DNA from: Bacteroidota bacterium
Lineage (GTDB): Bacteria; Bacteroidota; Bacteroidia; JAADEI01
DNA length: 64,000 bases
Reading direction: 5' to 3'
Assembly: GCA_026992635.1 (NCBI GenBank)
Contig: JALWYU010000108.1
Span: 28,072-92,071, forward strand
The notes beneath the pieces were generated by a model that worked only from the letters and a program-made list of their open reading frames with translations, made no database searches and was not told the DNA's origin. Below are positions 1 through 64,000 of the stretch, in pieces. Every line of letters begins with the position of its first letter. Positions within the stretch are counted from its first letter, which is position 1. Position numbers and translations under genes: made by a program.

Positions 1-2
1 CC

Positions 3-461
3 GGACAACCCGGACAGGTACTCACCAGTCAGGGACCCGGTACACCCCCTCAATGGCAATCAATCAGTACTGGCGGCGGACAGGGTGGTTCCGCATGCAC
101 CTTCAACTGCCCCGACACACTCATTTGCGTGAACGCAAGTGGCACTCCCCTTCCCTGCGGCAGCGCGCCCACAATGACCTGGGGTGCGTGCGCCCGGGCA
201 TGCGCAACAACCACTGCCAGCGGATTCTCCGACTGGCGAATGCCCAGTTTCTTTGAACTGATTGACCTCGCCGCCCACAAAAACATAGGCACATGGAACG
301 TGCACGTCTGGACACGTACACCCATCGGTATGTATGGCGTCTACCCCTCGGGCGTCACCGGCAACGGCGGCAGTTACTACGTGTGGCGCGCCGGTGACGG
401 CCTCTGGGGTTACTCCAACGCCACCTACGCCACCATCGCCCGGTGCGCCTGCGTCCGTTGA
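3..461 (+). CDS. 3' end of a gene that starts upstream of the window; the C-terminal region resembles a DUF1566 / Lcl C-terminal domain (motif ...FSDWRMPSFFELIDL...YYVWR...)
   Basis: Frame 3 is open from the window edge through 461 (the listed 129..461 ORF is its downstream part). DWR(L/M)P...EL..L is characteristic of DUF1566. Identification is by motif only. Confidence 0.4.
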   Translation, partial: GQPGQVLTSQGPGTPPQWQSISTGGGQGGSACTFNCPDTLICVNASGTPLPCGSAPTMTWGACARACATTTASGFSDWRMPSFFELIDLAAHKNIGTWNVHVWTRTPIGMYGVYPSGVTGNGGSYYVWRAGDGLWGYSNATYATIARCACVR

Positions 462-1476
462 GGGATTTGTACAGCCTGAAAGACGGACAGCGCAGCCACA
501 GGCGTGTGCGAACGCCTGTGGCTGCGCTTAGATGCGCACCGGCGAGGACGCGTACCCGCAACACGCCACCGCCGACCCCTCCTCCTCATCTACTACGAAT
601 GGTGCGCACGCTGGGCAGATGTCCGACGCCGAGAACAATAACTGAAAACCAGCGGAGGAAAACGCTACCTGAAAAACCGCGTGCGAACACACCTGGCAGA
701 ACTGGAAGGCAAAGGCAGACAAAAGCCCACACCTTCACCATCACCAGCCCTCCCGAGAAAATCCCTGGAACATGCCACACCGCCAGAACAACAAAAACAG
801 CCTCCACACACCCCGCCAACCTAATAAGCCACCACCCACCCCACTCGCTTCTTTTGCCGGTAACCACAACCAGAGACAGAGAGAGGAACAGGGACAACCT
901 GCCTCCAGCCGATCACGCTAACAATACCCACCCATCATCATAGAACTGATCTCCTTCTTGCTCTGGTGGCTGGGCATCCTTCGCGGGATGCGCACGCCCT
1001 GGCGACAGGTTGCCGGCGAACGTGTCCTGTCCCTCGCCAGTAAAGCCTTAGAACTGGCAGTGGAATCCGCCCTGAGCGAAGACACAATGAAATAAATTCC
1101 AGCGTCCCCTCCACGCACGCAGTAAAATAGAGCTGGCACGCACCTGGCTTTACATACTGCAGCGCCACGCCATCATCAAAGACACCACTTACTTCCAGGG
1201 CGAAAAGAAACTGATGCTCATCAGCGTCCAGCTGACAAAATGGCAGAAATGGGTGGGCAGGCGACGAGTTCCGGGCGCCAACCCTGCCACCACCGCCCCC
1301 ACCACATAGAGAGAGACGAACTGTGAATGCGAACAAGAGAGATGCTGCCAGTGGCTCATTCCTGAGGACCTCCTGATGGGTGCACCGGAAAACTTAGGTT
1401 GAACCATGAATCTTACCCGGGCTCATCCACTCCCAAATGCCAAAGAAAGTGAAAATTGAAGCCACCACATTACGGG

Positions 1477-1896
1477 TCACGCGACCCGCTTCAATATATG
1501 CTTCTTCACACTCCGGGCACTGTACACCTCCTCCTTCTCCATATCCAAAACCAACCGCCAAGCCTGCATCGTCTTCGCTCCTATGATCACATCCTCCGAC
1601 AATTGATCATCCTCCAATACCAGAAACTCATCACTCAACCACTCCCCATCCAGCCGAAACTCCAAAACCACACGATACCGCGCCTCTATAAACCTGCCCG
1701 GCTCCGCCGTCTCAAACCGGTACCCAACTCGCGTCGGCAACACCGTCGCCAACCGCTCAGCAACCCCACGACGTACCAGCGACATCGCCACCCCACTATC
1801 AAACAACACACGATACCGACCCCGCGAGCGATCACCCGCCAACTCCAACTCCTTGTATATCACGCCCATCGCCAAACCCTCTTTCACTTTCCACAC
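1477..1896 (-). CDS. retropepsin-like (clan AA) single-domain aspartic protease, tandem copy 1 of 4
   Basis: Motifs VLFDSGAS (catalytic D-S-G-A) and downstream VIIGAKTMQAW (hydrophobic-hydrophobic-Gly flap/dimer region). About 130 aa, as expected for a homodimeric retropepsin. The start shared by all copies is probably MGVIYKELELAG (about 1869). Confidence 0.6.
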   Translation of the reverse strand: MWKVKEGLAMGVIYKELELAGDRSRGRYRVLFDSGVAMSLVRRGVAERLATVLPTRVGYRFETAEPGRFIEARYRVVLEFRLDGEWLSDEFLVLEDDQLSEDVIIGAKTMQAWRLVLDMEKEEVYSARSVKKHILKRVA

Positions 1897-1955
1897 CTGT
1901 CACCCAACCTCCCAAACAACAACACCCAACCCGCAAGTTCCACCTCACGCACAAC

Positions 1956-2372
1956 TCAACACACCGCCCGCTTCAATATGTGCTTCTTCACACTCCGAAC
2001 ACTGTACACCTCCTCCTTCTCCATATCCAAAACCAACCGCCAAGCCTGCATCGTCTTCGCACCTATGATCACATCCTCCGACAATTGATCATCCTCCAGT
2101 ACCAGAAACTCATCACTCAACCACTCCCCATCCAGCCGAAACTCCAACCGAACCGCATACCGCGCCTCTATAAACCTGCCCGGCTCCGCCGTCTCAAAAC
2201 GATATCCAACTCGCGTCGGCAACACCGTCGCCAACCGCTCAGCAACCCCACGACGTACCAGCGACATTGATGCCCCACTATCAAACAATACACGATACCG
2301 ACCCCGCGAGCGATCACCCGCCAACTCCAGCTCCTTGTAGATCACACCCATCTCCAACCACTTCCCCCACAA
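1956..2372 (-). CDS. retropepsin-like aspartic protease, tandem copy 2
   Basis: Near-identical to copy 1 (LFDSGASMSLV, IIGAKTMQAW). The likely start is the internal MGVIY (about 2351). Confidence 0.6.
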   Translation of the reverse strand: MWGKWLEMGVIYKELELAGDRSRGRYRVLFDSGASMSLVRRGVAERLATVLPTRVGYRFETAEPGRFIEARYAVRLEFRLDGEWLSDEFLVLEDDQLSEDVIIGAKTMQAWRLVLDMEKEEVYSVRSVKKHILKRAVC

Positions 2373-2373
2373 C

Positions 2374-2790
2374 TCAACACAACACTCGCTTCAATATGTG
2401 CTTCTTCACACTCCGGGCACTGTAAACCTCCTCCTTCTCCATGTCCAAAACCAACCGCCACTTCTGAAGTGTAGAAGCACCTATGATCACATCCTCCGAC
2501 AATTGATCATCCTCCAATACCAGAAACTCATCGCTCAACCACTCCCCATCCAGCCGAAACTCCAGCCGAACCGCATACCGCGCCTCTATAAACCTGCCCG
2601 GCTCCGCCGTCTCAAAACGATATCCAACTCGCGTCGGCAACACCGTCGCCAACCGCTCCGCAACCCCACGACGTACCAGCGACATTGATGCCCCACTATC
2701 AAACAATACACGATACCGACCCCGCGAGCGATCACCCGCCAACTCCAGCTCCTTGTAGATCACACCCATCTCCAACAACTTTCCCCACAA
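2374..2790 (-). CDS. retropepsin-like aspartic protease, tandem copy 3
   Basis: Near-identical paralog. Its stop codon is separated from the neighbouring copy's start by 1 nt. Carries the DSGAS motif. Confidence 0.6.
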   Translation of the reverse strand: MWGKLLEMGVIYKELELAGDRSRGRYRVLFDSGASMSLVRRGVAERLATVLPTRVGYRFETAEPGRFIEARYAVRLEFRLDGEWLSDEFLVLEDDQLSEDVIIGASTLQKWRLVLDMEKEEVYSARSVKKHILKRVLC

Positions 2791-2791
2791 C

Positions 2792-3232
2792 TCAACACAA
2801 CACTCGCTTCAATATGTGCTTCTTCACACTCCGCACACTGTACACCTCCTCCTTCTCCATGTCCAAAACCAACCGCCACTTCTGAAGTGTAGAAGCACCT
2901 ATGATCACATCCTCCGACAATTGATCATCCTCCAATACCAGAAACTCATCGCTCAACCACTCCCCATCCAGCCGAAACTCCAAAACCACACGATACCGCG
3001 CCTCTATAAACCTGCCCGGCTCCGCCGTCTCAAACCGGTACCCAACTCGCGTCGGCAACACCGTCGCCAACCGCTCTGCAACCCCACGACGTACCAGCGA
3101 CATCGTCGCTCCACTATCAAACAGCACACGATACCGACCCCGCGAGCGATCACCCGCCAACTCCAGCTCCTTGTATATCACGCCCATCGCCAAGCCAATT
3201 TTCCCACGCTCCGGGCTTCTACCACATTCCAC
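2792..3232 (-). CDS. retropepsin-like aspartic protease, tandem copy 4
   Basis: Near-identical paralog (LFDSGATMSLV, IIGASTLQKW). The likely start is MGVIY (about 3187). Confidence 0.6.
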   Translation of the reverse strand: MECGRSPERGKIGLAMGVIYKELELAGDRSRGRYRVLFDSGATMSLVRRGVAERLATVLPTRVGYRFETAEPGRFIEARYRVVLEFRLDGEWLSDEFLVLEDDQLSEDVIIGASTLQKWRLVLDMEKEEVYSVRSVKKHILKRVLC

Positions 3233-3376
3233 CTATTTCAAACAGCATATCCTGCTTAGAGGTTCCAGCCGGAGATGAACCCCCATCACCTGATCCACTC
3301 AGGCTTCTCCGCCCCCTACCTGATGCCAATTACTGTAGCTCAATTTGCACACGGAATGTGCTGGATACGCTCCAGG

Positions 3377-5056
3377 TTAGCGAGGTGACCCTTCCGAACC
3401 TGATTGATCTACAGGCAAATCCTGCTGTGCGCGCAACTCCCGAGACGCAGCAGATGTAGAAGAAGAAGCCCGATGGTGGACACTGGCTACCGACATAGAC
3501 GCCTGCACAGACGGTAATTCCTCATAAGGAAAGGGTACCGCATATTCATGGACCGGACGCACACGCATCAACGGAAATAAAATCACCTCCTGAATAGCAG
3601 GCTGATCAGTAACCAGCATGGTTAGGCGGTCTATACCGACACCCAGACCCGCCATCGGCGGCATCCCATACTCCATTGCCAGGAGAAAATCCTCGTCAAA
3701 GGGCATGGCTTCTTCGTCACCGCGTTCTCGCTCGCGTTGCTGTTCCAGGAAGCGGGCGCGTTGCTCCCAGGGAATGTTCTGTTCCGTATAGGCATTGGCG
3801 ATCTCCATTCCTCCACAAATCAACTCAAAGCGTTCTGCCAGTGCAGGGTTCTGGCGATGGCGCTTTGCTAACGGAGAAAGCTCCCGCGGGAAATCAAAAA
3901 CCAGAGTAGGATTCCACAGATGTGGCTCTACAAGCGTTCCAAAAAGTTTGTCTATGATCTGGGCGCGTGTGGTGAGCTTTAGCCCCTCAACATCTATCCC
4001 CGCACGGATTGCCAGATCGCGCAATGCAGTATCGGAAAGCGCCTGAATATCCTGTCCTGTAGCCTGACGAAGCCCTTCCAGATAGGTGATCCGCTGCCAT
4101 GGAGGTGTCCAGTCAATGGTTTTTCCACTGTAGGGAAGGAGCAAGGTTCCGGCAACGCGCTGGATCGCTTCGGTCAGCATCTGCTCAGTGAACTGAGCCA
4201 TCCATTGATAGTCCCGGTACGCAATGTAGACTTCCAGCATAGTGAACTCAGGATGGTGTGTCCGGTCAATTCCTTCATTGCGGAAGTCCCGGGAGAACTC
4301 ATATACCCGTTCAAAGCCGCCGATCACCAGCCGCTTCAAATACAGTTCATTCGCAATACGCAGGTATACAGGCATATTGCCCAGGGCATACACCGTAGTC
4401 TGGAAAGGGCGGGCATGGGCACCCCCATACACCGGATGAAGGACCGGTGTTTCCACTTCTAAGCAATTGTGCCGATTTAGAAAACTGCGAATTGCATCAA
4501 TCAATTGTGTACGACGACGAAATACCTCACGCACCCGGGGATGCACCATCAAATCCAGGTAACGCTGACGATGTCGGGTCTCCGGATCTTTGAGTTCGCT
4601 GAAGGCTTTTTCTCCCTTTCGTTTGGCAATTGGTGGAGGACGTAATGCCTTGGCTAAAAGCGTCAAAGACCGAACATCAATGGAGATCTCCCCGGTTCTG
4701 GTTCGGAAGACAGTACCCTCCGCCCGAAGTATATCACCCAGGTCCAGCCACTTACGGACCACATCCCGGTAAAATGTCTTTTCTTCGCCTGGACAAATAT
4801 GATCCCGGTGCACGTACAACTGGATACGCCCCGCCTCATCTTCTATGTCCAGAAACGTTACCGCACCCATAATGCGACGTGCCACCAACCTGCCCGCAAC
4901 CACTGCAACCTTGCCCTGCCACTCGTCAAAAGCCTGATGAATCCGGGAAGTGGGTACCGGCTCAAAACTCACGTAAGGATAGGGATCTATCCCTGCTGTC
5001 TGGAGTTGTGTCAGGCTGCGTATGCGCTCCCGCAACTGGTCCAACACCGCACTCAT
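3377..5056 (-). CDS. lysS: lysine--tRNA ligase (class II LysRS)
   Basis: Full-length match to the LysS architecture (N-terminal anticodon-binding OB fold plus class II core motifs). A ~55-aa Ser/Ala-rich C-terminal tail follows the usual ...ILFPLMR end. Confidence 0.93.
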   Translation of the reverse strand: MSAVLDQLRERIRSLTQLQTAGIDPYPYVSFEPVPTSRIHQAFDEWQGKVAVVAGRLVARRIMGAVTFLDIEDEAGRIQLYVHRDHICPGEEKTFYRDVVRKWLDLGDILRAEGTVFRTRTGEISIDVRSLTLLAKALRPPPIAKRKGEKAFSELKDPETRHRQRYLDLMVHPRVREVFRRRTQLIDAIRSFLNRHNCLEVETPVLHPVYGGAHARPFQTTVYALGNMPVYLRIANELYLKRLVIGGFERVYEFSRDFRNEGIDRTHHPEFTMLEVYIAYRDYQWMAQFTEQMLTEAIQRVAGTLLLPYSGKTIDWTPPWQRITYLEGLRQATGQDIQALSDTALRDLAIRAGIDVEGLKLTTRAQIIDKLFGTLVEPHLWNPTLVFDFPRELSPLAKRHRQNPALAERFELICGGMEIANAYTEQNIPWEQRARFLEQQRERERGDEEAMPFDEDFLLAMEYGMPPMAGLGVGIDRLTMLVTDQPAIQEVILFPLMRVRPVHEYAVPFPYEELPSVQASMSVASVHHRASSSTSAASRELRAQQDLPVDQSGSEGSPR

Positions 5057-5067
5057 CGGTCTGGATT

Positions 5068-6045
5068 TCAGGATTGCTCAGACCGGGACTGTAAACGCAT
5101 ACTGTACAAAAGGATTTGCCAGGCTTTTTCTCGTTCTCCCCAGCGAAGCAAATCCCGGGCATACCGGTGCAACGCGCCCACGGGATCCGGATTCGCAGTC
5201 AATGCTTGGATCTCAGGATAGCGTTCTTCTGCGTTGGGATCAGGGTCAGGTAACCGCGTAACCATGGCTAAGTTACACAGGTCGTCATGAGTCAGGTAAG
5301 GGCTTTGACGGATAGGGGCAGGCAACCGATCAACACCAATACCCAGCTCCGTTTCTTTTGCGGGATAGGACCGATACCCTTCCCTGCCTGTAACCCCGTA
5401 CCACGCCCGATTCAACCGATAGAGAAACCGGATCTTCTGGATATCGGGTATGCCTTCTTCATCCAGGAGATCTTCCCGAACATGGATGCGGACCACCTCG
5501 CCAAAAACCAGATTACCGCCTGCCCGCCCAAACGAAAGCTGAAAGATCCCGCGAGAACGGCATTCCAGATGCACTGGCGACTCAGCAACACGTGGAACCT
5601 GCACGACGTCGGAAGGGATTAAAGTTAGTCCGGCTTTTTCTACTTCGCTGACATCCTGGGGATAGGAAAGACTGGTCAGGGCACATGCCCAGCCCAGCGT
5701 TTCAGGCACTAAGTGCGTAACCCATTCGCCCGTCTCCCGAATATTGCGCAGGGTATCTTTTGTCGTGCCATCCCGTCCCCGGTATGCGGGAGCAATCCCA
5801 ATGATCGGAGGATTGGAAGAAAATGCCATGAAAAAGCTGAAAGGTGCCAGGTTAACAGTCTCACTTTGGGCACCTCGCGTAGTGACCCAGGCAATGGGTC
5901 GGGGCACAACCAGTCCAATCATGATTTGATGCCGGATTCGCAAAGGCAAATCCATGGGGGCAATCGCCCGCATCGCCCGTTGGGAACGCCCACTACCCAT
6001 TCCACCACGATTTTTTGCAAAAACTACAGGGAAAAGACAAACCAA
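5068..6045 (-). CDS. flavin reductase-like (FMN-binding split-barrel) domain protein
   Basis: PRPIAWVTT...NLAPFSFF is typical of the HpaC/flavin reductase family. The start is probably MRAIAPMDL (about 5973). A ~120-aa C-terminal extension is present. Confidence 0.7.
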   Translation of the reverse strand: MVCLFPVVFAKNRGGMGSGRSQRAMRAIAPMDLPLRIRHQIMIGLVVPRPIAWVTTRGAQSETVNLAPFSFFMAFSSNPPIIGIAPAYRGRDGTTKDTLRNIRETGEWVTHLVPETLGWACALTSLSYPQDVSEVEKAGLTLIPSDVVQVPRVAESPVHLECRSRGIFQLSFGRAGGNLVFGEVVRIHVREDLLDEEGIPDIQKIRFLYRLNRAWYGVTGREGYRSYPAKETELGIGVDRLPAPIRQSPYLTHDDLCNLAMVTRLPDPDPNAEERYPEIQALTANPDPVGALHRYARDLLRWGEREKAWQILLYSMRLQSRSEQS

Positions 6046-6127
6046 ATTTTTCCGGACAGCCTTCAGTGAACAGGGAACTTTTCCTCCCCATCCCCATGTT
6101 TTACTGTTCTAAAACAGCAAGCAAACG

Positions 6128-8689
6128 ATGAAGCACCCCCTTTCCATTACATCGGCGTCCATACCCCAGGCACTTCCTTCCATCCCTGGATGCACAACCT
6201 GCCTATCCCTATCCCTTCCAAAACCATACAGGTTGGAACACAGCCACTACGCCCATCAACCCAATGCAACGCTTTCCATCTTGCAAATTCTCTCTGACAG
6301 GCTGTACTGGAAAATCCCCACCACCATGATCGCAAAAGCGATCACCGGACATCCCTCCCTCAGCAGCCTTGTTCTGTTGTTTTTCCTCGCCTGGCACACC
6401 TTGCACGCCCAGACCATTCAGGGAAGAGTCGTAGACGCCCGAACCGGAAAACCTCTACCTTACGCACAGGTCTCCCTACTCACAATGGAAGACAGCCTCC
6501 TCAAAACAACTTTTGCCGACAGCACGGGATACTTCTCGCTCACCGCACCTGCCCCAAGTAAATTCCGGGTTAAAGTGCAGTTTTTTGGGTATACTCCTGC
6601 AACGGTGGAAGTCATCGCCTATCCCCGACGAAATACCACATTGGAAATCCCAATGAAAATCAGTTACAAGCAGTTGCCTGCCGTAACCATCCGGGAGCAC
6701 GACCAGCCCCATCGGAAAGCCGCAACCGACATCAGTCGCATCCGCCTCTACCCCTCACGAACACTCCGTTATGCCGGGACACTGGGCGATGCCATCCGAA
6801 CCGTCCAGACACTACCGTCCGTCTATACCGTTTCGGACATGCGCAACGACCTGGTGATTCGCGGAAACACACCCTGGGGCGTGCTCTATCGCGTAGAAGA
6901 CCTTGACGTGCCAAGCCCACACCACTTCTCCGAAGCAGGCATGAGTGCCGGACCTATCTCCATCCTGAATAACAACACCATTGCACACATGGACTTCTAC
7001 GCAGGCGCTTTCCCTCCGGAACTGGTTGGGGCTTACTCCGGCGCCTTTACCATCCAGCTTGCCCGGGGTAACTACACCCAGCACCAGGGCATCTTCCAGG
7101 TCGGATGGACCGGACTGGAATTCCTCTTAGAAGGACCCCTTCACTGGGCACGCCGTGCTTCCTATCTGGTTTCCTATCGCTATTCCTTCCTGGATTTTTT
7201 AAAATTGCTGGGTGTCCGCTTCGGCACCGCAGCCATTCCCCGATACCAGGACCTCACCTTTACCATTCATCTGCCCGGGAAGTGGGAAACTCGCCTCTGG
7301 GGTATCGGTGGACTCAGCACCATCTCCTTTGAGGAAATCCAGGAGCATGACCAACAGGGACTTACAGTTACAGGTTTAAACCTGGACTTCTCCACGCAGA
7401 CCGGTGCAACTGGCATCCGAACCGTGATCCCCCTGCCTGAGCCCGGGTATGGCACACTCGCAATGGGTGTAACCCATTCGGCGCATACCACTTCGCTGGA
7501 ACGCTGGGATTCCACAACCGGTACACTCCGCCCTCTGTACTACAATACCTATCGTACACAGACTTTCTCTACACACCTGAAAGGCGGCGTAGCACTCAAG
7601 CGTATCCACCTGCGTGGGGGTATCCTCCTGGACTATATACTCAGTCAAAACAACGACACCATTTATCTGGCGAATGGATTTCGTCAGAGCCGGCGATTTA
7701 AGGGGTCAGCCTGGCGTGCCCGTCAGTATCTTCAAGCGGAGTTCGGCTTCACAAGCCGGATGACGGTAACCACCGGATTCGCCACCCGGTATTTTAGTCT
7801 GCCACAGCGCAGTACTGTAGATGCCCATCTTTCTATGGAGGCATCCCTATCCCGAACCACCGAATTTCGTGCTGGATACAGTCTTTTGTCCTTAGAATTT
7901 CCCTTAGTCATTTATCAACTGACCGATCCCACTTTATCGGATTCGGTGGTTTATCCCTTTCGGGCTTTGCCCTTTATGCGCGCCCATCACGTTGTGGGCG
8001 AAATCCATCAGGCAATCGGAAACAACTGGCGTATTGTACTTGCCGCTTATGTTCAGCACCTGTGGAATATTCCCGTAGATGGTGATCGGCGCCTGGGCTG
8101 GTGGGCATTAATCACAGAAGGCCTGGAGTATGGTTTGCGCGTTCCCGTAGTACACCCCGTACCAGAGGGTATCGGCAGAAATACCGGAATTGAACTCACT
8201 GTTCAGCGCCGATTTGTCAAAGGTACCTACGCCCTTTTCACACTCTCCCTCTTTGATTCCAGATACAAAGCCATTGACGGAAACTGGTATCCCACACCTT
8301 ATAACGGCAACTTTGTTACCAACCTGCTGTGGGGCACGGAATTTCCCATTCGGCACTCGGCATGGACCGGCATCATTGACCTGCGCCTCTTCTGGACTGG
8401 AGGACGACGACACCATCCCATTGATACACCGGCAACCCTTCAGGCAAAACAAATTGTGTGGGATTATTCACAGCCGTTTGCCCGACGCGTGCCCAACTAT
8501 TTTCGGCTGGACCTGAAAATCGGGCTACGCCTCTCTAAGAAAGTTTCCCAGGAATGGCTCCTCTATCTGCAAAATGTAACAAACCATAAAAACATCTACT
8601 CGTATGAATTCTCAACAGTCCAGAACAAAATTATTCCTGTCTATCAGATGGGGTTCATCCCGGTGATGCTCTATCGGTTGTTGTGGTAA
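6128..8689 (+). CDS. TonB-dependent receptor-like outer-membrane beta-barrel with an N-terminal carboxypeptidase-regulatory-like domain
   Basis: Signal peptide at an internal Met (MIAKAIT...FLAWHTLHAQT, about 6326). IQGRVVDARTGKPLPYAQVSL matches the CarbopepD_reg fold. A plug-like segment (DLVIRGNTPWGVLYRVEDLDV) is present, and the terminal residue is W. Confidence 0.7.
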   Translation: MKHPLSITSASIPQALPSIPGCTTCLSLSLPKPYRLEHSHYAHQPNATLSILQILSDRLYWKIPTTMIAKAITGHPSLSSLVLLFFLAWHTLHAQTIQGRVVDARTGKPLPYAQVSLLTMEDSLLKTTFADSTGYFSLTAPAPSKFRVKVQFFGYTPATVEVIAYPRRNTTLEIPMKISYKQLPAVTIREHDQPHRKAATDISRIRLYPSRTLRYAGTLGDAIRTVQTLPSVYTVSDMRNDLVIRGNTPWGVLYRVEDLDVPSPHHFSEAGMSAGPISILNNNTIAHMDFYAGAFPPELVGAYSGAFTIQLARGNYTQHQGIFQVGWTGLEFLLEGPLHWARRASYLVSYRYSFLDFLKLLGVRFGTAAIPRYQDLTFTIHLPGKWETRLWGIGGLSTISFEEIQEHDQQGLTVTGLNLDFSTQTGATGIRTVIPLPEPGYGTLAMGVTHSAHTTSLERWDSTTGTLRPLYYNTYRTQTFSTHLKGGVALKRIHLRGGILLDYILSQNNDTIYLANGFRQSRRFKGSAWRARQYLQAEFGFTSRMTVTTGFATRYFSLPQRSTVDAHLSMEASLSRTTEFRAGYSLLSLEFPLVIYQLTDPTLSDSVVYPFRALPFMRAHHVVGEIHQAIGNNWRIVLAAYVQHLWNIPVDGDRRLGWWALITEGLEYGLRVPVVHPVPEGIGRNTGIELTVQRRFVKGTYALFTLSLFDSRYKAIDGNWYPTPYNGNFVTNLLWGTEFPIRHSAWTGIIDLRLFWTGGRRHHPIDTPATLQAKQIVWDYSQPFARRVPNYFRLDLKIGLRLSKKVSQEWLLYLQNVTNHKNIYSYEFSTVQNKIIPVYQMGFIPVMLYRLLW

Positions 8690-9132
8690 ACAACCGATCA
8701 ATGTCTTCATTGTCTCTTCCCGAACTGATAATGATACAGATTCTTGTGGGCAACTGCACAATCCCATGCCCAATACCTGTGAAACACCCTGTGCGTACAC
8801 CTCTCTCCCACTTTCGCAGGCAGTGAATATCCTGTCTTCGGCAACATCCATCATTAGTCAGCACACATCCGTCATCATCGCATTGCGTTCCTGACTGTTG
8901 CAATACCTGCCACGAATTAACCGCCCCCGCCAGCCCTGAAAAGTACTTGGTTGCCCATTCCTATCCTTACCTGATCCTTCTGTGCGCTCAAACCAGCTGG
9001 ACAGACACTTACGAAAACTTGCCCATGGATCAAACCTCCCCAACCCTGCAACAACAAATGTACCTGCCCATGCACGTCCCGCTCCCTACCTGAAACGCTA
9101 ACCTGGATTGCCCCTCCCCTCCAGCACAGTGC

Positions 9133-9462
9133 CTATTCTTCTCCATCGCCATGCACCCGAAAGCGCATCACTACAGTCGTATCAGGCATCGTCAATGTCA
9201 GCGTCGCGCTCACGCCATGCTTATCTGTCCGTTGCCGAATTACATCAACACGAATAAGCGTGTCCAGTCCAGAAAAAAAGACGATTCCCGACCCACCCGC
9301 AATAACAACACTTCCCGAAGGAAATACAACCATCTGCAGAGGTCGCTCTGTCTCCTTCTCCCTACTTTTTTGCGCTGGACTCAATATTCCTATAGCGACC
9401 AGGGCAGCAAGCAATGCACCCATCAGCCCTCCCAATGCTGCTCCCAGGAATGACTCGCTCAT
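9133..9462 (-). CDS. small glycine-zipper membrane protein (hypothetical)
   Basis: N-terminal GAALGGLMGALLAALVAIGIL glycine-zipper TM segment. No further homology could be assessed. Confidence 0.35.
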   Translation of the reverse strand: MSESFLGAALGGLMGALLAALVAIGILSPAQKSREKETERPLQMVVFPSGSVVIAGGSGIVFFSGLDTLIRVDVIRQRTDKHGVSATLTLTMPDTTVVMRFRVHGDGEE

Positions 9463-9559
9463 GGGAAGCCCAATTTTTCTTTTGCCAGAGTGCCTGCAAA
9501 AGTAAACATCTCCTGATTGCCAGGGGTTCCAAAAAAAAAAAATTCCGTCGTAGACCTGT

Positions 9560-10801
9560 ATGAGGGGAGCGCTCCCAGGAGGGAGGAAACCTTCCCTCCC
9601 TCTTCACTTCGGACTTCCACCCCATCTTAATTCTCTCTGGTGTTCTTGCTTAACCTGTACCTTTACTGTGAAGAAAACAAAATTCAGTGAAATCATGCAG
9701 GGGACAACTCTAAAAAGCCGTGTACTGCATATCCAGATGCTGGATACCAGCGAAAACCTCCAGCAATGGAACCTGGAACTCACACAAATTGAAAGCCGCC
9801 TGGGCAGACTGGTAGCAACCGCCGCACACATCCCCATTTACCTGGTCAACCCTCTCACAATGGATTGTATCTGTCCACCACGAGCACATTATTCCTTAGA
9901 GCACCTGGCAAGCCTGCTGAAAAAACTAAAGTATGACAGGGAGGACAATGAGAGGAAAGAGGAGGATGTAGACAGACTATTCGCGTATCTGGAAAAAGCC
10001 CGTGTTTACTGGTGGGTCGCAACAGGCTGCTATGTGAGGGATATTGAAATCTACGTGCAAAAAGCGGGCTTGCCAGAAAAATTGCTCATCCGTGAGACGG
10101 GGCCTGCAATCTTTCTCTGTCCAGAGCGAATTCGCAAAAGTGCAGAAGAGAAAAACCTTCCCCTTGCCAGCTCTTTTGAATTCACTCTATTTCATGAGCT
10201 GGGGCATGCCTATATGGACACACCACCCTTATCTGGTATCCAGCAGTCAGCCAGAGACATATGGGAAGAATCTTTGGCGAACGGTCTTGCCGTAGAAGCC
10301 TATACAGAGAATTTCAGACAAATACCAATAGAAGCAATAGACATCATCCGAACGCAACCCGCTGAGTACCAGGGTATCTTCCCCCTGGTTTCCGACTCAT
10401 TCATCCTCCGGGACGCCGCAGACCTTCTGACACATATCGTCACAGCAGGACTGCTAAAAACCCCCCAAAGCAGCCTGCCAACCTATGAATGGAAGTACAC
10501 CGGTTCCCCAGGAATGCTTATAGACAAAATGATGAAAGTGTTTATTGACCTGCACCTTGAATTGGCTTTTCTGACACGATGGCAACGGCATAACATCATA
10601 GAAAACCTGAGCCAGACACTCACCCCTTACATCCTTGATATCACCGCCAAACATGCACAACCCACCTGGCAACCCTACTTCCTTGTCCTTTTGCAATGGT
10701 GGAAAAACGCAGAACAACTAATCAGACAGCACGCCAGCTGGAGACATTTCTTCAAAGCAATGGCTGAACGGTTGCTCACGTATATTTGTTCGGGTATCTG
10801 A
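9560..10801 (+). CDS. hypothetical protein with an HExxH (FHELGHAY) zincin-like motif, ImmA/IrrE (DUF955)-like
   Basis: An HELGH motif is followed by downstream Glu residues. The start is probably MQGTTLKSRV (about 9695). The local GC content looks lower than in neighbouring genes. Confidence 0.5.
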   Translation: MRGALPGGRKPSLPLHFGLPPHLNSLWCSCLTCTFTVKKTKFSEIMQGTTLKSRVLHIQMLDTSENLQQWNLELTQIESRLGRLVATAAHIPIYLVNPLTMDCICPPRAHYSLEHLASLLKKLKYDREDNERKEEDVDRLFAYLEKARVYWWVATGCYVRDIEIYVQKAGLPEKLLIRETGPAIFLCPERIRKSAEEKNLPLASSFEFTLFHELGHAYMDTPPLSGIQQSARDIWEESLANGLAVEAYTENFRQIPIEAIDIIRTQPAEYQGIFPLVSDSFILRDAADLLTHIVTAGLLKTPQSSLPTYEWKYTGSPGMLIDKMMKVFIDLHLELAFLTRWQRHNIIENLSQTLTPYILDITAKHAQPTWQPYFLVLLQWWKNAEQLIRQHASWRHFFKAMAERLLTYICSGI

Positions 10802-10886
10802 ACCTTCAAATAAGGAACTTTCCTGAGATTCGGCAACGTTCCCCTCAACAAACCACAAACCAGAAAGAAAAGCGCGCGAACATAGC

Positions 10887-11411
10887 ATGCCCCACCCGCC
10901 CCTGACGCAAATCGGTGTCATCGGACCCAACTCCGACCTCTGTCCACCAGACCTCTATGAATTTGGCTTTCAACTGGGAAAAGCCCTCGCACAACCCCAC
11001 CGGATCATTCTCTGTGGCGGGGAAGGCGGCATCATGGAAGCCGTATGCAAAGGTGTTAAAGCCTCGCCACACACCTTCCCCGGACAAACCATAGGTATTC
11101 TCCCGGGGGCAGACCTCAATACCGCCAACCCCTACATAGACATCGTTTTGCCCACAGGCCTGGGTATCGCCCGCAACATACTCATCGTCCGAAGTGCACA
11201 CATCCTGATTGCACTGGGCGGAGGGGCGGGCACCCTCTCTGAACTCGCCTTCGCCTGGCAACTGAGAAAAACCGTCCTGTGCGTAACGACATTTCCCGGA
11301 TGGGCGCAACGCCTCGCAGGACAAAACATAGATAGCCGACACCACAACCTCTTCATTCCTGTCCAGTCCATCCCCGAAATCATCCACTACCTCACAAGTC
11401 ACAACCTGTAA
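10887..11411 (+). CDS. LOG / TIGR00725-family Rossmann-fold nucleotide-binding protein
   Basis: CGGEGGIMEA...ALGGGAGTLSELAFAW are the two Gly-rich LOG/YvdD-family motifs. Confidence 0.75.
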   Translation: MPHPPLTQIGVIGPNSDLCPPDLYEFGFQLGKALAQPHRIILCGGEGGIMEAVCKGVKASPHTFPGQTIGILPGADLNTANPYIDIVLPTGLGIARNILIVRSAHILIALGGGAGTLSELAFAWQLRKTVLCVTTFPGWAQRLAGQNIDSRHHNLFIPVQSIPEIIHYLTSHNL

Positions 11412-11453
11412 AAAATTCGCTGAAACACTTCAACCGCAAAACCCATCCAAACC

Positions 11454-14399
11454 ATGCCAGCTTCCGGGTTCACGGCACGCCACAACCCGAACCACCAGCC
11501 CACATTCCACACAACCTCCCACACATCTGTCTTCCTGACTTTTCTGATTGTGGGCTTTGCTTCGTACCTGATCAATCCCAGCATCACCTGTGCCCAGCAA
11601 ACCAGCCAACCCAACCAATCCGGTCAATCCGACCTGAACACACCCATCCCCCTCCACCACAAAGTGCGCACCGGCAAACTACCCAATGGACTTACATACT
11701 TTATCCTGCCCAACCGGCAACCCCAGGGTTTCGTAGACATTCTCATGGCAGTAGATGTAGGTGCCGTCCTGGAAGAAGACTACGAAGACGGACTCGCACA
11801 CTTCGTAGAACACATGTGCTTTGAAGGGACCCAACACCTGCCCGGCGAATCCGTAGATAGCCTCTTGCGAGAACTGGGCTTGCAACTGGGACCCGACCTC
11901 AACGCCTACACCACCTGGGACGAAACCGTCTATATGCTCCAGGGTGTACCCGACACCGCTGTATCCACTGCCCTATGGGTGCTCTCCGAAATGATCTTCT
12001 ATCCCACATTTGATTCACTGCAAGTTGAAGAAGAACGCAAAGTCATCCACCAGGAATGGCGACTTTCCACCGGCGTCTGGGACCGCGTATGGAAGCAAAT
12101 CCTGAAGCAGCTCCTGCCCGGATCCAAATACGCCCAGCGCGACATCATTGGCAAAGAAAAGGTCATTCTCCACGCCCCACGCGACACCATTTTTGGCTTT
12201 TACCAGAAATGGTACGCGCCCCAGCGAATGGCACTGATCATAGTAGGCGACATCCAGCCCGATTCGGTACAGCGCTGGATCCACCAGTATTTCGGACGCG
12301 TAACACCCGGCTCCCGCGCACGTCCATACCGACCTTACTACCCCATTGAGCCCTACGAAGGATTTCGCGTCATCACCGTTATAGACAGCGAATGGGCATT
12401 CCCCACTTTGTGGATCGGATTTATCCAGCCTGCCGAAACGCTCTACACGCTTGCCGACTGGAAACAACACCTCATGCACCAGCTCGTGGCGTCCATCCTG
12501 CAAGAACGTTACAAAGACCTGGAACGACAGGAAGACCCACCCTTCAGCGACCCCGCTTTTGAAGTCTACACCATCTTTCGTACAGCCCGCTTCGTAGAAT
12601 GGAACGCTTCCATCTCCCTGAAAGAAGTCAAACGTGCACTCACGGCGTTGTGGGGCGAGGCAGTCCGCGCCTACCAGCATGGATTCACCGCCGCCGAACT
12701 GGAACGCGCCAAACGACGTGTACTCCGCAAACTCCGGAAACAATGGAAAGAACAAGAACACATAGAAAACCACCACTGGAGCTTCGCCTTAGTGGATTAT
12801 TTCCTCTATCGCCAGGCAATGCCCGATCCCCACTGGGCATACCACACCAGTAAACAACTCCTTGCAGACATCACCGTCAACGACCTCAACCAGTACTACC
12901 GAGCCTTATGGCAAACCCATAACCGATACATCATTTTGATTGTTAACGAAAAAGAACTGGAATCTGCAAAGCTCCCCACACACCGCCAGCTACTCCGATG
13001 GGTGAAGAAAATAGAGCGCAAACGATGGAAGCCCCCGCAAGAAGATACGCTCATCCAGCAACTCGTCAGCACTCCACCCCAACCTTCACAACCACCACAG
13101 ATCACCCTCATAGACTCCACACTCAATATCTGGCGAGCCACCCTTGCCAACGGCATCCAGGTCTACATGAAACCCACACCCTGGAAAGAAGACGAAATCC
13201 GAATCACCGCCTTTCAACCCGGAGGATACTACGCCTTAGACAGCCATCTGGTCTACGCCGCCTCCATCTTAGAAGACGTCATGTCTGAGGTCGGGGCGGG
13301 ACCCTTCTCCGCTTCCCAGCTGGAAAAAATCCTTGCTGGACGAACTGTCCACTGGTCCTTTTCTATTGAGCCACTCTATGAAGAGATCCGGGGACGAACT
13401 GCACCCGACGACCTGGACGTCGCCCTCCAGGTTCTCTATCTCTATCTGACTGCACCCCGTCCCGATTCCTCCGCATTCCGCTCCTGGAAAAAACGTACGC
13501 TCCTAGAGCTCAGCTTCGCCAAATCTTTCCCTATCTTCTACCTCTATCTGGAAGGGATCAAACAGCTCTACGACGCCAATCCCTGGCTGACCCTCCCCGA
13601 CAAAGACCGACTGAAAGCCACACACTGGTACCAGGTTTACACACTGTTCCAGAGCGAATTCCAGCAAAAAGCCAGCCAGTTCATCTGGATCCTCGTGGGG
13701 AACATAGACCCGGTTCCCACCGCCCAATTGCTCAATCAGTGGTTGGGTACACTTTCACCAGCCCACCCCTTACAAAAAGACCAGTGGATAGACCGGGAAG
13801 TCTACCCCCGACATTGCGACACCACACTGGAATTCCGGCGAGGTGCCGCCAAACGCGCTTTTACCTTCCTGGTAGACTATCTACCGCTGCCTTACCCGTG
13901 GACACCTTCGGAGCCAATCTACTGGCAAGCGCTCGGCGTACTCCTGGATTACCTGGTCGTGGACAGCGTTCGCGAAGGTGAAGGCGAAGTGTACTCCGCC
14001 AGCGTGGAAATAGACGTTACCCGCGACCCCAAACCCACCGTAGAACTCTGGATCATGTATCCATCAGCCCCCCATCGTGCCCATATCGTAGAACAAAAAA
14101 TTCAGGATGTCCTTCACAATCTCGCGCACAAACAACTGCCCGACCAGTACATAGAACAGGTTCGGAAAACCATGCTCACTGACTATCGGGAAAACCTCCA
14201 GCGTAACCCCTGGTGGATACAAACCCTCAGCCACCTACTGAAACACAACATACCCTTCCAGTACGTACACCAGATGGAAACAACTATCCAGCAAATCAAT
14301 ATGGACACACTCAGCCTGCGCGCATCCCTCCTCCTGAACAACGGATGCCACGCCCGACTCACAGTAGAGCCCGCACGCACCAAAACCACAAAAAAATAA
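11454..14399 (+). CDS. M16 (pitrilysin/insulinase) family zinc peptidase, two-module, secreted
   Basis: HFVEHMCFEGT carries the inverted HxxEH zinc motif. The 981-aa length indicates active plus inactive M16 halves. An N-terminal signal peptide is present. Confidence 0.9.
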   Translation: MPASGFTARHNPNHQPTFHTTSHTSVFLTFLIVGFASYLINPSITCAQQTSQPNQSGQSDLNTPIPLHHKVRTGKLPNGLTYFILPNRQPQGFVDILMAVDVGAVLEEDYEDGLAHFVEHMCFEGTQHLPGESVDSLLRELGLQLGPDLNAYTTWDETVYMLQGVPDTAVSTALWVLSEMIFYPTFDSLQVEEERKVIHQEWRLSTGVWDRVWKQILKQLLPGSKYAQRDIIGKEKVILHAPRDTIFGFYQKWYAPQRMALIIVGDIQPDSVQRWIHQYFGRVTPGSRARPYRPYYPIEPYEGFRVITVIDSEWAFPTLWIGFIQPAETLYTLADWKQHLMHQLVASILQERYKDLERQEDPPFSDPAFEVYTIFRTARFVEWNASISLKEVKRALTALWGEAVRAYQHGFTAAELERAKRRVLRKLRKQWKEQEHIENHHWSFALVDYFLYRQAMPDPHWAYHTSKQLLADITVNDLNQYYRALWQTHNRYIILIVNEKELESAKLPTHRQLLRWVKKIERKRWKPPQEDTLIQQLVSTPPQPSQPPQITLIDSTLNIWRATLANGIQVYMKPTPWKEDEIRITAFQPGGYYALDSHLVYAASILEDVMSEVGAGPFSASQLEKILAGRTVHWSFSIEPLYEEIRGRTAPDDLDVALQVLYLYLTAPRPDSSAFRSWKKRTLLELSFAKSFPIFYLYLEGIKQLYDANPWLTLPDKDRLKATHWYQVYTLFQSEFQQKASQFIWILVGNIDPVPTAQLLNQWLGTLSPAHPLQKDQWIDREVYPRHCDTTLEFRRGAAKRAFTFLVDYLPLPYPWTPSEPIYWQALGVLLDYLVVDSVREGEGEVYSASVEIDVTRDPKPTVELWIMYPSAPHRAHIVEQKIQDVLHNLAHKQLPDQYIEQVRKTMLTDYRENLQRNPWWIQTLSHLLKHNIPFQYVHQMETTIQQINMDTLSLRASLLLNNGCHARLTVEPARTKTTKK

Positions 14400-14598
14400 A
14401 GCGCCCACACCCAACAACCGAATCCCGGCACCCGGAAAACCCCAACCTGTACCTGTCCCAATCTTGGGGAACTATTTTGACTCCATGTTGCGTTAATTTA
14501 TATCAGGGGGAGCGATAGGGCTGGTATATCGCCAATTCGCTACACACATAATCAGGCAAACACAGAACAAGGCTTTTTCCTTACGAAAACGAAAACCC

Positions 14599-15390
14599 AT
14601 GCGACCAGTCCGATATTCAACGGGCGCTCCCCTTCTTGCACTTAGCCTGTTCACCCTCACTGCAATATCCCCTGTTTTGCAATTTGCCCAATCCCCCAAC
14701 CCTGAGCAACCACCCCGCGAATTGGGTGCGTGGAACACACTCCAGGGTGCCCAGCTGCCTGCACTCCGCGTCAGCTTAACCTACCTGCCTGTTGGAAAAG
14801 CCGAAATTGAAGTTCTGCCCCTCTACCCTCTGGGTATCACACTCGCCTACTACTCCCCACGCATATTTGGCATTGCCCGCATAGACGCGTATGAACGAAT
14901 CCAGGCAGGCATACGCCTCTATCCCTATTTAGTTTCACGGCGAATTATCCGGTATGCCGGCGACAAAAAGCGCGTCCGCTTCATGACGGGCGCCATCTAT
15001 TTCCAGCTCCTCTACCGAACCGAACGACGAAATTCTTTTCTCACTGAGACAGCGGGGGGATTCCTCATCCGAAAAAATGAATACGTATGGGCGAGCCGCC
15101 AGGGCATCATCATGGGACCAGGATTCTTCGTAGCCTATGGTGGACAGCGCATCGCCCTATCTTTCTCGCTCAATTGCGAAATCGGCTACCTCACAGGAAA
15201 TTTCTATCAGCAACAGTATCAGCAAAGCTACTGGGGTGCACGAGTGCCCCCATCCCACATCATGTATGAAGGGTCATTTGCCTACTTCAACGTGGGCGGG
15301 ATGTACCTGGCACTGTCCTTCTTTCTGGGCAAACGCCATGCTGCGCTGGGAGAAAGCAATGGGGCAACCAGTAAAACACGTCAGCCATGA
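14599..15390 (+). CDS. hypothetical secreted protein (possible OM beta-barrel)
   Basis: Signal peptide PLLALSLFTLTAISPVLQFAQS. Tyr/Gly-rich alternating pattern. Confidence 0.5.
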   Translation: MRPVRYSTGAPLLALSLFTLTAISPVLQFAQSPNPEQPPRELGAWNTLQGAQLPALRVSLTYLPVGKAEIEVLPLYPLGITLAYYSPRIFGIARIDAYERIQAGIRLYPYLVSRRIIRYAGDKKRVRFMTGAIYFQLLYRTERRNSFLTETAGGFLIRKNEYVWASRQGIIMGPGFFVAYGGQRIALSFSLNCEIGYLTGNFYQQQYQQSYWGARVPPSHIMYEGSFAYFNVGGMYLALSFFLGKRHAALGESNGATSKTRQP

Positions 15391-16085
15391 CGCACCTCTC
15401 CAGTCCGCTTATCCCCCATAAGTACACAACAACACATCCTGTCAGGATAAAGCCTGTATTCCTGAGCACACTTCTCGTATTCGCACTCACAATGAGCACG
15501 ACTGGCTGTCTGGACAACTACCGGCAGATACCCGAGGACCGCTTCCCCTGGGAAGTCCGACTCCTGGGCTGGTGGGCACGCACCGATTCCCTCCCCTCTA
15601 TCCCCTGCTACCTGCAATGGCTTTCCGACACACTGATCGCAGATCCCGCACAATTTGCCCAGGCTATGGAGGTACTTATCTTCCAGCCGGACCGAACACA
15701 GCGCCCCGGACGCGCACACCCCCTCCTGATTTACATTCAGTGCCTCAGCATAGATCAGGGCTTACCAGGTAGAGTCCGCATAGATGCCTCCTGGGTATGG
15801 AAAGACAGTCTGAGCGAACAGCCCGAGATCTACATCGTACCTGTCCCGCCTGACCAGTTCTCCGAAGACCTGCTGAAACAAACGTGGATCAACGCATTCA
15901 CCTGGTACCGAACCGGCCTCACTTCCTATTACACCGGTTTTAATACCAATAGATACCTGCCTGTTCTTACTGTACGCATTACGCAGTTCACCCGCGACAT
16001 GGTCAATGACCCTTACCGCGGCACCCTGGTCTTAGCTACACAGAACCAGGAACTCCGTTTTGCTCTTCAGGCATTCACACCGTGA
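15387..16085 (+). CDS. hypothetical lipoprotein
   Basis: Lipobox-like ALTMSTTGC. Start overlaps the upstream stop by 4 nt. Confidence 0.5.
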   Translation: MTHLSSPLIPHKYTTTHPVRIKPVFLSTLLVFALTMSTTGCLDNYRQIPEDRFPWEVRLLGWWARTDSLPSIPCYLQWLSDTLIADPAQFAQAMEVLIFQPDRTQRPGRAHPLLIYIQCLSIDQGLPGRVRIDASWVWKDSLSEQPEIYIVPVPPDQFSEDLLKQTWINAFTWYRTGLTSYYTGFNTNRYLPVLTVRITQFTRDMVNDPYRGTLVLATQNQELRFALQAFTP

Positions 16086-16124
16086 ACATATTCCAAGCCT
16101 GTCTCCTGAAAAACTCAACAAGCC

Positions 16125-16889
16125 ATGATGTTCGCCCGAGTCCTTTTTCTCCCAACCTGGCAACATCGGCAAAAAAACACACTTGCGAGCATTACTTTCC
16201 TGATCATGGCTCTTGCCACCGGTGGTTGCTCAGTGAATTACAGCGTAATTTACCAGACGCCACCCCTCTTGCCCGTCTACGCGCCCGAAGACGAACTCCA
16301 GGTCCAGGCAAGCTGGGGAACTCATATCTCTGTCAATCTTGAGCGAGAACGCTTCCGAAGCTCCGTTGCTACGGCGGGCTACTGGCGCCTGATCCAGGGA
16401 CCCGCCGTCTCTGGCGCACTCGCAATGGACTTCCTCTACCAGAAAGTGGAAATGAGCGGAACACGCGGGCTGTGGAGCCTGACCAACGCTATATACGCCG
16501 ACTTTCAGTTCTGGCTCAACTCACCCAAAATCCCCCGACAGATCTACTGGGGCATGGGTTTGCGCCTGGGCGGATTCACCGAATTCGGAAGCTACATCTC
16601 CGACTACCTGTCCTATCAGCAGGAATTTGAAGGAGTTTCCGCGGGGAGCCTCTGGTCATTTGGGGGAATCGCCGCACTCGGACCAATGCTGATGCTCCAT
16701 CCTGGTGGACAAAAAGAGCATACCTTTCTGATGGGGTGGCTCATCGGATTTGGCGGGGGATTCTCCGCCCAGTACCGCTGGAAGAACCTCACCATCCACT
16801 GGGCAACGCATTTTGTGGGGACGCGCTGGCTCAAGGGCGACGCCACACCGTATCCCGTCATTCGCCTGGGGCTTTCCTACGCTTTGTGA
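16125..16889 (+). CDS. hypothetical lipoprotein / OM protein
   Basis: Signal peptide plus Cys (LIMALATGGCS). Gly/aromatic-rich. Confidence 0.5.
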   Translation: MMFARVLFLPTWQHRQKNTLASITFLIMALATGGCSVNYSVIYQTPPLLPVYAPEDELQVQASWGTHISVNLERERFRSSVATAGYWRLIQGPAVSGALAMDFLYQKVEMSGTRGLWSLTNAIYADFQFWLNSPKIPRQIYWGMGLRLGGFTEFGSYISDYLSYQQEFEGVSAGSLWSFGGIAALGPMLMLHPGGQKEHTFLMGWLIGFGGGFSAQYRWKNLTIHWATHFVGTRWLKGDATPYPVIRLGLSYAL

Positions 16890-17039
16890 TGCCCGTTCAC
16901 CAGCACCTTTGCTTTACTTCGCTTCCGACGGGCAAGGAGATATTTTCTTTCGGGTCTGGCACGATTTTTGTATCGCTTCGCTATCAAAACCCGGCAAGCC
17001 ACCCGCCTGTAGCGTACACACAACAAAATCCGCACAGCC

Positions 17040-18686
17040 ATGGCAACCGTCTGGACAACCTCCTCAGCCTGCTGGAAACAGGTATTTGCCATTGGACGCC
17101 ATCGCCACCACAACCCGCTCTCAGCAGGACTTTACCTGGTGCTCCTCATGCTGAGCGGTTTTCACCTCCTTGCCACCGTTCCAAAATTCGGGCTCAGCCA
17201 GCAAAACGAAACGACACAAACTCCGGGTAGCTTTCCTGCCTTCTGTCCGGGCGACAGCTGTGCCAGTGCCATCCCGCTGAGTGGCTCATCCGGCTCCTAC
17301 ACCTACAGCACAACAAATTGTACACATGACTATTCGGGCAGTTGCGGTGGGACGGGTCCCGATAAGGTCTTTCGCCTGTGGCTGAACGCTGGCGACACAC
17401 TCAGGTACTGGATTTCCAGCAATAACTACGATGTACTCACGTATGTGCGTGTGGGCAGCTGCACGGGCGCCGAAGTGGTTTGCCACGACGACCCGGACAA
17501 CGCCGTCATCACCTGGGTCAACACCACGAACACCAGCCAGTACGTCTACATTTTCGTGGATGGCTTTGCCAACAGTTCGGGTTCGGGCACACTGAACTGG
17601 CAAATCAGTTCGTCCGCTTCGGCATGCCCCGGCGATGTGTGCGCGGATTTCGTCCCGTTAAGTGGGACGTCGGGCACCTACTCCTATTCCACAACCAGCT
17701 GCAACCACGATTATTCGGGAAGTTGCGGTGGGGCGGGTCCCGACCGTGTCTTCCGACTGCTGGTACCCAGCGGCTACACCCTCACCTACTGGGTTACCAA
17801 CGACAACTACGACGTACTCACCTACCTCCGTGTGGGCAACTGCAGTACGGGCACAGAAGTGGCTTGCCACGACGACCCCGACACCGCCACCGTCTCCTGG
17901 ACAAACAACACGGGCTCCGACCAGTACGTCTTCCTGTTCATAGACGGGTTTGGCTCCAGTTCAGGTTCGGGCGTACTGAACTGGCGGATTACACCACCCG
18001 GTGGTAATGCCTGTCCGGGCGATGCCTGCTCCGACTATGTAGATCTGGCTGCCTACTCGTCGGGCTCCTACGACTACACCACCACGTCCTGTACGCACGA
18101 CTACACCGGTGGATGCGGAGGCGTGGGTCCGGACCGCGTCTTCCGACTGTACGTACCCCGGGGCGACACCCTCCGCTACTGGATTACCAACGACGACTAC
18201 GACGTTCTCACCTATGTGCGTGTGGGCAGTTGCACGGGCACCGAAGTGGTCTGCCACGACGATCCGGACAACGCCGTCGTCACCTGGGTCAACACAACCA
18301 ACTTAGACCTGTTCGTCTACCTCATCATAGACGGATACGGAACGACCAATGGGTCCGGGTCAGGCACCCTGAACTGGCGGATCACCTCAGGAGTGTGGAC
18401 CAGTACGCCATCCCTCGCACAGCCCAGCTCTTCCCAGCCTATCTATATCTGGCAACACAACAACCAGCTGTACGTCAAGGCAGACGCTGCACAAACACAA
18501 ACGCGCTACTACACCCTCCAGATGTACACGCTGGCGGGTGTGCGCGTCCACCAGTGGCAACTCACACTGCGCCCCGGCGAAATCACCATCCTGAACCTGA
18601 AAGGACTGAGTGCAGGCGCATACATTGCACGAGTCCACACCGAAGAGGGTGAACAGGTTCTGGCGGAACCCATCATAATTGAGTAA
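17040..18686 (+). CDS. T9SS-secreted protein with three tandem ~125-aa Cys-rich beta-sandwich (PPC-like) repeats and a type A C-terminal sorting domain
   Basis: CPGD(S/V/A)C...YSTT(N/S)C(T/N)HDY(S/T)G(S/G)CGG.GPD(K/R)VFRL...YDVLTY(V/L)RVG.C...CHDDPD... occurs three times. The C-terminus YYTLQMYTLAGVRV...GAYIARVHTEEGEQVLAEPIIIE matches the Por/T9SS CTD pattern. Confidence 0.7.
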   Translation: MATVWTTSSACWKQVFAIGRHRHHNPLSAGLYLVLLMLSGFHLLATVPKFGLSQQNETTQTPGSFPAFCPGDSCASAIPLSGSSGSYTYSTTNCTHDYSGSCGGTGPDKVFRLWLNAGDTLRYWISSNNYDVLTYVRVGSCTGAEVVCHDDPDNAVITWVNTTNTSQYVYIFVDGFANSSGSGTLNWQISSSASACPGDVCADFVPLSGTSGTYSYSTTSCNHDYSGSCGGAGPDRVFRLLVPSGYTLTYWVTNDNYDVLTYLRVGNCSTGTEVACHDDPDTATVSWTNNTGSDQYVFLFIDGFGSSSGSGVLNWRITPPGGNACPGDACSDYVDLAAYSSGSYDYTTTSCTHDYTGGCGGVGPDRVFRLYVPRGDTLRYWITNDDYDVLTYVRVGSCTGTEVVCHDDPDNAVVTWVNTTNLDLFVYLIIDGYGTTNGSGSGTLNWRITSGVWTSTPSLAQPSSSQPIYIWQHNNQLYVKADAAQTQTRYYTLQMYTLAGVRVHQWQLTLRPGEITILNLKGLSAGAYIARVHTEEGEQVLAEPIIIE

Positions 18687-18717
18687 GGATTGAGAGTTTG
18701 AGTTTTTTTCTTTTTTT

Positions 18718-18796
18718 CTCGGGCGCCTGGGGTGGCGGGGGGCATTCCCGGGCTGGTTCAGCCCGGGAATGCCCCCCGCCACCCCAGGCGCCCGAG
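18718..18796. repeat. perfect 38-bp-stem GC-rich palindrome with a T-run 5' and an A-run 3' (possible terminator/REP-like element)
   Basis: CTCGGGCGCCTGGGGTGGCGGGGGGCATTCCCGGGCTG (loop gttca) CAGCCCGGGAATGCCCCCCGCCACCCCAGGCGCCCGAG. The 5' flank is tttttttctttttttc and the 3' flank is aaatcttttcc. Confidence 0.7.
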
Positions 18797-18848
18797 AAAT
18801 CTTTTCCCCCTCATATTTTACCTTATTTCCAAAAAAACCCACCTCTGC

Positions 18849-19169
18849 ATGTCCTTTCCAGCCTCAGGGATGCCGCCAGTTTTCCACCGAAGCCTATTTC
18901 TGACACTGGTTGTTATGCATTTGGGCTGGACATGCCGTACTGCCCGGCAAACCCACAGTTCCGCAACACAACCTTCAGCCTCCACTGTAGATACTACCTG
19001 TCGGACGCACCCACAACCTGATTGCGCGTGCATTCAGGTGTATGAGCCCGTCTGTGGTTGCGATGGAAGAACTTATGGGAATGCCTGTCTCGCAAGGTGC
19101 GCGGGCATTCGCCAGTGGACACCCGGCGAATGCCCAAATCCAAACACGGACAAACCCCAACCTGAATGA
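18849..19169 (+). CDS. small secreted Kazal-type protease-inhibitor domain protein
   Basis: The C-terminal CACIQVYEPVCGCDGRTYGNACLARCAGIRQWTPGEC matches the Kazal Cys spacing (C..Y.PVCG.DG.TY.N.C...CAG). A signal-peptide-like N-terminus starts at the internal Met MSFPASGMPP; the annotated ORF 18732..19169 is longer. Confidence 0.55.
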   Translation: MSFPASGMPPVFHRSLFLTLVVMHLGWTCRTARQTHSSATQPSASTVDTTCRTHPQPDCACIQVYEPVCGCDGRTYGNACLARCAGIRQWTPGECPNPNTDKPQPE

Positions 19170-20281
19170 CAGCACCCACCACAGCCAGTATGTCGTCGCA
19201 TCCCTGGGTGATCGTAACCGGGGGTGCCGGCTACATTGGCGCACACACGTGTCTGGTATTGCTCACTGCCGGCTATGACGTTGCCGTTCTGGATAACTTT
19301 TCTCGTGCACGACCCTACCTCTTAGACCGACTGGCTCAGGCTTTCCCTAAACGACTGTGGTGGCAAGCCACCGACCTGCGTAACCCCTTCACCCTGCATC
19401 ATACCATCCACCAGTGGATAACCCAAAGGGCAAATCCACCGGTTGCACTCCTCCACTTCGCCGCCCTGAAATCAGTGGGGGAATCCACCCGGAAACCCCT
19501 CCTGTACCACGAGAACAACATCCAGGGTACGCTTACACTGCTTCAGGTGCTGGATGTCCTCCACATCCGAACCTTTGTTTTCTCCTCTACATGCGCTGTG
19601 TATGGACGTGTGGAAACCATGCCGGTACGTGAAGACACACCCTGGACGCTTCCCGAATCCCCCTATGCCACTTCCAAGCAGGCATGTGAATTAATGCTCA
19701 GGGACCTGGCGCTTCACCAGGGATGGCGTGTCGTCTCACTGCGCTATTTTAATCCGGCTGGGGCGGACCCCGCTTGCCGAATTGGCGAACCTCTGTGGCA
19801 TGTCCCCGAAAACCTGTTTCCACGGCTGTGGCTGACTGCCCGTGGTTACCTGCGCCGGTTCACCGTGTATGGCAACCAGTACCCCACACGCGACGGAACG
19901 CCTGTGCGCGACTACATCCACATCATAGACCTGGCAGAAGCGCATGTGGCTGCCCTTCAGTGGATTTGCAGCCAGCCCGAGGGAACCTGGCTCCCCTTAA
20001 ACTTAGGTAGCGGAACCGGATTCACCGTACTGGAAGTCCTGCAAGCCGTAGAACGCGTGACAGGCAAAACCATCCCCTATGAAATCGGAGCGCCGCGTCC
20101 GGGCGACCTCCCCGCAATCTACGCCGACTACCAGCGCGCCGCCCAGACCTTAGGGTGGAAACCCCGCCGATCCCTAGACGACATGATCCGCGATGCCTTC
20201 GCCTGGTTTGACACCATGACGCGCGACCCCGTCTGGCAACCCCTGATCCAGCAAATCATTCAGGAGATCCAGCACCAATGA
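19166..20281 (+). CDS. galE: UDP-glucose 4-epimerase
   Basis: WVIVTGGAGYIGAH Rossmann motif and YxxxK. Full-length similarity to GalE. Confidence 0.9.
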   Translation: MTAPTTASMSSHPWVIVTGGAGYIGAHTCLVLLTAGYDVAVLDNFSRARPYLLDRLAQAFPKRLWWQATDLRNPFTLHHTIHQWITQRANPPVALLHFAALKSVGESTRKPLLYHENNIQGTLTLLQVLDVLHIRTFVFSSTCAVYGRVETMPVREDTPWTLPESPYATSKQACELMLRDLALHQGWRVVSLRYFNPAGADPACRIGEPLWHVPENLFPRLWLTARGYLRRFTVYGNQYPTRDGTPVRDYIHIIDLAEAHVAALQWICSQPEGTWLPLNLGSGTGFTVLEVLQAVERVTGKTIPYEIGAPRPGDLPAIYADYQRAAQTLGWKPRRSLDDMIRDAFAWFDTMTRDPVWQPLIQQIIQEIQHQ

Positions 20282-20986
20282 GACGCTTCCCCCCTTCCAA
20301 ACGCCATACAGTGCGCATCATTACCAGTGAGGACCCCCCTCTGGGACTGTGCCACCCCACCGGGGCGATCGTCTTGGTGGACAAACCACCGGGATATACT
20401 TCCCGCCAGATCGCCAACATCATCCAGCAACTGTGCCATCAGAAAACCGGGCATGGCGGCACCCTGGACCCGTTCGCCTCAGGATTGCTCATCCTCGCTA
20501 CCGGTAAGCACACACGTTACCTGTCCGAATTCCAGCAAGCACCCAAAACCTACTCGGGTAAAGGTGTGCTGGGTATTCAGACCACGACGGGCGATCCCGA
20601 AGGCGAAATCCTTCAAATTGCCCCCCGCCTATTCTGCCATTAAGGTTGGGGGTAGGCGCGCGTATGAGCTGGCACGACAACGCCAGCCCGTTTCATTACC
20701 CCCGAGAAGGGTCACCATTTATCAGCTGGAGCTCCGTGATTTTACACCGTGGACACCTCCTCAGTCCTTAGAATCGTCGGGTCCCTTCTGGCAGTTTTCT
20801 TTTTATGTGCATTGTAGCAAGGGGACGTACATTCGCAGTCTCATTGAAGAGATTGGCAGGCGCCTGCACTCCTGTGCTTTTACGCTTCAGTTGCGGCGAC
20901 TTGCCATTGGTGAATGGCATGTTTGCCAGGCGTGGTCGTTTCCTCGGCTGGTCGCCGCATTGAAAACGCAGACGGATGCCCGTTAA
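20278..20986 (+). pseudogene. truB: tRNA pseudouridine(55) synthase TruB, interrupted by a single-nucleotide frameshift at about 20617-20626 (C6 run)
   Basis: Frame 1 (20278..20643) encodes the N-terminal catalytic part (VDKPPGYTS...GTLDPFASGLL...) and ends GEILQIAPRLFCH*. Frame 2 continues with the conserved LPPAYSAIKVGGRRAYE. The two frames join at attgCCCCCCgcc. Confidence 0.6.
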
Positions 20987-22166
20987 GGTTGCCTGTCTTT
21001 ATGTGGAGGAGGTTTCGTCAGGAGAGGATGTCCGACCTCGCATCCATTTGTATTCGGGCTTTGCCCATTCGCAATCGCTATTTCCAGAGCGGGAAACACA
21101 CCCTTTCCCGCAGGGGTCTGTACTGGTTTTGGGCGTAATGGATGGCGTTCACCGTGGACATCAGCACCTCATACAGGCAGGCAGAGAGGTGGCGCGAAGG
21201 GAGGGGCGCCCCCTTGTCGTCAGTACCTTTGTCCCGCATCCGGGCACACTCCTCCAGAAGCGACGCCATTTCCTGTTGACACTTCCTGAGGAACGCTTCC
21301 TTCTTTTTGAAGCGCTGGGCATCCAGTATGTCCTCCTGTTTGTATTTACTGAGGCGCTTGCACGATTGACGCCTCATCAGTTCGTTGACGAGGTCCTGGG
21401 CAAAACCCTTGCCCCCGCCCATATCGTTACCGGTGAGAATTTCCGATTTGGCTATCGGGCACAGGGCACTGCCTCCCACCTGAAAGCCTTAACCCGCCAG
21501 ATAGGCATTCAAACGCATGTGTTTCCGCTGGTCCACCAGGCTGACCACCCCATCAGTTCTTCACGTGTCCGACACCTGATTCAGGCTGGCGCCATTCAGT
21601 CGGCAAACGCTCTGCTGGGTTACCCCTGGTTTCTGACTGGCAAAGTGGTTCAGGGCGATCAGATAGGACGACGATACCTCGTGCCCACTGCCAATCTCCA
21701 TCTTCCCGAGGGGAAGCTCCACCTTGCTCCGGGTATTTATGGCGGGTGGGTGCAGTGTCAGTCGGATGGCTCCCCACAGCCCGCCGCCATCTACGTCGGA
21801 CAACGCCCAACCCTGAGGCAACACACAGATGGACAACGCCCAGTCCCGCCTTCAACGGACAGTATCCCACGCGTTGAAGTTCACCTGCTGGACGCCGCCA
21901 GTGAGCCCAACCTCTATGAGCAATGGCTCCGCGTGTTCATCCAATTTCGCGTGCGTTCCGATGAACGTTTCCCAACACTCACGCACCTGGCACGCCAGAT
22001 CCAGGAGGATCTCCATGTCATTCGCCAGCAACTCAGTACACCCGAGGCGGCACTCTCCCGGCAAATTGCCCCTTCACTGCAAGCGCTCATTGATTTACCA
22101 GTTCGTCCTGTTCGGTCGGAACCCGACATCGTCAACCTGTGCTTTAACTCGCCAGCCCCCACCTGA
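20976..22166 (+). CDS. ribF: bifunctional riboflavin kinase / FMN adenylyltransferase
   Basis: LVLGVMDGVHRGHQHL (FAD synthetase HxGH-type motif) and a C-terminal riboflavin kinase domain (PTANLHLPEGKLHLAPGIYGGWV). The true start is likely downstream of 20976, and there is a C-terminal extension. Confidence 0.85.
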   Translation: MPVKVACLYVEEVSSGEDVRPRIHLYSGFAHSQSLFPERETHPFPQGSVLVLGVMDGVHRGHQHLIQAGREVARREGRPLVVSTFVPHPGTLLQKRRHFLLTLPEERFLLFEALGIQYVLLFVFTEALARLTPHQFVDEVLGKTLAPAHIVTGENFRFGYRAQGTASHLKALTRQIGIQTHVFPLVHQADHPISSSRVRHLIQAGAIQSANALLGYPWFLTGKVVQGDQIGRRYLVPTANLHLPEGKLHLAPGIYGGWVQCQSDGSPQPAAIYVGQRPTLRQHTDGQRPVPPSTDSIPRVEVHLLDAASEPNLYEQWLRVFIQFRVRSDERFPTLTHLARQIQEDLHVIRQQLSTPEAALSRQIAPSLQALIDLPVRPVRSEPDIVNLCFNSPAPT

Positions 22167-22189
22167 CCTGCCATCAGACGAGCAAGGAA

Positions 22190-23194
22190 TTGGGAACTTT
22201 CCTGTTCAACCTTCTTTTTCTTCCAAAAAACTCCTGGTTGCGAAAAGGCGGGCACCCAGCCAAACACGCACTGACCATGGATAACGACCCATTCGCCCTG
22301 GCAGACGTCCGGTGGGCGACCACCCTCTACCAGCTCATCCGAACCGTAGACCTGGAAGCCCTCCTCTTCATAGACATAGAAACCGTGCCCGAGTACAACA
22401 GCTACGACGAACTGAAAAAACACAATCCACGAAAAGCCCAGCTCTGGGAAGAGAAGTTTAACCATTCTACTCGCCTCCAGCAAAAATACCAGTCTGCCGA
22501 AGAAGCTTACATTCACGAAGCCGGCATCTTCCCCGAATTTGGCAAGGTCATTGTCATTGGCATAGGCGCTTACGCACGCAACACCGAGAACAACAAAAGC
22601 AGTGATTATCAGCTCCGTGTTCGGGTTGCGGGCTCCTCCGACGAACACAAACTCCTGAACGACTTTACCAGTCTCCTCAAGCAAGGAGGACGCTTCCCAC
22701 GGCGCACCCAGGTCTGGCAAAACCAGAATGCAGCCCGACCTGCCCGCTTCCCCACCAACGCTCTTTACTTAGTTGGGCACAACATTCGCGAGTTTGACGT
22801 GCCTTTCTTAGCGCGTCGCCTCCTCATTGCCAATCAGGAGCTCCCTCCCCTCCTCCAGATTGCCGGAATGCGCCCCTGGCAAATCCTCCACCTCATTGAC
22901 ACAATGGAACTCTGGCAGTTTGGCGACCAGCGCGGATACATCTCCTTAGACCTGCTCACCTGCACCTTAGACATCCCTTCGCCCAAACAGCATATGCGCG
23001 GCAAAGACGTATTCACCTATTATCTGCAGGGCAAGTGGGAGGACCTTCTCAACTATTGCGCACAAGACGTCATTGCCCTGGCTCAGATCGTACGCCGCTT
23101 CCAGGGCATGCAACTTCTGGATATCAACAAGGACATTGATATCCAGCGAGTCAACCTGGACGAATCGGACAAGAACGACGAGGAGAACAAATAA
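22190..23194 (+). CDS. predicted 3'-5' exonuclease related to the PolB exonuclease domain (DEDD-type)
   Basis: FIDIETVP (Exo I), LVGHNIREFDVPFL (Exo II) and YCAQDVIALAQI (Exo III, YxxxD). The probable start is MDNDPF at about 22277. Confidence 0.7.
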   Translation: MGTFLFNLLFLPKNSWLRKGGHPAKHALTMDNDPFALADVRWATTLYQLIRTVDLEALLFIDIETVPEYNSYDELKKHNPRKAQLWEEKFNHSTRLQQKYQSAEEAYIHEAGIFPEFGKVIVIGIGAYARNTENNKSSDYQLRVRVAGSSDEHKLLNDFTSLLKQGGRFPRRTQVWQNQNAARPARFPTNALYLVGHNIREFDVPFLARRLLIANQELPPLLQIAGMRPWQILHLIDTMELWQFGDQRGYISLDLLTCTLDIPSPKQHMRGKDVFTYYLQGKWEDLLNYCAQDVIALAQIVRRFQGMQLLDINKDIDIQRVNLDESDKNDEENK

Positions 23195-23197
23195 CCT

Positions 23198-24268
23198 TCA
23201 CCGGGCAGACCGAACCCGCGCATGCACAATTTGCAGGCGTAACTCTGGCGTGTGCATCAATTCACGGGTTAGCCACCGGGCAAACTCCTCATAAGGCATA
23301 CCTGGCGGCACATACCGGTAAAGGGGGACTTTCAAGCGGGGGAGGGCAAAGGGCTTGGTGCTGAACACTAAGAACAGTGTGAGGATGCCATGGGCATCCC
23401 GCGAATAATACCAGGAGCCTTCCTCTGGCTCGTCAAATAAAACATGCTCGCCCGAAGATAATTGTGCAGGGGCAGTCAGGTCGCCGCCCAGCGGATAAAT
23501 CAAATACACCGAATCACTGGCGTAACTCCCTATGAACACCGCCAGATAACCCGATTCCAAAAGCCGAAAACGCAAATACAGAGGATCGCCCTCAAGAAAC
23601 GTTTCCCGCGCAACAAAATCTTCATACTGGCAGGGGGCACGCGGACACGCTACCAGTGCCAGCTCCCGTGCCGGTAAGTGCGTCCGCTCACGCGGCAACT
23701 CACAGAACTCCGCACGAATCCGACAAGTGAACTGCGGAACGTCCCCTGTGCACGTCATCACTATGCGGTCCTCCAGCAACCGGCGTAGCAAAAAGTACGA
23801 AGAAACCTGCAGATGTTCCACGGCAACCTGCTCGTCCCGCTGGCCACTCCTTAAATACGTCATGCTCCCAAACAGAAATTGAACCTCCGAAGGCGCATAC
23901 ACCAAGGCATTTTTTATCGCTTCCGAACGACACACACTCTTTGCCTGACGTAGCGTCTGGTCTTCTTCCATTGTGGTTTGCGCCTCACCCTGATACACCT
24001 CACAGCGCATCTTACGGGAAGACGAAGACGTACTGCCCGACCCAACCCCTCCACCACTCTGTGCACCTGAAGAGTACGAGGCAGTAGCAGAGGGCGACGA
24101 CGAACCCATCTCACCCCCCGAGCCCGCACCAGAAGAAGACGACGATGAGACAGAACTCAGCATCCAGCAACCCACCAAAAACGCCAAACCCGAAACCACC
24201 AGCTTCTGAAGCATCCACAGAAATTTTTTATGGCTGAAGAAACGCCAGGACAGGTTGTGCCTCCTCAC
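23198..24268 (-). CDS. hypothetical secreted/membrane protein with a Ser/Gly-rich linker; C-terminal region possibly DUF4384-like
   Basis: N-terminal TM/signal segment (LVVSGLAFLVGCWMLSS), a ~60-aa S/G-rich low-complexity stretch, and a C-terminal beta-rich region (GYLAVFIGSYASDSVYLIYP). It is the last gene of the caspase operon and overlaps the upstream gene by 41 nt. Confidence 0.5.
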   Translation of the reverse strand: MRRHNLSWRFFSHKKFLWMLQKLVVSGLAFLVGCWMLSSVSSSSSSGAGSGGEMGSSSPSATASYSSGAQSGGGVGSGSTSSSSRKMRCEVYQGEAQTTMEEDQTLRQAKSVCRSEAIKNALVYAPSEVQFLFGSMTYLRSGQRDEQVAVEHLQVSSYFLLRRLLEDRIVMTCTGDVPQFTCRIRAEFCELPRERTHLPARELALVACPRAPCQYEDFVARETFLEGDPLYLRFRLLESGYLAVFIGSYASDSVYLIYPLGGDLTAPAQLSSGEHVLFDEPEEGSWYYSRDAHGILTLFLVFSTKPFALPRLKVPLYRYVPPGMPYEEFARWLTRELMHTPELRLQIVHARVRSAR

Positions 24269-24989
24269 CCCAGCGCTCCGTCAGCCGCCTGCCAAACTGC
24301 GTGAGCAATGCCTGGCGCTCTACAGCCAGCGTAATCATGCTTTCACACTGGTTTTTCCGACAGCGCGTCAGATACACTACCCCTTCAAAAGGAACATACA
24401 CCACGAGCCGATACCGTTCATCCTCATCCCATAACGTATTGACCATCTGGTAAAAAAGCTCACGGGGCGGAGGCGAATTGCTCTCCACAAACAGGCGCAT
24501 TAACTCCCCATAAAACCGCGAAAGCAACATATTCACTGCGTCGGTGGTCGCCATCTTTACGGCTTCCTGAACCGAAGCACCCTGCCCCACACCCTCACCC
24601 AATAGATACACAGGACGATTCGCACTATCGCGCGCCAGCCGATATTCCGTGGCTGTACAAATCTGGACGCGCAAAGGTGGCATGCCCGTAACAGATGCCC
24701 AGCCCGCCTGCTTCAACAGGGACGCCTCCCGACGACAAACCGCCTGCTCAACCGACGCCCGACCCGGCGCATACACCTTGATACCCCCCACCTGAAACAG
24801 CAATTTTCTTGCTGACGTGGACGTGTCCCCACCCACCTCAAACAACTCCTTTTCCTGTGAAGCCAGATCCGGCATATTTCCTGCGTCCGGCGTACGAAAA
24901 CCCGGCAAAAACCCAACTATACCCATACCCACCACAAAAAGAAGAGCCCACCGGACACCAACCCGACCGACTGACCAACCACCACCCAT
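24228..24989 (-). CDS. hypothetical secreted protein, LPP20-like (tentative)
   Basis: Signal/TM N-terminus. Contains a ...LLGEGVGQGASVQEAVKMATTDAVNML... pattern reminiscent of LPP20-family lipoproteins. This identification is from memory of the family and is unverified. Confidence 0.45.
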   Translation of the reverse strand: MGGGWSVGRVGVRWALLFVVGMGIVGFLPGFRTPDAGNMPDLASQEKELFEVGGDTSTSARKLLFQVGGIKVYAPGRASVEQAVCRREASLLKQAGWASVTGMPPLRVQICTATEYRLARDSANRPVYLLGEGVGQGASVQEAVKMATTDAVNMLLSRFYGELMRLFVESNSPPPRELFYQMVNTLWDEDERYRLVVYVPFEGVVYLTRCRKNQCESMITLAVERQALLTQFGRRLTERWGEEAQPVLAFLQP

Positions 24990-24997
24990 CTCCCCTT

Positions 24998-25654
24998 CTA
25001 TTCTTCGTCGGGAAACGCTTCCTGCTCCAGCCTGTCCAGTTCCTCCTCAAGAGAACGGGCACGCATACGCAAAAACATATACAGGGTTTGCCGGGCAATC
25101 TCTTCTAAGGTTTGCGAAGGAAAGGCGTAGACGAGCCAGACATCCACCTGGGCAGGGTTCCTGGCAAGGTCCCGTTCACGAACCGCCGCCACCACCGGTT
25201 CACTGGCCGCCATTCGTTGCGCCAGAATCTGACGTGCTTGCTCCTCTAAAAGAAGTTTCTGTTCGTCAGGACGTAAATTGCCCCGGGTAGATTCCAGAAT
25301 GTGCGCGAGAAATGTCTGGTATGCTTGCTGGCGTGCCGTCCGAAACGCCTCGGAAAACGTACCGGAGGCACGTCCCTCACCAAACACATATCCCCCCCGC
25401 TTTTGCATTCGGTAGTAGCGACAGACCTCCTGCTGAAGCGAACCCCACAGACCATGCCAGCCTTCCTGGTAAAGACTTCTTGCCTGGTGCACACAGGATT
25501 TTTTCGCTGCAGGTGGTGCCCAGCCAGCCAGCCCCACCAGAAGCCCACCCATCACCCAGGCAACCAGAACAATCCAGCGCATGACCAGAACCCTTTTAAG
25601 AACTTTCACGTCCGCTGTACCCCTACTCTTTTCGTTTTCTACCGGGCGACGCAC
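24998..25654 (-). CDS. hypothetical secreted protein, LPP20-like (tentative), paralogous in pattern to 24228..24989
   Basis: TM/signal (MRWIVLVAWVMGGLLVGLAGWA), then ...VFGEGRASGTFSEAFRTARQQAYQTF... The C-terminal half is a charged coiled-coil-like region. It overlaps the caspase gene's end by 32 nt. Confidence 0.45.
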   Translation of the reverse strand: MRRPVENEKSRGTADVKVLKRVLVMRWIVLVAWVMGGLLVGLAGWAPPAAKKSCVHQARSLYQEGWHGLWGSLQQEVCRYYRMQKRGGYVFGEGRASGTFSEAFRTARQQAYQTFLAHILESTRGNLRPDEQKLLLEEQARQILAQRMAASEPVVAAVRERDLARNPAQVDVWLVYAFPSQTLEEIARQTLYMFLRMRARSLEEELDRLEQEAFPDEE

Positions 25655-28600
25655 CCGGGATCAGCGGAAACGCCCGCCACACCGGATCCGAATAATGCGT
25701 CACCACGGTTGGCGTCTGCTCTTGACCACGTAACAGCACTTTCCCGAGGGTTTCCATCGTCTGATAGAGCGAATCATACATTGTGCCTAAGGTGAGCGCT
25801 TCAATTTGCCGGCTTTGCTCATGGAGCGTGGCAAGCCATGCATAGGTGAACAATCCGTGCCCTAAGGCATCCGGCGCATACGCACGCTGGTCCCGCGTCA
25901 CCGCACTGAACAGAATGGCGTTCTTCTTGGGAAGTATAGCGGTTTGCCCCTGCTGAATCGGCGGACCTGCCCAGGAAACCGCTTTCTCCTGTGGCGTCTC
26001 CGCACCCGTATAACAGGCATCCACAAAAAGAAGGATCCGTTCGGCTTTGGCTTTACTGAGCCGATCTACAATCTCGGCAATAGAAATCAACCCCATAGAA
26101 GGTTCAATAGGTGACAGATCCACCGGGACAAACGAGGGTTGTTTCGTGCCGGGATGCGGTAACCCATGCCCCCGATAGTAGAAAAAGATGTAGGAAGCAT
26201 TTTGCGCACGCTGGGCAAACTCCTGAAGCGCTTTCCGAAATTGCATTGCCGTCAGGTTCTTGTACAGGAATACGTAATTGGGCGGAATACCCAATACCGC
26301 CTGGAAGTATTTGGCGACGAGCTCGCCATCGCGCTCGGCAAACTTCAGGTCGTACCCTCCCATGTAATCCTGATTGACAATGACCAGGGCATAGCAATTG
26401 GGGCAGGTGGCTTGCGTCGCCGGCACCTGCGCCAGATTGATCGGCTGGAAAGGTAACGCCTCCCGCAAATTAATTCGCAGATGCATGGGCTTGCCACTCA
26501 CATCCGTCACCTTGAGGAGGAGCGCCTCGTCCAGTCCCGGCTTCAAGCGCATACCAAAGGAGATCTGTACCGAGCTGGCTGGTCCCAGCAGATCTATTTC
26601 TTTTGGCTGGGGTGCCGACAGGTAAAGCTGATTCCGATAGGCGGGGGGCACCACCAGCGCTAAGCGCAATCCGCGGGCAACCACACTCCCTTCATTCACC
26701 AGGTTCAAATACACACGGACGTACTCATTGGGCTCGGCAATCTGGTTCTGGTTGCCGCTGACTTCCTGAATGTGCGAGACCACCACTTTCAGGTCAGGTT
26801 GCCGATACGGACGAACGCGCAAGGTCAGACGATTCGCATGATCTTCACTGAACTGCTTGGCGCGCAATCCAATAGACAGACGCGTTTCACATTCCTGACC
26901 GTGCAGGCTTTGGGGCTTGAGGGCAATTTTAAACGTGTGCGTTGCACCCGGTGCCAAATACGCCAGACGCAACGTCTCCGCACGAATGCACAGGGGTTCT
27001 GGCGAAAGAATCACGCGCACATTCCGTGCGGCGCCCTGCCCCGTATTCTGCACCCGAACATGCAGAAGTACTTTCTCGTATTCGTCTATGATGTCATCTG
27101 ACCACGTTTCCTCCACAAAAACCGTATCCAGATGAAGGTAAGGTGGATAGCGTGAAGCCCAGAACTGCATGGTTTTGAGCTTATTCTCCAGGACTTCACC
27201 CGAAGCCATACAGGGATGATTCCGCATATGGGGTACAGTTGGCGCGAGAAACCAGCGAGCACTGTCTTCTATTCGGAAAGCGTATCCAATGGGTATGGTG
27301 TCCCCCTCCCAGTTGAGCCCCCAAACGGCGTAAGCCTGCGTCTCATGCCAGCGCGCCTTAAACTGGCGGGCTTCCTCTAAGGGAATATACAGGCGAAGCA
27401 ATTGTCCGTCAATCTGCGCAGGAAAGAACTGTTCATCAGGATTGTAACGCTCCACCTGCTGGATCGTCGCAGGCTCCAGCATACAGTAGTGGACCAGGCG
27501 TTTCTGTGCCAGCTCATACGCATTCTCTAGGAATGACCGCCACGTAGAACAGGCAAGCTGGCGCGCACGACGCCGACGTGCTTCATATTCCTGGCGGGGC
27601 TCAAACTCGCCACGGGGCGCAAACAACTGGGCGTGCGCACGCCACACCGCCTGCAAACTGTCCTGGAGGAACGTCGCCAGAATATGCATCCGCATGTGTT
27701 TGTCGTGCAGTTGTTCACGTATACAGGCTTCTGGCGAAGGACTGACTCCCCTGACAACCTGAACACAACACTTGTGAATCAACGCGTCGGAAACCGACAA
27801 CCACTCCGTAAGCAAATCCGAACAATAAGTTTGCAAAATCGTATCGGACATGTGCATAAAGATGGTGGGTGTCATCCGGTGAAGGGGATACAGGAAGACG
27901 CGTGCCTGATCGCCCGCCACCGCCAGCCATAAACCCTGTGGAGCAAATGCTAAGGTATGCACAGTGGTCAGAGGCGTCTTGAGCGTTTCTACCGTAAGCG
28001 ACATGGGCTGGACTTTCCATCGGGGACGACGACGCCTGCCCCGACGGGAAACTTCCTGATATTGAGCCCGTTGCTTCTGACGCTGAAGATCCCGTTCAAA
28101 ATTCCATAAAAAGACCATGTGGCTTTCGCCACCCACCGCTAAGATCCTGCCCGTCGGATCTAAAGCCAAGGCACGAACACGTGCCGGACTGAACTCCGAA
28201 AAAGAAAAGGTCAGGAGCTCCCGGGCTTGCACTTGGGTACCCACGCGATCCGCAAGCACACGCCACAAATAGACGTCCCCATCACTGCCCCCCGAAAAAA
28301 GCATTGCCCCATCGGAAGTCCACACTAATGCATGCACCCAGCCCAAATGCGCGGAGATCTTTCCCAGATAAAGGATGCTGTCCAGGTGTTCCGTGTCCAG
28401 ATAAAGAATATGAATGTTGCCGGTGTGGGCGCCTACCGCCAGAAGCTTCCGCTGAGAGGTATAGCTCATTGCCGTGAGCCAGAGCCAATCCCCCAGACCA
28501 ATGGTTTTAATCAGCTGGCGCGTCCGCGCATCGCGCACCTCCAGCACGCCATCCTCCCTGCCCAAAAGGAAAATCCGATTCAGCGCAAGAACCGCCGTGT

Positions 28601-29087
28601 ACTGCAGTTGCGTTTTCAGGTCAGGAATAAAAAATGTGCCACTGCCCTGTTTCCAGTAGCGGACCTGCCCATTCGTAAGCAAAACAAGGAAATAATCCCC
28701 TCGCGGAGAGGGACTGACCTTCCGAATGGACTGGGCAAACGCCCGATGGACAAACGGATGGAGGTTGGGCACTTTCCCTTTCCAGACGTTGATGCCTCCG
28801 GGACGCGTCACCGCCACAAACCAGTCTTTGCACGGCAGGAAAAACACGGATTGGACGGGCGCACCCTCTGTGCCACGGACCGCGCGCGTCGTGAGCGTAA
28901 CGGCTTCTTCCATAGACCGGGCGTCCGAAGCAGACGCCACAGCCCGATACCCCACCAGAGAGACATACATCCAGAAAGCCACACCAAACATCAGCAATCG
29001 CACCAGAAATCCCCTGCTGCAGGAACTGGGTGACCAGCCCAATTGCGTGCCCCTGAGTTTTCCTGGCTTTTCTTCTCTGGGTGGCAT
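25623..29087 (-). CDS. large membrane-anchored WD40-repeat protein with a C-terminal caspase-like (peptidase C14) domain
   Basis: N-terminal TM segment (FLVRLLMFGVAFWMYVSLVG) and WD40-like repeats (GHTGNIHILYLD..., SGGSDGDVYLWRV, ...LWNF). C-terminal caspase hallmarks: YALVIVNQDY, FFYYRGHG (catalytic His-Gly) and ILLFVDACYTG (catalytic Cys). Confidence 0.8.
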   Translation of the reverse strand: MPPREEKPGKLRGTQLGWSPSSCSRGFLVRLLMFGVAFWMYVSLVGYRAVASASDARSMEEAVTLTTRAVRGTEGAPVQSVFFLPCKDWFVAVTRPGGINVWKGKVPNLHPFVHRAFAQSIRKVSPSPRGDYFLVLLTNGQVRYWKQGSGTFFIPDLKTQLQYTAVLALNRIFLLGREDGVLEVRDARTRQLIKTIGLGDWLWLTAMSYTSQRKLLAVGAHTGNIHILYLDTEHLDSILYLGKISAHLGWVHALVWTSDGAMLFSGGSDGDVYLWRVLADRVGTQVQARELLTFSFSEFSPARVRALALDPTGRILAVGGESHMVFLWNFERDLQRQKQRAQYQEVSRRGRRRRPRWKVQPMSLTVETLKTPLTTVHTLAFAPQGLWLAVAGDQARVFLYPLHRMTPTIFMHMSDTILQTYCSDLLTEWLSVSDALIHKCCVQVVRGVSPSPEACIREQLHDKHMRMHILATFLQDSLQAVWRAHAQLFAPRGEFEPRQEYEARRRRARQLACSTWRSFLENAYELAQKRLVHYCMLEPATIQQVERYNPDEQFFPAQIDGQLLRLYIPLEEARQFKARWHETQAYAVWGLNWEGDTIPIGYAFRIEDSARWFLAPTVPHMRNHPCMASGEVLENKLKTMQFWASRYPPYLHLDTVFVEETWSDDIIDEYEKVLLHVRVQNTGQGAARNVRVILSPEPLCIRAETLRLAYLAPGATHTFKIALKPQSLHGQECETRLSIGLRAKQFSEDHANRLTLRVRPYRQPDLKVVVSHIQEVSGNQNQIAEPNEYVRVYLNLVNEGSVVARGLRLALVVPPAYRNQLYLSAPQPKEIDLLGPASSVQISFGMRLKPGLDEALLLKVTDVSGKPMHLRINLREALPFQPINLAQVPATQATCPNCYALVIVNQDYMGGYDLKFAERDGELVAKYFQAVLGIPPNYVFLYKNLTAMQFRKALQEFAQRAQNASYIFFYYRGHGLPHPGTKQPSFVPVDLSPIEPSMGLISIAEIVDRLSKAKAERILLFVDACYTGAETPQEKAVSWAGPPIQQGQTAILPKKNAILFSAVTRDQRAYAPDALGHGLFTYAWLATLHEQSRQIEALTLGTMYDSLYQTMETLGKVLLRGQEQTPTVVTHYSDPVWRAFPLIPGASPGRKRKE

Positions 29088-29174
29088 CGGTCGGAACTGT
29101 TTCAGGCAGACTACCTATTGCAGAGGACTATGCAAAAACCGTGCCAGAAACCCTTCAAAAATTCGCACCTTTGC

Positions 29175-30128
29175 TCATTCACGGATGACACGAATTTCCA
29201 CGCGCCGGTTCCGGGCGCGCCCCTCGGGCGTGCCATTATCGGCAATGGGCTGATACTCGCCATAACCTCGCGCAATCAGTCGTTCAGGGTCAATTCCCTT
29301 CTGGATGAAGTAGTTGCGCACAGCCTCGGCACGCCGCCGCGAAAGATACAAGTTGTATTGCTCGGAGCCCACACTATCCGTATGCCCCGCAATTTCCACA
29401 ACCATCGTGGGGTGCTCCTTCAAATACTGGACCCATCTGTCCAAGATGGGATAGGATTCGGGCAAAATCCGTGCCTCATTAAAAGCGAACTTCACGCCTT
29501 CCAGAGGAATGGTTCGCTTGTAAATCGTGTCTACAAAAAGCTGAATGGTGAATTCAATGGTTACGGGTCCGTTCCACCGGTCAATCTGGAGGGGCTTATT
29601 GGTTTCCAGCCACTGGTTTAACGCAAAGACTTTCACGGTGTAGGTTTTTCCCTGGGGAACAACTAAAGTAAAGCGCCCTGCCGTGTCCGTCCGCGCTGTA
29701 TACCTTCGGGTGGGTTGGGCGCCTCCCTGCCCGCTCGTCTGGGGAATCAACCGGATGCGTGCACCTGGAAGGGGTACGCCATGCTCGTCAATGAGCAAGC
29801 CCTGAATCGTCGCACTCTGTGCATAAAGTGGAACAGAAAACATTGTGAATACAAGCAAGCCCGCTGCCAAACCCAGTACGTTGCGCCACCAGCAGGTACG
29901 TAAACCCACGAAAAACAACATAGGGACGATTGCTGAGTAAAAACGCATGGTTTTTGCCTGATTTGTTTCGTGGGGATGGTCTACTTTGAGGGTAAACAGG
30001 GAAAAAATCGGAAGGGTTCCATGGCGGAGTACGACGTGATTATCGTGGGTGCAGGTCCTGGCGGATATGTGGCTGGTATCCGCGCGGCCCAGCTGGGGTT
30101 GAAGACGCTCGTAGTAGAAAAAGCCCAT
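29175..30128 (-). CDS. OmpA-family outer-membrane protein with a carboxypeptidase-regulatory-like N-domain
   Basis: C-terminal OmpA_C signature (VVEIAGHTDSVGSEQYNLYLSRRRAEAV...RNRRVEI). CarbopepD_reg-like TIQGLLIDEHGVPLPGARIRL. The probable start is MRFYSAIVPM (about 29945). Confidence 0.8.
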   Translation of the reverse strand: MGFFYYERLQPQLGRADTSHISARTCTHDNHVVLRHGTLPIFSLFTLKVDHPHETNQAKTMRFYSAIVPMLFFVGLRTCWWRNVLGLAAGLLVFTMFSVPLYAQSATIQGLLIDEHGVPLPGARIRLIPQTSGQGGAQPTRRYTARTDTAGRFTLVVPQGKTYTVKVFALNQWLETNKPLQIDRWNGPVTIEFTIQLFVDTIYKRTIPLEGVKFAFNEARILPESYPILDRWVQYLKEHPTMVVEIAGHTDSVGSEQYNLYLSRRRAEAVRNYFIQKGIDPERLIARGYGEYQPIADNGTPEGRARNRRVEIRVIRE

Positions 30129-31412
30129 TTAGGAGGAATTTGCCTGAACTGGGGGTGTATCCCCACGAAAGCCCTGCTGAAGAGTGCATCGCTCCTTGAG
30201 GAGATGCGCCAGGCAGAAAGCTATGGAATTCAGGTGGAGGGGGTTCGTCCCGATTTACCGGCGATGATCCGGCGCTCCCGAGAAGTTGCCCAGCATATGA
30301 ACCGGGGTATTGCCTATCTTTTCAAGAAGAACAAAGTGGAATGGGTAGAGGGTGAAGGGTATTTGTTACCGGGTCGGCGTGTCCGAATCCAGATGAAGGA
30401 TGGACAGGAAGAAATCGCGGCAAAACACATTATCATTGCGACGGGTGCGCGTCCCCGACACCTGCCCATTTTCCCAAAAGAACATGAACGGGTTCTCACC
30501 TACAAAGAGGCACTGGTTCTTGACCAGCTGCCCCAGAGTATTGCCATTATTGGTGCGGGTGCCATTGGCGTGGAGTTCGCTTACTTTTACCGGGCGTTGG
30601 GCAGTGAAGTGACGCTGATTGAAGCGATGCCGCGCATTGTGCCCTTAGAGGATGAAGAGGTGAGTAAGGAGCTGGAGCGGGCATTTCGCCGCTCGGGCAT
30701 ACGCGTTCTCGCAGATGCGCGAGTAGAGGAGGCGCAAGTGGGCAATTCAGGCATAGCACTGAAAGTCCACACAAAAGGCAAAGAAGAAAAGATAGAAGCG
30801 GAATATGTTCTGGTTGCGGTGGGTGTCCAGCCCAATACAGAGAACCTTGGCTTGGAAGCAATTGGCATTCAGCGGTCAGAACGCGGGCACATCCAGGTTA
30901 ATGAATGGTATCAGACGAATGTGGAAGGGTATTATGCCATTGGGGATGTTCTGGCGACGCCTGCCTTAGCGCATGTTGCCAGCCACGAAGGCATTATCTG
31001 CGTGGAAAAGATTGCGGGTGAGGAAGTACGTCCTATGGACTACCGGCGTGTGCCTGCATGCACCTATTGTCAGCCTGAGATTGCTTCCGTGGGGCTTACA
31101 GAAGCGGCCGCGCGTCAGCAGGGCTATGACGTGCGCGTGGGGAAATTTCCATTTACTGCCAGCGGCAAAGCAAGGGCGGAGGGGCATCCCCAGGGATTTG
31201 TCAAGCTGGTCTTTGACAAGAAGTATGGTGAATTACTGGGCGTGCACATGATTGGTCCGCACGTGACCGAAATGGTGGCAGAGCTGGTTGTGGCGATGAA
31301 CCTGGAGACCACCGAAGCCGAAATCTTCCAGTCGGTACATCCGCACCCCACATTGAGTGAAGCCATTATGGAGGCGGCAGGCAGTGCCTTAGGGCATCCG
31401 ATTCATATTTAG
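29970..31412 (+). CDS. lpdA: dihydrolipoyl dehydrogenase (E3 component)
   Basis: MAEYDVIIVGAGPGGYVAGIRAAQLG FAD motif and the redox-active disulfide GGICLNWGCIPTK. The likely start is MAEYDV at about 30021. Confidence 0.92.
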   Translation: MGMVYFEGKQGKNRKGSMAEYDVIIVGAGPGGYVAGIRAAQLGLKTLVVEKAHLGGICLNWGCIPTKALLKSASLLEEMRQAESYGIQVEGVRPDLPAMIRRSREVAQHMNRGIAYLFKKNKVEWVEGEGYLLPGRRVRIQMKDGQEEIAAKHIIIATGARPRHLPIFPKEHERVLTYKEALVLDQLPQSIAIIGAGAIGVEFAYFYRALGSEVTLIEAMPRIVPLEDEEVSKELERAFRRSGIRVLADARVEEAQVGNSGIALKVHTKGKEEKIEAEYVLVAVGVQPNTENLGLEAIGIQRSERGHIQVNEWYQTNVEGYYAIGDVLATPALAHVASHEGIICVEKIAGEEVRPMDYRRVPACTYCQPEIASVGLTEAAARQQGYDVRVGKFPFTASGKARAEGHPQGFVKLVFDKKYGELLGVHMIGPHVTEMVAELVVAMNLETTEAEIFQSVHPHPTLSEAIMEAAGSALGHPIHI

Positions 31413-31515
31413 GCAGGGCACTCCCCGAACTGTACAGACTTTCAACGGGTTTAAACCAATCAGTGTGTATCAATAAAAGTGAGGGGATACACTGATAGCC
31501 TGGTGGATATGGGGT

Positions 31516-32415
31516 GTGAGCACAGCGCTGTTTAAAGCCCTGGAAGATCTCCTTGTCCGTCATGCGTTGCGTGGGAGTTCGCTGACGGTGTTTCATGCGG
31601 CGTGGGTGCTTCGTCTCAGTTCCCTGCCCATTGTACTGGCGGTCTTGCTGCTGGTTGAAGGAGGGTTTACGGTTCGGGAACCCCAGTCGTTCTGGCGCGC
31701 CCTAACGATTAGCGGCACACTCAATGTCGTGGCAACATTTCTGTACGTGGTGGCGTTGAAGTGGGCACCAGTTGCGTACGTCGTTCCGCTTACAGCGTTG
31801 AATCCTCTGTTGCTGACGGTTTCTTCGTGGCTGGTCTTAGGTGAGCATCCCACGTTCCCGGGCTTTGTGGGAATCCTCTTTGTTGTAGGTGGGTTAATGC
31901 TGGTGTACCGGGGTGGACGTCCAACCCGCCATTCCTCCACACAGAAAGGCAGGATTGGCTGGGGCGTTGCTGCAATGGTTTTGGTTGTGCTCTGCTGGAC
32001 GGTTACAGCCCCTACGGACAAGGTGGGCATTCAGGCATCCACACCCCTCACATGGGCCGCCGCGGCCCACTTGTGGGTCGTAGTGGGTACACTGGTGATA
32101 TCCGGGGTAGTACTGATGCGAAAAGGCGCTGGATGGACAAGCCAACCTGTTCAGCAGGAATGGCATAGTAGACACTGGCGCCAGAGGTTGCTCTACTTAG
32201 TGGGTGCTGGAGTGTGCTCAGCAGGTATGCTGGTTACGCACATGCTGGGACTTGCCGGAACACTGGTTCCCTATCTGATCAGTTTGAAACGGCTGAGTAT
32301 TGTTCTGGCGGTTTTGGGCTCATGGCGGTTGCTGGGCGAAAGCGTTCAACGGAGACAGGTGGTCGGTGCAATACTGTGTGCGTGTGGTGCGGTGGTGCTG
32401 GTGTTGTGGGGTTGA
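31516..32415 (+). CDS. EamA/DMT-family transporter
   Basis: About 10 TM helices and a duplicated EamA-like pattern (ALKWAPVAYVVPLTALNPLL...). Confidence 0.7.
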   Translation: MSTALFKALEDLLVRHALRGSSLTVFHAAWVLRLSSLPIVLAVLLLVEGGFTVREPQSFWRALTISGTLNVVATFLYVVALKWAPVAYVVPLTALNPLLLTVSSWLVLGEHPTFPGFVGILFVVGGLMLVYRGGRPTRHSSTQKGRIGWGVAAMVLVVLCWTVTAPTDKVGIQASTPLTWAAAAHLWVVVGTLVISGVVLMRKGAGWTSQPVQQEWHSRHWRQRLLYLVGAGVCSAGMLVTHMLGLAGTLVPYLISLKRLSIVLAVLGSWRLLGESVQRRQVVGAILCACGAVVLVLWG

Positions 32416-32427
32416 GATTTTTTTTTG

Positions 32428-32491
32428 GCTGGGGCGCGGGGGTACGGGGGCGCTGGCACGCCAGCGCCCCCGTACCCCCGCGCCCCAGCCA
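32428..32491. repeat. perfect 31-bp-stem GC-rich palindrome with a T10 run 5' and an A8 run 3'
   Basis: GGCTGGGGCGCGGGGGTACGGGGGCGCTGGC (loop acgc) GCCAGCGCCCCCGTACCCCCGCGCCCCAGCC. Flanks are gattttttttttg and aaacgaaatcaaaaaaaacc. Confidence 0.7.
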
Positions 32492-32605
32492 AACGAAATC
32501 AAAAAAAACCACTTCTCAATTCCAAATCTGTCCCCTACCTTATATTAAGAGAGAAGGAAGATACGCAGCCACCATCAAGAGATCTCCTGCCAAATCCATG
32601 AATCC

Positions 32606-34933
32606 ATGGTCATAGGGAGGATCCTCTTGACAGGCATCCCCTTAACCACCCTCCTGCTCTCCACACTCACCACACACGCCAACAACTGTTCCTCACCCAT
32701 TTCCATCAACTCCTTCCCCTACACGTACAGTGGCACGCTCTGTGGTGCCGGCGACAACTTTCCCGCTCCCCTTTGCGGACAGACTGGGTGGGGTGCTTCT
32801 GAAGACATGGTCTTCGTTGCCAACCTCCAGGCAGGCGCCACCTACGAAATCACTGTAACTGTGGGCAGCGGCAATGCCGGTGCCTTCCTCTTCCAGACGT
32901 GCGACCCTAACGCCTGCATCATCTCATTGACATCCAACGCCAGCTCTGCTACGTGGTGCGTCACCATTCCCAGCTCCGGCACCTGGTATATTGTGGTGGA
33001 TCGCGACGCCGCCGGGTGCTCCACCTTCTCCCTGAATATCGTTGAAGACGTCGCACCACCCACAGGCTGGTCTATGTTCAACGGAACCATTAATACCTGC
33101 TCTGGCACCCTTTATGACCCCGGTGGCCCCAATTGCAACTACGGTGATAACCAGTATGCCCAAACCGTCATCTGTCCCACTACACCAGGGCAATGCATTC
33201 AGCTGGACTTCACTTCCTTTGACCTGGAAAACACCTTTGATTACCTGGATGTCTATGATGGCGATGAATGCGCCAATACACCCATCGCCAGCTACACCGG
33301 AAACACCAGCCCAGGCACTGTAACCGCAACCGGACTTTATGGAAATGGCTGCCTTACACTGGTGTTCTCTTCCGACGGCTCCGTCAATTATACCGGTTTT
33401 TCCGCCAACATTTCCTGTGTACCCTGCAGTGCCTCACCCATCAGTGGTTCCACCGTCAATATGCAATCCGGCATCTGGTACACGTGCGGAGGCACTTTCT
33501 ATGATTCTGGTGGACCCCTCAACGACTACAGCAACAACGAAGACTACACCCTCGTGATCTGCCCCTCTACACCAGGACAATACATCACAGTCAATTTCAC
33601 CTCCTTCAACATAGAAAACAATTTTGACTACCTTTACATCTACGACGGCATTGGAAGTTGCGGTACTTGTCTGGGAGAATTCACCGGCACCACCTCGCCC
33701 GGTACCATCACCGCCTCTTCATCCAATGGATGCCTCACATTCCAGTTTCAGAGCGACGGAAGTATTACATATCCCGGATGGCAGGCAACCATCTCGTGTT
33801 CTTCCACGCCAGGCGCCAATACATCCACTGGATCTTCCTGTCTGACACCGCTCTGTCTGCTCAACACCAACTCAGGCACTTACACCCCATTCAACACACT
33901 TTGTGGTGACTCCTGGAACTTCCCAGCCTGTGGGGGCTGCCCCTCCTTCAATAACGTGGACTATCCCTACTTCTTCACATTCACGATTGCTTCCGGCGGC
34001 ACCCTCCTCTTCACCATCACACCCTCTGGAACCCACGACTTAGACTGGGCACTGTGGCAAATCCCCGATCCCTACGACTGCTCATCGCTGGGTCCACCCA
34101 TTCGTGCCTCCTGGGATGCACCCCCACCCTACTCTACAGGGCTTGCTGTAGGCGAAACCGATGTGTGCGAATGCGCCAGTGGCAGTGGATACGTAGCACC
34201 GCTCACTGTCAATGCCGGCGAGTCCTATCTGCTGGTCATAAACGATTGGTCCGCACCCCCACCTGAGGATTTCACCCTGGACTTCACCGGAACCACTGCC
34301 ACCTTCTCCAATAACACAGACGACTGCCCATCTAATGTACTTCCCCTGGCATTCATCAAGATGGAAGCCCATCCTCAAAAAGAGGGAATTGAACTCACCT
34401 GGTACGGCATCGCCCCCGAAGGCATAGACGGCAGAATCCAGATCTGGAAAGAATCGCCCGACAACCCCAAAGCCAGACAAAAAATCCATGAACGCCTCGC
34501 CAACCCCGGACCCTTCCAGGGCTCATTCATAGACTACACCCCGGAGACACCAACCCCAACAAGCCCTGCCATGCATGTTTACCGGATCGTCCTCTATGAC
34601 GTGGCACGCCATGCGACCATCGCCGAAGACCGAATCGTCGTCACCCAAAACGCAACCACTCCAGGCTCCATCTCCTACACACTGGGCACCGGATACATCC
34701 AGCTCCTGATCTCCGGAACAGGTGAACAACCCCCAACATACCTCAGACTCTATAGCCTGGATGGCAAAACCCTCTGGCAATGGAATACTCAGCGCTGCGG
34801 TATCAAAACCCGAAACCCCAACACCTACACATTCCGAATCCCCACACACAACCTCCAGCAGGGAATCTACCTCCTGGAAGTGGAATGGCTCTCAGGACAA
34901 CGATCCCACGAACGCATCATACTCACACCTTAA
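32606..34933 (+). CDS. T9SS-secreted protein with an N-terminal Cys-rich PPC-like domain, two CUB domains and a type A C-terminal sorting domain
   Basis: CUB-like segments: CSGTLYDPGGP.C.YGDNQYAQTVICPTTPGQCIQLDFTSFDLENTFDYLDVYDGDEC...GFSANISC and CGGTFYDSGGP...FDYLYIYDG...GWQATISC. Signal peptide present. The C-terminus GIYLLEVEWLSGQRSHERIILTP resembles the Por CTD. Confidence 0.7.
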   Translation: MVIGRILLTGIPLTTLLLSTLTTHANNCSSPISINSFPYTYSGTLCGAGDNFPAPLCGQTGWGASEDMVFVANLQAGATYEITVTVGSGNAGAFLFQTCDPNACIISLTSNASSATWCVTIPSSGTWYIVVDRDAAGCSTFSLNIVEDVAPPTGWSMFNGTINTCSGTLYDPGGPNCNYGDNQYAQTVICPTTPGQCIQLDFTSFDLENTFDYLDVYDGDECANTPIASYTGNTSPGTVTATGLYGNGCLTLVFSSDGSVNYTGFSANISCVPCSASPISGSTVNMQSGIWYTCGGTFYDSGGPLNDYSNNEDYTLVICPSTPGQYITVNFTSFNIENNFDYLYIYDGIGSCGTCLGEFTGTTSPGTITASSSNGCLTFQFQSDGSITYPGWQATISCSSTPGANTSTGSSCLTPLCLLNTNSGTYTPFNTLCGDSWNFPACGGCPSFNNVDYPYFFTFTIASGGTLLFTITPSGTHDLDWALWQIPDPYDCSSLGPPIRASWDAPPPYSTGLAVGETDVCECASGSGYVAPLTVNAGESYLLVINDWSAPPPEDFTLDFTGTTATFSNNTDDCPSNVLPLAFIKMEAHPQKEGIELTWYGIAPEGIDGRIQIWKESPDNPKARQKIHERLANPGPFQGSFIDYTPETPTPTSPAMHVYRIVLYDVARHATIAEDRIVVTQNATTPGSISYTLGTGYIQLLISGTGEQPPTYLRLYSLDGKTLWQWNTQRCGIKTRNPNTYTFRIPTHNLQQGIYLLEVEWLSGQRSHERIILTP

Positions 34934-35107
34934 AAACCACACCAACAGAATAACCTGCGACACTGCACACCACACGCCACCAGCAAACACCACTCCTCCC
35001 CTACCCCAAACTGCGATCATAGAACTCTGCTACACTTCTTATATCAGTTGACGGGGAACAACCACCAGCCTCCCACTGTTTATCCCTGAGAAAAACGTTC
35101 AGTACGT

Positions 35108-38100
35108 ATGGACAGGTCCCAAATCCAACATCTGCCCTGTCCCTTTTACCTGGTGTACCTTTTCTTTGGTCTTATCACCGTCCCCACTATTTACACCCAG
35201 GATGCCAAACCTCAGTACTTTCGCGTCCCTGCCCCTTATCTCCCACCCAATGGACTCCACAACTGGACAACCCAAGCCTATGCCCTCCAGGGCGCAACCC
35301 TCATCCGTAAAGCGGGCGACACCATCCACAACAGCTTGCTGCTTATCAAAGACGGACGGATCATTTATGCCGGACCCAACAACCGGCAAATCCCACCTGA
35401 ATACATCGTGATTTCTGTGCAGGGCAAATGGATTTATCCAGCATTCATAGACCTGTTCTCCGAGTGCGGACTTCGTCCACCCCCACCACCCAAACAAAAG
35501 AAATCCGGACCACAATTGTACAGTCGCTTCCAAACACCACTTGCCGCCAACGAAGCCATCCATGCTTACCGACACGCCACCGAGTACTTTCAGCCCACAT
35601 CCCAATGCTTCACTTCCTACCTGAACGGTGGCTTCGCCCTGATCCTTTCCCACGTACGGGATGGTATCCTTCGCGGCACCGGCGTGCTTTTCTTCCCCAT
35701 AGCAGGCAAACATGCCGGTGAACTCATCTGGTCCGAAACCCCTGCCCAATTCGCTTCCTTCAGGAAAGGACGTTCCCGCCAGGATTACCCCACTTCCCTG
35801 ATGGGCGCCATCGCTTTGCTCCGCCAAACCCTGTATGACGCACAATGGTACCACCAGACCCGGAAACATTTCCCGGATCAGATCCCTTATGATGCCTCCC
35901 TGGAAGCACTCAGCTACTACTGGCTGGAACAACACCTGCCCTGGTTCATTGAAATCACTTCGCCCGAAGACCTGTGGCCCATCTCGCGATTAGCCCGGGA
36001 ATTTCAAATTCCCTGGATTGTCCTGGCAACTGGTGGCGAGTATCAGGTCCTGCCCTTTCTACGCAGGCATCCTATCCGTCTCGTCATTCCCCTGAACTTT
36101 CCAGAGCCTTTGCGCGAAGCCGCCGACCCTTACTTTGCCCAGCTGATTCCCTGGCGCGTGCTCAAGCACTGGGAAATGGCACCTGCCCAACCCGCACTCC
36201 TCGCCCAAACCGATGAGCTTTCCGACCAGTTCGCACTCACCATGTGGAAACTCACCCCTAAAAAGTGGTGGCAAAACCTGCGGAAAGCCATCCGATATGG
36301 ATTACCCGCTGAACACGCCCTGAGCGCATTGACTGAAATCCCCGCGCAATGGCTGGGCATTTTCCAGTGGATCGGCACCTTAGAACCCGGAAAAATCGCT
36401 TCATTTTTTGTGGCATCTTCGGACATTTTCCAGGACAAAAACGCCTGTATCCTCCAGATGTGGGTACGGGGCGAGCTGGTTCTGGGTCCTCTCCACCCCA
36501 TTGAGCTCCGCGGGAAGTATCAACTTGTCATACAGCAAGATACTGCCACCCTGGAAGTAATCGGCACCTGCCAGAAACCCATCTTCAAAATCTACTGGCG
36601 TGATGGAACCTCCTGGTCCGTACGCGCATACCGCGAAAACCAGTACATCCGCCTGAACTTCACCATCTACGAAGACACCGACAGCGCACAAACCTACACC
36701 CTCACAGGCTGGATCCAGAACGACTCACTTTGGCAGGGCACCAGCTGGTACGCTACACGAATTGAACCCTACCGCCCATCACCCGATACGACGCCCGTCC
36801 CGCACTTTACGCCTGCCGATATCCCCCGACCATTCAGTCCCTGGGGATGGAAACCCAACCAGATACCTAAACCCAAAACCTATCTGCTCAAAGACGCAAC
36901 AATCTGGACACTGGACTCTTCACGTCCTATCCTTCCGGAAGGTGACATCCTTATCACCAATGGAAAAATCCAGGCAGTGGCAAAAGAGATTACCCCGCCG
37001 TCAGACGCCATCGTCCTCAACCTCAAAGGAATGCACATCACACCAGGCATCGTGGACGAACACTCCCACATCGCCATTCGGGGTGGCGTCAACGAAGCAG
37101 GGTGGGCAATCACCGCCGAAGTCCGTATTGCCGACGTGCTCCGCGCCCACGACGTAAACCTCTACAGGCAACTGGCGGGAGGCGTCACCACCATCCACCT
37201 CCTGCATGGCTCCGCCAACCCCATTGGCGGACAAACTATTGTGATCAAAAACCGATGGGGTGCTTTTTACGACTCGCTGATTGAATGGCGCGCCCCACCC
37301 TTCATCAAGTTTGCCCTCGGCGAAAACGTCAAACAATCCAACTGGGGAGACCGATACCGAATCCGATTTCCCCAAACCCGCGTGGGCGTAGAACAAATCA
37401 TAGAAGACGCCTTTCGCCAGGCAAAAACCTACCACACCATCTGGCAACAATACCAGGCACTGCCCAAAAGAGAAAAACGGAAGATTCCGCCACCACGTCG
37501 TTTCCTCCGATGGGACGCCCTTGCCGAAATCCTGGAAGGCAAACGATTCATCACCTGTCACTCGTATGTCCAGTCCGAAATTGCCATGCTCGTCCATTTA
37601 GCACGGCGCCTCCACTTCCGTGTCAACACCTTCACGCACGGACTGGAAGCCTACAAAGTGGCGGATCTCCTCCACCAGGAAGGCACCGCCGTCTCTACAT
37701 TCTCCGACTGGTGGGCATACAAATACGAAGTCATAGAAGCCATCCCCCACAACGCCGCACTCTGTACGAAAGCCGGCGTCCTGACCGGAATCAACTCGGA
37801 CGACGCCGAAATGGCACGACGCCTCAACCAGGAAGCCAGCAAAACCATCCTGTACGGAGAACTGGACTCTATCTCAGCACTCCGTCTCATCACCCTCAAC
37901 CCCGCTAAGATGCTCCACTTAGACCAGTGGGTCGGAACGATCACACCCGGGAAAGACGCCGACCTCGTCGTATGGACACATTCCCCACTGAGCGTAACCG
38001 CGCGCGTCCAGTATACCTTCGTAGAAGGACGTCTACTCTACAGCTATGACGCCATGCAACAACGCGCACGCCAACTCCAGAAAGAACGCACACGACTCAT

Positions 38101-38209
38101 CAAAGCCATGCAAGAACGCATCAAAGCCGGGGAAGCCACCTCCTCCCTCAAAGAAACACCTCAATGGCTGCAAGATGCGTGGGAAACCACTTATCGGTGC
38201 GACCCTTAG
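35108..38209 (+). CDS. secreted tandem-domain amidohydrolase-family protein
   Basis: Two amidohydrolase-like modules (ATLIRKAGDTIHNSLLLIKDGRIIYAG... and DILITNGKIQAV...MHITPGIVDEHSHIAIRGG with an HxH metal-binding motif). Signal peptide present. Confidence 0.8.
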   Translation: MDRSQIQHLPCPFYLVYLFFGLITVPTIYTQDAKPQYFRVPAPYLPPNGLHNWTTQAYALQGATLIRKAGDTIHNSLLLIKDGRIIYAGPNNRQIPPEYIVISVQGKWIYPAFIDLFSECGLRPPPPPKQKKSGPQLYSRFQTPLAANEAIHAYRHATEYFQPTSQCFTSYLNGGFALILSHVRDGILRGTGVLFFPIAGKHAGELIWSETPAQFASFRKGRSRQDYPTSLMGAIALLRQTLYDAQWYHQTRKHFPDQIPYDASLEALSYYWLEQHLPWFIEITSPEDLWPISRLAREFQIPWIVLATGGEYQVLPFLRRHPIRLVIPLNFPEPLREAADPYFAQLIPWRVLKHWEMAPAQPALLAQTDELSDQFALTMWKLTPKKWWQNLRKAIRYGLPAEHALSALTEIPAQWLGIFQWIGTLEPGKIASFFVASSDIFQDKNACILQMWVRGELVLGPLHPIELRGKYQLVIQQDTATLEVIGTCQKPIFKIYWRDGTSWSVRAYRENQYIRLNFTIYEDTDSAQTYTLTGWIQNDSLWQGTSWYATRIEPYRPSPDTTPVPHFTPADIPRPFSPWGWKPNQIPKPKTYLLKDATIWTLDSSRPILPEGDILITNGKIQAVAKEITPPSDAIVLNLKGMHITPGIVDEHSHIAIRGGVNEAGWAITAEVRIADVLRAHDVNLYRQLAGGVTTIHLLHGSANPIGGQTIVIKNRWGAFYDSLIEWRAPPFIKFALGENVKQSNWGDRYRIRFPQTRVGVEQIIEDAFRQAKTYHTIWQQYQALPKREKRKIPPPRRFLRWDALAEILEGKRFITCHSYVQSEIAMLVHLARRLHFRVNTFTHGLEAYKVADLLHQEGTAVSTFSDWWAYKYEVIEAIPHNAALCTKAGVLTGINSDDAEMARRLNQEASKTILYGELDSISALRLITLNPAKMLHLDQWVGTITPGKDADLVVWTHSPLSVTARVQYTFVEGRLLYSYDAMQQRARQLQKERTRLIKAMQERIKAGEATSSLKETPQWLQDAWETTYRCDP

Positions 38210-39575
38210 AAAATACCTTGCCTTCGTCCTGGTTATGACAATGGGCGTCTATTTCGTTTACGGCTGGCGTCCTACACCTGCCCCACCCCAGGATACGCCT
38301 ATTGTCCTGATCCACGGGACCATCCACACGGGAACTGGAACAGTTTTAGAAGATGGTTCCCTTGCTTTTCGTAAGGGACGAATCCTCTTTGTCAAGCCCA
38401 CCAGCCAGATCACCCCTGCCGACACAGCAGGCTTTCGCGTCATTGACCTCCAGGGAATGCACGTCTATCCCGGACTCATCGCCCTGAACACCGAAGTGGG
38501 CTTACGCGAAATTGACTTGGTGCGCGCCACCCACGACTACCAGGATGTGGGCGTCAACCAGCCAGCACTCCGTGCCTGGATCGCCTTTAACACCGACTCG
38601 CGAATCATTCCCACACTCCGCCTGAATGGAATCCTCTTAGTGGAGACCCGTGTCCGTGGCAGAGGATTTGCCGGGCAATCGGGCGTCCTCCACTTAGACG
38701 GATGGAACTGGCAGGACGCCTTGGTGCGCGGACCGGCGGGCGTCCATCTCTATTTCCCCACACGTTATCGGGCACGGGGCTGGTGGGGTGCACCTCGTCC
38801 ACCCGCAGAGGACACTGCCTACCTGCGCCAGATCCGGGAACTCCGCCAGTTCCTCCAGAACGCCTATCAGTACCTGTATGGCAAACCTTCTTCTCAGGCA
38901 GTAACCACAACACCTTTTCCCAATCTCCGGTACGAAGCAATGCGCCCGGTCTTTGAAGGAAAGATCACGGTGTTTGTCCACGCCTTCTATCCCCGAGAAA
39001 TTCTGGAAGCGTTGCGTATCCTGGTTGATGAATGGCGGTTACCCCGAGTCGCACTGGTCACAGGACCCTACGTATGGTTTGTGGCTGAAGAAGTGCGCCG
39101 CCGAAATGTTTCCGTTGTGTACGTCCGTCCGCATCGGCTGCCCCCTCGCGACGACCTCCCCCTGGACTTCCCATTCCGGATCCCTGCCCTGCTGGATTCT
39201 ATGGGAATTCGCGTAGCGTTGGCTGTGCCCGGCTCATGGGAAGTGCGCAACTTAGCGTTTCAGGCAGGCACATGCATTGGTTATGGACTGAACCCAGAAA
39301 CCGCCCTCCAGATGATCACACGGATTCCGGCTGAGCTCCTGGGCATTGACTCCCTGTACGGCACCTTAGAACCCGGCAAAAGCGCAACACTTATCGTTGC
39401 GCACGGGCATATCTGGAACCCACCCGAAGCACACCTTGCCTACGCCTTCATTGATGGCAGGCAAATCGCCCTGACCAGCCACCAGGTTGAACTCTACCGC
39501 CGATACCTGAACCGCTACCAGCAACTGGGACTCATCCCCGTCCACCCGAAAGACAGCACAGATACCCATCAATAA
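38175..39575 (+). CDS. amidohydrolase-family protein, paralog of the upstream gene
   Basis: PIVLIHGTIHTGTG...FRKGRILFV...LQGMHVYPGLIALNTEVGL. Signal peptide at MRGKPLIGATLRKYLAFVLVM (the track ORF starts at 38046). The gene overlaps the upstream gene's end. Confidence 0.7.
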   Translation: MRGKPLIGATLRKYLAFVLVMTMGVYFVYGWRPTPAPPQDTPIVLIHGTIHTGTGTVLEDGSLAFRKGRILFVKPTSQITPADTAGFRVIDLQGMHVYPGLIALNTEVGLREIDLVRATHDYQDVGVNQPALRAWIAFNTDSRIIPTLRLNGILLVETRVRGRGFAGQSGVLHLDGWNWQDALVRGPAGVHLYFPTRYRARGWWGAPRPPAEDTAYLRQIRELRQFLQNAYQYLYGKPSSQAVTTTPFPNLRYEAMRPVFEGKITVFVHAFYPREILEALRILVDEWRLPRVALVTGPYVWFVAEEVRRRNVSVVYVRPHRLPPRDDLPLDFPFRIPALLDSMGIRVALAVPGSWEVRNLAFQAGTCIGYGLNPETALQMITRIPAELLGIDSLYGTLEPGKSATLIVAHGHIWNPPEAHLAYAFIDGRQIALTSHQVELYRRYLNRYQQLGLIPVHPKDSTDTHQ

Positions 39576-39628
39576 CCGGCAACCAGCGGATACGTCCTCC
39601 CACCAGCCACAAACGAACGACCTTACCC

Positions 39629-42301
39629 TTACCCCAGATCCTGACGAACCACCTCCTCAACAAGCGCAGAAACCCACTGCACAACCTCTGAGCCCGACAC
39701 CGAATCCAGCAAATTGTACGTAGCAAACGTAGGGGAGCCCCCCCCTTTCCCCCGAACACGACGGCGCAACCCTTCTACGAGAGCAACCGCCGAATACGGA
39801 CGACGCGCATGAATCACCACCTGACCCGTAAAGCCCTTTTCACGCGCTTCCGAAACCAGTACAATCAACGGAAACTCCTTCTCTTTACGCAAACGAAACA
39901 CCAGCTGACGTAGCCCCTCATAAGGCAGTGCACCACAGGAGAAAATCAATGGATCGTCGGGGCTGAGCCCCTTTGCCAGGCGCTCCCGCTCAATCGCCTC
40001 ATACACCCACTGAACCAGCAAATGAAGCAAATGACTTTTCTCCTTCTCCAGTTCTTTGTTCCTGGTGAGGAGTCGGTCAATCCCCGCAAGGATATCGGGC
40101 GTCTTCAACTGTTCTTTTGCCCTGGATAAAATGTCAATCTGCTGGTGCACCCACTGGTAGGCGGACAGTCCAGCTCGGGCTTCAATTCGGCGCACGCCCG
40201 CCGCCACACCACTCTCCCGAACAATCTTGAAGAGCCCAATCATCCCCGTCGCTGGAACATGCGTACCACCACACAACTCCATAGAAAACGACGGGTCAAA
40301 GGCGACGACCCGCACCCGATCTCCATACTTCTCGCCAAAAAACGCTAAGGCACCACGACGTAACGCCTCCTCCAGTGGAACGTCCCGCTCCTCCTGTAGA
40401 GGTATGTTTTCCTGGATTTTCTGGTTGACCAGCTCTTCTATGCGTGCGATTTCCTCGGGCGTTAGCGCTCGCGGATGCGTGAAATCAAAACGCAAATACG
40501 TTTCATTCAAGAACGAACCACTTTGCCGAACATGCTTACCCAGGATTGTACGCAAGCTGGCATGCAACAGATGGGTTGCCGAGTGATGCTTCATAATTTC
40601 CTGTCTGCGAGGAATATCTACACGAGCGATCACCTCCGAAGAAGAGGGAACCGTCTCCGTCCGAACCAGAATCAAATCGTGATACCGATAGGTGGTCACC
40701 ACACGGTGCGTCGTCTGTGTAGCGGGCTCAATCAACAAGCCGGAGTCCCCCACCTGCCCTCCTCCCTCCGGATAAAACGGGCAGTATTCCAGCGCAATTT
40801 CATAGTAGGTTTTGCCCGAAGCGGTCCGACACTGGCGCCAGCGCAAAACACGCGTAACCACCTCCAGCGTGTCATACCCCACGAAAATCGTCTTCCCATC
40901 ATGCATGATTTGCCAGTCCGTACACGCGCGCTGTTGCGCCTGACGAGCACGTTCCCGCTGCTGCTTCATTCGCTGTTGAAATCCAGCCTCATCAATCGTA
41001 AACCCCTCTTCCCGCGCGAGCAGTGCGGTCAGGTCCGCCGGAAATCCATACGTATCGTACAGCGTGAACACAATGTCTCCGGGAATGACACGCGATACCC
41101 CACTTTCACTCCCCGATTCCTGCTGCGTCCGACGTAAGTAATCCAGATACGTGTAGAAGCGTGCGAGTCCCCGGGCAATCACCCGCAAAAAGTTCCGCTC
41201 CTCTTCGCGAACCACCGACACAACCGTGGACAAATTACGCAAAACCTCCGGAAAAACTTCCCCATAAATCTCAGGCAAAACCGTAACCAGCCGACTGACC
41301 AGCGGATCCTTGTAGCCCAAATACTGATACGCATACCGAACCGCACGACGCAACAACCGACGAATCACATACCCGCGACCCGTATTGGATGGCAACACAC
41401 CATCAGCAATTGCAAAACCAATTGCACGCGTATGGTCTGCCAGCACACGCAACGCCACACGAATTTTTTCCTCCGGATCATCCCAGGAAGTACCCGTAAT
41501 CTCCTCTGCCCGATGAATTATTGGCAGGAGCAAATCCGTTTCATAGGTTTCCCGTTTGCGTTGCATGACCATGGTGAGGCGCTCCAAACCCATGCCCGTA
41601 TCCACAAAATGCTGACTGAGGCGCTCCAGCTTTCCATCAGCACGACGCGTGTACTCAATGAACACAATGTTCCACAGTTCAATGACCTGGGGATGGTTCT
41701 GGTTGATGAGCTGGCGGGCATCCACACGGCTGCGTTCCGCCTCCGTACGCAGGTCAATGTGAATCTCAGTACAGGGTCCACAGGGTCCTTCTTCGCCCAT
41801 CTCCCAGAAGTTATCCTGGGGTGTACCCCATAGAAGATGTCCCTCAGGAACGATTTCCTGCCAGATTCGCCAGCTCTCTTCATCACGCGGTACATCCTTT
41901 GTGCCGGGAAAAACCGTAGCGTACAGCCGATCGGCAGGCAAGCCATACACCTCGGTCAGGAGACGCCACGCCCATTCTATCGCTTCCCGCTTGAAATAAT
42001 CACCAAAGGACCAGTTCCCCAGCATTTCAAAAAAGGTGTGATGGTAGCCATCATGCCCAACCTGCTCCAGATCGTTGTGCTTCCCCGAAACCCGCAAACA
42101 TTTTTGTGTGTTGGCAATTCGGGGATACTCCGCCTCCTTCTGCCCCAGAAAAATTTCCTTAAAGGGATTCATGCCCGCATTCACAAACAGCAACGTGGGA
42201 TCATTGTGCGGAACTAAGGGAGCAGAGGGGATAATCCGATGGTCCCGTTCCCGAAAAAAATCCAGGAATGCCTGACGAATTGCCTGAGCTGTCCATTCCA
42301 T
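39629..42301 (-). CDS. alaS: alanine--tRNA ligase
   Basis: Full-length AlaRS (N-terminal FLDFF...HNDPTLLFVNAGM, editing domain HSATHLL...CGGTH, C-terminal DHHA1-like region). Confidence 0.95.
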   Translation of the reverse strand: MEWTAQAIRQAFLDFFRERDHRIIPSAPLVPHNDPTLLFVNAGMNPFKEIFLGQKEAEYPRIANTQKCLRVSGKHNDLEQVGHDGYHHTFFEMLGNWSFGDYFKREAIEWAWRLLTEVYGLPADRLYATVFPGTKDVPRDEESWRIWQEIVPEGHLLWGTPQDNFWEMGEEGPCGPCTEIHIDLRTEAERSRVDARQLINQNHPQVIELWNIVFIEYTRRADGKLERLSQHFVDTGMGLERLTMVMQRKRETYETDLLLPIIHRAEEITGTSWDDPEEKIRVALRVLADHTRAIGFAIADGVLPSNTGRGYVIRRLLRRAVRYAYQYLGYKDPLVSRLVTVLPEIYGEVFPEVLRNLSTVVSVVREEERNFLRVIARGLARFYTYLDYLRRTQQESGSESGVSRVIPGDIVFTLYDTYGFPADLTALLAREEGFTIDEAGFQQRMKQQRERARQAQQRACTDWQIMHDGKTIFVGYDTLEVVTRVLRWRQCRTASGKTYYEIALEYCPFYPEGGGQVGDSGLLIEPATQTTHRVVTTYRYHDLILVRTETVPSSSEVIARVDIPRRQEIMKHHSATHLLHASLRTILGKHVRQSGSFLNETYLRFDFTHPRALTPEEIARIEELVNQKIQENIPLQEERDVPLEEALRRGALAFFGEKYGDRVRVVAFDPSFSMELCGGTHVPATGMIGLFKIVRESGVAAGVRRIEARAGLSAYQWVHQQIDILSRAKEQLKTPDILAGIDRLLTRNKELEKEKSHLLHLLVQWVYEAIERERLAKGLSPDDPLIFSCGALPYEGLRQLVFRLRKEKEFPLIVLVSEAREKGFTGQVVIHARRPYSAVALVEGLRRRVRGKGGGSPTFATYNLLDSVSGSEVVQWVSALVEEVVRQDLG

Positions 42302-42340
42302 GACTCCCCGTCAATTTACCGCTGGCTTTCGTCCATCCAA

Positions 42341-43108
42341 TTAAAACGGTTTTTGCGTGTGCAGCTGTCCATCATAAAGGTAAAACCACCGATCCGCAAT
42401 GCTCCGAAAAATGGGATTGTGCGTAACGATGACGAACGTAATACGATACCGCGTCTTCAACGTGTGGAAAAGGTCGCGAATCTGTTCACCCTGGTGCAAA
42501 TCCAGATTCCCCGTAGGCTCATCGGCAAACACAATTTCGGGCTGGTTGATCAATGCCCGGGCAATAGCAACACGCTGTTGCTCACCCCCTGATAACTGAC
42601 CCGGGTAATGACGGGCACGCTGAACAATGCCCAGCTCTTCCAGCAATGTATACGCCTTCTGGAAGCATGTCCGCCAACTTTCACCTTTTAACAAACATGC
42701 CAGCATCACATTTTCTATCGCCGTCAACTCCGGCAAAAGAAAGTGAAACTGAAACACAAACCCCATATGCTGATTGCGGAACCGGGCTAAACGCTTTTCC
42801 GGTAAGCGATGCAGGTTCTGGTCGCGCCACCAGACTGTCCCCCGTGAAGGCTTATCCAGACCCGCCAGAATATTCAGCAGTGTGCTTTTCCCCACACCCG
42901 ATGGCCCCTCTATCACCACAATCTCATTGGCATACAACGTGAGGGAAACTTCTCGCAATACGGTATGCGTTCCAAAGACACGCCAGACGCCCTCCGCCCG
43001 TAACAGCACTTCTTCGCCCATGAACAACCCGTATCCGTACTTCCTTTGAAAATGGCAAACTGGAAACCCTGAGGGGAAGTTCCCCCGTCCCCCATATCCG
43101 CCAGACAC
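42341..43108 (-). CDS. ABC transporter ATP-binding protein (LolD/FtsE-like)
   Basis: Walker A GPSGVGKST, signature LSGGEQQRVAIARAL and Walker B IVFADEPTGNLD. The likely start is MGEEVLLRAEG (about 43045). Confidence 0.85.
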   Translation of the reverse strand: MSGGYGGRGNFPSGFPVCHFQRKYGYGLFMGEEVLLRAEGVWRVFGTHTVLREVSLTLYANEIVVIEGPSGVGKSTLLNILAGLDKPSRGTVWWRDQNLHRLPEKRLARFRNQHMGFVFQFHFLLPELTAIENVMLACLLKGESWRTCFQKAYTLLEELGIVQRARHYPGQLSGGEQQRVAIARALINQPEIVFADEPTGNLDLHQGEQIRDLFHTLKTRYRITFVIVTHNPIFRSIADRWFYLYDGQLHTQKPF

Positions 43109-43139
43109 ATTACCTTACTTTCAGGAAACCATTCACGCC

Positions 43140-43712
43140 ATGATTCTTTCCGACAAGGAAATCCTGAAGGAAATTACCCGGGGAACTATCGTCATTCGTC
43201 CATTTCGCAAAGAATGCCTGGGTTCCAATTCCTACGATGTTCATCTGGGGCGGACACTCTTAGTTTATCGGACGCGCGTCTTAGACGCACGCTATCCCAA
43301 TCCCGTGGAAACCATTACGATTCCCGACGAGGGATACGTCCTTCAACCAGGCAAGCTCTACCTGGGCGTAACCGAAGAATACACCGAAACGCACAAACAC
43401 GTCCCCTTCTTGGAAGGGAAATCCAGCATTGGCAGGCTGGGGATTTTCATCCACGCCACGGCAGGGAAAGGCGACGTCGGATTCTGCAACCACTGGACAC
43501 TGGAAATCTTTTGCGTTCAGCCCGTACGCATCTATGCAGGCATGCCCATTGGGCAATTGATTTTCTTTGAGGTGAAGGGGGAAGTGCAGACGCCTTATAC
43601 GCAAAAGCCCTCTGCCAAGTACACAGACGTCTCTCCGCTGCCCCAACCTTCCCGCCTATGGAAATGGTTTCAATCCAGTGCGTGGAGCACGTGCCCGGAC
43701 GATGGACGCTAA
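43140..43712 (+). CDS. dcd: dCTP deaminase
   Basis: MILSDKEILKEI...SNSYDVHLG...EGKSSIGRLG are typical of Dcd and the dUTPase superfamily. Confidence 0.85.
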   Translation: MILSDKEILKEITRGTIVIRPFRKECLGSNSYDVHLGRTLLVYRTRVLDARYPNPVETITIPDEGYVLQPGKLYLGVTEEYTETHKHVPFLEGKSSIGRLGIFIHATAGKGDVGFCNHWTLEIFCVQPVRIYAGMPIGQLIFFEVKGEVQTPYTQKPSAKYTDVSPLPQPSRLWKWFQSSAWSTCPDDGR

Positions 43713-44320
43713 GAGGCAATAGCTGGCAGGCACTCATCGCCTATTTGCCCCGACAAACAGGAGCATCAGCCTGTCAGCACCTCGCTGAGCAGCTCACCGG
43801 CATCACACCCACAACGAAATGGGCGGGACGTCCCTGGCGTCCAGGCAGTCCCTGGCTGTTTTCCTGGAGCCATGCCCCTCCCTGGTATGGCGTACTGGTC
43901 AGTCCAGTGCCTGCAGGCATTGATTTGCAACCCAACACACCGCGCCTGCAAACGGTTGCACCACGAATTGCCCATCCTGGCGATGACCTCTCACAACTGC
44001 CTGCCTCGGTTCGTCCCCTGTGCCTCTGGGTGGCAAAAGAAGCGGTTTATAAGGCGGGAGGGGGCGCCGGCTATGGCTTGTGGAGTGGTCAGCGTATTCT
44101 GATTCGTATTGTGCGTCGTACGGTGTGGCAGCAGGTAGAATTCTGGTGGTTTGTCTGGTGGATGCCCTTAGGCGTACAGGGTCAGGGCGTGTGCTGGTGG
44201 TGGCATCACCCTGGCAATTCGTCAGATCATCAGGAAGAGAGTCAGTTCTCTTCCGGTATGAATCTGATGGCAGGTAGCCTCGCCTGGCTGGGAACTCTTT
44301 CCCCAGAATATCTGTTATAG
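43658..44320 (+). CDS. 4'-phosphopantetheinyl transferase (Sfp/EntD-type) family protein
   Basis: FSWSHAPPWYGVLVSPVPAGIDLQ (PPTase motif fS.SH...GiDiE-like) and LWVAKEAVYKAGG (W..KEA..K motif). The ORF overlaps the dcd 3' end. Confidence 0.55.
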   Translation: MEMVSIQCVEHVPGRWTLRGNSWQALIAYLPRQTGASACQHLAEQLTGITPTTKWAGRPWRPGSPWLFSWSHAPPWYGVLVSPVPAGIDLQPNTPRLQTVAPRIAHPGDDLSQLPASVRPLCLWVAKEAVYKAGGGAGYGLWSGQRILIRIVRRTVWQQVEFWWFVWWMPLGVQGQGVCWWWHHPGNSSDHQEESQFSSGMNLMAGSLAWLGTLSPEYLL

Positions 44321-44331
44321 TAGTTGGGGGC

Positions 44332-44415
44332 GCCCGGGTGGCGGAACTGGTAGACGCGGCGTCTTGAGGGGGCGCTGCCCGTCAGGGCGTGCGGGTTCGA
44401 CTCCCGCCCCGGGCA
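44332..44415 (+). tRNA. tRNA-Leu (anticodon GAG), class II with long variable arm
   Basis: Manual fold: acceptor GCCCGGG/CCCGGGC, anticodon stem GCGTC/GGCGC with loop TTGAGGG, 15-nt variable arm, T-arm GCGGG-TTCGACT-CCCGC. Confidence 0.8.
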
Positions 44416-44447
44416 CACCCACCTTATTCACCGCGACATCAATCAGT

Positions 44448-44521
44448 GGGGCCGTAGCTCAGCTGGCTAGAGCGTCGGCTTTGCAAGCCGGAGGTCACGG
44501 GTTCGAATCCCGTCGGCTCCA
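44448..44521 (+). tRNA. tRNA-Ala (anticodon TGC) with the G3:U70 identity pair
   Basis: Manual fold: acceptor GGGGCCG/CGGCTCC (G3-U70), anticodon loop TTTGCAA, T-arm ACGGG-TTCGAAT-CCCGT, discriminator A. Confidence 0.85.
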
Positions 44522-44830
44522 CATCATGCCTCTTGCACAGGATGCCAGAACTATAGCTACTCGCAATTGCGTCAGTTTAGCGCCAGCCCTCCTCAACCAC
44601 CCACCCACTCAAACAATCAGACGAAATCAGAAGACATAACGATAGGCTGGCGTCCGTCAGCGTATAGGAGTCAGTTAAAGCGGTGCCTGAAAGAAAAGGA
44701 GAGGCGCACGAAAAAAACGAAACGCTCAAACAGGAGAAAGCCCCCCCTGAAGAGAAAACGGAAAGCCTGGAGAAACTTTTACGGGAGAAATAGGGTAGAT
44801 TAAGAAATAGAAGTAGAAAATCCGGGTCAA
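44522..44830 (+). repeat. leader repeat R1 (~290 bp, purine-rich noncoding), ~88% identical to R2
   Basis: Direct alignment with 45951..46245. Key strings such as ttgcacaggatgcc, gaactatagctac, caattgcgtcagtttag, aacaatcagacgaaat and cttttacgggagaaatagggtagatta are shared. Confidence 0.75.
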
Positions 44831-45469
44831 ATGATAGGAATCAATCCCGTCATGTCAAGCATCATTGTAATTGCCCCTGCCGTGAAGCGTCTTCCGGAAA
44901 AGGGACCCATATCCACTCCTTTGCCTGAGTTAATCAGCTACCTGCTAAAAGAATATCGGCAGTTGTCCTCTTTTGAAGAAAAGAAAAAGTTCATTGAGAG
45001 GCAAACAGCCCAATTCACCATGGCGCTATTTGATTACTTCATGGAAGAGTTGAAGAAAATCGATCCCGGCAAGTTCAAAGCAGATCTGCAAAAGGCACTT
45101 CCTGCCATTGAACGGATTCTGCAAAGTGAGATCCCTGACGTTGAGCTCGTTCAGGAAATCGTTGAATTCCTGGATATCTTACTGAGCATCCGGGAGGAGA
45201 TGGCAAGACAGGCTGAACAATATCCGGAACTCGCGGAAGAGTTTTTTGAGCATTACATGCGTTTTGTCCTTGCCCTGATCCTATCGGTTGAGTCATATAG
45301 GATGGACAAAAATCCAGAAGACCTGCAGGTCCTTGAATATTTCTATGACGATTCCGATGTTGCCCTGGACAGGTTTATGTTGAAGGAATATCTGGATGCA
45401 GTTGGAGAGCTGGTTAAGACGCTCTCAAAGTATGAAAGAAAAGACGATGAACGGATCCAACCCCTGTGA
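44831..45469 (+). CDS. cassette protein A1: ~212-aa all-helical hypothetical protein (antitoxin position)
   Basis: Homologous to A2 over ~170 aa (…K.KFI…F…F.F……………LK..LP…..LQSEIP.PELV…Y.LL.FIL…EIMERAEQYPE.AE.F…YI.F.L…T.Y……P..LQVLE.F…D.ALD..MLKEY.DAV…). No recognisable catalytic motif. Confidence 0.6.
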   Translation: MIGINPVMSSIIVIAPAVKRLPEKGPISTPLPELISYLLKEYRQLSSFEEKKKFIERQTAQFTMALFDYFMEELKKIDPGKFKADLQKALPAIERILQSEIPDVELVQEIVEFLDILLSIREEMARQAEQYPELAEEFFEHYMRFVLALILSVESYRMDKNPEDLQVLEYFYDDSDVALDRFMLKEYLDAVGELVKTLSKYERKDDERIQPL

Positions 45470-45803
45470 GGAGGTTAAGATTTGTGTGGTTGATAAGAAC
45501 AACTGGGAAGCATATAAGAAGCATGCTTCTGAGGTTGAACAAGCTCTGGACAGGTTTCGGAAAGATGTGCAAACAGGAATAGTCTGGAATAAACTTGTCA
45601 AGTTAAAAGGCATCAGTGAAGCCGGACCATTATACCGATACCGCCACGGCAGAATTCGGCTGATTATAGCCATTATTGTGCAGAAGCAACTCATTTATAT
45701 CGTTGAAGCACTGTATAGGCGAGAAGGCATTTACAGGCGGAGAATGCTGGATCAGATAATCAAGAAAGTCAAAGCCTTAACTGCTACTTTTAGGGAAGAA
45801 TAA
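45396..45803 (+). CDS. cassette protein B1: RelE/ParE-superfamily-like small protein (toxin position)
   Basis: KLKGISEAGPLYRYRHGRIRLIIAIIVQKQLIYIVEALYRREGIY fits the RelE/ParE core pattern (L.G...lyElR.g.yRiiY.i......i.il.i.HR...Y). The ORF overlaps the A1 stop, indicating translational coupling. The real start is probably MKEKTMNG or MNGSNP (about 45432-45447). Confidence 0.55.
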   Translation: MQLESWLRRSQSMKEKTMNGSNPCEEVKICVVDKNNWEAYKKHASEVEQALDRFRKDVQTGIVWNKLVKLKGISEAGPLYRYRHGRIRLIIAIIVQKQLIYIVEALYRREGIYRRRMLDQIIKKVKALTATFREE

Positions 45804-45950
45804 TCAACGCATAAACACAAACAGGCAGACAGATTTGTGTAAAGATGTTAGATTCATAATAATATCCCCTGTTTACCCCGAAGTGGACATGCCCGGGAAA
45901 AGTAGGACAGAAGCCGTTTTTAGAGGGGGGCGAATCCCGTCGGCTCCACA

Positions 45951-46245
45951 TCGTGCCTCCTTGCACAGGATGCCTGAACTATAGCTACCCCCAATTGCGT
46001 CAGTTTAGAGCCAGCCTCCTCAACCACCCACCCAAACAATCAGACGAAATTCAGAGGACATAGCGATCGGTTGGCGTCCGTCAGCGTATAGGGATCAGCT
46101 AAAACGGTGCCTGGAAGAAAAAGAGAGGCGCACGAAAGAAAACGAAAGCCTCAGACAAGAAAAAGCTCCCTTGAAGAGAAAACGGAAGTCCTGAAGAAAC
46201 TTTTACGGGAGAAATAGGGTAGATTAAAGTAGAAACGCTGGAGCA
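45951..46245 (+). repeat. leader repeat R2 (copy of R1)
   Basis: See R1. The few indels relative to R1 are not codon-preserving, so the region is noncoding. Confidence 0.75.
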
Positions 46246-46920
46246 ATGCTCATAGACGGTCAACTCACGCACACATTCCTGGTGCTTGCATCCAATTTCA
46301 CCTCAAAATCCGTGAGGAAGTTTCCGGCAATTTCCAGATTTATTCGTGTTGAAGATGAAATCACAGAAGAAGAGTTCATAGATGTGCTCAGGGAGCTGCT
46401 CGACAAGTATCGTCAATGCCCTAACCTGGAGGCAAAACAGAAGTTTATTAAGGATAATGCCGGAAAGTTTGCGCTCTTTCTGTTCAGGTTCTTTAAAAGG
46501 AAACTGGAAAGGGTGGACCTGGATCAGTTTGCTGATAAATTAAAGCAGGTGTTACCAGTTTTAAAACAGCTTATGCAAAGTGAAATCCCTGAGCCCGAAC
46601 TTGTTGAAGATATTTATGATCTTCTCGGCTTTATTCTGAAAAATCGTAAAGAAATAATGGAACGTGCAGAGCAGTATCCGGAAAGAGCAGAATTTTTCGT
46701 TAACAGTTATATAGAGTTCCTCCTGTCAATGGCTTTGACCACTGAAGCTTACTCTATCACACGCAATCCCGACGAATTGCAGGTTCTTGAATCGTTCCTG
46801 AACATGGCTGACTACGCGCTTGATGAACTTATGCTGAAGGAATATATGGATGCAGTTGTTCAGCTGGCTGAGGAGGTTGTAAAAAAAGAAGATGATAGCA
46901 AGAATGGTTCGCAGGTATGA
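46246..46920 (+). CDS. cassette protein A2: ~224-aa all-helical hypothetical protein, paralog of A1
   Basis: Alignable with A1 (about 35-40% identity by eye). AT-rich codon usage. Confidence 0.6.
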   Translation: MLIDGQLTHTFLVLASNFTSKSVRKFPAISRFIRVEDEITEEEFIDVLRELLDKYRQCPNLEAKQKFIKDNAGKFALFLFRFFKRKLERVDLDQFADKLKQVLPVLKQLMQSEIPEPELVEDIYDLLGFILKNRKEIMERAEQYPERAEFFVNSYIEFLLSMALTTEAYSITRNPDELQVLESFLNMADYALDELMLKEYMDAVVQLAEEVVKKEDDSKNGSQV

Positions 46921-47182
46921 AATAAAGTGCTACAGGCGCGAGATATGGAGTGCCTCCAAGAAGCATGGAAAAGAGGTTGATAAAGCGATTCAGAAGCTTA
47001 AAGCGGAATTAGACACGATTGGAGTGGCTGGGCTGATCAAAACGAACAAATTATTTCTGGTCATAAAATCAGATTTCAGCGAGTTTTACATTATTGATGC
47101 CGAACTCAGACAGGATGATACTTATGAACGTATTCGGGAGCGCTTGCTGAGAAGGATAAAATCACTGCTTCGCAGCTTATAA
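46892..47182 (+). CDS. cassette protein B2: small protein, diverged paralog of B1 (RelE/ParE-like)
   Basis: YEIKCYRREIWSASKKHGKEVDKAIQKLKAELDTIG aligns with B1 VKICVVDKNNWEAYKKHASEVEQALDRFRKDVQTG. The ORF overlaps the A2 stop by 29 nt. Confidence 0.5.
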   Translation: MIARMVRRYEIKCYRREIWSASKKHGKEVDKAIQKLKAELDTIGVAGLIKTNKLFLVIKSDFSEFYIIDAELRQDDTYERIRERLLRRIKSLLRSL

Positions 47183-47564
47183 AGGCAAGGGCCGCTTTGA
47201 GCGGTGTGCAATCGTTATTGTGTGGCATAAAGTCAGTACCTAAAGGATAAAGCACTCTGAGTTGTGCTTAGTTTACCCCGAGATGGACACGCCCGGAGAA
47301 GTAGAGCATAAGCCGTTTCCAGGAGCGGGTTCGCTCTCCCCCAAAACCGGAGCTTTCTCTTTTTGCGCATAATAGAGAAGCACGCGATACACTGGAAGTG
47401 GGACTCAACAGGGTCTTGGACACTCTTTGGCACCTACGTCTGCCTAATGGAGCACACCCTATGGCTTCGCAACCGCTGGCTATCCATTGACTTGTGTACC
47501 GCCCGTGGACTTTCGGAACCAAAATCCTCAGCCATCACACAACACGCCAAATGCCAGGCGCCAA

Positions 47565-49994
47565 TCACCGCGTCTCCAACCGCCGAAGCTCTATGTTCTC
47601 CTGCAGTTTGGGTTTGCGCACATAACCCCTGCTCAGCGCAATTTGCACCCAGCAGATCACGAGCGGCGCACTCCATGCACGCGCAAACACCGGTGAAACA
47701 TCCAGATAAGAGGACGAGTACCACCCCTCACCCCAGTATACATTCGCCAGATTTAAATTCAGGATCTGCGCCATCGCAGGAATCGCATAAAACAACCGGA
47801 AATGCACACGGCGCTTCGCTAAAGCCTGCCCCCAACCCACAAACAACACACCATCAATCTCACGACGATAACCCTGCGGATGCACATACACTGAAGGACG
47901 ACGCTCACCATGAAGGATTAGCCTTGCCTTCATCCGCGGAAAGTGCAGCATCACAGTAGTATTCAACACCCAGCGCCTGACCACCGACTCAGCATCCTGC
48001 CACCGCGCCCGCGCTACATACCCCCCTGCTGTGAATTGAATGAAAATCCGTTTATGAACGGGTAAGAGTCCTGACAGCTGTCCTCCCACCTTTAGATAAG
48101 CGCTATGCTGAGGGACAGCCAGCAGTACCGAATCCCATAACTGATAGACCGTGTAAATCTTGCCCGGCGCATACGTCAAATAAGGCTTCAGGTAAACCCT
48201 GCCCTTCCAGAAGCGCAACTCGGCATATGCCGTGTGTTCATAGTAGGGTGTCAGGTTGGGATTGCCAGTTTGAAAAACCGCCACGCTCGTGAAGGTAGGC
48301 AAAGGTGCTTGTTGACGGGCAGTAGGAACAATCCGCTCCACCTGATAATGAACACGAAGGGCAACACCATTCTTCCACTGGCGAAAAAGACTGAGCATGG
48401 GAAAGAACTCCCAGTTCCACTCTGTGTGGAGCTGGTACAGCGACACGCCCGCCTGAAAATGAAAACGCCAGTTCTGGAGCAACGAACCTGCCAGACCTGC
48501 AAAGAGCCGGTGAGCCACAAACCGGTAACGATACAGCAGTACGTGCGAGTCGGGCTCGCTCACAACAGGCTGTGCAGTGATCTGCCGGAGGTCTGCCGCA
48601 CTCCATTTCCCCTCTAAGATGTAACCGCCCGTCCATTCATAACTCGCGCGAGGATAGCGCACGGTAAAGAATGAGTAGGTTTCCCAGCCTCGCTCATCCC
48701 GAAGTGAGTACATCTGGAGCTGTCCAGGAATGATGAGCTGGTGCTGACTGAAGGTGTGGACAGGCGTCCACTCACTCTGAATTTCAATAGCAACACCCGA
48801 AGCGAGTTTCTTCTGGTAGAAACCCGTAATATGCCAGTAACTTCTGGAAACCCGCTGGGTAATGGTCATAGAGAAGGTGTCGGGCTGAGCGCCAGCACCC
48901 GCATCCTCCCACCAGAAAAGCTGTGCCCTTCGCTGGAGATTGACCTGATCACTCTGGTGGCGCACCTTAACGCCTGTATGTTGCCCAGCACCCAGTGCAT
49001 AACTCAACACACCTTCACCGTAATTCCACCGGGTACGCATAAAGCTGTTGATTGGCAGGTTCAGTTCGGGAAGGGCTTCCCACTGCCAGCGAGAAGTTCC
49101 CACTGTCCCCTGGTAAATTGCCGGGAAGTTCTCCCCGTGATGAACACCTTCTGCCGACAATGTCCACCGGTTGAGGGTTACAGTACCTGTAAAGGACCCA
49201 TCCGTTTGCGTGTATCCCTCAGGAAGAGGAATGAAGTTGGTGCCGCCACCCGGCGAAAGCGTAACATCGTATCCGGTATAACGCCGACGTGTGATGATTT
49301 GTATGATGGCGTCATACCCCTCAAAGGTAAACCTGCCCGTAGGGACACGAATCACCTCTACGCGCTGAATCCGTTTCGGATCCATGTTCAGGACATACTG
49401 TGGTGAGCGCTCCACACCATCTACAAGATAAAGAACGTTAGATGAGCCCGCCACTTTGAGAGCGTTGGTCAGAGGATCGTAAGTGATTGTGGGCAGCTGC
49501 TGGAGGATTTCCCGCGCATGTGTATGCACACGACGCATGGAATCCGTGAGAATGTACACGTCCTTATCCAGACGCGTAACCTGAGCAGATGCCCGGATGT
49601 CCACAGCGCGCAACCGTTGCGTATCTCGCCTGAGAAGGAGAAGACCCAGATCCGTATCTTCGTTCAGGGATAAGTGATTGAGTGTATCGGACTTGTAGCC
49701 CATCGCTGAGATGACAATCCGGTAGATACCCGGGGGCAACATCAAAGTAAATTTCCCGTCAATTTGCGTAAACGTGAACCAGCGTTGTGTATCTGCAGAA
49801 AGTGCTTGCTGAGCAGTGATGGTGGCAAGGATAGGCAAACCCGTCTCCGCATCGCGTACCTGCCCTTCCACCAGCACCTGACTGTGCAGGCCGATGGGAC
49901 TGAACGTGCTTGCAAACAGCAGGATTAAAGTGCAAAGTCGCTTCCACCCATCAACAAAGCCTACACCCCTACCCCGAATTGCGATTCCCCCCAT
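47565..49994 (-). CDS. TonB-dependent receptor with an N-terminal carboxypeptidase-regulatory-like domain
   Basis: Signal peptide. CarbopepD_reg-like LVEGQVRDAETGLPILATIT...PPGIYRIVISAMGY. Plug motif VLYLVDGVERSPQYVLNMDPKRIQRVEVIRVPTGRFTFEGYDAIIQIITRR. Long beta-barrel region. Confidence 0.7.
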   Translation of the reverse strand: MGGIAIRGRGVGFVDGWKRLCTLILLFASTFSPIGLHSQVLVEGQVRDAETGLPILATITAQQALSADTQRWFTFTQIDGKFTLMLPPGIYRIVISAMGYKSDTLNHLSLNEDTDLGLLLLRRDTQRLRAVDIRASAQVTRLDKDVYILTDSMRRVHTHAREILQQLPTITYDPLTNALKVAGSSNVLYLVDGVERSPQYVLNMDPKRIQRVEVIRVPTGRFTFEGYDAIIQIITRRRYTGYDVTLSPGGGTNFIPLPEGYTQTDGSFTGTVTLNRWTLSAEGVHHGENFPAIYQGTVGTSRWQWEALPELNLPINSFMRTRWNYGEGVLSYALGAGQHTGVKVRHQSDQVNLQRRAQLFWWEDAGAGAQPDTFSMTITQRVSRSYWHITGFYQKKLASGVAIEIQSEWTPVHTFSQHQLIIPGQLQMYSLRDERGWETYSFFTVRYPRASYEWTGGYILEGKWSAADLRQITAQPVVSEPDSHVLLYRYRFVAHRLFAGLAGSLLQNWRFHFQAGVSLYQLHTEWNWEFFPMLSLFRQWKNGVALRVHYQVERIVPTARQQAPLPTFTSVAVFQTGNPNLTPYYEHTAYAELRFWKGRVYLKPYLTYAPGKIYTVYQLWDSVLLAVPQHSAYLKVGGQLSGLLPVHKRIFIQFTAGGYVARARWQDAESVVRRWVLNTTVMLHFPRMKARLILHGERRPSVYVHPQGYRREIDGVLFVGWGQALAKRRVHFRLFYAIPAMAQILNLNLANVYWGEGWYSSSYLDVSPVFARAWSAPLVICWVQIALSRGYVRKPKLQENIELRRLETR

Positions 49995-50094
49995 CCAGAT
50001 TCTTTCATTTCACTTCGGTTGCCTGAGGGTTGTCCGAGCCATTTACGTTATTGAGTAGAACGTGAAACTCTTCCTTTGAAAGAAGGTACAAAAA

Positions 50095-51018
50095 ATGGAT
50101 GAGCCGTTCTTCGTGCGACGAATCACCTTAGCACTCCTGACACACAACCGGGCAGAGGCACTGACCCGACTACTGCGCTCACTGATTGAAAATCGCGTGC
50201 TGGTTTCCAGTCCCGTTCCCATAGAAGTATTACTCCTGGACAATGGGTCAACCGTTTCACTGGACGGAGTATGCCGGGCATTTCGCGAGTGTGCCATTCG
50301 GTTTGGCTTTACTTTTCGGTATTTGCGTTCGGAAAAGAATCTGGGTTGTGCTCAGGGACGGAACATTCTGATGCGGGAAGCTACAGGCGATTGCATCGTC
50401 TTCATAGACGACGACACCGAAATTCACGACCCCCATTTCTTCGCTGCGTTTGTGGATGCCTTCCACCGAATTGAACGACTGGGTATCTACGCCTTCCCGG
50501 TCTATGAGCCAGGTTCAGCAACTGTCTTCGTGCCCCACAAGCGGAAAGCCTGGCGCCGACAACCCGCTTTCTTCACCTACATCATGTGGGGGAGTGCCCA
50601 TGCGATTCGCCGGGACCTCGCCCAGCACATCGGAGGCTACTCGCCAGTGATTGGCGACCGCGGAGAAGAATACGACCTGGCATTCAAGGTTTTGCAAGCA
50701 GGCTACCGGATCTGGTACGAGACACGAACTTTCGTCCTGCACTTTCCAGAGCGCTACCAACGGGCACCCGCCCGAAAACGCTATATAGACCAGGCAGTGC
50801 ATCGCATACTGATTGCCTGGCGCTTCTTACCCTGGCGCTTTGTACTGACCCATGCAATCCTGTGGAGTATTTTTGCGCTGGTGCGGACGCGCTCGCTCAC
50901 CGCACTGGCTCAGGTCTGGCGACTGGTTCTACAGAAAAAACGGAATTATCCCCGAACACCCTTGACCGGATGGGCTCGCCGCTACCTGAAAGAAGTACAC
51001 GCACGACTGGTGTATTAA
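50095..51018 (+). CDS. family 2 glycosyltransferase
   Basis: ITLALLTHNRAEAL...LLLDNGS...CAQGRNILMREATGDCIVFIDDDTE (DxD) is the GT-A fold GT2 pattern. Confidence 0.8.
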   Translation: MDEPFFVRRITLALLTHNRAEALTRLLRSLIENRVLVSSPVPIEVLLLDNGSTVSLDGVCRAFRECAIRFGFTFRYLRSEKNLGCAQGRNILMREATGDCIVFIDDDTEIHDPHFFAAFVDAFHRIERLGIYAFPVYEPGSATVFVPHKRKAWRRQPAFFTYIMWGSAHAIRRDLAQHIGGYSPVIGDRGEEYDLAFKVLQAGYRIWYETRTFVLHFPERYQRAPARKRYIDQAVHRILIAWRFLPWRFVLTHAILWSIFALVRTRSLTALAQVWRLVLQKKRNYPRTPLTGWARRYLKEVHARLVY

Positions 51019-51032
51019 CCTGAACAGTGAGA

Positions 51033-53876
51033 CTATCGGAATAGCGTGACATCGCCCTTATAAAAGTAGGTCCTTCGTCCACAACGGACTTGCAGATAGT
51101 ACACATACACATCGGAACGTAAAGGCTGACCCTTTACCGTGCCATCCCAACCCACTGCCGAACGAAATATTCCCTCGGCAGGCACAAACGATACATCTTC
51201 CATCGCAAAAACTTCTTCACCCCATCGTGTGTAAATCCGTAGCTCTTCAACGACTGCCGGTACAGCCCCATAGACATAGAGCACGTCATTTTTTCCATCC
51301 TGGTTGGGTGTAAACGCATTGGGTACCCAGAAACTTTGCTCTGCACACTGGGGAATCGTACTGCGAATGTAAGCATCACTATAGAGCCAGCACCCTTCAC
51401 GCGTCAACCCCTGCACTTCTATATGATACTCACCAGGTTGATGCGGTACAAAGGTCAACGTGGGGAAGCAACCCTGCGGTGCACCATCTATTGTCCAGCA
51501 GTACATGGATAAATCGTCAGGCACGGTCAGTAAAGTTACCGGTTGATCTACCAGAACCACTGTATCGCCAGGGAGAACAATTAATTCAGGAAGTGCCGCC
51601 GGCATGAATAACGCCGTATCTGTCCACATGCAGGAAGGCGAATTCACCCAGATCGTCAAGGTCAAAGCCACTGGCGTATCGGACAGGACGAGCCCCACAG
51701 AAGCACAGGTATCGCAAAGGAGCGTCCCTGCCCCCGAGGAAGAAGACCACTGGTAATGCGTAGCGGGAATTGGCGCCGAAATCCAAGCCGTATCGCCCGG
51801 ACAAACCGTATCCGAAGCAAGGGAAAAAACAGGAAACCAGCGGTTCACGCATACCGTATCTTTGGCAGGACAATTTTGATACACCGCCGTTATCGTCAAA
51901 CAGCCAATGGAATCACCCTGACCAGACGGAAAGAAAAAGCCTGTGGAAACACACGTGTCACAGGTTAGTGCGCCCTGTGCCGTGATGAGCGACCACCAAA
52001 AAGTATCTGGCGAACCCAAAAGAAAATTCGGCGTGATCCACAGGGTATCCTGCCCACAAACCTGTGTATCCTGAGGTAAATCCACAGCGTTGGTTATCAC
52101 CTGAACCCACCACGAAAAGGTATCCGTCGTCAAGCCACACTGAACCACAACATCTAAGGTATGCATCCCCGGAGGTAAAACGGCTTGAAGGGTGTCGTGA
52201 AGCACCAGTGAATCGTTCAAAAAAATCTTGTAGCAGGCACTTTGCGCGTTCTGGACAAATGCCCTGAGCGTATCGCCTGCACACAAAACTGCTCCAGGCT
52301 GCAAAACCAGCTGAGGCGTATCAATCGTACAGGCAATGCACACGAAAGAATCCTGGACAAATGGAGAGGGCATCTGAAAGTTGATTGTAGACCAAGCTGC
52401 CTGATTGGTAATGTCCTGCACATTGGGTAAGGTGGTATCCACATGGATAATGCTGGTGACATCCCGGACCTGCCACTGAGGTGTATCCACAGCACAGGTT
52501 GCAATATTGCCTGCGGTATCCGCCCGAACAATGAACGCGTCAATATAGTAGCTGGACGGTCCGCCATAACACGAAATGAGATAGCCCGTAGACAATGCCC
52601 CTACGGCTGTAACGCGCTCACGATTGTTGACATTCGGTGAAAATGCCGAAGCGCTTACTGAAAAGGACCGGACGAACTTCAGGTCACCCTGTGCCGAAAT
52701 GCGAGCAAGGAAACTTTCCCGGGGCAATGCCCGAACATCGTTATATGTCTCCATAGGAGGCATTTGATTGGTGTAGTAGATTGTGCCCACGAGCACGAAG
52801 CCACCACCCGGATGGGGAACCAGCCCTTCTATGTGCTCACGAACTGCGGGACCAGTTCCATAGGTACGTGCCCACAGGAGATTCCCTGCGGTGTCCAGGG
52901 CAATCACCAAAGCATCCCAGGGACCAGTCGTACTGCTATTCCACAGGGTTGCACTTTGCGTATAGGTTCCCAGAACGATGGTGCTCTGGTCCTGCGAAAG
53001 GGCACAATCCGTATCCCAGTAGAACCCTTCATGGTTGGGCCCACCCAGTACACGCGACCAGAGTACATTGCCATTCACATCAGTACGCAAAATCCACACG
53101 TCGTACCCACCGGCACCAACAGATCGTGTTCGCCCGCAGAGGATGTACCCCCGCTGATTCGCCAGGACATGTACAGTGGAAAATCCTTCTGTGGTATCCC
53201 ACCCATAGGTTTTTGCCCACAGGAGATTTCCACTGTAGTCCACGGCGGCTAAGATTCCCTCGTGAAGGGGAGGATTCGTCCCGGCATGGACACGACCCGC
53301 AACCATAATCCTTTGATTGGCAGGATCATCGTCTGCCCAGCTGAACGGACACGCATTGCATGAACTGCCAAAATTCAACTGCCTCGCCCAAAGAAAATTA
53401 CCTGTGTTCAAATCCACAAGAACCACCAAAGGACGTAAATCGCGCAAACCCACAATTGCCAAACGATTACCCGAAACCAACGCAACCTCCTTCCCGCCTT
53501 CACTGAGGCTCGTCCCATACAACCGATACCACAGGACATCGCCACAGGGACTGATCCGCGTGGCAAACACATCGCAGCCCCCTCCTATACTACCCCACCC
53601 CTTATACTGACCCGTCAAGACAAACGAGCCATCCGGAAGAAGCTTGCCACCCAGTCCGCCAATAATGTGATTGGTGCCCATCGTGTAATAATGTTTGACA
53701 AACGTAAAATTAGACTGCGCATGGATGCTGGATATTAGCCCCATCCAGACGACAAGATTCACACTCGCACAGGCTCCAACCAACCTTTGCAACGCCTGGA
53801 AAACGCCCAATCCTGATGAACTTTTCCGTGCTCTCTCGTCCAGATGCCCTCTTAAGCAACTGGGCACTTCCCGCAT
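51033..53876 (-). CDS. large secreted protein with a T9SS type B (gliding-motility-associated) C-terminal domain
   Basis: The C-terminus PNAFTPNQDGKNDVLYVYG...YTRWGEEVF...SDVYVYYLQV matches the CHU_C / T9SS type B CTD pattern (PNaFTPNgDGiND). The N-terminal two-thirds is a repetitive beta-rich region, possibly a propeller. Confidence 0.7.
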   Translation of the reverse strand: MREVPSCLRGHLDERARKSSSGLGVFQALQRLVGACASVNLVVWMGLISSIHAQSNFTFVKHYYTMGTNHIIGGLGGKLLPDGSFVLTGQYKGWGSIGGGCDVFATRISPCGDVLWYRLYGTSLSEGGKEVALVSGNRLAIVGLRDLRPLVVLVDLNTGNFLWARQLNFGSSCNACPFSWADDDPANQRIMVAGRVHAGTNPPLHEGILAAVDYSGNLLWAKTYGWDTTEGFSTVHVLANQRGYILCGRTRSVGAGGYDVWILRTDVNGNVLWSRVLGGPNHEGFYWDTDCALSQDQSTIVLGTYTQSATLWNSSTTGPWDALVIALDTAGNLLWARTYGTGPAVREHIEGLVPHPGGGFVLVGTIYYTNQMPPMETYNDVRALPRESFLARISAQGDLKFVRSFSVSASAFSPNVNNRERVTAVGALSTGYLISCYGGPSSYYIDAFIVRADTAGNIATCAVDTPQWQVRDVTSIIHVDTTLPNVQDITNQAAWSTINFQMPSPFVQDSFVCIACTIDTPQLVLQPGAVLCAGDTLRAFVQNAQSACYKIFLNDSLVLHDTLQAVLPPGMHTLDVVVQCGLTTDTFSWWVQVITNAVDLPQDTQVCGQDTLWITPNFLLGSPDTFWWSLITAQGALTCDTCVSTGFFFPSGQGDSIGCLTITAVYQNCPAKDTVCVNRWFPVFSLASDTVCPGDTAWISAPIPATHYQWSSSSGAGTLLCDTCASVGLVLSDTPVALTLTIWVNSPSCMWTDTALFMPAALPELIVLPGDTVVLVDQPVTLLTVPDDLSMYCWTIDGAPQGCFPTLTFVPHQPGEYHIEVQGLTREGCWLYSDAYIRSTIPQCAEQSFWVPNAFTPNQDGKNDVLYVYGAVPAVVEELRIYTRWGEEVFAMEDVSFVPAEGIFRSAVGWDGTVKGQPLRSDVYVYYLQVRCGRRTYFYKGDVTLFR

Positions 53877-53972
53877 GAGATCAATGAGTTTTGGCGATCC
53901 CTTCTTCGCTTCTAAACGCCTCCTCCTTCAGAAAAAAGTTATGCCAGTGCCAGAAATCCCAATCCCCTTCAC

Positions 53973-55517
53973 TTACCCCTTCACTACAGCCAGCGGACGT
54001 AGCCGTGCCACCTTCTTCGCTATACCTGCCTGATGGACGACGTCCACCACCTGATTCACATCCTTATAGGCAAAAGGCGCTTCCTCAGTTACGCCCCGCT
54101 TAGAATGGGCATAGACCAGAATTCCCTGTCGCCGCAATTGTTCCTTGAGCTGGTCGGCAGTGATGGATTTTCTTGCCTGGCGCCGGGATAACTGCCTGCC
54201 CGCACCATGACAGGTCGTACCAAAGGTCTGCTGGATGCTCCCTTCCGTCCCTGCTAAGACATAGGACCACGTGCCCATACTGCCGGGAATCAAAACGGGC
54301 TGACCTACACCCCGATAAGCCCCGGGAATCTCCGGATGACCAGGGGGAAAAGCCCGCGTCGCCCCCTTCCGATGAACCAGCACACGCAGGCGTTTGCCCC
54401 GAATCGTGTATTCCTCAATCTTGGCGATGTTATGCGCCACATCGTACAGGATACGAAGCCCCCCTCCTTCCTTGCCAAAAATGCGCTTCCACGCTTGCCG
54501 GATTAAATGTGTGATGACCTGGCGATTGGCAAACGCAAAATTGGCTGCCGCCTTCATTGCCGACAGATAACGCTGACCCTCCGGCGATTGAATCGGTGCA
54601 CACGCCAGCTCCCGATCCGGCAGGTCAATGCCCCAGCGCTTCAAATTTTGAAGCATCAGCCGGATATAGTCCGTGGCAACCTGATGACCCAGCCCGCGAG
54701 AACCCGTATGAATCAAAATAACCACCTGTCCATCAAACAAGCCAAACGCTTCCGCCGTCTCCAAATCATAAATTTTATCCACATACTGGATTTCCACAAA
54801 ATGGTTGCCCGAACCCATCGTTCCCAGCTGATCCGAACCTCGCTCCTTGGCATGACGAGAAACTTCCTCAGGCTGCGCCCCTTCAATTTTTCCCGTTGAC
54901 TCCAGATAGGGTAGATCCTCTGGCAAACCCATATCCTGCTCAACCGCCCAATGCGCACCCCGCTCTAAGACGCGATCCAAACTCCGACGGTCTAAGCGAA
55001 CCTGACCGCCACGTCCAACACCCGCCGGAACACGCCGAAAGATCTCCTCCGCCAACTTAGCAATGCGCCCTTCCACTTCTTTGAGGGGCAAAGAAGAAGT
55101 CAACAGCCGCACGCCACAATTGATATCATAGCCGATACCCCCAGGAGAAACTACTCCCTCCTCCCAGGAAACCGCCGCCACACCCCCAATGGGAAACCCA
55201 TACCCCTCATGAATATCGGGCATGGCAATGGCATACTGGAGAATCCCGGGGAGCGTCGCCACATTTACCAGCTGGTGAAGGGCACGGTCCTTGCGAATCT
55301 GGTCAAGCATTTCAGGGGAAGCATAGACACGGGCTGGAACACGCATGTCTTTCCGGTAATCCTGCGGAATCTCCCACAGATAAGGCTGGATAGGCTTTAA
55401 CGGAGGACTATTCCCGCTCATTGACCGCATTTTTTTCAGAAGGCATGGCTTTCTTCCGGGGGACCGGCACAACCCAACTGTTCGGAAACCCAAAGACAAA
55501 AACCATGCCAGAAACAA
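53973..55517 (-). CDS. rtcB: RNA-splicing ligase RtcB
   Basis: RtcB signature regions, including GHQVATDY, HNIAKIEEY, HRKGATRAF and TTCHGAGRQLSR. The likely start is the internal MRSMSGNSPPLKPIQPYLWEI (about 55427); the segment upstream of it in the ORF is a hydrophobic stretch probably not part of RtcB. Confidence 0.88.
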   Translation of the reverse strand: MFLAWFLSLGFRTVGLCRSPGRKPCLLKKMRSMSGNSPPLKPIQPYLWEIPQDYRKDMRVPARVYASPEMLDQIRKDRALHQLVNVATLPGILQYAIAMPDIHEGYGFPIGGVAAVSWEEGVVSPGGIGYDINCGVRLLTSSLPLKEVEGRIAKLAEEIFRRVPAGVGRGGQVRLDRRSLDRVLERGAHWAVEQDMGLPEDLPYLESTGKIEGAQPEEVSRHAKERGSDQLGTMGSGNHFVEIQYVDKIYDLETAEAFGLFDGQVVILIHTGSRGLGHQVATDYIRLMLQNLKRWGIDLPDRELACAPIQSPEGQRYLSAMKAAANFAFANRQVITHLIRQAWKRIFGKEGGGLRILYDVAHNIAKIEEYTIRGKRLRVLVHRKGATRAFPPGHPEIPGAYRGVGQPVLIPGSMGTWSYVLAGTEGSIQQTFGTTCHGAGRQLSRRQARKSITADQLKEQLRRQGILVYAHSKRGVTEEAPFAYKDVNQVVDVVHQAGIAKKVARLRPLAVVKG

Positions 55518-55614
55518 AAACAGGTGTGCGCATTCTACAGTTCCAGCATTGCATGGGATTTTTCTTTTTCATTGCTACCCTACTTTACATGTCAAGAAGC
55601 GAAATTGCAGAGGA

Positions 55615-58600
55615 AGGATGCGGTTACGAGGCGTAGTCTGGACAATCGTCATCCTGCTTTTGCTCGTCAGTATATTCCAGCTGTCGTTCACAGTGGTGGT
55701 ACGACGAGTGGAACGGTGGGCTCAGAAGGAGGCAGAAGCACGTTTCCAGCATTTGCTGGCAGAGGAAGTGCTCCAGCAGTTTCGCGAGCCCGTTGCCCGA
55801 CTCCAATACGTGGATTCTGTCCAGCAATTAATTGCCCAATATCGGCGCCACCTCTTAGACTCACTGCGCCACGAAGTGGTGTACAATTTGGGCATCGTGG
55901 AATACACCTACCTGGAATGCAAAGAGCGAGAAATTAACCTGGGCTTAGACCTGCGCGGCGGCATCAGTGTCTTGCTGCAGGTGGACATCCCGGGATTGGT
56001 CCGCGAGATGGCAGGTGCCCGTGCCGACTCAGTGTTCATGCATACGTGGGAGGTGGTCGCCCACCAGTTTTACGCAGGTGAGATTTCCGACTTTGTCAGT
56101 GCCTTCTGTGAAGCACTGACAGGTGCCAGACCTGACATCCGCCTTGCCCAGTATTTCGCCTCGCCCGAATTGCAGGGCTTGCTTTCATTGTCTGCCACCA
56201 ACGATGAAGTTTGTGAATTTTTACGGCAGGAAACCGACGACGCCCTCCACCGAACTTACAACATTCTGCGTACACGGATAGACCGGTTTGGCGTTGCCCA
56301 ACCCTTTATTACGCTGGATCCCATCAACCAGCGCATCCTGGTAGAGTTGCCCGGAATTGACGATCCTTATCGCGTACGGCGAATCCTGGAAACCACCGCA
56401 CGCCTGGAATTCTGGGAAACTTATCCGGTGGGCGAGTTTCAACCTTACCTGATAGACGCCATTGAAGTAATTGACGAAATCTGGGGACAAAAACAGAAAG
56501 GGACAGCAGACTCCGACACAGCTACTGCAACCCCTTCTCTTTCCTTAGAGGAGTTCTTCCAGGAAGAACCCGAAAACCCACAACAGGAACAACAACAAAT
56601 TCAACAGCCCAAAGAAGCCACTTTGGATAACCTGGATGAACCTGCCAAATCGCCAGATCATCCGCCAGCAGATTCGCCAGGACAATCCCCACAGCCAGCA
56701 ACCACCGACACCGACACCGGTGCCCAAGCCCTCTTACAAGCCCTGCATGCCGCCGCGGGCGCCACAGGCGAGGAAGAACCAGCAAGCCAGGTTACCAGCG
56801 TCCTGCTCCAGTATTTCATTCCGGCACAACCTCAGCAAGCGGATGACCCCACACCCATAATTGGCTATGCGTCCGGCAGGGATACAGCACGTGTCCGCCA
56901 GATGCTCACAGACCCACGCGTCCGCTCCATCTTTCCGGCAACGGCAACTTTTGCCTGGAGTGCCAAACCCGTTGACGAAGAACGCGACCTGTTCGCACTC
57001 TACGCCCTGCGTTCGCGAACCGTTCCACCCGAACCAGCCTTGACCGGGGAAGTCGTCGTTGACGCCCGTGTGGACTTTGACCCGGTGCGCGCAACCCCCT
57101 TAGTTAGCCTCACGATGAACACTGAGGGCGCACGACGCTGGCGTACGCTCACCGCAGAAAACATTGGCCGATGCATTGCGATCGTTCTGGATGGGCGCGT
57201 CTACTCCGCACCCGTTGTCCAGGAAGAGATTCCCGGGGGGCGCTCACAGATCCAGGGCGATTTCACCATTCGCGAAGCCCAGGACCTGGCAATGGTTTTG
57301 GAAACGGGACGGCTCCCCGTTCGCGTACGTGTCCTCCAGGAAGGTATTGTTGGCGCCACCCTTGGAAAGGAAGCCATTCAGCAGAGCCTGCTCGCATTGC
57401 TCCTGGGTGTTGTGCTCGTGGTCATGCTGATCATTGGCTACTATCGCGTGCCCGGCTTGCTCACCGTGGGAATCCTCTTGCTGAACCTATTTCTGATCGT
57501 GGGGATTCTGGCGTCCCTGGGCGCAACGATTACATTGCCAGGGCTGGCAGGGTTGATCCTGACCGTGGGCATGGCAGTAGACGCCAGCATCATTATCTAC
57601 GAACGCATCAAAGAAGAACTGCTCAAAGAAGGGAAAGGCTTTGCGTTAGCAATTCGCGATGGATTTCGCCAATCACGCTTTGCCATTGCCGATGCGAACA
57701 TCACAACACTGGTTGCAGGGCTCATTTTGCTGTGGGTAGGCATTGGTCCAATCCGGGGATTTGCCGTTGTGCTGATCACGGGCATTCTCACCACAATCCT
57801 GACCGCAGTGTTTCTGGCTTACGCGATTTTCACCCGATGGATTGAAAAGAAACGCGAAAAATGGTTGCAATTTGGGTGGGAAGGGCTAACCCGGCGCTTA
57901 GCAACGGCTACGTATCCCTGGATGGGGAAACGCCGCCTTTTCTACTTGATTTCAGGCGGATTGATCGCACTCAGCCTATTGGGCATCATCCTGCAGGGTT
58001 TCCGGATTGGCGTAGAATTCACTGGCGGCTATGATATTGTAGTGCGATTTGAACAGCCTGTCTCGGTAGAGGAAGTCCGACAGGCACTCACCCAGGACTG
58101 GGACGTCTCACTCTTAGTCCGAAGCTTTGGCGCAGCCAACCAGGTGAAAATCACGATGCAAGCGTGGGTTCCCCCCACCCAGGAAGCAGGCACGCCCTCC
58201 GCCGCGTCCGACAGCCTGCTCCTCTATGCCATTTACCAGCGCCTTCAACCTATCCTTGGTGAAGGAATCCCCTTTGAAGCCTTTCGTGAACACTACGTGA
58301 TGAGTTTCCACCATATTGGTCCGGCATTTGCCCGGGACCTGCGCGAAAGTGCAATTTGGGCAAGTATCCTGGGCTTGCTGTTCATGTTCCTGTACATTGC
58401 GATTCGGTTTCGGCGCTGGGAATTTGGCTTGGGTGCCGTCGCCGCACTGATCCACGACGTGTTGCTGGTCCTGGGTGCTTATGCATTGTTGCATCCCCTC
58501 ATGCCATTTGCCTTAGAAGTAAACCAGGTCTTTATCGGTGCACTGCTTACGATCATCGGGTATTCCATCAATGATACAGTCGTGGTCTTTGATCGGATTC

Positions 58601-58881
58601 GCGAAATCTTCCAGTTACGCCTCCCACAAAACTGGAAACACAACATCACATTCCAGCAACTGAACACAGTATTCAATCGGGGCATTACCCTGACGTTAAG
58701 CCGAACGCTGGGCACTTCTATCACCACACTCTTGGTTCTTCTGGCACTTTTGATATTTGGCAGTGAGACGGTTCAGGCATTTGCCTTCGCCCTCTTCTTA
58801 GGCGTCCTCACCGGTACGTACTCCTCCATTTTCGTAGCCGGTGCCATCGCCATGGACACCATGAAACGACTGACACGCTGA
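55615..58881 (+). CDS. secDF: protein translocase subunit SecDF (fused SecD-SecF)
   Basis: SecD N-terminal TM segment plus the periplasmic domain (LGLDLRGGISVLLQVD). Twelve TM segments with both SecD and SecF TM bundles. Contains an unusually long Gln/Glu/Pro-rich insert (EEPENPQQEQQQIQQPKEA...TDTDTGAQ). The track ORF starts at 55549. Confidence 0.9.
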   Translation, partial: RMRLRGVVWTIVILLLLVSIFQLSFTVVVRRVERWAQKEAEARFQHLLAEEVLQQFREPVARLQYVDSVQQLIAQYRRHLLDSLRHEVVYNLGIVEYTYLECKEREINLGLDLRGGISVLLQVDIPGLVREMAGARADSVFMHTWEVVAHQFYAGEISDFVSAFCEALTGARPDIRLAQYFASPELQGLLSLSATNDEVCEFLRQETDDALHRTYNILRTRIDRFGVAQPFITLDPINQRILVELPGIDDPYRVRRILETTARLEFWETYPVGEFQPYLIDAIEVIDEIWGQKQKGTADSDTATATPSLSLEEFFQEEPENPQQEQQQIQQPKEATLDNLDEPAKSPDHPPADSPGQSPQPATTDTDTGAQALLQALHAAAGATGEEEPASQVTSVLLQYFIPAQPQQADDPTPIIGYASGRDTARVRQMLTDPRVRSIFPATATFAWSAKPVDEERDLFALYALRSRTVPPEPALTGEVVVDARVDFDPVRATPLVSLTMNTEGARRWRTLTAENIGRCIAIVLDGRVYSAPVVQEEIPGGRSQIQGDFTIREAQDLAMVLETGRLPVRVRVLQEGIVGATLGKEAIQQSLLALLLGVVLVVMLIIGYYRVPGLLTVGILLLNLFLIVGILASLGATITLPGLAGLILTVGMAVDASIIIYERIKEELLKEGKGFALAIRDGFRQSRFAIADANITTLVAGLILLWVGIGPIRGFAVVLITGILTTILTAVFLAYAIFTRWIEKKREKWLQFGWEGLTRRLATATYPWMGKRRLFYLISGGLIALSLLGIILQGFRIGVEFTGGYDIVVRFEQPVSVEEVRQALTQDWDVSLLVRSFGAANQVKITMQAWVPPTQEAGTPSAASDSLLLYAIYQRLQPILGEGIPFEAFREHYVMSFHHIGPAFARDLRESAIWASILGLLFMFLYIAIRFRRWEFGLGAVAALIHDVLLVLGAYALLHPLMPFALEVNQVFIGALLTIIGYSINDTVVVFDRIREIFQLRLPQNWKHNITFQQLNTVFNRGITLTLSRTLGTSITTLLVLLALLIFGSETVQAFAFALFLGVLTGTYSSIFVAGAIAMDTMKRLTR

Positions 58882-58882
58882 C

Positions 58883-59974
58883 ATGGGCCGTTCTTCGCCT
58901 TCAACCGTGCGCATAGGCATTGTAGGCGTTGGAAAACTGGGCACCTACCATCTTAAAAACCTGCTCACACTCCAGAAAGAAGACCAAAGAGTTCGCCTCC
59001 AGGGATTCTACGACATCAACGAAGACCAGGCACGATCCATTGAAGAACACTTTGGCGTGCGCCGGTACGAATCCTGGGAACGACTCTTTGACGAAGTGGA
59101 CGCCATCGTGATTGCCTCACCCACCACAACCCACGCCTTCTACGCACGCGAAGCCCTCAAACGTGGACTCCACACCTTTGTAGAAAAGCCCCTGTGCACA
59201 GACCTGGAAGAAGCTCGCGAACTGGTGCGCCTGGCACAAAACGCCAAGGTCGTAACCCAGGTAGGCTACGTAGAACGGTTCAATCCTGCGTATCGGACTG
59301 GCTGTCTCTTCCTGAAACGCCAGCGCGCATTGTTCATTCAGGCGGAGCGCTGGGCACCCTATACTGTTCGGGGCGCCGATGTCCCTGTCGTTCTGGATTT
59401 GATGACGCACGACCTGGATTTGCTCTTAGCAACGATTCCCCATTCCTTAGTAGAGGTTGCCGCCCAGGGCGTCCAGGTCTTAGGAGAGGGCATTGACTTA
59501 GTATACGCCACCCTGCACTTTGAACATGGTGTGATGGCATGGCTGTCCGCCAGCCGAATCGCACCTGTCCGACGCCGATACTTTCAGGTGTACACGCCAG
59601 AAGGACTGATTCACATGAACCTGCTCACGGCACGTACACGCCTCCTCCGACTGACCTCCTTAGAGCCCGGATCACTTCCCACCGACGAACACCTCTCTAT
59701 CCTGCAGGTCCGCGAAGAAAAGACTTTGATGCGCCGCTCACCACAACAAGCCATCACGCTCTATCAGTACACCTTCTACCCTGCACGGGGCAACGCCCTC
59801 TACGAAGAGATGAAAGCATTCATAGAGGCGATCCGGACAGGCAAAGAAAGCCCCGTACCCTTCTGGCATAGCTTACGCGTCCTGGAAATCGCAATGCAAA
59901 TCCTGTATGTGGTAGAAATCAACGCAATGAAGCAAGGTGTGCTACAGGGTGTGCATACCTGGAAACATCCATAA
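58883..59974 (+). CDS. Gfo/Idh/MocA-family NAD(P)-dependent oxidoreductase
   Basis: IGIVGVGKLGTYHLKNL Rossmann motif, EKPL motif, and a C-terminal alpha/beta domain. Confidence 0.85.
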   Translation: MGRSSPSTVRIGIVGVGKLGTYHLKNLLTLQKEDQRVRLQGFYDINEDQARSIEEHFGVRRYESWERLFDEVDAIVIASPTTTHAFYAREALKRGLHTFVEKPLCTDLEEARELVRLAQNAKVVTQVGYVERFNPAYRTGCLFLKRQRALFIQAERWAPYTVRGADVPVVLDLMTHDLDLLLATIPHSLVEVAAQGVQVLGEGIDLVYATLHFEHGVMAWLSASRIAPVRRRYFQVYTPEGLIHMNLLTARTRLLRLTSLEPGSLPTDEHLSILQVREEKTLMRRSPQQAITLYQYTFYPARGNALYEEMKAFIEAIRTGKESPVPFWHSLRVLEIAMQILYVVEINAMKQGVLQGVHTWKHP

Positions 59975-59996
59975 CCAGTGGAATACGAAGGGGTTG

Positions 59997-60707
59997 TTAC
60001 AGGTTACCCAGCCGAATACTGAACGTCAACCCATAGGGTTCATAACGGGGTGTGTCCCCTTCAATCTGATGGTTGGGCATTGTCCACGTAGTCCGGTACG
60101 TGGTTGCAAACCCCAGCACAAAGCCTATGACAAAACCCGAACGACTCCGATAAGTAATGAGCAGGCTCCCTTCCAGATATTGATGGGTCAGTGCCAGCAA
60201 ACTGGCATTGGCATGCTGAAGCAAATAGGGGGTAAAGGCAACAGTTTGCGGGAGCGAGTCGGCAGATTGCGAAAGGGCGACGCGCAATTGCCAGAGCTGG
60301 ATACCAAAGGCAATTCCTGGCGAAACCGTCCAGGCACCACGCGTCAGTACAGCATAACGGATGGCGCCTTGCCAGAACCACCCATTGCTTTGAATCCGTG
60401 GTGAGCCCGGCATCGCAAAGGCAAAACCTGTGGTAATGTCCACACTGAGGGCACGCCACCCCACCTGAAGACCCACTTCCCCACCCGGATGCATCGCTGG
60501 AATACCCCGGAATAGACCAATTTGTGTCAGTGCCTGGTTGAGGTCTGTCACACGAAACGCCCTCACTGTAGAGCCCAGATAAAGCCACGCACGAAGCGAA
60601 GTATCCGAAGAGGGGGACGAACCCCGGGTATCCTGTGCCCAAATTGAAATCTCACCACCCCAAAGCACAAGAACAGTGAAAACCAGGCAAAAAAACTGCC
60701 TGAACAT
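59997..60707 (-). CDS. hypothetical outer-membrane beta-barrel-like protein
   Basis: Signal peptide (FFCLVFTVLVLWGGEISIWAQD) and alternating aromatic/Gly beta-strand pattern. Confidence 0.45.
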   Translation of the reverse strand: MFRQFFCLVFTVLVLWGGEISIWAQDTRGSSPSSDTSLRAWLYLGSTVRAFRVTDLNQALTQIGLFRGIPAMHPGGEVGLQVGWRALSVDITTGFAFAMPGSPRIQSNGWFWQGAIRYAVLTRGAWTVSPGIAFGIQLWQLRVALSQSADSLPQTVAFTPYLLQHANASLLALTHQYLEGSLLITYRSRSGFVIGFVLGFATTYRTTWTMPNHQIEGDTPRYEPYGLTFSIRLGNL

Positions 60708-60832
60708 GAGTAAGGCAATTTTCGTTACGAAGTGCCCTCACCCGGAAAAATTCCATGACAAAAACCGAACAGGCATGTGCCCGCGTCAAAGGCGGCGATT
60801 GTGTCTGTTCTGAAAAGTACCCACCCCTATTA

Positions 60833-61399
60833 TTAAGAACGCATTGCCTGACCAAAAAGTTCCCCCAAATTCCACATGAGGAGGTTTTTTCCGCGCTTCG
60901 TTAAGATGCGCACGGGCAACGTCCGGACAACAGGTGGGATACCCGCCTGAGGCACCTGATCAAGCGTACAGGCAAAGCCTGCCAGCACCGACCAGAACCG
61001 ATCCACCAGCCCTACACATGCAGATGGGTGCTTATCCAGCCAGCGCGTAAGCCATACATCCCAGACTGGCGGAAGTAAAACCGGTGCACCCAAAACCAGC
61101 ACAAATGGATGACGAACACTGCGATACATCGCTGAAAGCGCCCGCCAGCAACCCCAGCGCACCTGAAATGGCAAGCGCTTCTCCACAGAATTGCCCACTC
61201 CTGAAAAAGACGTACAGGGCAGATTACAGGGAATCAGCACTTCATGCACACCACACACCGTTGCACTCAACCGGATAAGCCACCGAGAAAGAACGCGCAA
61301 AGAAAAAGGTGGGCTGCCCGCCAGCAAAAGAATGGAAAAAGGTCGCGTTTCCAGAATGCCTGCACGCTCTATGCGCCCGCCATGAAATGCACCACCCAT
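60833..61399 (-). CDS. hypothetical protein
   Basis: 188-aa ORF with no recognisable motif. Codon usage is consistent with neighbouring genes. Confidence 0.3.
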   Translation of the reverse strand: MGGAFHGGRIERAGILETRPFSILLLAGSPPFSLRVLSRWLIRLSATVCGVHEVLIPCNLPCTSFSGVGNSVEKRLPFQVRWGCWRALSAMYRSVRHPFVLVLGAPVLLPPVWDVWLTRWLDKHPSACVGLVDRFWSVLAGFACTLDQVPQAGIPPVVRTLPVRILTKRGKNLLMWNLGELFGQAMRS

Positions 61400-61512
61400 T
61401 TCGCATTTAATTCACTGGAAATCTGAAATTTGCATCTACGTACTGAAATTGCCCCCCGGAGAAATTTGTGTAGGGTTCCTGGCGTAAGTTATTCCCAAAA
61501 AGGAAGAGGGAA

Positions 61513-62379
61513 TTGATGGACAGACCATCCAGCGAACTGCCCACACCCCAAAAGACAACTGCCCAAGAAACCCAGCCAGACAGCATGGATGACAGTTCAC
61601 GGTCCATCCTCTCCGATACGGACTTTGAAGCGATTTTCACGCTGGACCAGGTCTACGCCGGCTACTACACAACGGAAGTCCTCCACAATATCACCATCCG
61701 GATTCCTAAACAGGCAATCACGGCAGTGATCGGACCTTCAGGCTGCGGAAAAAGCACCTTTCTACGCCTCCTTAACCGAATGAACGACCTCATTGACGGA
61801 TTCTGGGTAGATGGCTCCATCCGTTTCCATGATGTGGACATTTACCGGGGTAAAATGCCCGTTGAGGAGCTGCGCCGACGCGTGGGTATGGTGTTTCAGC
61901 GCCCCAATCCATTTCCCTCATCCATCTTTGACAATGTGGCATTTGGCTTGCGCATTCGGGGTATACGGAGCCGGCGTATCCTCCAGGAAAAAGTGGAATG
62001 GGCACTGCGCGCCGCCGCCCTCTGGGACGAAGTCAAAGACAAACTCAATCAGTCGGCATACTACCTTTCAGGCGGACAGCAACAAAGACTATGTATTGCA
62101 CGGGCACTGGTTACAGAACCGGAAGTCCTCCTGATGGACGAACCCACCAGTGCCCTGGATCCGATCGCCACCACCCGAATTGAACAGCTCATTCGCGAGC
62201 TGGGCACACGCCTCACTATCGTCATCGTTACCCATAACATTCACCAGGCAGGACGCATCTCCGACTATTGCGCCTTTTTCTACATGGGTCGGTTAATTGA
62301 GTTTGCCCGGACGAGCCGATTGATGACTTCACCCCGCCATGAACTCACCGAACGATACATCACCGGAAAAATGGGCTAA
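61513..62379 (+). CDS. pstB: phosphate-import-type ABC ATPase (PstB-like)
   Basis: [20 protein letters not shown] (PstB-characteristic Walker A context), [15 protein letters not shown] and [12 protein letters not shown]. It sits alone, without adjacent pstSCA genes, and has a ~40-aa N-terminal extension. Confidence 0.8.
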
Positions 62380-62483
62380 CAGAGCAGGGACTCTAAGCAT
62401 TCCGATTGCGCTTTGGAACCTTTTTTAAGCATAACCCGTTCATCTCAGCAGACCATTCAGTAGATGACTCAAATAACCAGAGA

Positions 62484-63621
62484 ATGAGTACCAGCGAAAA
62501 GACACGGCAAATTCCCACTTCTGCCGAAATAGAGCGAGTATTTCAGCGGTTTGAGGCGCTAAATCAGTTTCTTTAACCCGGAAACCCTCCAGAAGGAAAT
62601 CCAGACGTTAGAAGCCCAGACCGAACGCACCGATTTCTGGGCACAGGATCAGAAAGAAATCCAGAAAATTTTCAGTACACTTCGCCAGAAAAAAGGACTT
62701 TATCAGGAATGGGAACGTGTTCGCGAACGCATAGATGCACTGCAGGTTGCATGGGAACTCCATCAGATGGACGAACTCCCCGATCAGGAACTGATTGAAA
62801 CCTACGACGAAGCACTCACCGCAATTCAGAATCTGGAGGTAAAAGCCACACTTACCGGCGAAGAAGACCCCTTAGGTGCGGTGATGACGATCAAGCCCGG
62901 AGCAGGCGGTACAGAAAGCCAGGACTGGGCAGAGATGCTTATGCGTATGTACATTCGGTGGGGTGAGCGCCACGGCTATCGCGTACGCGTCGCACATCTG
63001 CTACCCGGAGAGGTGGCAGGCATCAAGTCCGTCACCCTGATTTTTGAAGGGGATTATGCGTACGGGTACTTGAAAGCGGAGGTGGGCGTGCACCGTCTGG
63101 TTCGGATCTCGCCATTTGACGCCAATCGGCGGCGCCACACGTCTTTTGCCGGTGTGTTCGTCGTACCCTTAGTGGACGACCGTATTGAGATTGAGATCAA
63201 GCCTTCCGATCTGGAGTGGGAAACCTTTCGTTCCAGTGGACCGGGCGGACAACACGTCAATAAAAACGAAACAGCTGTGCGCGTGCGCCATATTCCCACG
63301 GGTATTGTCGTGGAGTGCCAGCAAGAACGATCACAGCATCGCAATCGGGAGATCGCCCTTCAAATCCTGCGTTCACGACTCTATGAACTGGAGCTCCAGA
63401 AACGCCGGGAAAAACAAAAAGAACTGGAAAAGCAAAAGAAAAAAATTGAATGGGGCAATCAAATCCGGAGTTACGTTCTGTATCCGTATCGGCTGGTAAA
63501 AGACCTGCGCACCGGCTATGAAACAACGAATGTAGAAGCAGTTCTGGACGGGGAAATTGACGACTTCATCCGGGCGTACCTCCTGCACGCGAAAAACAGC
63601 GTGCCCGCTCCAAACGCTTAA
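62484..63621 (+). CDS. prfB: peptide chain release factor 2 with programmed +1 ribosomal frameshift at 62571..62577 (CTT TAA C)
   Basis: Frame 0 encodes MSTSEKTRQIPTSAEIERVFQRFEALNQFL and then stop TAA. The +1 frame continues NPETLQKEIQTLEAQTERTDFWAQDQKEIQ... into the RF2 body (SGPGGQHVNK, GGQ motif). This is the classic prfB autoregulatory architecture. The ORF track lists only the 62767..63621 part. Confidence 0.85.
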
Positions 63622-63624
63622 TTG

Positions 63625-64000
63625 GTGCAGAAGGCAGCAGCCAGTCGCAGTCAACCGGCTGACGATCAGGCACGCGCGCCCCTCCTCGTCCTTTCAGGGC
63701 AGGATGTCTACCGGGAGCGTCGTCTGCTCCGCTGGCTATGTAGTTTTTGGCAGTGGGGGTTTGCACCAGTACTCCTTGCCCCGGGAAAGCCTGCGATCCG
63801 TCCAGCCACCCAATTCTTATCGCCTCTGATTGCCAGGCAAATACCTCTGATCCCCAGCGCATTGCACTGGCTTTTTCTGACACAAGCGCGCACCGCAGGA
63901 GGCGCCATCCAGTTTCTCCAGCAAAATATAGAGGTGGGAATCCGCCTGCTGACTCTGAAAGTATTTCGCAAATGGCGAGTGCCCCTTTTTGTAGCGGATC
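63625..64000 (+). CDS. 5' part of a gene running off the window; possibly DNA polymerase III delta-subunit-like (tentative)
   Basis: The frame is open to the window end. ...APLLVLSGQDVYRERRLL... is reminiscent of the HolA N-terminus. The call is weak. Confidence 0.2.
   Translation, partial: MQKAAASRSQPADDQARAPLLVLSGQDVYRERRLLRWLCSFWQWGFAPVLLAPGKPAIRPATQFLSPLIARQIPLIPSALHWLFLTQARTAGGAIQFLQQNIEVGIRLLTLKVFRKWRVPLFVAD

Follow-up and report, generated by a model that had tools for sequence, protein, structure and literature searches.

A tandem two-gene repeat at the 3' end of a tRNA-Ala gene in a Bacteroidota bacterium: a divergent RelE-type protein and its putative antitoxin

Organization of the tandem repeat

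The window, i.e., the whole stretch of 64,000 nucleotides analyzed here, is part of contig JALWYU010000108.1 of a Bacteroidota bacterium (assembly GCA_026992635.1). The four open reading frames that the initial annotation had arranged in two A-B pairs are present, all on the forward strand, and A1 and A2 are 43% identical. The pairs are indeed paralogous, but they are more than adjacent: they are carried within a 1.42-kb tandem repeat with its start inside a tRNA-Ala gene. The earlier reading had overlooked the duplication of the tRNA-Ala 3' end, the conservation of leader and tail, and the low-GC islet.

A tRNA-Leu(GAG) gene (44332-44416) lies directly upstream of the tRNA-Ala(UGC) gene (44448-44522, forward strand; detected by ARAGORN and by Rfam model RF00005 at 72.5 bits), and the repeat starts in the T-arm of the latter. 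Both units open with the same 22 nt, CGAATCCCGTCGGCTCCACATC, an exact match to the 3' end of tRNA-Ala. The first copy (44504-44525) forms the left edge of unit 1 and is followed by a purine-rich, noncoding leader (leader 1, 44526-44830). Next come A1 (44831-45469), a predicted all-helical protein of 212 residues (pI 4.66) and putative antitoxin of a new family, and B1 (45447-45803), a protein of 118 residues (pI 9.8) assigned to the RelE superfamily and a putative ribosome-dependent mRNA endonuclease toxin, the reading frame of which is already open from position 45396. A conserved noncoding block of ~60 nt (tail 1, 45871-45930) marks the right end of the unit. Unit 2 comprises the second copy of the 22-nt repeat at its left edge (45931-45952; 100% identity), leader 2 (45953-46245), the A1 paralog A2 (46246-46920; 224 residues, acidic, pI 4.77), B2 (46892-47182; 96 residues, basic), a B-family homolog shortened by ~19 residues, and tail 2 with the 8-nt match that follows it (47271-47333). 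An independent Logan assembly confirms the junction between the two units.

The noncoding flanks are 79-84% identical between the units (~84% for the leaders and 79% for the tails), whereas the coding sequences have diverged to saturation; the spacers that follow the B genes show 43% identity. The synonymous sites of A1 and A2 are saturated, with a third-position identity of 34%. The initial annotation had considered the side-by-side copies to be consistent with diversifying selection; saturated synonymous sites between flanks of such similarity argue instead for mosaic recombination or separate acquisition, rather than for rapid divergence after a local duplication. Since the flanks appear to be of recent shared origin and the A-B cassettes anciently diverged, either the cassettes or the flanks would have been exchanged by recombination.

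The octamer CGGGTTCG occurs at 44498-44505, in the T-arm of the tRNA-Ala gene, and again at 47326-47333, where it follows tail 2, the two positions being exactly two unit lengths apart. The corresponding sequence at the middle junction is GGGGGGCG, which differs from CGGGTTCG. The match at 47326-47333 is either a third att copy in degenerate form or a microhomology that served a duplication. The GC content of the two-unit islet (0.42-0.45, compared to 0.54 for the whole window) is counted as a sign of foreign origin. The neighboring genes were scanned at 35.1-44.3 kb and 47.6-58.9 kb, i.e., across 9 kb upstream and 11 kb downstream; they are of the housekeeping type, and no integrase, recombinase or intI gene was detected among them or within the units, which carry A and B only.

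Searches of Rfam with the leader and tail gave no structured RNA. The folding z-scores of these segments were not below those of shuffled sequences, leader 1 is not unusually structured, and no covariation was evident from the two sequences. Derivation of the tail from a decayed tRNA 5' half was rejected, as the best ungapped match (20 of 55 positions) is not significant. An integron cassette, a transposon and a MITE were likewise rejected, owing to the lack of flanking inverted repeats, and general inspection of the repeats revealed no attC-like conserved imperfect inverted repeat between the units.

Gene overlap and the relationship of the B proteins to RelE

In both units the A gene precedes the B gene, and the start codon of B lies upstream of the A stop codon, by 23 nt in unit 1 and 29 nt in unit 2. 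The antitoxin-then-toxin geometry described in the initial annotation is thus borne out, and it extends to a third locus from another metagenome (L001), in which A and B overlap by 26 nt after correction of a 1-nt frameshift. In all three loci, the ATG of B falls inside the codons of a conserved Asp-Asp in A. The A proteins of this genome and L001 are 81% identical, the B proteins 36%. In toxin-antitoxin systems the antitoxin usually evolves faster than the toxin; the opposite pattern seen here counts against the assignment of A and B to such a system. Of the L001 leader, the last ~70 nt alone are conserved with leader 1, and the distal leader is absent. As the A-B loci number three, co-occurrence statistics are weak. 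The AlaRS of the closest representative genome shows 48-49% identity.

The RelE-like character that had been assigned to B1 is upheld by profile comparison. Against a profile built from three RelE sequences (1wmi, 2khe and E. coli RelE), B1 was the sole significant non-seed match among 11,245 ORFs (E = 9.8e-6), and its score of 25.7 bits compares with a maximum of 15.2 bits over 5,000 shuffles. Alignment of the B family with the RelE alignment by hhalign yielded P = 6e-4 over 72 collinear columns. In a tblastn search of plasmids with B1, the longest match was an annotated RelE/ParE toxin, and the same toxin topped the non-family matches of the reciprocal B profile. The sole library match of B1, to PHROG 1213 ("RelE-like toxin"), is weak (E = 0.027); apart from it, none of the four proteins was matched in Pfam, NCBIfam, PADLOC or PHROGs. 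In the MAFFT alignment, positions K54, R61, R81 and Y87 of RelE are occupied in B1 by R, R, R and Y, respectively, while the equivalent of K52 is missing, as is also the case in aRelE. Three of these residues, R61, R81 and Y87, have been shown to be important for cleavage by RelE (PMC2807027). Their counterparts in B1 are R71, R92 and Y97. Judged by its sequence, B1 is a very divergent member of the RelE superfamily.

Other results speak against the RelE assignment. Neither B1, nor the longer B1 ORF, nor B2 matched any Pfam or NCBIfam model even at E<=10; searches of PDB sequences with profiles of the B alignments found no RelE; and PADLOC reported nothing relevant for the four proteins and no catalogued anti-phage defence system. 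The single-sequence AlphaFold2 model of B1 has a pLDDT of 48, too low for it to be interpreted in terms of the beta-alpha-alpha-beta-beta-beta fold of RelE. Matches to B1 obtained by tblastn in Salinibacter phages were rejected, since they run antisense to an annotated gene. B1 and its counterpart in L001 are both intact ORFs with basic residues (Arg/Lys) and a tyrosine at the key RelE positions; in B_L001 the equivalents of R61, R81 and Y87 are K, K and Y, and an Arg adjoins the Lys that corresponds to R81.

The initial annotation had taken B2 for a diverged paralog of B1, and this relationship is genuine. Although BLASTP confines the similarity between B1 and B2 to 24 N-terminal residues, a profile of B1 and B_L001 retrieves B2 with E = 2e-7 among 11,245 ORFs, and B2 is therefore a real B paralog. 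The RelE core motif of B1, on the other hand, is missing from B2, and its standing as an equivalent toxin could not be maintained: the ~19 residues that it lacks correspond to the beta2 region, a strand on which the counterparts of K54 and R61 are located, and just those of R81 and Y87 are retained. With these catalytic positions lost, B2 is probably disabled as an enzyme. Taken alone, B2 and B_L001 did not score against the RelE profile, and their link to RelE runs solely via homology to B1.

The A proteins: a rare family of acidic, predicted helical proteins

The A1 and A2 proteins align over 171 residues (43% identity, E = 1e-45). Comparison of A1 with its 81%-identical relative gave dN 0.095 and dS 0.73, indicating that A is a real gene; with a dN/dS of 0.13 it is under purifying selection. 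The family is very small. An exhaustive profile search of 1.84 billion representative proteins yielded three variants in total, A1, A2 and one other, and word-indexed homolog searches returned the query itself, A2, B2 and one 82% relative, with nothing more. No further loci of the A family were found in genome, metagenome and viral collections, either with the A profile or with DNA patterns of the leader.

The A proteins are acidic (pI 4.6-4.8), as opposed to the basic B (pI 9.8), and at ~200 residues they are two to three times the size of the usual RelE/ParE antitoxins. The predicted structure is an all-helical bundle, in which the core (residues 30-190) is modeled at pLDDT 70-94 and the termini are disordered (residues 194-212, pLDDT <50). 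A structured core with disordered ends is a usual antitoxin layout. The view of A as a large helical protein unlike any known antitoxin family has held up: there was no match to HTH, RHH or Phd and no detectable DNA-binding domain, AbrB and Phd/YefM included. No similarity to RelB, ParD, Phd/YefM, HigA, DinJ, PaaA2, MqsA, BrnA or Panacea/PanA was detected by sequence or by comparison of structures with PDB and BFVD, collections in which the predicted structure of A matched nothing specific. Profiles of A and B likewise found no meaningful match among PDB sequences.

A putative toxin-antitoxin module and possible origins of its repeat

We consider, with moderate confidence, that each unit represents a type II toxin-antitoxin pair with a new family of antitoxin. 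The genes are bicistronic and overlapping, with the antitoxin candidate first; an acidic protein is paired with a basic one, and A combines a structured core with a disordered end, for which we infer contact with the toxin. The large size of A and the absence of a detectable DNA-binding domain (RHH, HTH, AbrB or Phd/YefM), which leaves autoregulation unaccounted for, count against this assignment. In the mechanism that we propose, toxicity, neutralization, mode of binding and origin of the islet are inferred rather than shown. A would be translated first, and B would be translationally coupled to it. B1, as a very divergent RelE-type toxin, would by analogy move into the A site of the ribosome to cleave mRNA, presumably by means of its conserved arginines and C-terminal tyrosine. 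A, an antitoxin of a new kind consisting of an acidic helical bundle of ~200 residues with a disordered C-terminal tail, would bind the basic toxin directly and so neutralize it, probably by way of this tail and of the MLKEY(L/M)D segment, which is conserved. Unit 1 appears to be intact. Unit 2 has lost the toxin strand with two catalytic positions, and its A2/B2 pair is therefore probably either a module in decay or a remnant with the antitoxin alone. Together the units make up a low-GC islet at the tRNA-Ala 3' end, in which cassettes or flanks would have been swapped by recombination.

A close known parallel is RelBE (E. coli RelE and the archaeal aRelE-aRelB, PDB 1wmi), with which the locus shares a toxin candidate collinear with RelE, including equivalents of K54, R61, R81 and Y87, and the placement of a small basic toxin behind the overlapping gene of an acidic partner. 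Unlike RelB, to which it is unrelated, A has ~200 rather than ~80 residues and is predicted to form a helical bundle instead of a ribbon-helix-helix; B1 has diverged too far for recognition by the Pfam and NCBIfam models, and B appears to have an additional C-terminal helix of ~25 residues. Combination of a RelE/ParE-fold toxin with an evolutionarily unrelated antitoxin is familiar from HigBA, MqsRA, PaaA2-ParE2 and the partner swapping mapped by NetFlax, and the exchange of unrelated antitoxins on RelE/ParE toxins is well documented (PMC10440598). A differs from the partners in HigBA, MqsRA and PaaA2-ParE2 in that it matches no known partner family and is represented by three variants among the 1.84 billion representatives. 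The Panacea antitoxins (PanA, DUF4065), which neutralize diverse toxins (PMC8832971), resemble A in being built on mid-sized, largely helical domains with no classical DNA-binding fold, but A gave no match to Pfam PF13274 and its structure, compared with PDB and BFVD, matched nothing specific. A putative, divergent RelE-type toxin with a partner devoid of detectable relatives thus looks like a rare variation on a system already familiar, and not like one of a new kind.

Two alternatives concern the function of the genes themselves. B could be a non-toxic protein of the RelE fold or an inactivated relic, with A an unrelated, lineage-specific helical protein that is co-transcribed with it for some other reason. 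The much faster divergence of B than of A, the catalytic positions lost in B2, the lack of an antitoxin-like domain in A and the failure of curated families to recognize B would all fit; but B1 and B_L001 are intact and retain Arg/Lys and tyrosine at the key RelE positions, the overlap geometry is kept in three of three loci, and the acidic/basic pairing is what a toxin-antitoxin pair would have, so we regard this explanation as quite unlikely. It is highly improbable that the module includes a third component, a 36-codon ORF in the leaders (44683-44793 and 46107-46217) encoding a leader peptide or a small regulatory protein to take over the regulation that A seems to lack. The ORF is present in both leaders with a GTG start and identical ends, and two compensating 1-nt indels keep its frame open. 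Open frames are, however, expected by chance in such a T-poor region, the two copies of the peptide differ in frame over its middle third, the ORF is broken in L001, and the peptide is of low complexity, rich in Lys and Glu.

The toxin-antitoxin assignment is compatible with either of two accounts of how the repeat arose. Plain segmental duplication by unequal exchange between the CGGGTTCG microhomologies, followed by cassette replacement or by gene conversion of the flanks only, would involve no mobility and concerns origin alone; we view it as possible, if tentative. The spacing of the two octamers at exactly two unit lengths, flanks of 79-100% identity around saturated coding sequences and a distal leader specific to this genome speak for such an event, against which the middle junction reads GGGGGGCG instead of CGGGTTCG, the 8-nt match may be due to chance, and coding sequences far older than their flanks require cassette replacement as an extra event. 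It is rather doubtful that the units are integrase-less mini mobile elements, inserted serially at the tRNA-Ala 3' end by a recombinase acting in trans and carrying A-B as addiction cargo, an account that would make the mobile element the primary entity. The T-loop is the classical position for att sites in tRNA genes, and the exact 22-nt repeat starts there; the cargo is GC-poor and divergent, the leader and tail that enclose it are conserved, and CGGGTTCG at 47326-47333 is a possible degenerate third att copy. But the expected third copy amounts to a mere 8-nt match, no integrase accompanies the housekeeping genes in the 9 kb upstream and 11 kb downstream that were scanned, and neither the leader nor the A gene turned up again in viral, metagenome or genome collections. 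Moreover, the L001 A gene, whose product is 82% identical, lacks the distal leader; the leader thus has the look of local host DNA and not of an element arm.

In tRNA-targeted islets and CIME-type elements, low-GC cargo is flanked by direct repeats of a tRNA 3' end and grows by tandem accretion. The present locus has low-GC cargo, tandem units and two exact 22-nt copies of the tRNA 3' end, with a third, distal att copy that is degenerate and reduced to an 8-nt match; its units measure just 1.4 kb and have no integrase, and the leader is unconserved in the sole related locus. Small tandem toxin-antitoxin cassettes with conserved repeats between them are also found in chromosomal integrons (RelE/ParE in the Vibrio superintegron); here, however, no attC-like inverted repeat or intI gene was seen, and the conserved spacer is ~380 nt long and includes a tRNA fragment. 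A bolder proposal, in which A represents the first member of a new fold of antitoxins or sensors for RelE-type toxins, the A core and the A tail plus B are exchanged as separate modules, and the units are integrase-less cassettes homing to the tRNA-Ala 3' end, seems to us very unlikely; it would imply a mode of transporting and swapping toxin-antitoxin modules that has not been described before.

The A family is extremely rare and restricted to one uncultured lineage and, since known toxins with exchanged antitoxins are an established principle, the impact of the finding is modest. Since B1 is beyond the current curated models, adding it could help to detect RelE-type toxins in deep-branching Bacteroidota. 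Conserved flanks around ancient cassettes within the locus and, between genomes, a conserved A core next to a strongly diverged B illustrate on a small scale how toxin-antitoxin loci exchange modules in nature. If the toxin-antitoxin assignment is confirmed, the RelE/ParE partner network would gain a new and unusually large antitoxin family.

Organization of the tandem units

The A-B gene pairs are carried as cargo in a tandem repeat (period ~1.42 kb) located directly after the tRNA-Leu and tRNA-Ala genes. Each unit consists of a copy of the tRNA-Ala 3' end, a leader, A, B, a spacer and a tail, in this order. The 22-nt tRNA copies are exact (44504-44525 in unit 1 and 45931-45952 in unit 2), and identity between the two units differs widely among their parts: 100% in the tRNA-derived (att) copy, 84% in the purine-rich, noncoding leader (~300 nt), 52% and 47% in the coding sequences of A and B, respectively, 43% in the non-conserved spacer and 79% in the conserved tail (~60 nt). 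The array forms a low-GC islet at the tRNA 3' end, the GC content of the cassettes being 0.42-0.45 versus 0.54 for the window. The junction from B1 through the tail and att copy into leader 2 is present with 100% identity in an independent Logan assembly (SRR14510437), which breaks only at a repeated 30-nt stretch, as a real repeat would predict. The repeat had been overlooked in the initial annotation.

The four open reading frames described there are present, all on the forward strand: A1 (44831-45469, 212 aa), B1 (45447-45803, 118 aa), A2 (46246-46920, 224 aa) and B2 (46892-47182, 96 aa). The overlapping A-then-B operon is conserved: the ATG of B lies 23 nt (unit 1) or 29 nt (unit 2) upstream of the A stop codon, with a 26-nt overlap in a third, metagenomic locus, and in all three loci it arises within the Asp-Asp codons of A. 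The C-terminus of A reads DDERIQPL in A1 and DDKRIKPL in the intact third-locus protein. The B1 frame is open from 45396, with an alternative ATG at 45432. The motif GAGGAGG is found close to each A/B junction: at 46870-46876 in unit 2, 15 nt ahead of the B2 ATG, and at 45469-45475 in unit 1, where it follows the B1 ATG and precedes an in-frame GTG (45486) by 11 nt. Initiation at this GTG would eliminate strand beta1 from the region aligned with RelE, which favours the ATG at 45447.

The leader and tail match no Rfam family, their folding energy is not unusual and covariation was not usable; the tail was considered as a tRNA derivative and has no recognisable tRNA similarity. Each leader contains a 36-codon reading frame with a GTG start (44683-44793 and 46107-46217, + strand), whose peptides are identical or nearly so in their N- and C-terminal parts (MP.RK.EAHE...EEKTE.L.KLLREK). 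The frames are kept open by two compensating 1-nt indels, the middle third being frame-shifted between copies. This frame is not intact in the third locus, and may be due to chance in a T-poor region. Leader 2 also carries a purine-rich 21-nt tandem repeat (46115-46165, 2.4 copies), with no counterpart reported in leader 1.

Relationship of the B proteins to RelE

The B proteins were not recognised by curated libraries, and sequence-profile searches of the PDB with the B alignments did not find RelE. B1 matched the PHROG "RelE-like toxin" weakly (E=0.027), and tblastn gave a non-significant match, over 64% of B1, to a Sebaldella plasmid gene annotated as a RelE/ParE toxin, whose product is related to archaeal RelE (1wmi, E=2.6e-6). 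Small RelE profiles were then examined on all stop-to-stop ORFs of the window and 84 fetched loci (11,245 ORFs). The three-sequence profile comprised 1wmi, 2khe and E. coli RelE, the Sebaldella sequence being excluded because it had been chosen via B1; the E. coli sequence used agrees with the published residue numbering. B1 was the sole significant non-seed match (E=9.8e-6, 25 bits), and still ranked first among non-seed matches with the two PDB sequences alone (E=0.016). In the shuffle control B1 scored 25.7 bits, none of 5,000 shuffled versions of it exceeding 15.2 bits, and hhalign aligned the B and RelE alignments over 72 collinear columns (P=6e-4).

When the B and RelE sequences are aligned jointly with MAFFT, residues K54, R61, R81 and Y87 of E. 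coli RelE correspond to Arg, Arg, Arg and Tyr in B1. The third-locus B has Arg at K54, Lys at R61 and R81 (an Arg adjoins the latter) and Tyr at Y87. B2 lacks ~19 residues, including the equivalents of K54 and R61, and keeps only the R81 and Y87 positions. Mutation of R61, R81 or Y87 in RelE impairs cleavage (PMC2807027). The single-sequence AlphaFold2 model of B1 has a pLDDT of 48, too low to confirm the fold, and the RelE assignment is based on sequence. The RelE/ParE likeness initially proposed for B1 is borne out by the profile, shuffles, hhalign and key residues, and B1 is very probably a highly divergent member of the RelE superfamily that retains these residues. BLASTP similarity between B1 and B2 is limited to a 24-residue N-terminal stretch; a profile of B1 and the third-locus B nevertheless finds B2 (E=2e-7 among 11,245 ORFs), which is therefore a true paralog, as had been suggested. 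It does not appear to be an equal toxin, having lost the counterparts of K54 and R61; this copy is probably disabled.

A separate observation concerns the Sebaldella termitidis plasmid pSTERM01 (locus L082), where a "hypothetical protein" gene (474-728, - strand) beside a CopG-family regulator is RelE-like by our own profile (E=0.003) and probably encodes a second RelE/ParE toxin of this plasmid that has escaped annotation.

The A proteins and the third locus

Over 171 residues, A1 and A2 share 43% identity (E=1e-45). The A proteins are acidic (pI 4.6-4.8) and the B proteins basic (pI 9.8). AlphaFold2, with a three-sequence alignment, predicts eight helices for A (pLDDT 68.8, pTM 0.63), residues 30-190 being fairly confident (pLDDT 70-94) and both termini disordered. 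Searches with curated models gave no HTH, RHH, Phd, AbrB or Panacea signal, in keeping with the first description of A as a large helical protein with no visible HTH, RHH or Phd motif. Typical RelE/ParE antitoxins are about two to three times smaller. A is an orphan helical protein, matching no known antitoxin family; its charge, gene position and structured core with a floppy tail are antitoxin-like, and it has no visible DNA-binding module.

Apart from the proteins of the window itself, one A variant with 82% identity (P0002) was all that a word-indexed search of 5.8 billion proteins retrieved, and exhaustive profile searching of 1.84 billion cluster representatives with HMMER had the same outcome; relatives were not found in genome, metagenome, viral, plasmid and phage collections. 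P0002 is encoded on L001, the third locus and a 1.4-kb metagenome contig, with A at 367-963 and a B homolog directly downstream (982-1422). Its 213-aa cluster mate, P0007, encoded on a contig of 9,761 nt, reveals a 1-nt deletion at 955-965 that truncates the L001 protein to 198 aa, which may be an assembly error or genuine.

The A proteins of unit 1 and L001 are 81% identical, and A is a protein-coding gene under purifying selection, as dN is 0.095 and dS 0.73. Their B proteins are only 36% identical (dS ~2.5). Nucleotide identity of 75-97% is confined to a stretch that starts ~70 nt ahead of A and ends at about A codon 190, where identity falls abruptly, and the distal leader is unrelated. 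In toxin-antitoxin systems the antitoxin usually evolves faster, the reverse of this pattern. The conserved A, the divergent B and the drop near codon 190 suggest that B and the A tail were exchanged together as a module.

History, setting and proposed function

Because identity varies by part, both between the units and relative to L001, the segments must differ in history, the flanks being young or homogenised and the cassettes old. Synonymous sites of A1 and A2 are saturated (third-position identity 34%). The diversifying selection invoked at first is not supported by such cassettes within conserved flanks; the divergence points instead to recombination or independent acquisition. The islet could have arisen by two att-type insertions, or by a tandem duplication mediated by microhomology, after which a cassette was replaced. 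Beyond tail 2, the sole match to the tRNA T-arm is the 8-nt CGGGTTCG (47326-47333 versus 44498-44505), exactly two unit lengths apart, which represents either a third, degenerate att site or the microhomology that gave rise to a tandem duplication. No inverted repeats were found flanking the units, and no integrase or intI gene among the neighbouring genes.

The surrounding genes are housekeeping genes, including one for a T9SS-signal protein. An RtcB RNA ligase gene (53973-55517, - strand) lies ~7 kb downstream of the islet, with unrelated genes intervening; RtcB enzymes can mend RNA that ribonuclease toxins have cleaved, but the proximity of this gene is probably coincidental. The alanyl-tRNA synthetase (39629-42301, - strand) best matches Thermonema and other Bacteroidota, and is at most 49% identical to that of any of 185,579 species representatives, so the host belongs to a deep-branching, poorly sampled lineage of Bacteroidota.

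The nearest known counterparts are RelBE and those other RelE/ParE modules in which the antitoxin has been swapped, a kind of partner exchange that is well documented (PMC10440598). B1 resembles bona fide RelE in its profile and catalytic residues, but falls below the thresholds of curated models. On balance, we lean towards a toxin-antitoxin function, in which B1 would be a ribosome-dependent mRNA endonuclease that A binds and neutralises, probably via its C-terminal region, and unit 2 would be a decaying or antitoxin-only copy. The module would thus represent a lineage-restricted, putative RelE-type pair with a novel large antitoxin, carried in an unusual tandem, tRNA-linked mosaic.
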